Shown here: positions 1-5,179 of the stretch, piece after piece | How the letters are laid out: every line of letters starts with the position of its first letter | How positions within the stretch are numbered: the first letter of the stretch is position 1 | Source of the DNA: Dictyostelium discoideum | Taxonomy: Eukaryota | Assembly (NCBI GenBank): GCA_000004695.1 | Contig: CH709174.1 | Location: 1-5,179 of the forward strand | DNA length: 5,179 bases | Reading direction: 5' to 3' | Position numbers and translations under genes: made by a program | Notes under the pieces: generated by a model | What the model was told of the DNA's origin: nothing | Seen by the model: the letters and a program-made list of their open reading frames with translations, nothing else | Database searches by the model: none

Positions 1-163
1 TTGTCTCCTCAAAAAGCCCGAAGTAGTCGGTGGCTAACCACAGCCCAACTCACCTTTTGCTCAGGATTTACCCTAAAGGCTATTAACTTTATAACCTCAT
101 CTTTGAGTGCGATTAGCTTTCCTTTTAAACCAGCAAGCTTTCTTGGGGAGCAACAATCTAGTT

Positions 164-955
164 TTAAAAGTTTCTTATTTCCTTGATGACACTTTTCTTC
201 TTTTCTTTGGGAACAAGAAGCTTCATTGATTTTGAATCGATTTGTAATCCGAGAAATGTAATTGATTGAGTTGGTTCAAGAACAATCTTTTCTAGATTCA
301 GCTTGAAACCTAGTTTGACAAGTAAGTCCATTGTCTTTTTGAGGTTGGATAAACATTCTTCTTTTGTTGAACCGACGATTAATAGATCGTCCAAGTAAGC
401 GATTACGGACACGTTGATATCTCTCAACATTCGAAGTACATGTCTTAACAACATTGTAAAGATACGAGGAGCTGTCGATAACCCGAACGGCATTGTTTTC
501 CAACGGTAGTGCGAACCTTTCCACACGAAGCGGAATAAGTCTCTGTATTGCGGATCTACTAAAACGTGGAGGTAGGCTTTCTTGATATCGAGTTTTACCA
601 TGTAATAACCTTGTTTGACCATTGATGGTAGATTCTTGATTCCTTCCATCTTGAATGATTGGTTGTTGATGTAAGTGTTTAACCTTTTTAGATCGAGAAC
701 TGGACGATGTAGATTCGTTCCAGGTTTTGGAACCGTAAACACGTTGGAGTAAAAAACGCGCTTTGAATAACGGTTTGGAAGTACTTGTTCGATAGCATCG
801 TCTAATAACAAGTCTTGTACTTCCTTTGTGATGCAATCTGATTTCGGACCCTCTGGAATTGAAATCGGAATTGGGTTTGGCATCGGCTTGAAATTTGGAA
901 GTAAATGGATTTTTAATCCATTTACGACCTCTTGACAAAAGTTTGGAAGACCCAA
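164..955 (-). CDS. Reverse transcriptase domain of a retroelement pol ORF. RT blocks 1-7 are all present. The ORF ends at a premature stop (KEIRNF*) and the reading continues in another frame below position 164.
   Basis: The translation contains the canonical RT motifs FTVPKPGTNLHRPVLDLKRLN, KLDIKKAYLHV, MPFGLSTAPRIFT, the YXDD box VIAYLDDLLIVG, LVKLGFKLNLEK and ITFLGLQID. The frame differs from the upstream gag-like ORF, which is the usual gag/pol frameshift arrangement. Confidence 0.85.
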   Translation of the reverse strand: MGLPNFCQEVVNGLKIHLLPNFKPMPNPIPISIPEGPKSDCITKEVQDLLLDDAIEQVLPNRYSKRVFYSNVFTVPKPGTNLHRPVLDLKRLNTYINNQSFKMEGIKNLPSMVKQGYYMVKLDIKKAYLHVLVDPQYRDLFRFVWKGSHYRWKTMPFGLSTAPRIFTMLLRHVLRMLRDINVSVIAYLDDLLIVGSTKEECLSNLKKTMDLLVKLGFKLNLEKIVLEPTQSITFLGLQIDSKSMKLLVPKEKKKSVIKEIRNF

Positions 956-1005
956 TTCTTTCCAAACTTGTTTGTGGTGGAACAGACGTCCACCTACTGG
1001 TAAGT

Positions 1006-2007
1006 TTACTTCTTGTTCTTCTGAAAACGGTTGTTGGTACCGTTGGCAGACTTGGTATTGTTGCTACCTGATGCAACATTACTTGGTGACCCATTGAAGT
1101 TGTTAGATCGGCCATTACTCCCACTACTGGATTTACTATTACTACTGTTTCCTGTAGTGTTATTACCACTTGAGTTAACTGATTTCTTGACATTGGACTT
1201 GGAATGATAATTCAATTTTAAAAATGATTGTTTAGCTTCGTTGTTCTTTCTGATTGACTTGGCTAGCTTTCTTACACGTTCAGTTTCAGTTTCATCAAAC
1301 ATCTTTGGTGTATCCTTGATCTTAATTGGTAAGAGTACTTCAGAACCATAGATTTCTTTAGCGATGTTGTTACGACGGACACGACTAAGCGATGCTTGAG
1401 CATTAACGGCTAAGATGATTGCACTCTGAGTTAAGTAACTAATAAGTTCTACATCGACATTAGAGCTATCAGATGATAACATACTTGATATGAGAAGCAA
1501 AGGTTTTAAGCTATCGTTGATTCGCTTTTCGACAATCAACAAGTCAGTATCATTGTTCTTGACGTTGGATGATACAGTAATACCTTCAGGTGTACCGAAT
1601 GGAGCGACATTCACTTGGAAGTTAGATGGAAAGTTGAATACTTTATTCAATTCGGATATCTCATCTTTCTTGAGGATACATTCTTCTTCGACGAGTAAAC
1701 CTTGATTGTTAACCATATGTTTGTACTGACCAAGTAAGGTATCGGATAATTGATAATCGGTTGGAACATCGACATTGTTACTTGATTCATCTTCACTTTG
1801 TTCATTCTCGGTGTCAGAGTTATCATGAGAAGGTTGGCTACGTGAATTAGATGAGAACATAGGTTCTTTCATGAATCTTGTAAAGGCTAAGGAAAGGTTG
1901 TTGATTTGATCCTCCATTGATTTCATTCTTAAATCAAAGGATTCAGAACTATTAAAGGCAGAGGTACTACTACTAGAGGCTTCATTATTATTAACAGTGG
2001 TAGACAT
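1006..2007 (-). CDS. Gag-like ORF1 of the retroelement. It has no CCHC zinc knuckle and ends in an Asn/Ser/Gly-rich low-complexity tail.
   Basis: A 333-aa ORF lies immediately 5' of the RT on the same strand, in a different frame. Its C-terminus is basic and low-complexity (NSSGNNTTGNSSNSKSSSGSNGRSNNFNGSPSNVASGSNNTKSANG...RFQKNKK). This composition is typical of dictyostelid proteins, and the absence of a CCHC motif is consistent with a DIRS-type Gag. Confidence 0.6.
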   Translation of the reverse strand: MSTTVNNNEASSSSTSAFNSSESFDLRMKSMEDQINNLSLAFTRFMKEPMFSSNSRSQPSHDNSDTENEQSEDESSNNVDVPTDYQLSDTLLGQYKHMVNNQGLLVEEECILKKDEISELNKVFNFPSNFQVNVAPFGTPEGITVSSNVKNNDTDLLIVEKRINDSLKPLLLISSMLSSDSSNVDVELISYLTQSAIILAVNAQASLSRVRRNNIAKEIYGSEVLLPIKIKDTPKMFDETETERVRKLAKSIRKNNEAKQSFLKLNYHSKSNVKKSVNSSGNNTTGNSSNSKSSSGSNGRSNNFNGSPSNVASGSNNTKSANGTNNRFQKNKK

Positions 2008-2088
2008 ATGTTGATATCTAAAATTATAATATGAGAAAAATAATAATATTAAAAATTAATAAAGAGAAATAATTATTTGTATAAAATT

Positions 2089-2099
2089 TGTGTGTGTGT
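2089..2099. repeat. (TG)5 microsatellite
   Basis: The run tgtgtgtgtgt is seen directly in the sequence. Confidence 0.9.
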
Positions 2100-2220
2100 A
2101 TCTTAAATATTTATAGGAGGAATTCCCAAATAAAATAAATCAAATTGTTTTAGTTTTTAGTGCCACTATTTATACGTTTTATTTTCTTAAAAATTTCGCA
2201 AAACTCAAAAAAATAAGTGT

Positions 2221-2326
2221 TTTCGACCCTTCACAACTTTGTGCATTGTGTCGGTTCGGAATTTTTATTTTTTTCGACCTTGCACAATTATCGCGTCATT
2301 GTACCGGTTCGAAATTTTTACTTTTC
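2221..2326. repeat. Two tandem, imperfect ~52-bp repeats within the putative terminal-repeat region
   Basis: tttcgacccttcacaactttgtgcattgtgtcggttcggaatttttattttt is followed by tttcgaccttgcacaattatcgcgtcattgtaccggttcgaaatttttacttttc, with roughly 80% identity. A third partial start, tttcgaaaa, follows at 2326. Confidence 0.8.
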
Positions 2327-2348
2327 TTTCGAAAATTTTTTATTCTTC

Positions 2349-2366
2349 GAATGTTCTAGAACATTC
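2349..2366. promoter_or_regulatory. Perfect 18-bp palindrome gaatgttctagaacattc, which is four contiguous alternating nGAAn/nTTCn pentamers (a heat-shock-element consensus array)
   Basis: Read in 5-bp units, cGAAt gTTCt aGAAc aTTCt gives four consecutive perfect pentamers. The site lies ~340 bp upstream of the retroelement ORF1 start on the minus strand. Confidence 0.7.
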
Positions 2367-2389
2367 TAAAAAATTATCTTAAATATTTG
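2349..2389. repeat. Left copy of a 41-bp inverted repeat (IR-L)
   Basis: gaatgttctagaacattctaaaaaattatcttaaatatttg matches the reverse complement of 4403-4443 at 39 of 41 positions. Confidence 0.9.
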
Positions 2390-2587
2390 GGAAATTCAAA
2401 TAAATAAATGTTATTCATAATATATATATATATGATAATATAAATTCATAATCTGAAGCCATTACAACCCATTATTGATGAACTTTCTAAGAAGCACTAC
2501 AGTAAGTAGTTCTTTTTGACAAAGGTCTTCGATAATATGAAATACCAAGGGATTTTTCTAGGTTCGTTTAATTAAAGAGGACCTATC

Positions 2588-2692
2588 ATGCAAAACACCA
2601 ACGCGGAAAAACTTCAACAAGAAGTATATCAGCATTCGAATATTAATTCATGCGACCCACCAAACTTACTAAATAGACTCCGGCTTCCTTGA
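2588..2692 (+). CDS. Small 34-aa ORF (MQNTNAEKLQQEVYQHSNINSCDPPNLLNRLRLP) preceded by a strong Shine-Dalgarno-like motif. Function unknown.
   Basis: AAAGAGGA at 2574-2581 lies 6 nt upstream of the ATG at 2588. The ORF sits upstream of the ATP-grasp-like ORF. It is too short to appear in the ORF track. Confidence 0.3.
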   Translation: MQNTNAEKLQQEVYQHSNINSCDPPNLLNRLRLP

Positions 2693-2809
2693 GTCGTTTA
2701 GCCAGCGTGATTGATTATATCCGTCAATACGAAGCAAAAACCGTTGCGTAACTATTTGGTCAGAGTGGGAAAACAGCTCTGACTTTATGCCAGCCTATGG
2801 AGTAAAGTC

Positions 2810-3298
2810 ATGAAAATCATTGTACAAGCACATGGCACAAACGTATACCATCGGGAAGAACAAAAAGTCCATGATTATGTTAAAGACTTTATTCCGTTGG
2901 GTTTATCGCAGCTAAAAAAGAAAACTGATCTCATTGAATCCGCCGTTTGGTTATGTGAGGTCGTGGAGTGGGGTAGCGAATGGCAGTTCTACTTACAGGA
3001 TGATGTAGTTGTCTACAAGGCACCGTATAAAGGAGCCACAAAACCAGACATCCGTATTGTAGATGACATGATACAGAGGCTCCAGTACTGTTCTACTGGA
3101 CCTAATACCTACGCTTTAGATGTAGATGTACTAAGTTCAGGTAAAACTGCATTAATAGAAATGAATGATGCATTTGCTGTCAGCGCCGAGACATTCCCGC
3201 AGACATCTATACTGAATGGTTATTCTCTCGCTGGAATTCGTAAATGGCGTAATCCAGGAGTTTTCAGGTCTACATCATCAAGGTGTAGATGTGAATAA
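2810..3298 (+). CDS. ATP-grasp fold protein (C-terminal catalytic-domain-like), 162 aa. It may be a truncated or short ATP-grasp ligase.
   Basis: The segment YALDVDVLSSGKTALIEMNDAFAVSAE resembles the conserved ATP-grasp C-terminal motif (..GVDxx...G...vlEvN..P..), and it is preceded by an E..R-containing beta region. GGAG lies 7 nt upstream of the ATG. The stop codon of an upstream reading frame overlaps this RBS. Codon usage is enterobacterial or phage-like. Confidence 0.55.
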   Translation: MKIIVQAHGTNVYHREEQKVHDYVKDFIPLGLSQLKKKTDLIESAVWLCEVVEWGSEWQFYLQDDVVVYKAPYKGATKPDIRIVDDMIQRLQYCSTGPNTYALDVDVLSSGKTALIEMNDAFAVSAETFPQTSILNGYSLAGIRKWRNPGVFRSTSSRCRCE

Positions 3299-3330
3299 AA
3301 CCCCCTGTAATAACTGAAAAAGGAAATACC

Positions 3331-3624
3331 ATGTCCGATGTAATCGCACAACAAAACCAACATGCTGTTCAGCAGTATCCAAATGAAATTCCATCAGGAA
3401 TTACATTGTTCATCGAGTTTGTTCATAGCGCTCTGGGAAATCTGCAAGAGAAATCCTTGCTGCCGGACCTGGTACCCACTACTCGCGGTGTAGTCGTTCG
3501 TCAGGAAAACCAAAACCCACTGAATACGTTGTCTGCGGTTGCCCCAACCGTCCTGAACATTTACGGTAACCAAAGGCCATCGCCCTGTGTGAATGCCGCA
3601 CCGCATCTGCTCTATCTGGCCTAA
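3331..3624 (+). CDS. Hypothetical protein, 97 aa. The same frame stays open through two in-frame TAA codons as far as 3930, so this may be a nonsense-interrupted pseudogene or a longer gene.
   Basis: AAGGAA lies 5 nt upstream of the ATG. Codon choice is strongly ctg/ccg/cgt/gcc. The frame continues open from 3625 to 3780 with the same codon bias after the TAA at 3622-3624. Confidence 0.45.
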   Translation: MSDVIAQQNQHAVQQYPNEIPSGITLFIEFVHSALGNLQEKSLLPDLVPTTRGVVVRQENQNPLNTLSAVAPTVLNIYGNQRPSPCVNAAPHLLYLA

Positions 3625-3852
3625 GATCTGCTGTGTACCGGTCTGATCGATGCCGAGTGTTTAGCGCTGTATAGCCCGATTCAAACCAACAACACCATCC
3701 CAATACGTTCCCGTCATGCCAAACCTGACTGGATTGTACTGCAGAGTCCAACTACGAAGAACTTATCAAAACTTATCAGGTAACTCAGGACTCTCCGTTC
3801 CGTTAAAATAACTTTATTGCAAGGATTGAAAAAGCTTGATCTTAGTTTAGTT

Positions 3853-4242
3853 ATGGCGTTAGTATTCATGGTTACTGGTTTCGCTACTGATATCACCCAG
3901 CGTGTAGGCTGTGGAATCGAACACTGGTAGTAACTATTTCTCTACAACAACTCAAGGCGAAGAAGTTGCGATCGAGTGTTTGAATAGTACAGTCGTTGCA
4001 AGTATCACTTATGCAGACGGGCGCACCCTCTAAAGGTGATCCTATTGGGGTCTACACGGAAAATGGTGTCTTTGTCTTATCTTGCAAATCGCAGTCCGTT
4101 GCAGTTCGTAAACAGTTCTGGGGATATTATCCAGTCTGCTAAAGGACAATTGCAATTTGCAAGTACCGTGGGTGAGTCCTGCGTGTATTCAGCAACCAGT
4201 CTAGGAAAGTTATTTAAAGACATTGGCTCTAACTGTAATTAA
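3853..4242 (+). pseudogene. Possible decayed gene for a small secreted, Cys-containing protein. A signal-peptide-like N-terminus is followed by short ORFs in successively +1-shifted frames.
   Basis: The sequence (L)KKLDLSLVMALVFMVTGFATD... resembles a signal peptide. Four ORF segments of ~100 nt each (ending at 3930, 4033, 4142 and 4242) run in frames 1, 2, 0 and 1 with plausible peptide sequences, for example GDPIGVYTENGVFVLSCKSQSVAVRKQFWGYYPVC. Overlapping open frames could also arise by chance at this GC content. Confidence 0.25.
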
Positions 4243-4402
4243 CCATTAAGCCGCTCCTTAATTGGGGCTGCTGTTTCACTTGAGGTTATTTTTTATGTTC
4301 TCACACATTGTGGCCATGCACCCTACCTTTATCAATTTCAGAAATCGAAGCGGTTATTGGTCAATATCGTGTTTGCGTACTGTATAACTTTGCCTCTGGT
4401 GA

Positions 4403-4443
4403 CAAATATCTAAGACAATTTTTTAGAATGTTCTAGAACATTC
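4403..4443. repeat. Right copy of the 41-bp inverted repeat (IR-R). Its outer 18 bp (4426-4443) is the same HSE palindrome.
   Basis: The reverse complement of 4403-4443 is gaatgttctagaacattctaaaaaattgtcttagatatttg, which differs from 2349-2389 at 2 positions. Confidence 0.9.
4426..4443. promoter_or_regulatory. Second copy of the perfect HSE palindrome gaatgttctagaacattc
   Basis: aGAAt gTTCt aGAAc aTTCa gives four perfect pentamers. It is identical to 2349-2366. Confidence 0.7.
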
Positions 4444-4459
4444 AAAAAACACAGCGGCT

Positions 4460-4498
4460 TTATAAGTATACTTTATAAGTACTACTTAATAAGTACAC
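4460..4498. repeat. Three tandem ~13-bp units (tttataagtatac / tttataagtactac / ttaataagtacac)
   Basis: The units are seen directly in the sequence. Confidence 0.8.
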
Positions 4499-4536
4499 TT
4501 ATTAATATATATTAATAATTAATTATTATTCTTTAA

Positions 4537-4652
4537 AATGTTTTATATGTGAATTGAACCCGCGACCTCCCTTTTCAGAAGTTCCGAGGTGGGGAATGTT
4601 TTATATGGGAATCGAACCTGCGACCTCCCTTTCCGGAAGTTCCGTTTAGAGG
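4537..4652 (-). repeat. Two tandem 58-bp units, each containing a tRNA 3'-half or B-box-like motif (GGTTCGATTCC on the minus strand). They resemble extra-B-box elements downstream of a tRNA.
   Basis: Units 4537-4594 and 4595-4652 are ~85% identical. The reverse complement of each contains GAGGTCGC(A/G)GGTTC(G/A)ATTC, which matches the T-arm/B-box consensus GGTTCGANTCC. Each unit also carries a GGAAgTTCC inverted repeat. Confidence 0.6.
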
Positions 4653-4660
4653 AAAAAAGT

Positions 4661-4728
4661 TGCATATGGGAATCGAACCCGTGACCTCTTAAATTAAGCT
4701 ATCTCTCTACCATATGAGCTAAATAAGC
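4661..4728 (-). pseudogene. tRNA-derived pseudogene or tRNA-like element. It is followed on the minus strand by T6, a Pol III terminator-like run, at 4654-4659.
   Basis: The minus-strand reading is GCTTATT TA GCTC ATATGGTA GAGA ... CTTAA T TTAAG AGGTC ACGGG TTCGATT CCCAT ATGCA. The D-arm TAGCTCATATGGTAGAG (A14, G18G19 and A21 present), the variable loop AGGTC and the T-arm are all tRNA-like. The anticodon loop is reduced to 1 nt, the acceptor stem does not pair, and the total length is ~68 nt, so this is not a functional tRNA. Confidence 0.5.
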
Positions 4729-4797
4729 TTTTATTATTTTTCAATATTAATAGCTGAAATATTAATGTAAAAAATTTAAAAAAAATAATAAAAAAAA

Positions 4798-4927
4798 TGA
4801 AACTATAAAACATAAATAAAATGATATGTTTTATTTTTTAATTTAAAGTTGTATAAATGTTTGTGAATACACTGAGAAATAATATTCAGAATATTTCTGA
4901 AACTATAAAACATAAAAAAAATGATAT
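4798..4927. repeat. Pair of 30-bp direct repeats (tgaaactataaaacataaa[t/a]aaaatgatat) at 4798-4827 and 4898-4927
   Basis: 29 of 30 positions are identical. The interval between the copies contains a 6-bp-stem inverted repeat, tcagaa tat ttctga, at 4886-4900. Confidence 0.8.
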
Positions 4928-4976
4928 ATTCAGAATAATATAAAGAATAACATAATCTTTCTAAAAAACTTATAAT

Positions 4977-4980
<4 letters not shown>

Positions 4981-5009
<29 letters not shown>

Positions 5010-5179
5010 CCCAAAATATAATGGATCCATTGGGGGTAAAAAACCATGGATTTTTTAAAAAAAATTTAAATATTTTTTGGGGGGGCGAAAAAAATTCCAA
5101 AAAAAAAAAAAAAAAAAAAAATTTTGGGATTTTTTTTTAAACACAAAAAAAAAAAAAAAATTGGGAAATTTTTTTTTTT
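4981..5179. other. Homopolymer-dominated terminal stretch (T30, A22, A16, G7 and others). It probably reflects low sequence quality or an assembly-end artefact.
   Basis: The stretch has T30 at 4981-5010, A22 at 5101-5122, short palindromes aatggatccatt and ccatgg, and no coding potential. The only ORF here, on the minus strand, is poly-Lys read from poly-T. Confidence 0.6.

Follow-up and report, generated by a model that had tools for sequence, protein, structure and literature searches.

The 41-bp inverted repeats that bracket a bacterial-looking block of DNA in Dictyostelium discoideum AX4 are pieces of the terminal repeat (ITR) of DIRS-1, and the block between them is best read, with a probability of roughly two in three, as an inert phage-like fossil lodged in DIRS-1-rich repeat DNA of this strain. 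The window analysed here is a complete, unplaced contig of 5179 bp. It comprises a truncated DIRS-1 copy on the left, a foreign block of 1957 bp (2446-4402, plus strand; 42.4% GC) lacking DIRS-1 homology, a short inverted scrap of ITR, and an AT-rich right flank. The earlier note had described everything outside the block as about 80% AT, which is accurate for the ITR (22% GC) and for 4450-5179 (23% GC), but not for the coding part of DIRS-1 at 98-2007, where GC reaches 37.5%.

The inverted repeat itself is real, as 39 of 41 positions are identical between 2349-2389 and the inverted 4403-4443, and none of 200 dinucleotide-preserving shuffles of the sequence yielded any match. It can be extended to 47 nt at 91% identity (2343-2389 and 4403-4449), and the outer 18 bp of each 41-bp arm, GAATGTTCTAGAACATTC, forms a perfect palindrome at 2349-2366 and 4426-4443, just as previously noted. 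Also confirmed was the absence of a target-site duplication, the left arm being bordered on its outer side by TTCTTC and the right one by AAAAAA, and no duplication was found between the block edges at 2445/2446 and 4402/4403 either. What did not survive is the proposal that the arms are cargo-specific ends which bound a unit symmetrically. The exact 41-mer occurs in six other ITRs (L002/L003), all of them devoid of cargo, and is thus an ordinary ITR subsequence found in all ITRs examined, the very outcome that the earlier note had set against its own proposal. Furthermore, DIRS-1 homology runs 56 bp beyond the left arm (2343-2389, plus strand), to 2445, which places this arm inside an ITR, 56 bp from its tip. 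The right arm (4403-4449, minus strand), inverted in orientation, is a solitary 47-bp piece of ITR, whose homology to the ITR ends at 4443-4449. It finds 47-nt matches at eight places, exclusively at ITR positions, which rules out an origin from the DIRS-1 internal complementary region. A hairpin or template-switch copy of the left arm is likewise ruled out, because the right arm carries two T>C changes with regard to both the left arm and every other ITR copy examined. The palindrome, GAAtgTTCtaGAAcaTTC, is built of four alternating nGAAn units in both arms, one more than the minimum of three contiguous, alternating nGAAn/nTTCn pentamers that defines a heat-shock element, and it thus matches the heat-shock-element consensus, as a putative heat-shock element of the DIRS-1 ITR.

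DIRS-1 (Tdd-1) is a tyrosine-recombinase retrotransposon whose ITRs carry heat-shock promoter elements. The D. discoideum genome holds about 40 copies that are intact and 200-300 that are fragmentary, the element clusters and inserts into other DIRS-1 copies, and its transcripts are induced by heat shock (PMC3950715). The copy on this contig (98-2445, minus strand), which takes in the left ITR, ORF1 and the beginning of the reverse-transcriptase (RT) ORF, shares 96-97% identity over ~2370 nt with five DIRS-1 copies (L002/L003), and over 2003 nt with L004. Its left ITR (2119-2445, minus strand) ends at 2445 (...GATAATATAAAT), on the same nucleotide as five other left ITRs whose flanks are unrelated, and this position is therefore the natural outer terminus of the element; the stretch 2135-2452 matches right ITRs as well. 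The gag-like ORF1 (1006-2007, minus strand) is intact, with 333 aa at 97-98% identity to the 335-aa ORF1 proteins of D. discoideum. The RT ORF fragment (164-955, minus strand; PF00078 RVT_1, E = 4.7e-28) is shortened because one nucleotide has been lost from an A-run near 165-170, where the alignment has AAAA in this copy and AAAAA in the others. Among 25 private substitutions of the copy, 16 are GC>AT and 2 are AT>GC, a bias as expected of real drift in an AT-rich genome, and the sequence quality of the contig looks good. Homology to DIRS-1 breaks off within the RT region, at 91-98, where other copies run on, and the tyrosine recombinase ORF, the internal complementary region and the right ITR are all missing from the contig, so the copy is a 5' fragment and not a complete element. 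The remaining 97 bp at the contig start (1-97; 44% GC) are not DIRS-1, and in a vector-sequence test positions 1-100 matched nothing among plasmids and E. coli genomes. With ITR sequence in both arms and palindromes of heat-shock-element form, the contig resembles DIRS-1 clusters, which are typically mosaics of whole copies and fragments. It differs in that the copy is cut inside the RT at 98, the right arm amounts to a 47-bp scrap, and the flank of the copy is non-DIRS foreign DNA instead of another DIRS-1 copy. Of the earlier suggestions, that of cargo lying between the terminal repeats of two DIRS-like elements comes closest to this evidence: the left side is indeed a DIRS-1 copy with a natural ITR end, while the right side is only the scrap, with no second element.

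The phage affinity of the block resides in its sole recognisable gene, a 162-codon ORF (2810-3298, plus strand) that is 100% identical to DDB_G0294348 (XP_628723.1, UniProt Q54AM2). With Pfam gathering scores as cut-offs, this R2K ATP-grasp remnant matches PF18299 (R2K_2; E = 4.4e-16, 59.5 bits against 26.2), although only across profile positions 50-139 of 147, and PF14243 (R2K_3; 44.8 bits against 26.3). Its nearest relative, at 62% identity, is P0002 (235 aa) from a phage-like contig (phrog_11676, E = 7.9e-34). Klebsiella phage YC1, Burkholderia phage FLC9 and Erwinia phage AH06 encode homologues of about 240-300 aa, each alignable with P0002 from end to end. L001 and the AX4 contig have only the ATP-grasp gene in common. 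Relative to P0002 and the three jumbo-phage homologues, DDB_G0294348 bears an internal deletion of 87 residues at about position 2941, and with them it has lost a conserved F[IV]KP...K.FTGFV...DYR block that all four full-length relatives possess. Its C-terminal part is frameshifted at about 3187-3192, which puts the last 17 codons (corresponding to P0002 216-232) in another frame. These lesions are not read errors, because the DIRS-1 part of the same contig shows the signature of real mutation and an intact ORF1. Thus, the gene resembles the R2K-clade ATP-grasp proteins of jumbo phages in its significant domain match, in its 30-40% identity to the jumbo-phage proteins and in the conserved C-terminal LDVGVLSSGxTALVExND motifs. 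It departs from them in lacking the 87 residues with their nucleotide-binding-type block and in its frameshifted C-terminus, and it sits on a eukaryotic contig without the usual phage neighbours. The part of the earlier proposal that held the cargo to be horizontally acquired is accordingly supported, as its only recognisable gene has phage relatives.

The remaining ORFs of the block are orphans. Shine-Dalgarno-like motifs do precede the ATGs at 2588 (AAAGAGGA), 2810 (GGAG) and 3331 (AAAGGAAA), as had been reported. The first of them, 7 nt upstream, belongs to a 34-aa ORF (2588-2692, plus strand) with no family match, in which reading appears to go on in another frame, suggesting a frameshift. 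The third serves a 97-aa ORF (3331-3624, plus strand) whose frame stays open for 52 more codons past the stop, and which, searched against 1.84 billion representatives, found only two matches, both to internally repetitive proteins and judged spurious. Further on, four short ORFs, staggered and each shifted in frame from the one before (3853-4242, plus strand), suggest a single gene that may have been broken by frameshifts, and the 132-aa product obtained by repairing these shifts has no homologue. Pfam and PHROG scans of the cargo ORFs other than the ATP-grasp gene gave nothing credible. The cargo ORFs end at a weak hairpin of terminator type with a T-rich tail behind it (4253-4268, plus strand), 2 sites having been found against 1.3 expected, and a promoter and terminator scan of the cargo gave nothing above the shuffled expectation. 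With an ATP-grasp gene deprived of its core and its frame, and with neighbours that are orphan and look fragmented, the block is therefore best described as an inert fossil.

How could such a fossil have come to lie here? On balance, we favour a history in which a jumbo-phage-like fragment was ingested by the bacterivorous amoeba, integrated in DIRS-1-rich, probably pericentromeric DNA, decayed, and was edged by a DIRS-1 insertion. A break in or close to an ITR may have taken up the foreign DNA through illegitimate end-joining, and a DIRS-1 copy would later have integrated beside it via the tyrosine-recombinase pathway. The left arm would then be part of this 5'-complete, slightly diverged minus-strand copy with its ITR ending at 2445, and the right arm a stray 47-bp ITR scrap of the type that litters DIRS-1 clusters. 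In this reading the block has no mobility of its own, and the inverted repeat played no part in its acquisition. What the sequence comparisons show directly is that the arms are ITR pieces, that the ITR ends at its natural tip, and that the ATP-grasp gene is of phage affinity and damaged; that the block truly resides in the genome, how it entered and in which order things happened are what we infer.

The most serious competitor is a chimeric clone or assembly, in which contaminant DNA of a phage or bacterium ended up between Dictyostelium repeat fragments through co-ligation or mis-assembly; we disfavour it and consider it rather unlikely. The contig is a tiny unplaced product of a Sanger assembly, and artefacts are over-represented among such contigs. 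Its final ~200 bases, of low complexity, resemble a poor-quality read tail, and the type of sequence changes abruptly at least four times (97/98, 2445/2446, 4402/4403 and about 4449/4450). Moreover, the cargo is absent from the other Dictyostelium datasets searched: no homologue is annotated in five newer assemblies of D. discoideum or D. cf. discoideum, and an exact-protein look-up found neither the cargo ORFs nor this particular DIRS-1 ORF1 on record in an assembly index that does include Logan and NCBI contigs with D. discoideum DIRS-1 ORF1. Nor has the cargo obviously drifted towards AT, its 42% GC being close to the 41% of the contig that bears its relative. Against a chimera stands, above all, the left junction, which looks biological because a random chimeric break would rarely hit the exact natural terminus of an ITR. 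The first 142 bp of the block (2446-2587), which have only 33% GC, could be Dictyostelium DNA, and if so may hide a chimeric joint and weaken this argument. Since the cargo has ITR sequence to its left and to its right, a chimera would require two random joints, independent of each other, to have fallen there. In addition, a live contaminant should have intact genes, whereas the one gene open to comparison is both deleted and frameshifted, and the DIRS-1 part of the contig carries real mutations instead of read errors. Finally, no donor emerged. The search for contaminant DNA covered phages, plasmids and 5,426 E. coli genomes, and returned no match at or above 65-70% identity. Peptide-pattern and degenerate-motif scans for relatives of the ATP-grasp protein in IMG/VR, GTDB genomes and JGI metagenomes likewise found nothing, and the protein-cluster record (P0001) holds a single member on a single contig. 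A near-identical match, which would betray contamination by a known phage, vector, cloning host or food bacterium, was thus not encountered in these collections.

Far less probable than a chimera is that DDB_G0294348 is a functional acquired gene, expressed in Dictyostelium and possibly placed under heat-shock control by the flanking palindromes. The 162-codon ORF is open and annotated as a protein, putative heat-shock-element palindromes lie on both sides of it, and DIRS-1 ITRs possess promoter activity (PMC3950715). However, the KP...FTGFV...DYR core kept by all four full-length relatives is gone and the C-terminus is out of frame. The gene shows no eukaryote-style adaptation either, as the block retains its Shine-Dalgarno-like motifs and a GC content of 42%, the neighbouring ORFs appear fragmented, and our literature search found no paper mentioning DDB_G0294348 or Q54AM2. 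Hardly credible at all, and rejected here, is a mobile TIR element or cassette with prokaryote-like cargo and with 41-bp ends that serve as recognition sites for a transposase, since, for all that a highly significant 39/41 inverted repeat flanks a segment of ~2 kb as in TIR DNA transposons, the repeats are borrowed from a retrotransposon ITR that occurs elsewhere without cargo, the left one is not terminal, the target site is not duplicated, none of the cargo ORFs between the arms encodes a transposase or recombinase domain, and no second copy turned up in the protein-cluster record or in the IMG/VR, GTDB and JGI metagenome scans.

Horizontal gene transfers from bacteria to Dictyostelium, and fossils of foreign DNA in transposon-rich regions of eukaryotic genomes, are known kinds of event. 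The phage-like fossil that we favour shares with them the presence of prokaryote-type DNA within amoebal repeat DNA of a bacteria-eating phagotroph. It differs from the Dictyostelium cases in that the cargo is not domesticated but decayed, keeping Shine-Dalgarno-like signals and a prokaryote-like GC content, and in that it looks phage-derived, not bacterial-chromosomal, and is known from the sequence of one contig. If the block truly belongs to the AX4 genome, it would offer a concrete and datable case in which phage DNA has passed into a phagotrophic eukaryote ("you are what you eat"), and would stand, as a counterpart free of selection, beside the few bacterial genes that Dictyostelium is known to have domesticated. 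Foreign DNA parked in a retrotransposon cluster would further suggest that such clusters offer ingested DNA a landing place where it is tolerated. If it is instead an artefact, DDB_G0294348 would have to be struck from the Dictyostelium proteome, in which Q54AM2, listed as "ATP-grasp domain-containing protein", could seed false calls of horizontal transfer. Either way, the inverted repeat is accounted for by ordinary DIRS-1 biology, and no new type of mobile element is needed.

A minor observation concerns the right flank, in which ARAGORN finds no tRNA and Rfam gives a T-loop match only. Here, three tandem units of 58-61 bp (4537-4720, minus strand) resemble the 3' half of a tRNA, each carrying a B-box-like GTTCRANNC.

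Comparison of the two 41-bp sequences at 2349-2389 and 4403-4443 showed them to be inverted copies of each other with only 2 mismatches (39/41 identical). As no dinucleotide-preserving shuffle of 200 yielded any such match, the inverted repeat described in an earlier note is real, and it can be extended to 47 nt at 91% identity. Likewise confirmed were the perfect palindrome formed by the outer 18 bp of the arms (GAATGTTCTAGAACATTC) and the lack of a target-site duplication around the repeats. The palindrome consists of four alternating nGAAn units, which is the heat-shock-element consensus. DIRS-1 is a classic heat-shock-responsive repeat of Dictyostelium whose inverted terminal repeats (ITRs) have promoter function (PMC3950715).

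DIRS-1 copies were compared at three loci, of which L002 and L003 belong to one D. discoideum assembly and L004 to a Logan run. Both arms are ordinary DIRS-1 ITR sequence, because in L002 and L003 the right arm (4403-4449) aligns at eight sites, every one of them an ITR position, and because the exact 41-mer is present in six ITRs of these loci, none of which carries the cargo (0/6). By the criterion set out in the earlier note, this recurrence in cargo-free ITRs refutes the mobile cassette proposed there. Two T>C changes set the right arm apart from the left arm and every other copy; this scrap is a separate diverged fragment and no copy of the left arm. The repeat itself, a heat-shock-type palindrome inside the DIRS-1 ITR, is already known biology, and its inverted symmetry is the outcome of two oppositely oriented ITR pieces rather than a recognition structure.

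The minus-strand DIRS-1 copy at 98-2445 is 96-97% identical over ~2370 nt to five other copies, and 2135-2452 also aligns with right-hand terminal repeats. Relatives of its ORF1 (1006-2007, minus strand, 333 aa) number 209 and come almost entirely from Dictyostelium; D. discoideum ORF1 proteins are closest, with 97-98% identity. In a multiple alignment of the ITR region, five other left ITRs terminate at ...GATAATATAAAT and then diverge into unrelated flanks, and the ITR of the window terminates at the same nucleotide, 2445. Therefore, the left arm (2343-2389) is internal to the ITR, lying 56 bp inside it, and is no terminus. The earlier view that the arms bound the unit was thus overstated, as the foreign block seems to start at 2446, rather than at 2390 or 2568. 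The right-hand ITR homology spans 47 bp only; it sets in sharply at 4403, which lies in the interior of an ITR, and ends at 4443-4449. At the opposite end, DIRS-1 homology breaks at 98 within the RT region, and the contig is a mosaic, as expected of DIRS-1 clusters. Bases 1-97 (44% GC), joined to the element at this internal RT position, are not DIRS-1; they matched nothing in plasmids or E. coli genomes and may represent further foreign DNA, a different repeat, or the poor beginning of a read.

With regard to L002 and L003, the DIRS-1 part carries 25 private substitutions with a 16:2 bias towards GC>AT. Mutational drift in an AT-rich genome is expected to leave such a bias, and other diverged copies show a similar one (L002 2643-5008, 13 GC>AT vs 5), so that such substitutions provide a usable internal gauge of drift and copy age in DIRS-1 clusters. 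An A-run at 165-170 is 1 nt shorter than in four other DIRS-1 copies, which shifts the frame of the RT ORF to a stop at 164. In the AX4 annotation, the partial DDB_G0294346 (541 aa), located on the same contig as DDB_G0294348, merges ORF1-derived and RT sequence (RVT_1) into one product. Furthermore, alignment of L002 and L003 revealed that left and right ITRs share a common repeat body but differ in their outer tip: left ITRs end ...TATGATAATATAAAT, whereas right ITRs go on ...TAT-TTAATATAAAATATAATTTAATAAATTAAATTTTTAAT. Therefore, the tip reveals from which element end a solitary ITR came.

The claim that everything outside the unit is ~80% AT holds for the terminal repeat (22% GC) and 4450-5179 (23%), but not for the DIRS-1 coding part on the left (98-2007, 37.5%), which is near the cargo's 42.4%; the contrast in composition was thus overstated. 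Shine-Dalgarno-like motifs do precede the ATGs at 2588, 2810, and 3331. The sole recognisable cargo gene, 2810-3298, encodes an R2K-clade ATP-grasp protein (PF18299, E = 4.4e-16; PF14243, E = 2e-11) and is 100% identical to hypothetical protein DDB_G0294348 of AX4 (XP_628723.1, UniProt Q54AM2), which was found on one contig only; a literature search retrieved no paper mentioning DDB_G0294348 or Q54AM2. Its nearest relative, P0002 (235 aa, 62% identical), is full-length and lies on a phage-like 3519-bp contig of Logan SRR25779728 beside a polynucleotide-kinase-like PHROG gene and a protein matching phrog_11676 (E = 7.9e-34). Three jumbo phages of 250-320 kb encode proteins with which P0002 aligns, over 98-100% of its length in Klebsiella phage YC1 and Burkholderia phage FLC9 and over 78% in Erwinia phage AH06, whose protein is annotated as ATP-grasp. 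These R2K phage relatives, together with the ITR identity of the arms, support the foreign origin and DIRS context suggested earlier. The gene itself is a dead remnant, because compared with full-length relatives it lacks 87 residues (P0002 45-131), including the block F[IV]KP...K.FTGFV...DYR conserved in 4/4 full-length proteins, and because its last 17 family residues (IPADIYTEWLFSRWNS) are out of frame with the remaining ones.

Only the ATP-grasp gene is common to the cargo and the Logan contig; both also have a 97-aa ORF directly downstream of it, the two 97-aa proteins being unrelated. An exhaustive HMMER search of 1.84 billion representatives returned no genuine homologue of ORF2 (3331-3624). 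Its two matches were highly repetitive proteins of 2062 and 862 aa with 6-7 matched stretches each, which illustrates that an orphan ORF can reach E = 3e-10 against tandem-repeat proteins to which it is unrelated. Four short ORFs forming a staircase in shifting frames at 3853-4242 suggest one frameshifted gene. Cargo DNA and motifs had no matches in phage, plasmid, E. coli, GTDB, IMG/VR, or JGI metagenome collections. As the ORFs between the arms include no transposase or recombinase, no duplication flanks them and no further copy was found, the unit is without means of moving.

We favour real residence in Dictyostelium repeat DNA, with a probability of roughly 0.6-0.7. A chimeric or contaminant contig is the less probable alternative, although the window is an entire small unplaced contig of the AX4 reference assembly and tiny unplaced Sanger contigs are a class enriched for artefacts, the cargo ORFs have neither an annotated counterpart in five newer D. 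discoideum-group assemblies nor an exact record in the assembly index, and a chimeric joint could be concealed in the stretch 2446-2587 (142 bp, 33% GC), should this be Dictyostelium DNA. However, DIRS-1 meets the adjoining DNA exactly at its natural terminus, which is the signature of a retroelement integration junction and would rarely arise from random ligation or an assembly break, and ITR sequence on both sides fits a location within a DIRS-1 cluster. Moreover, the cargo lesions are probably real, since the DIRS-1 part, where quality can be assessed, is well sequenced (intact ORF1, 16:2 bias), and a live contaminant should have intact genes, unlike the cargo. Either the locus is a small curiosity, or the DDB_G0294348 protein entry is to be flagged as contamination. 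As a resident insertion, the cargo would add one more case to a familiar class, that of DNA fossils gained by horizontal transfer, and its phage affinity would make it a somewhat unusual one.

While the DIRS-1 ITR identity of the repeat and the loss of function in the cargo have been shown, the following history is inferred. Foreign phage DNA, plausibly from ingested bacteria, would have been joined by illegitimate recombination where an ITR fragment, or the DNA next to it, had broken, leaving the 47-bp scrap at 4403-4449. A later DIRS-1 copy could then have integrated at 2445/2446 via its tyrosine-recombinase pathway with a circular intermediate, in which no target site is duplicated, and afterwards been truncated at 98.

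In the right flank, three tandem 58-61-bp units (4537-4720, minus strand) resemble the 3' half of a tRNA. Each contains a B-box-like GTTCRANNC (GGTTCAATTC, GGTTCGATTCC, and GGTTCGATTCC), and the third is preceded by a D-arm-like AGCTCATATGGTAGAGA. ARAGORN reported no tRNA here and Rfam a T-loop only; the units could be what is left of a tRNA gene whose external B boxes were duplicated, such boxes being potential TFIIIC sites and targets of TRE elements (compare PMC5391098). The last ~200 bases (~4950-5179) are of low complexity, with GGG/CCC runs and BamHI/NcoI-like words (ggatcc, ccatgg) breaking up long A/T homopolymers. They look like the poor-quality tail of a read that was retained in the contig, and account for most inverted repeats listed in the repeat search of the window.

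Follow-up and report, generated by a model that had tools for sequence, protein, structure and literature searches.

Two heat-shock-element palindromes on an unplaced Dictyostelium discoideum contig are very probably pieces of DIRS-1 terminal repeats

The window analyzed here is an entire 5,179-bp contig of Dictyostelium discoideum AX4 that is not placed on a chromosome. On the minus strand, positions 98-2445 represent the 5′ portion of a DIRS-1 retrotransposon and share 96-97% identity with several DIRS-1 copies from other assemblies. Next to this element lie a foreign, phage-like segment and a short scrap of DIRS-1 LTR, and an 18-bp palindrome composed of heat-shock element (HSE) units is found both in the left LTR and in the scrap. 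The features of the window are as follows.

98-955, minus strand: DIRS-1 reverse-transcriptase region (Pfam RVT_1, E = 4.7e-28)
1006-2007, minus strand: DIRS-1 ORF1 (GAG), 333 aa, with 97-98% identity to many D. discoideum DIRS-1 ORF1 proteins
2135-2445, minus strand: complete left LTR/ITR of DIRS-1 with its outer terminus ...GATAATATAAAT at 2445 (94-96% identity to the LTRs of loci L002 and L003, in both orientations)
2167-2174, minus strand: TATAAATA box of the core promoter of the LTR, in its longest invariant run (2154-2196); going towards ORF1, the box follows the HSE after about 175 bp
2349-2366, no strand: four-unit HSE, a perfect 18-bp palindrome in the DIRS-1 left LTR (exact match, conserved LTR position)
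2446-4402, plus strand: foreign segment of phage-like character (1,957 bp, 42% GC) whose ORFs are prokaryote-style (GC profile, no DIRS match)
2810-3298, plus strand: truncated R2K-clade ATP-grasp gene, DDB_G0294348 (Pfam R2K_2, E = 4.4e-16; R2K_3, E = 2e-11)
4403-4449, plus strand: orphan scrap of a DIRS-1 LTR in inverted orientation to the left LTR, with a secure core at 4403-4443 (41 nt; local alignment to the LTR)
4426-4443, no strand: second 18-bp HSE copy, in the LTR scrap, which lacks the LTR core promoter (exact match, local alignment)

The assignment of the left LTR follows from its alignments. Positions 2135-2452 align to repeats in both orientations, including opposite-orientation repeats at the other ends of elements, which identifies this stretch as an LTR. 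In L002 and L003 the repeats matched by 2135-2445 adjoin ORF1, RVT_1 and Phage_integrase genes, so that the window sequence corresponds to the repeats that flank elements with GAG, RT/RNase H and tyrosine recombinase. A multiple alignment placed the same terminus in five other left LTRs with unrelated flanks; the terminal base is common to every copy and the flanks diverge directly after it, as expected for a canonical outer terminus. At its other end the element is incomplete. DIRS-1 homology breaks at about 97/98, within the reverse-transcriptase region, and BLAST alignments to DIRS-1 copies all end at 91-98; no DIRS-1 copy matched positions 1-97. With 44% GC, this terminal stretch resembles the foreign segment in composition, unlike the AT-rich right end of the contig.

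Scanning the whole window located the 18-mer GAATGTTCTAGAACATTC at 2349-2366 and 4426-4443 with zero mismatches, and matches to it were absent from all 200 dinucleotide-preserving shuffles of the window. The initial annotation, which had reported identical four-unit palindromes at these two places and a strong consensus of the heat-shock factor type, was correct on both points. Together with one base on either side, each copy reads cGAAt gTTCt aGAAc aTTCt, i.e., four contiguous alternating nGAAn/nTTCn units. Taking an HSE to be at least three contiguous alternating nGAAn units in exact 5-bp register, both sites exceed this with four perfect units. The generic four-unit pattern GAANNTTCNNGAANNTTC has the same two sites and no others in the window, against an expected number of 0.00. 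The 18-mer is its own reverse complement and thus a perfect palindrome. An origin of its TCTAGA core in a cloning site or adaptor was considered and rejected, since the 18-mer occurs in LTRs of independent assemblies.

Within the 311-bp left LTR, the palindrome lies 79 bp from the outer end (2445) and 214 bp from the inner end (2135). To see it in other copies, we compared 17 near-full-length LTRs from four loci, two of them in GCA_054883475.1, one in GCA_054859385.1 and one in the D. cf. discoideum assembly GCA_054859205.1. Of these, 15 contain the 30-nt block TTCTTCGAATGTTCTAGAACATTCTAAAAA unchanged and at the same LTR position, including five D. cf. discoideum LTRs whose overall identity is only 89%. 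The other two near-full-length LTRs have one mismatch in the block, and decayed forms occur in old LTR fragments. Four-unit HSE matches are present in four loci of D. discoideum and D. cf. discoideum, and every one of them lies at the HSE position of an aligned LTR. The initial annotation had assigned the 18-mer to the DIRS-1 terminal repeat and had named its absence from such repeats elsewhere as a reason to doubt a function; this absence did not occur. The outer half of the LTR is conserved throughout within D. discoideum, so the HSE is not a uniquely conserved island. Outer half and TATA region (2154-2196) are about equally invariant, with the longest invariant run in the latter. The part of the LTR that varies most between strains is a tandem duplication of about 51 bp at 2214-2315 (TTTTCGACC...GGTTCGRAATTTTT), which is single in the LTRs of D. 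firmibasis, D. citrinum and D. dimigraforme.

The second palindrome has a different setting. Positions 2343-2389 pair with 4403-4449 in an inverted repeat of 47 nt with 91% complementarity, in which 43 of 47 positions match and all four differences are transitions. One of these transitions creates TTAGAT, a variant that is also present in LTRs of the strain locus L009. Aligning the reverse complement of 4200-4760 to the LTR returned the same 47 nt with a score of 39 under loose scoring (maximum of 100 shuffles, 21), and the inverted repeat did not extend beyond 47 nt even with this scoring. The six outer bases of the scrap match the LTR at four positions only, in an A-rich run, and LTR similarity stops essentially at the palindrome edge. 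The scrap covers 47 of about 311 nt of the LTR and has neither the LTR terminus nor the TATA region. Some 200-300 DIRS-1 fragments have been reported for the genome (PMC3950715), and small LTR fragments also occur in L009; judged from its alignment, the right copy sits in an orphan LTR scrap consistent with this background. The right palindrome reads identically despite the inverted orientation of the scrap because the 18-mer is self-complementary. Since the left LTR runs beyond its palindrome in both directions, the inverted repeat is just the overlap between a whole LTR and a short scrap. Directly to the right of the scrap (4460-4500), a TTATAAGTA(C) motif is repeated three to four times in tandem-like fashion.

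We conclude that both palindromes are very probably pieces of DIRS-1 LTRs, the left one being the HSE of the published heat-shock promoter and the right one part of an orphan scrap, and that neither marks the end of a cargo-carrying unit. Sequence identity, positions, conservation and orientation were established here; that DIRS-1 responds to heat and that its LTR promoter fires inward are published findings. [quoted passage not shown] The left LTR drives a 4.5-kb mRNA and the right LTR a long antisense RNA, a 900-nt antisense transcript is induced by heat shock or stress, and in LTR-GFP reporters activity was obtained only from the right LTR in its forward, inward orientation (PMC3950715). 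The fixed LTR position of the 18-mer in 15 of 17 other LTRs links it to this published element. On the basis of LTR position and consensus, the 18-mer is best read as the mapped DIRS-1 heat-shock promoter, and it is most likely a putative binding site for heat-shock factor.

The left copy is well placed for such a role. It is located in the promoter region of the element, upstream of a core promoter that it could activate: about 175 bp separate it from the downstream TATAAATA box, which D. firmibasis and D. citrinum have retained as well, and 342 bp from the downstream ORF1 ATG (2007, minus strand). The initial annotation had given a distance of about 340 bp and had considered the site a possible promoter of the element; this is right, and already known from the 1984 work. 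Heat-shock factor trimers would bind the left 18-mer, and under heat or other stress the occupied HSE would raise transcription inward into DIRS-1, towards ORF1. The same LTR sequence in the right LTR of an element would drive the antisense and heat-shock transcripts. As an instance of the DIRS-1 (Tdd-1) ITR heat-shock promoter (Zuker 1984, Cappello 1984, as described in PMC2685390), the site at 2349-2366 shares organism, element and repeat with the known system and shows no difference from it, lying upstream of the LTR TATA box and ORF1. The copy at 4426-4443, in contrast, is in a scrap of 41-47 nt without the remainder of the promoter; lacking an LTR core promoter to act on, this scrap is probably inert.

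Canonical eukaryotic HSEs are arrays of alternating nGAAn units, among them the Pelham box CTnGAAnnTTCnAG. The window 18-mer resembles them in its four contiguous perfect units and matches nine of the ten specified Pelham positions on each strand. It differs in being a perfect palindrome located in a retrotransposon repeat instead of a chaperone gene promoter. A comparable arrangement occurs in Arabidopsis, where ONSEN (ATCOPIA78) is a heat-activated LTR retrotransposon with HSEs in its LTRs. In ONSEN, as in DIRS-1, a site of the heat-shock factor type in a transposon repeat couples transcription of the element to heat stress. However, ONSEN belongs to the Ty1/copia elements and has LTRs in direct orientation and a DDE integrase, whereas DIRS-1 has inverted repeats and a tyrosine recombinase, and the HSEs of the two have independent origins.

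The initial annotation went further and considered the palindromes as a pair of heat-shock promoters, each bidirectional and placed at one boundary of a unit, through which heat or stress would induce the 2-kb cargo between them from either end. Two perfect copies of the 18-mer do flank the segment, and a symmetric element could bind its factor either way round. Their position at the outer edges of the inverted repeat was accurate in so far as they begin 6 nt inside the edges of the 47-nt repeat, but these edges are not unit ends. The left LTR continues 56 bp inward and 208 bp outward of the left arm of the repeat; the left copy is internal to the LTR, the segment begins 79 bp further on, at the LTR terminus, and the right copy belongs to a scrap of 41-47 nt, so the two copies do not bound a cargo-carrying unit. 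Both LTR pieces turn their outer side to the segment, and the LTR promoter fires inward only (PMC3950715), which means that the promoter direction points away from the cargo on both sides. TATA-like strings are present in the AT-rich sequence beside each copy, but the scrap has no conserved TATA region, and bidirectional induction of the cargo is not supported. The flanks TTTTTTA and CACAGCG show no target-site duplication, no transposase domain was found in the ORFs of 2446-4402, no further copies of this segment occurred in any collection searched, and a second instance of the arrangement was not found in these collections either. The enclosed genes, described below, are prokaryote-style and no longer intact, with 87 aa deleted, one frameshift, one stop codon in frame and a stretch whose coding sequence is divided among three frames. 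We consider heat-inducible cargo between paired promoters very unlikely. The DIRS-1 reading also carries a caution, as a self-complementary repeat motif mimics matched inverted boundaries whenever a scrap of the element is near.

The segment between the two LTR pieces differs clearly from its surroundings. Its GC content is 42%, compared with 24% in the LTR and 16% in the AT-rich right end of the contig, it has no DIRS match, and its ORFs are preceded by Shine-Dalgarno-like strings as read from the sequence. The only identifiable ORF encodes the R2K ATP-grasp protein, from a family found in bacteria and tailed phages (PMC4431377). The translation of this ORF (2810-3298) matches 'hypothetical protein DDB_G0294348 [Dictyostelium discoideum AX4]' with 100% identity, and a partial gene, DDB_G0294346, is on the same contig. 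The nearest relative of DDB_G0294348 is a protein of 235 aa (P0002) on a Logan contig; in comparison, 87 residues are missing from the middle of DDB_G0294348, and its frame shifts near 3187. The ORF at 3331-3624 (97 aa) continues in the same frame for 53 codons past a single TAA (3331-3789). Among 1.8 billion representative proteins it has no homologue apart from a spurious repeat-protein match; two HMMER matches were dismissed as artifacts of a repeat protein scored seven times. At 3911-4242, the reading frame is split over three frames. The supposed cargo is decayed phage-like DNA and not a functional payload.

Relatives of the segment are scarce. Its only close relative is a Logan contig (L001), in which the R2K gene has 62-65% amino-acid identity and the neighboring genes are not shared; L001 itself is phage-like, with PHROG families in five of its seven genes. 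In tblastn searches the segment matched jumbo phages at just 28-41% identity, and its DNA had no match in phage, plasmid or E. coli genome collections. Pattern scans of IMG/VR, GTDB genomes and JGI metagenomes, including a scan with the degenerate pattern YALDVxVLSSGKTAL, returned no relatives, and exact look-ups of the ORF proteins of the window found them on no other contig.

The right flank has some peculiarities of its own. Three direct repeats, 58-61 bp apart, occupy 4537-4705, and each contains a string resembling a tRNA T-arm or B box (GGTTCGATTCC or GGTTCAATTC). A tRNA gene at 4537-4735 was rejected, as ARAGORN and Rfam find none and only these T-arm/B-box-like strings are present. The repeats may be remnants of tRNA genes or solo B boxes of the type that TRE retrotransposons are known to target. 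The contig tail (4979-5179) consists of A/T runs of 9-31 bases (31 T, 23 A, 16 A, 11 T and 9 T) with short G runs between them. Base-calling after polymerase slippage typically produces such a tail, which suggests that the sequence is untrimmed and of low coverage.

The juxtaposition of DIRS-1 and phage-like DNA may not exist in the genome. Contaminant phage-like DNA could have been joined to DIRS-1 sequence by chimeric cloning or by misassembly of a low-coverage contig, in which case the two HSE copies are not genomic neighbors. This is a serious possibility that falls somewhat short of being probable. The contig is 5.2 kb long and unplaced, and its last 200 bases are homopolymer-ridden and look of low quality. 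On the other hand, the left junction coincides exactly with the canonical terminus of the DIRS-1 LTR, where a random chimeric join would be expected in about 1 of 1,000 cases, and Dictyostelium-type sequence on both sides would need two such joins. Within the protein collection, the R2K protein comes from this contig only and is missing from the other D. discoideum assemblies and from the Logan runs. Gene organization in the segment is purely prokaryotic, and its GC content of 42% and GC3 of 0.36 equal those of L001 (41% and 0.36), the relative with PHROG families in most of its genes, with no drift towards the 24% of the LTR or the 16% of the right end. Yet the genes are disrupted, which is unexpected for DNA of a live contaminant, and the E. 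coli, phage and plasmid collections gave no match.

If the segment is instead genuine AX4 nuclear DNA, phage DNA would have been captured recently in a DIRS-1-rich, centromere-type region, followed by integration of DIRS-1. This order of events would leave a canonical LTR terminus abutting the segment, which would now be decaying between two LTR-derived HSEs. We regard such a history as possible but rather unlikely, and assign what remains to mixed scenarios. The identity of the palindromes is the same whether the segment is real or an artifact. A real insertion would be a rare documented case of DNA transfer from phage to amoeba, into a retrotransposon cluster. For the reference gene set, DDB_G0294348 is either contamination to be removed or evidence of a recent insertion of phage DNA.

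Three sister species, D. firmibasis, D. citrinum and D. dimigraforme, were sampled for their DIRS-1 LTRs at one locus each (L005, L006 and L007). Neither the 18-mer nor an array of at least three units occurs in these LTRs, and the inner TATA region and the outer 90 bp or so are kept in all of them. At the corresponding place, D. firmibasis has the two-unit GAAaaTTC and D. citrinum the degenerate GAATGTCGTTTCGGCATTC. The lack of the HSE in three sister-species LTRs indicates that it is inessential for propagation of DIRS-1 in general.

These comparisons also bear on a different function, in which the palindrome is primarily a site for the DIRS-1 tyrosine recombinase, with 7-bp arms around a CTAG core, and the orphan copy is an old recombination breakpoint. 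The usual form of a tyrosine-recombinase site, a spacer between short inverted repeats, counts for this possibility. The end of LTR similarity approximately at the palindrome edge on one side of the orphan copy (four of six further bases matching, A-rich) would fit a breakpoint, although one at the edge and not in the core. DIRS-1 does prefer to insert into DIRS-1 sequence, but the accepted model joins the element at its LTR termini and an internal complementary region (PMC3950715). Moreover, the retention of the terminal 90 bp in sister-species LTRs without the palindrome is hard to square with an essential site. We therefore give a recombination site hardly any credence.

Read as the HSE of the DIRS-1 LTR promoter, the palindrome re-identifies a 1984 result, and the main value of the finding lies in correct annotation and in caution. 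The distribution among LTRs suggests that the four-unit HSE is a lineage-specific gain in D. discoideum DIRS-1, as judged from a small sample with one locus per sister species. The HSE is apparently confined to the D. discoideum lineage; a centromeric retrotransposon would then have gained stress responsiveness in an event that can be dated.

Follow-up and report, generated by a model that had tools for sequence, protein, structure and literature searches.

Phage-type DNA with an R2K.2 ATP-grasp pseudogene between DIRS-1 sequences on an unplaced contig of Dictyostelium discoideum AX4

The window, the whole stretch of DNA analysed here, is 5179 bp long and is an entire small unplaced contig of Dictyostelium discoideum AX4. 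Two products are annotated on it. DDB_G0294348 (XP_628723.1, UniProt Q54AM2) is identical to the 162-aa ORF at 2810-3298, and DDB_G0294346 (P0030) is a gag-RT fusion. DIRS-1 retrotransposon sequence lies on both sides of a block of different composition, and the features are as follows (SD, Shine-Dalgarno-like motif; LTR, long terminal repeat).

98-2445, minus strand: 5' part of a DIRS-1 element, truncated internally at 98; many copies in three independent D. discoideum assemblies are 96-97% identical to it at the nucleotide level
164-955, minus strand: start of the DIRS-1 RT ORF (Pfam RVT_1, E 5e-28)
1006-2007, minus strand: DIRS-1 gag ORF, 97-98% identical to high-copy D. discoideum proteins
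about 2135-2445, minus strand: left LTR of DIRS-1, within the left flank
2434-2445, minus strand: outer terminus of the left LTR (...GATAATATAAAT), flush with the foreign block
2446-4402, plus strand: foreign bacteriophage-type block, rich in CTG codons, with same-strand ORFs that have SD motifs and all appear disrupted
2447-2509, plus strand: possible 3' tail of a gene (HNLKPLQPIIDELSKKHYSK, then stop), an open frame with CTG and CCC codons up to TAG 2507-2509
2588-2805, plus strand: gene A, probable remnant of a small gene, translated in three frames
2810-3243, plus strand: R2K.2 ATP-grasp ligase pseudogene, native stop at 3241-3243
2810-3298, plus strand: the annotated ORF DDB_G0294348, 162 aa
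3331-3783, plus strand: gene C, probable orphan remnant, with a 97-codon ORF ending at TAA 3622-3624
3911-4242, plus strand: gene D, three overlapping open stretches in successive frames
4253-4268, plus strand: weak terminator-like hairpin after gene D
4295-4402, plus strand: beginning of another small ORF, which the right junction interrupts
4403-4449, plus strand: internal fragment (47 nt) of the DIRS-1 LTR, inverted relative to the left LTR and lying about 59-105 nt from the LTR outer end

The 3' end of the contig, about 4960-5179, resembles poor-quality sequence. No tRNA genes were called in the right flank by ARAGORN or Rfam.

Matching DIRS-1 loci elsewhere encode gag, RVT_1 and Phage_integrase (tyrosine recombinase), and the window contains no more of the element than gag, the beginning of RT and the left LTR. 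The DIRS-1 part of the contig has 27 private substitutions and a few private indels in 2.35 kb. The number of private changes in other copies is 7-55, and therefore the sequence quality of the contig body is ordinary, with no gross read error. Seven other full-length DIRS-1 copies share the terminal nucleotide of this element and have mutually unrelated flanks beyond it, so position 2445 is the natural terminus. On the right, the 47-nt LTR fragment forms one arm of an inverted repeat (2343-2389 and 4403-4449, 91% identity), and this right arm matches the LTRs in all DIRS-1 loci. A heat-shock-element-like palindrome, GAATGTTCTAGAACATTC, is located at 4427-4444 and is also found within the LTR. 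Dictyostelium repeat DNA comes within 1 nt of the block on the left and 0 nt on the right. The inverted repeats were also considered as the ends of a DNA transposon carrying the block; this was rejected, both arms being internal parts of the LTR and the left LTR running 56 nt further.

GC content is 42.4% across 2446-4402, with a maximum of 52% at 3501-3700, and it separates the block from its immediate flanks, which have 24% (LTR, 2135-2446) and 22.7% (4403-5179). The first-pass annotation had set the start of the block at 2568 and described flanks of about 20% GC. The start is corrected here to 2446, directly after the LTR terminus. The flank value is appropriate for the immediate flanks (22-24%) but not for the DIRS-1 coding sequence on the far left (91-2007), which has 37.5% GC. 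The codon contrast that it reported is seen in the counts: CTG accounts for 13 of 30 Leu codons in the block ORFs and for 1 of 64 in the DIRS-1 ORFs, and CAG for 9 of 18 and 3 of 19 Gln codons, respectively. Between the LTR end and the first SD region, a stretch of 142 nt (2446-2587) has 33% GC and no homologue.

The block has the layout of an operon, with co-directional, closely spaced ORFs preceded by SD sites. SD-like motifs are present at AAAGAGGA (2574-2581, 6 nt upstream of ATG 2588), GGAG (2799-2802, 7 nt upstream of ATG 2810) and AAGGAA (3320-3325, 5 nt upstream of ATG 3331), and the GGAG is directly adjoined by TAA 2803-2805. These three motifs, their spacings and the stop beside the next ribosome binding site had all been pointed out before, and each was found where it had been placed. 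A fourth motif, GAGG (4282-4285), precedes ATG 4295. Overall, 5 of the 37 plus-strand ATGs in the block have an SD-like motif, the starts of both longest ORFs among them, and the chance of the three named SD starts, calculated post hoc, is approximately 0.0025. The idea of a prokaryote-style operon is retained for the SD sites and the co-directional ORFs but not for intact genes, because every frame appears damaged and the ATP-grasp gene is without its catalytic core. The first of the three proposed ORFs (ATG 2588) spans only 34 codons. A consensus scan found three sigma-70 promoter-like and two terminator-like sites in the block (4.6 and 1.5, respectively, expected in shuffled sequences), so that neither class, including the hairpin after gene D, is above the shuffled expectation.

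A role in conflicts between phages and their hosts, on the side of the phage, has been proposed for R2K.2 peptide-ligase-type ATP-grasp enzymes. The ORF at 2810-3298 matches the Pfam family R2K_2 (PF18299) with 59.5 bits (gathering cut-off 26.2; E 4.4e-16) and also matches phrog_7313. The PF18299 profile has 147 positions, of which the window copy covers 50-139 and its closest relative, the intact protein P0002, covers 1-144. Alignment to homologues revealed an 87-codon in-frame deletion near 2940-2945. The deleted stretch includes an F(I/V)KP...K.FTG segment that is present in all six intact homologues. The R2K clade takes its name from two conserved lysines in a RAGNYA domain (PMC4431377), and judging from its motif the lost segment would be the part of this domain that holds both catalytic lysines. 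A conserved Arg is changed to Gln (SEWR in six of six homologues, SEWQ in the window copy), and the ExN metal-binding motif is kept, IEMND being aligned with VEVND, VEMND and VEIND. Comparison by tblastx with L001, the contig that encodes P0002, showed a change of frame at 3181-3190, with the frameshift near 3183. The conserved C-terminus (DIPADIYTEWLFSRW; also given as DIPADIYTEWLFSRWNS) sits in another frame, so that roughly the final 36 residues of the annotation are out-of-frame read-through. The deletion, the loss of the Arg and the frameshift indicate that the R2K remnant is a dead gene.

The history of the gene can be read from the same comparison. Ka/Ks relative to L001 is about 0.15, with synonymous sites saturated, which indicates that selection acted on the R2K gene during almost its entire divergence. 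Differences from GC to AT and from AT to GC occur in balanced numbers (50 versus 54), which suggests that the block was exposed only briefly to AT-biased decay. The non-coding flanks on the contig have 15-24% GC.

Among 5.8 billion proteins, P0002 is the sole relative of the R2K gene product besides DDB_G0294348 itself, with 62% amino acid identity and 68-74% DNA identity between the genes. L001 is a 3.5-kb Logan contig. Its genes have matches among the PHROG families, and for one of them Salmonella phage SA002 and Erwinia phage pEa_SNUABM_37/48 carry counterparts with 66-68% identity. L001 appears from its sequence to be phage-like, from an uncultured source resembling jumbo phages. More distant R2K homologues (30-40% identity) are encoded by jumbo phages of Klebsiella, Erwinia, Burkholderia and Pseudomonas. 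The R2K gene is the only gene common to the block and L001, and SA002-type phages are without it. This pattern of presence and absence fits a variable accessory region of jumbo phages. L001 also carries a 97-aa gene beside R2K, equal in length to the 97-aa ORF of the window; the two are unrelated in sequence and the equal length was taken as coincidence, not synteny. Searches of viral, bacterial-genome and metagenome contigs with automatic and hand-made degenerate patterns gave no closer R2K relatives with flanks.

The other frames of the block are orphans. No relatives of 2588-2805, 3331-3783, 3911-4242 or 4295-4402 were found by tblastn on phages, in PHROGs and Pfam, by a word-indexed search of 5.8 billion proteins, by a scan of viral contigs or by exhaustive HMMER on 1.84 billion representatives. 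Two HMMER matches to these frames (P0123 and P0124) were discarded as spurious, both being low-complexity proteins with tandem repeats. The two ORFs for which the first-pass annotation had proposed protein searches thus differ in outcome: the 162-aa protein has an R2K_2 domain and a phage-like relative and no amoebozoan one, and the 97-aa protein has no real relatives. Orphan genes are common in the variable accessory regions of jumbo phages.

Interruptions by in-frame stops (2749-2751, 3622-3624) and by changes of frame (2588-2805, 3911-4242) seem to run through these orphan frames. Gene C appears to be the strongest case. Its frame stays open for 52 further codons after TAA 3622-3624, up to a stop at 3781-3783, and this extension has donor-type codons and no possible start codon; TAA 3622-3624 is therefore probably a nonsense mutation. 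The GC contents of the three codon positions of gene C are 0.62, 0.37 and 0.49. In gene A a frameshift seems to lie near 2680-2690; an in-frame TAA follows at 2749-2751, and the final TAA is at 2803-2805. Gene D might, speculatively, be a single gene with two frameshifts. The open frame at 2447-2509, which is without a homologue, is possibly the tail of a gene severed by the DIRS-1 insertion.

The assignment of 2446-4402 as foreign, phage-type DNA is secure. The R2K_2 match and the 62% relative on a phage-like contig argue for the phage-type origin. The first-pass annotation had proposed foreign DNA of prokaryote type, arising from recent transfer, contamination or an artefactual join, and the homology to phage-type genes agrees with this; the only amoebozoan homologue is the contig's own annotation. 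Nucleotide searches of phage, E. coli and plasmid collections gave no match, so the block does not represent contamination by a common vector, by host DNA or by a known phage. Neither DDB_G0294348 nor this insertion was mentioned in any publication found.

How this DNA came to lie on a Dictyostelium contig is a separate question. We consider it fairly probable that phage DNA was really captured, and recently, in a DIRS-1 cluster of D. discoideum (AX4 lineage), and that it is now inert there. The donor would be a tailed, probably enterobacterial bacteriophage of the jumbo type, and the block a random 1.96-kb piece of its genome. Ingested bacterial or phage DNA would have entered at a break in a DIRS-1 LTR, of which the 47-nt piece on the right is what remains, and a later DIRS-1 copy would then have integrated into the foreign DNA and cut off the left end of the block. 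The capture would be recent on a mutational time scale. The block retains the organisation of its donor in the form of small co-directional genes, SD sites and stops beside the next ribosome binding site, and it retains donor codons. Some of the gene damage may be older than the capture or have arisen along with it. Heavy gene damage without compositional amelioration is slightly awkward for a capture, and this combination needs either a defective donor such as a cryptic prophage or damage during the capture itself.

The main competitor, which we regard as rather unlikely, is a cloning or assembly artefact, in which a phage or bacterial contaminant was co-ligated or mis-assembled with DIRS-1 reads in the Sanger shotgun libraries. 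The contig is only 5.2 kb long, unplaced and rich in repeats, with a poor-looking 3' end, all of which speaks for an artefact and against integration, as does the absence of any amelioration towards the AT-rich host. The stretch 2446-2587 matches neither genome, and a chimeric join inside it is possible. The proteins of the block are also found in no other Dictyostelium data set of the collection; exact look-ups of the 162-aa and 97-aa products gave nothing outside AX4, in a protein collection where Dictyostelium coverage is thin. That collection includes several independent annotated D. discoideum assemblies with many annotated ORFs of DIRS clusters, but the absence is weak evidence, since 1 of 120 gag clusters had a Logan source and small ORFs are perhaps unannotated. 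Against the artefact, host repeats on both sides require a three-fragment chimera or two independent chimeras, and random ligation would place the left join exactly at the DIRS-1 LTR terminus only about once in several thousand cases per element. A live contaminating phage should have intact genes, whereas the R2K gene has an 87-codon deletion and has lost catalytic residues, and the block resembles none of the usual library contaminants (E. coli, known phages, plasmids). Integration in vivo is favoured because a natural DIRS-1 terminus is flush with the block, an LTR fragment lies on the opposite side and the cargo is dead. The choice between integration and artefact rests on the geometry of the junctions.

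Two further explanations concern the donor and the fate of the captured DNA. The donor could have been a bacterial chromosome, from a food bacterium or symbiont in which a cryptic prophage or defence island was already decaying, with the damage predating the transfer. Pre-existing pseudogenes would reconcile the heavy damage with the unameliorated composition, and the R2K.2 family is sporadic in bacteria as well as in phages (PMC4431377). However, all detectable relatives of the R2K gene are in phage genomes or on the phage-like contig, and two pattern sets scanned against the genomes of 185,579 bacterial and archaeal species gave nothing, so that we hold a bacterial chromosome to be a very improbable source. 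DDB_G0294348 could also be a domesticated, functional Dictyostelium gene acquired horizontally, as its annotation as protein-coding, its significant Pfam match and its intact ExN motif might suggest. This is the least probable of the explanations and is close to refuted. Both defining lysines and the conserved Arg are gone, the protein ends in out-of-frame read-through, and the gene lies in DIRS-1 debris with bacterial SD and codon usage and no sign of adaptation. No orthologue was found in other dictyostelids or in other annotations of D. discoideum.

In a more specific form of the capture in a DIRS-1 cluster, which we put forward tentatively and with less than even confidence, jumbo-phage DNA was caught in a centromeric DIRS-1 array and a DIRS-1 element then integrated directly into the foreign DNA. 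If this is true, DIRS-1 is able to target non-DIRS DNA, the heterochromatic DIRS-1 arrays act as a sink that traps ingested prokaryotic and viral DNA, which then decays, and the 'you are what you eat' ratchet becomes directly observable at an early stage. If the insertion is real, it provides a rare, datable snapshot of phage DNA that entered the nucleus via a phagocytic lifestyle, came to rest among decayed retrotransposons and itself decayed without domestication, and it would help to estimate the frequency of uptake relative to the rarity of gene gain. DDB_G0294348 (Q54AM2, 'ATP-grasp domain-containing protein') is a phage-derived pseudogene fragment, or possibly a contaminant, and belongs neither among the proteins of Dictyostelium nor among eukaryotic R2K enzymes.

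DNA of prokaryotes or viruses that ends as pseudogenes in a eukaryotic assembly is of an already known kind, and the contig adds another instance. Transfers of this type from bacteria or phages are associated with the 'you are what you eat' ratchet, and examples are the Wolbachia insertions in arthropod genomes. The contig likewise has prokaryote-type DNA of donor composition and non-functional genes in a repeat-rich eukaryotic region, but here the donor is phage-like, the DNA amounts to about 2 kb only and a single unplaced contig carries it. The contig is also similar to the contaminant or chimeric contigs of draft eukaryotic assemblies, being small and unplaced, with foreign GC content and codons and no support found in other assemblies. 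In contrast to these, it has host repeats on both sides, a join at a transposon terminus and foreign genes that are dead.

The R2K.2 family (PF18299, R2K_2) was described by Burroughs, Zhang and Aravind in 2015 (PMC4431377). The C-terminal half of the ATP-grasp module in the window copy, with the SEW.Y strand and ExN, aligns with the R2K.2 proteins of jumbo phages (Erwinia phage AH06 gp203, Klebsiella phage YC1 and Pseudomonas phage Noxifer), and the gene has, as in these phages, a phage-style context with an SD motif. Unlike them, the window copy is without the RAGNYA lysine segment, has Gln for Arg, is frameshifted and 30-40% identical, and is located on a eukaryotic contig. In D. discoideum, chromosome ends and centromeres harbour DIRS-1 clusters, in which copies of this tyrosine-recombinase retrotransposon are nested within one another (PMC3950715); DIRS-1 reportedly prefers to insert into other DIRS-1 sequences. 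The flanks of the block, a truncated copy that keeps its natural LTR end and a short LTR piece in inverted orientation, are what the mosaic debris of such clusters typically looks like, whereas here the DNA adjoining the LTR terminus is non-DIRS-1 and apparently foreign.

The alignment to DIRS-1 ends at window position 98 in every copy compared, and window 1-97, with a GC content of 44%, has no match in approximately 70 kb of DIRS-cluster loci. Therefore, the element is truncated within the reverse transcriptase (RT) region and joined to other DNA, which is possibly another repeat or further foreign DNA. A single nucleotide is also missing from an A-run of this DIRS-1 copy, a private deletion at approximately position 165, which is where the RT reading frame (164-955, minus strand) ends prematurely. 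In the public annotation, gag and RT are fused in DDB_G0294346 as a single 541-aa product.

In the phage-type block, a perfect TTGACA hexamer is located at 2514-2519, 70 nt upstream of the ATG at 2588. No -10 element was found at the proper spacing after this hexamer, and it was not called in the promoter scan. A 97-codon ORF lies directly downstream of the R2K gene both in the window (3331-3624) and in L001 (2309-2602), the phage-like contig carrying the nearest relative of that gene. Kinship of these two ORFs was considered and rejected; their sequences are unrelated and the same length is a coincidence.

The right flank contains a short tandem array.

Window 4537-4735, minus strand: a tandem repeat of three units, each 58-61 nt long

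Each unit has a sequence resembling a tRNA T-arm or B box, of the GGTTCGATTCC type, and the third continues into a D-arm-like stretch. No tRNA was called in 4537-4735 by ARAGORN or Rfam, and the units therefore resemble fragments of tRNA origin or external B boxes. Window 4960-5179 has long homopolymer runs of A and of T, with short stretches of G or C between them, as in ttttttgggggggcgaaaaaaa, and looks like a low-quality Sanger read end rather than reliable sequence.

Comparison of the right ends at four other DIRS-1 loci (L002, L005, L006 and L007) with window 2445 revealed that the left and right LTRs differ at their outer ends. Left-type LTRs end in ...GATAATATAAAT, whereas right-type LTRs reach ...TTTAATATAAAA and then extend for 28 nt more (TATAATTTAATAAATTAAATTTTTAATT) until the flanks diverge. 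The same palindrome was found in two places.

Window 2349-2366: perfect 18-nt palindrome GAATGTTCTAGAACATTC, within the DIRS-1 LTR
Window 4427-4444: perfect 18-nt palindrome GAATGTTCTAGAACATTC, within the isolated LTR fragment

This palindrome is of the heat-shock element type (nGAAnnTTCn repeats), which fits the stress-inducible promoter activity reported for DIRS-1 LTRs.

Follow-up and report, generated by a model that had tools for sequence, protein, structure and literature searches.

B boxes without a productive tRNA gene lie within or next to heterochromatin at the extra-TFIIIC (ETC) sites of budding yeast and, in fission yeast, at COC sites and at the tDNA barriers that flank centromeres. 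The locus described here shares with ETC and COC sites the prerequisite at the sequence level, a consensus B box, and, being known from its sequence, is compared with them by analogy only. In Dictyostelium discoideum, external B boxes (exB) are located ~41 bp downstream of 66% of the tRNA genes, and they are told apart from the intragenic B box, whose consensus is GTCnnnnGTTCRAnYC, by the absence of the GTC signature (PMC3159450). The stringent A box of this species is TRRYNNARYNG, and the bare sequence GTTCRANNC occurs once per ~7.5 kb of its genome (PMC5391098). Loci with A and B boxes are also present in the rDNA palindrome, and targeting by TRE5-A has been shown there (PMC3159450, PMC5391098). 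DIRS-1 inserts into other DIRS copies and centromeric DIRS regions are almost devoid of TREs (PMC2665215), DIRS-1 is not targeted to tRNA genes (PMC2665215, PMC5006619), and tRNA pseudogenes in D. discoideum centromeres are the subject of a brief remark (Glockner and Heidel 2009, PMC2665215).

The window, that is, the whole stretch of DNA analysed here, is an entire unplaced ("floating") contig of 5179 bp from the D. discoideum AX4 reference. It contains on its minus strand a tRNA-like sequence (unit C), which is followed by two further units that each bear a B box (units B and A). This array resembles a D. discoideum tRNA gene with its exB (Hofmann et al. 1991; Siol et al. 2006; summarised in PMC3159450) in the spacing of the +1 G, the intragenic B box, the oligo-T run and the presence of a box 41 nt downstream, but it differs in having a decayed body, a sub-stringent A box and two downstream boxes of the GTC type instead of one, and in that no TRE or DGLT-A element is present nearby. 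With the rDNA loci (PMC3159450, PMC5391098) it has in common the A and B boxes, the +1 G, the oligo-T run, the lack of a functional tRNA and the multiplication by segmental duplication, and the B boxes of units A and B almost match the one found there (AGGGTCGCGGGTTCGATTCCCC). The rDNA boxes, however, show no other similarity to tRNA and are about 760 bp apart, whereas here tRNA ancestry is visible and the setting is one of DIRS-1. The centromeric tRNA pseudogenes are alike in their DIRS-1-rich setting, and two copies of our array on another contig are also paired; the likeness is one of setting and pairing, the available text of that source giving neither sequences nor anatomy (PMC2665215), and the contig studied here is unplaced. 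Centromeric tRNA pseudogenes as a kind of object are thus already known, and what is added here is an anatomy at the sequence level. Finally, tRNA-derived SINEs also possess a tRNA-related head with A and B boxes and are present in several copies, but the array described here has no tail, no target-site duplications, long shared flanks and a very low copy number.

The tRNA-like unit and the units downstream of it

Unit C (70 nt; 4728-4659, minus strand) was delineated by reading the sequence and by its homologues on two other contigs, L129 and L131, and is called by ARAGORN only at lowered thresholds. Together with its trailer it reads GCTTATT TA GCTC ATATGGTA GAGA G ATAGCTTAATTTAAG AGGTC ACGGG TTCGATT CCCAT ATGCAAC TTTTTT. 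The +1 G is located at 4728, seven nt ahead of the A-box position, and the D-arm or A-box-like element TAGCTCATATGGTAGAG (4705-4721, minus strand) starts at +8. The pattern of this D-arm, TAGCTCANNNGGTAGAG, occurs once in the window against 0.01 occurrences expected. Within it, the A-box-like sequence TAGCTCATATGG occupies 4721-4710 of the minus strand; its core TAGCTCATATG fits the permissive form TNNNNNANNNG, and its position and the +1 G are correct, but it departs from the stringent TRRYNNARYNG at two positions (T for R and A for Y). The variable loop AGGTC is followed by the T-arm ACGGG TTCGATT CCCAT. Motif counts and an alignment of four copies define an intragenic B box with the GTC signature, GTCACGGGTTCGATTCC (4669-4685, minus strand), in which GTCACGGGTTCGATTC at 4685-4670 agrees with the intragenic consensus GTCnnnnGTTCRAnYC.

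The arms that the earlier note had described on the minus strand are present, but the D stem and the T stem each contain one mismatch, and the acceptor strands, GCTTATT and ATGCAAC, are unpaired. Its observation of a collapsed anticodon loop is correct: 16 nt separate the D stem from the variable loop where 18 are needed, the anticodon arm being 2 nt short, and the palindrome CTTAA-T-TTAAG lies between them; AAT occupies positions 34-36 in register. Also as reported, a T6 run resembling a Pol III terminator lies directly 3' of unit C (4658-4653 on the minus strand). The signals that Pol III would read in the DNA have been retained (+1 G, A-box-like D-arm at +8, B box of the intragenic type and T-run), while unit C is unable to make a tRNA, its acceptor and anticodon stems being gone and its anticodon arm 2 nt too short. 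Promoter and terminator positions that are kept while the needs of a tRNA are lost constitute the same pattern as that of the A/B-box loci of the rDNA palindrome.

ARAGORN at default settings detected 0 tRNA genes in the window; it called the locus, with a 6-nt loop, only at 75% or less of its thresholds (ps75), a level at which AT-rich palindromes are called too. No match to the tRNA family RF00005 was obtained in the window or in the L129 copies when Rfam was searched at E ≤ 10, and the matches at that threshold consisted of tmRNA T-arm fragments and Plastid-ycf2 (17-20 bits). We take the latter to be the antisense of plastid trnI-CAU, and read the match as reflecting a generic tRNA-like shape. 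The earlier note had named the lack of a tRNA score in Infernal as an outcome that would refute its finding, and formally this is what was found for all copies, none of which scored at E ≤ 10. Derivation from a tRNA gene stands at the level of motifs, that is, by the +1 G, D-arm, variable loop, T-arm and T-run in tRNA-like spacing, and is supported further by a homologue on L129 that has the canonical length of 73 nt. Folding of the unit C RNA gave a minimum free energy of -10.3 kcal/mol, compared to a mean of -11.5 for shuffled sequences (z=+0.48), and no cloverleaf.

Unit B (4598-4652, minus strand) is a partial copy of the 3' part of the gene. Its B box, GTCGCAGGTTCGATTCC at 4624-4608, is located 41 nt past the tRNA-like end and 61 nt past the intragenic B box; thus, the tRNA-like end is at 4659 and the next GGTTCGATTCC begins at 4618. 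Unit A (4540-4597, minus strand) is a second partial 3' copy whose B box, GTCGCGGGTTCAATTCA at 4566-4550, lies 58 nt beyond that of unit B and is followed by only T4. Both units can be aligned with the gene starting at about position 27 and as far as the trailer; they are 90% alike, and unit C is 62% like both. Tandem Repeats Finder (TRF) reported a repeat at 4545-4688 (period 58, 2.4 copies, 79% matches, score 163), and repeat finding placed three in-register copies at 4537, 4595 and 4656, with spacings of 58 and 61. The 18-nt motif of variable loop plus T-arm, AGGTCRCRGGTTCRATTC, and the B-box pattern GTCNNNNGTTCRANYC both occur three times, against 0.00 and 0.01 occurrences expected, respectively, and all three B boxes fit the published intragenic consensus (3 versus 0.01 expected). 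The two tandem units of ~58 bp with a B box that had been claimed previously are thus borne out in their spacings (61 and 58), but the exact GGTTCGATTCC is found in the proximal unit only, the distal unit having the degenerate GGTTCAATTCA.

Likewise, the description of the downstream boxes as exB-like fits with respect to the distance of 41 nt, but not with respect to their type: in both downstream units GTC is present four nt before GTTC, as in intragenic boxes, and the units align with the 3' part of the gene. This signature and this homology together indicate that the downstream boxes are partial gene duplicates and not canonical exB boxes. On its downstream side the array is bordered by an AT-rich block with a 13-bp satellite (4458-4539; consensus CTTTATAAGTATA / TTATTAAGTATAC, TRF 4458-4505). 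On its upstream side is a flank, shared with one of the copies on L129, that extends over 4729-5009 (minus strand) and ends at a T31 run at 4979-5009 of the plus strand.

The surroundings of the array in the window

The contig consists, in order, of a DIRS-1 retroelement, a phage-like spacer (the cassette), a 47-nt DIRS fragment and the block holding the B-box array (4458-5009). The DIRS-1 element (91-2452, minus strand) was identified by its RT ORF, by blastn and by its ITR. The RT ORF (164-955) matches Pfam RVT_1, many D. discoideum proteins are 98% identical to it, and the loci reached via the matching DIRS proteins contain RT, RNase H and tyrosine-recombinase genes. In blastn, 98-2445/2452 of the window was 95-97% identical to several DIRS-1 copies, including that of the contig L121. 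The ITR present in the window corresponds to 2135-2452, and the true end of the element is at 2452.

The spacer (2453-4402; GC 42.5%) looks foreign and phage-like. It contains an R2K ATP-grasp ORF and Shine-Dalgarno-like sites upstream of its ORFs, and only one homologue, sited on a phage-like Logan contig, was found among 5.8 billion proteins. An ORF at 2810-3298 (162 aa) is 100% identical to the hypothetical protein DDB_G0294348 of AX4. The cassette matched nothing in nucleotide searches of phages, plasmids and E. coli genomes, and an exact-pattern scan of viral and GTDB collections with a 30-mer of the cassette gave zero matches. Exact look-ups of the window ORFs and of DDB_G0294348 in a contig index also returned no entry. 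At 4403-4449, repeat finding and blastn revealed an inverted 47-nt stretch that copies an internal part of the DIRS ITR. The 47-nt inverted repeat around the cassette was considered as the mark of a transposon and rejected: its left arm is internal to the DIRS-1 ITR that ends at 2452, and its right arm is an isolated ITR fragment. Inverted ITRs flank any spacer between two DIRS copies anyway.

DIRS-1, at 91-2452 and 4403-4449, is the only retroelement in the window, and no RT, APE or integrase coding sequence was detected in 4450-5179. The idea of a targeting feature receives no support from the neighbouring retroelement, which is DIRS-1 and inserts into other DIRS copies, not at tRNA genes. 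From its DIRS-1-rich context, the array is presumably set in centromeric DNA. No link of the array with the adjacent DIRS-1 element or with the phage-like spacer is indicated, and the cassette context in this contig calls for caution against over-reading. The last ~170 bases of the contig (5010-5179) resemble low-quality read ends and diverge from L129.

Copies in other assemblies, conservation and parent tRNA

Four copies of the module were found in three assemblies: the one in the window and, in DIRS-rich contigs, two on L129 (61.8 kb; D. discoideum, GCA_054883475.1), which was reached through a DIRS protein, and one on L131, a contig of D. cf. discoideum. Window positions 4458-5009 constitute a low-copy repeated segment that is 92-93% identical to L129. 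Thus, the left copy of L129 matches window 4595-5009 at 19811-19395 (92.1% identity) and window 4458-4534 at 19889-19813 (93.5%), and lacks exactly one unit (window 4535-4594), its B boxes being spaced by 58. In this copy the anticodon region is of canonical length, and at ps75 ARAGORN called a 73-nt tRNA-Thr(agt). The right copy of L129 is 73% identical, is inverted and adjoins the left one, so that the two form a palindrome around the 13-bp satellite TTATTAAGTATAC. The tRNA-like units of this palindrome are 415 bp apart; with one 61-bp unit added this gives 476 bp, the distance between ThrAGU-1 and ThrAGU-2 of dictyBase (BF 33501-33572 and 33977-34048), which may be intact paralogues or the counterpart of the palindrome in AX4. 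Two units lie downstream in the right copy, and the spacings of its B boxes, 61 and 58, are identical to those of the window, although the B box of its middle unit is dead (GGTTAAATTCC). The two-unit array had been considered as a recent duplication specific to AX4, and this was rejected because the 73%-identical right copy shows the 61/58 spacing too; the three-box architecture is old, as judged by this comparison, and no AX4 novelty. The L131 copy, detected with nhmmer (E=5e-12), has T6, the satellite nearby and a single downstream B box, which lies 43 nt beyond the intragenic box and lacks the GTC signature.

Homology between copies continues into the flanks on either side, for up to 280 bp upstream and for >150 bp downstream, where it takes in the satellite, and this argues for segmental duplication and not transposition. 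About 35-50 nt of the upstream flank can be aligned in the right L129 copy and in L131 as well. The AT-rich block and the satellite accompany the module in every copy, the AT-rich block being conserved three ways; satellite arrays were seen in L129 and L131 only. The array does lie beside the cassette in this contig, as the earlier note had emphasized, but 0 of the 3 other copies (two on L129, one on L131) adjoin the cassette, which shows that the adjacency is particular to this contig. Five further loci rich in DIRS and six actin loci, together ~190 kb of Dictyostelium DNA, contained no copy of the module. In total, 4 copies were present in about 340 kb of DNA that is mostly rich in DIRS, and 0 in the 127 kb of chromosome-arm DNA around the actin loci, in which no tRNA gene was present either.

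In an alignment of the four copies (A2), the block GAGGTCA[C/A]GGG[T/A]TCGATTCC and the T-run following it are nearly invariant, and a run of at least 6 Ts is found at the same place after the tRNA-like unit in 4 of 4 copies. Invariant columns make up 30 of the 38 columns of A-box, variable-loop/B-box and T-run, versus 12 of the 42 other tRNA columns (Fisher p=7e-6), in a partition that was made post hoc and for four related sequences, two of which are 92% alike. Between the window and the right L129 copy, identity is 84% in the 3' block and 55% in the 5' block (p=0.012). The L131 copy was retrieved via the conserved block itself, which introduces ascertainment bias, and the neighbouring AT-rich block is equally conserved, so that part of the pattern could be due to gene conversion. 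The copies have not maintained the stems, and there is no conserved RNA structure. In addition, the dead middle box of the right L129 copy and the degenerate distal box of the window indicate that constraint does not extend to every downstream box. The pattern of conservation leaves a role at the DNA level possible.

Ancestry from tRNA is based on motifs, spacing and a partial comparison with published family-specific primer sequences, which are themselves partial and cover 33 families (S1 Table, PMC5391098). The primer site for Thr(AGU) reads ...CTTCC CTAGTAA GGAAG AGGTC (PMC5391098). Its segment TAGTAAGGAAGAGGTC is matched at 14 of 16 positions in each L129 copy, the mismatches all being private to one copy, and units A and B retain CTTCC...GGAA, both strands of the Thr anticodon stem. 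The retention of these two strands accounts for the palindrome TTCCGGAA. When a match in any copy was counted, Thr(AGU) reached 21/24 and Ala(AGC) 20/24. At the anticodon position AAT (Ile) is found in 3 of the 4 copies and AGT in the left L129 copy. A tRNA-Ile(AAU) parent, our first reading from the in-register AAT, is weakened by this AGT, as well as by the primer sequences, which favour Thr(AGU) or Ala(AGC). On these sequence comparisons the parent was probably Thr(AGU), in which case AAT would have arisen through G-to-A decay, with Ala(AGC) as a possible parent. That the tRNA-like unit comes from a phage or an organelle was also considered and, finding no support, rejected: a scan of viral contigs with GGTTCGATTCCCATAT returned only generic phage tRNA T-arms, phage tRNAs showed no match to the unit beyond the T-arm, and patterns of the 5' half and of the unit gave 0 matches in viral and metagenome collections.

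Origin of the array and alternative explanations

Taken together, we consider it likely that the array is a relic of a nuclear tRNA gene with two tandem partial 3' copies, belonging to a small and old, segmentally duplicated family in DIRS-1-rich DNA. Each partial copy would extend from about position 27 to the trailer and carry a B box of its own. The 61-nt period would then be the sum of about 20 nt from the B box to the end of the gene and about 41 nt from there to the exB, and the array would most likely have arisen through slippage or unequal exchange, with the intragenic B box and the original exB acting as short direct repeats. The left L129 copy would later have lost one unit by a similar process. 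That the period equals the distance from the intragenic B box to the exB suggests a route by which boxes of the exB type may multiply or vanish through unequal exchange. The intragenic B box and some of the downstream boxes are probably still able to bind TFIIIC, and the unit may still yield a short transcript of ~70 nt ending at T6. Taken as found, the module is an ordinary relic.

It is conceivable, if rather doubtful, that the modules are maintained as sites of TFIIIC or Pol III assembly within the DIRS-1 arrays of Dictyostelium centromeres, where they might serve as boundary or organising elements. Selection would then keep the +1 G, the A-box position, the intragenic B box, the T-run and the 61/58-bp phasing while the RNA body decays, and parallels would be the centromeric tDNAs and COC sites of fission yeast and the A/B-box loci of Dictyostelium rDNA. 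If it were true that TFIIIC occupies the modules, these would be the first candidate TFIIIC landmarks in Dictyostelium centromeric heterochromatin.

The earlier note took the two downstream units for exB boxes, and the array for a TFIIIC-binding landmark that would target, or a boundary that would delimit, the retroelement and the cassette. The position of the first downstream box at the published 41 nt, the fit of three boxes to the consensus of TFIIIC sites, the conservation of promoter-type positions among the copies and the identity of the 61/58 spacing in a copy that is only 73% identical overall are all in agreement with this. Nevertheless we regard it as unlikely: the DIRS-1 neighbour does not target tRNA genes and TREs are nearly absent from DIRS regions, the three other copies do not adjoin the cassette, the units have the intragenic GTC signature and not the external type, and downstream boxes are decayed or lost in other copies. 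Elements that target tRNA genes (TRE5, TRE3, DGLT-A and Skipper-2) would be expected on the upstream side of the gene at ~50 or ~15 bp, or on its downstream side at ~100 bp, and no TRE, DGLT-A or Skipper-2 was recognised at these distances, as judged without their reference sequences. Moreover, the contig is an unplaced 5-kb piece with unverified junctions. A TFIIIC-binding or boundary role of the array would at this point be speculation.

The tRNA-like module might instead be part of an uncharacterised mobile or otherwise repeated element whose copies arose by transposition. Such an element would be compatible with the occurrence of at least four copies over three assemblies, each time accompanied by one and the same 13-bp satellite and close to DIRS-1, and with the poly(A)/poly(T) run that bounds the shared flank at 4979-5009; in addition, unclassified repeats that are confined to centromeres are described by Glockner and Heidel (PMC2665215). 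The homology throughout the flanks and the palindrome in L129 are, however, what segmental duplication predicts; no target-site duplications or terminal repeats were seen, an A-rich tail is absent directly after the tRNA-related head, and the other ~190 kb of Dictyostelium DNA examined are without a copy. A transposition origin is therefore improbable.

We give very little credence to the module being a functional Pol III gene of an unusual kind, either for a non-canonical tRNA or for a short non-coding RNA with a tRNA-like promoter. The positions of A box, B box and T-run are conserved while others drift, and the T-run has at least six residues in all copies, as such a gene would require; on the other hand, the A box is below consensus, the z-score of +0.48 and the loss of stems argue against an RNA structure, and the transcribed body is the least conserved part. 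The latter observation implies that any function would reside in DNA sites or in the act of transcription and not in the RNA.

Chance resemblance, or an artefact of assembly or cloning, is hardly credible, even though the contig is an unplaced 5-kb piece in which phage-like DNA lies beside DIRS fragments and 5010-5179 looks like low-quality read ends, because the motif counts are far above chance and the module recurs with the same spacings in independent long-read assemblies of other isolates, so that doubt is confined to the unverified junction on the cassette side, around 4450-4457, and the array itself is real Dictyostelium DNA.

The spacer and its junction with DIRS-1

The phage- or bacterium-like spacer present in the window (2453-4402) has a GC content of 42.5% and contains apparent Shine-Dalgarno sites ahead of its ORFs. 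For one of these, the R2K ATP-grasp ORF DDB_G0294348 (2810-3298), a search of 5.8 billion proteins yields a single homologue, which is 62% identical and located on the phage-like Logan contig L122. Compared with L122, the window copy is shorter by about 285 nt. The annotations of seven newer Dictyostelium assemblies contain no homologue. The first base of the spacer directly follows the outer end of the DIRS-1 inverted terminal repeat (ITR; 2452/2453), and this junction argues for a real DIRS-1 insertion adjoining the spacer rather than a random cloning chimera.

The spacer is flanked on either side by the arms of a 47-nt inverted repeat (2343-2389 and 4403-4449; 91% complementary). The same stretch from inside the DIRS-1 ITR makes up both arms, each of which includes the palindrome GAATGTTCTAGAACATTC, shaped like a heat-shock element. 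On the right, the arm stands alone as a fragment, with the eight bases CACAGCGG between it and a 13-bp satellite.

Bacterial-like spacers in other DIRS-rich contigs

Spacers of bacterial-like sequence, with DIRS ITR ends as their boundaries, are also present on other DIRS-rich contigs of Dictyostelium isolates, at positions 664-2338 and 18159-19572 of contig L131 and 8663-9592 of contig L130. One of them contains a cytochrome oxidase subunit I fragment displaying 88-92% amino acid identity to Burkholderiales, at a DNA identity of only ~74% and with a GC3 of 0.38, versus up to 0.97 in those bacteria; its neighbour is a COX2/cytochrome-c ORF that contains stop codons. Of the other spacers, one is an ACR_tran fragment and one a DAHP-synthase ORF. 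Because L131 and L130 also carry such spacers between DIRS ITR ends, the presence of foreign DNA inside DIRS-1 arrays may be recurrent.

Organization of the tRNA-like module

The B boxes of the tRNA-like module are phased at 61 and 58 nt in the window (4608-4685), and the same phasing is found in the right-hand module copy of L129, a DIRS-rich D. discoideum contig, despite differences at 27% of positions. Small internal indels in these two copies offset each other, leaving the spacing unchanged. The shared phasing may reflect either coincidence or a spacing constraint. In the upstream flank of the tRNA-like unit there are two occurrences, about 100 bp apart, of a direct repeat of ~35 bp (CTGAAACTATAAAACATAAA.AAAATGATAT; 4797-4832 and 4898-4932), and both are also present in the left-hand L129 copy. 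The contig end (5010-5179) is homopolymer-rich (A, T, G and C runs), with BamHI- and NcoI-like sites; L129 contains no counterpart of it past the poly-T run, and it looks like unreliable read ends.

The 13-bp satellite and the L129 palindrome

All copies of the tRNA-like module are associated with the 13-bp satellite (TTATTAAGTATAC and variants; window 4458-4505; L129 17470-17700 and 19820-19930; L131 11110-11420 and 13740-13885), and longer arrays of this satellite adjoin DIRS fragments. It was not found in the remaining Dictyostelium loci examined. The satellite also forms the centre of a palindrome in L129 (19395-20211), in which two diverged module copies (73% identical) face each other with the starts of their tRNA-like units 415 bp apart. 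The dictyBase genes ThrAGU-1 and ThrAGU-2, which are located 476 bp apart on floating contigs (S2 Table of PMC5391098), were both struck by TRE5-A(bsr) integrations. Their spacing equals the 415 bp of L129 plus one 61-bp unit.
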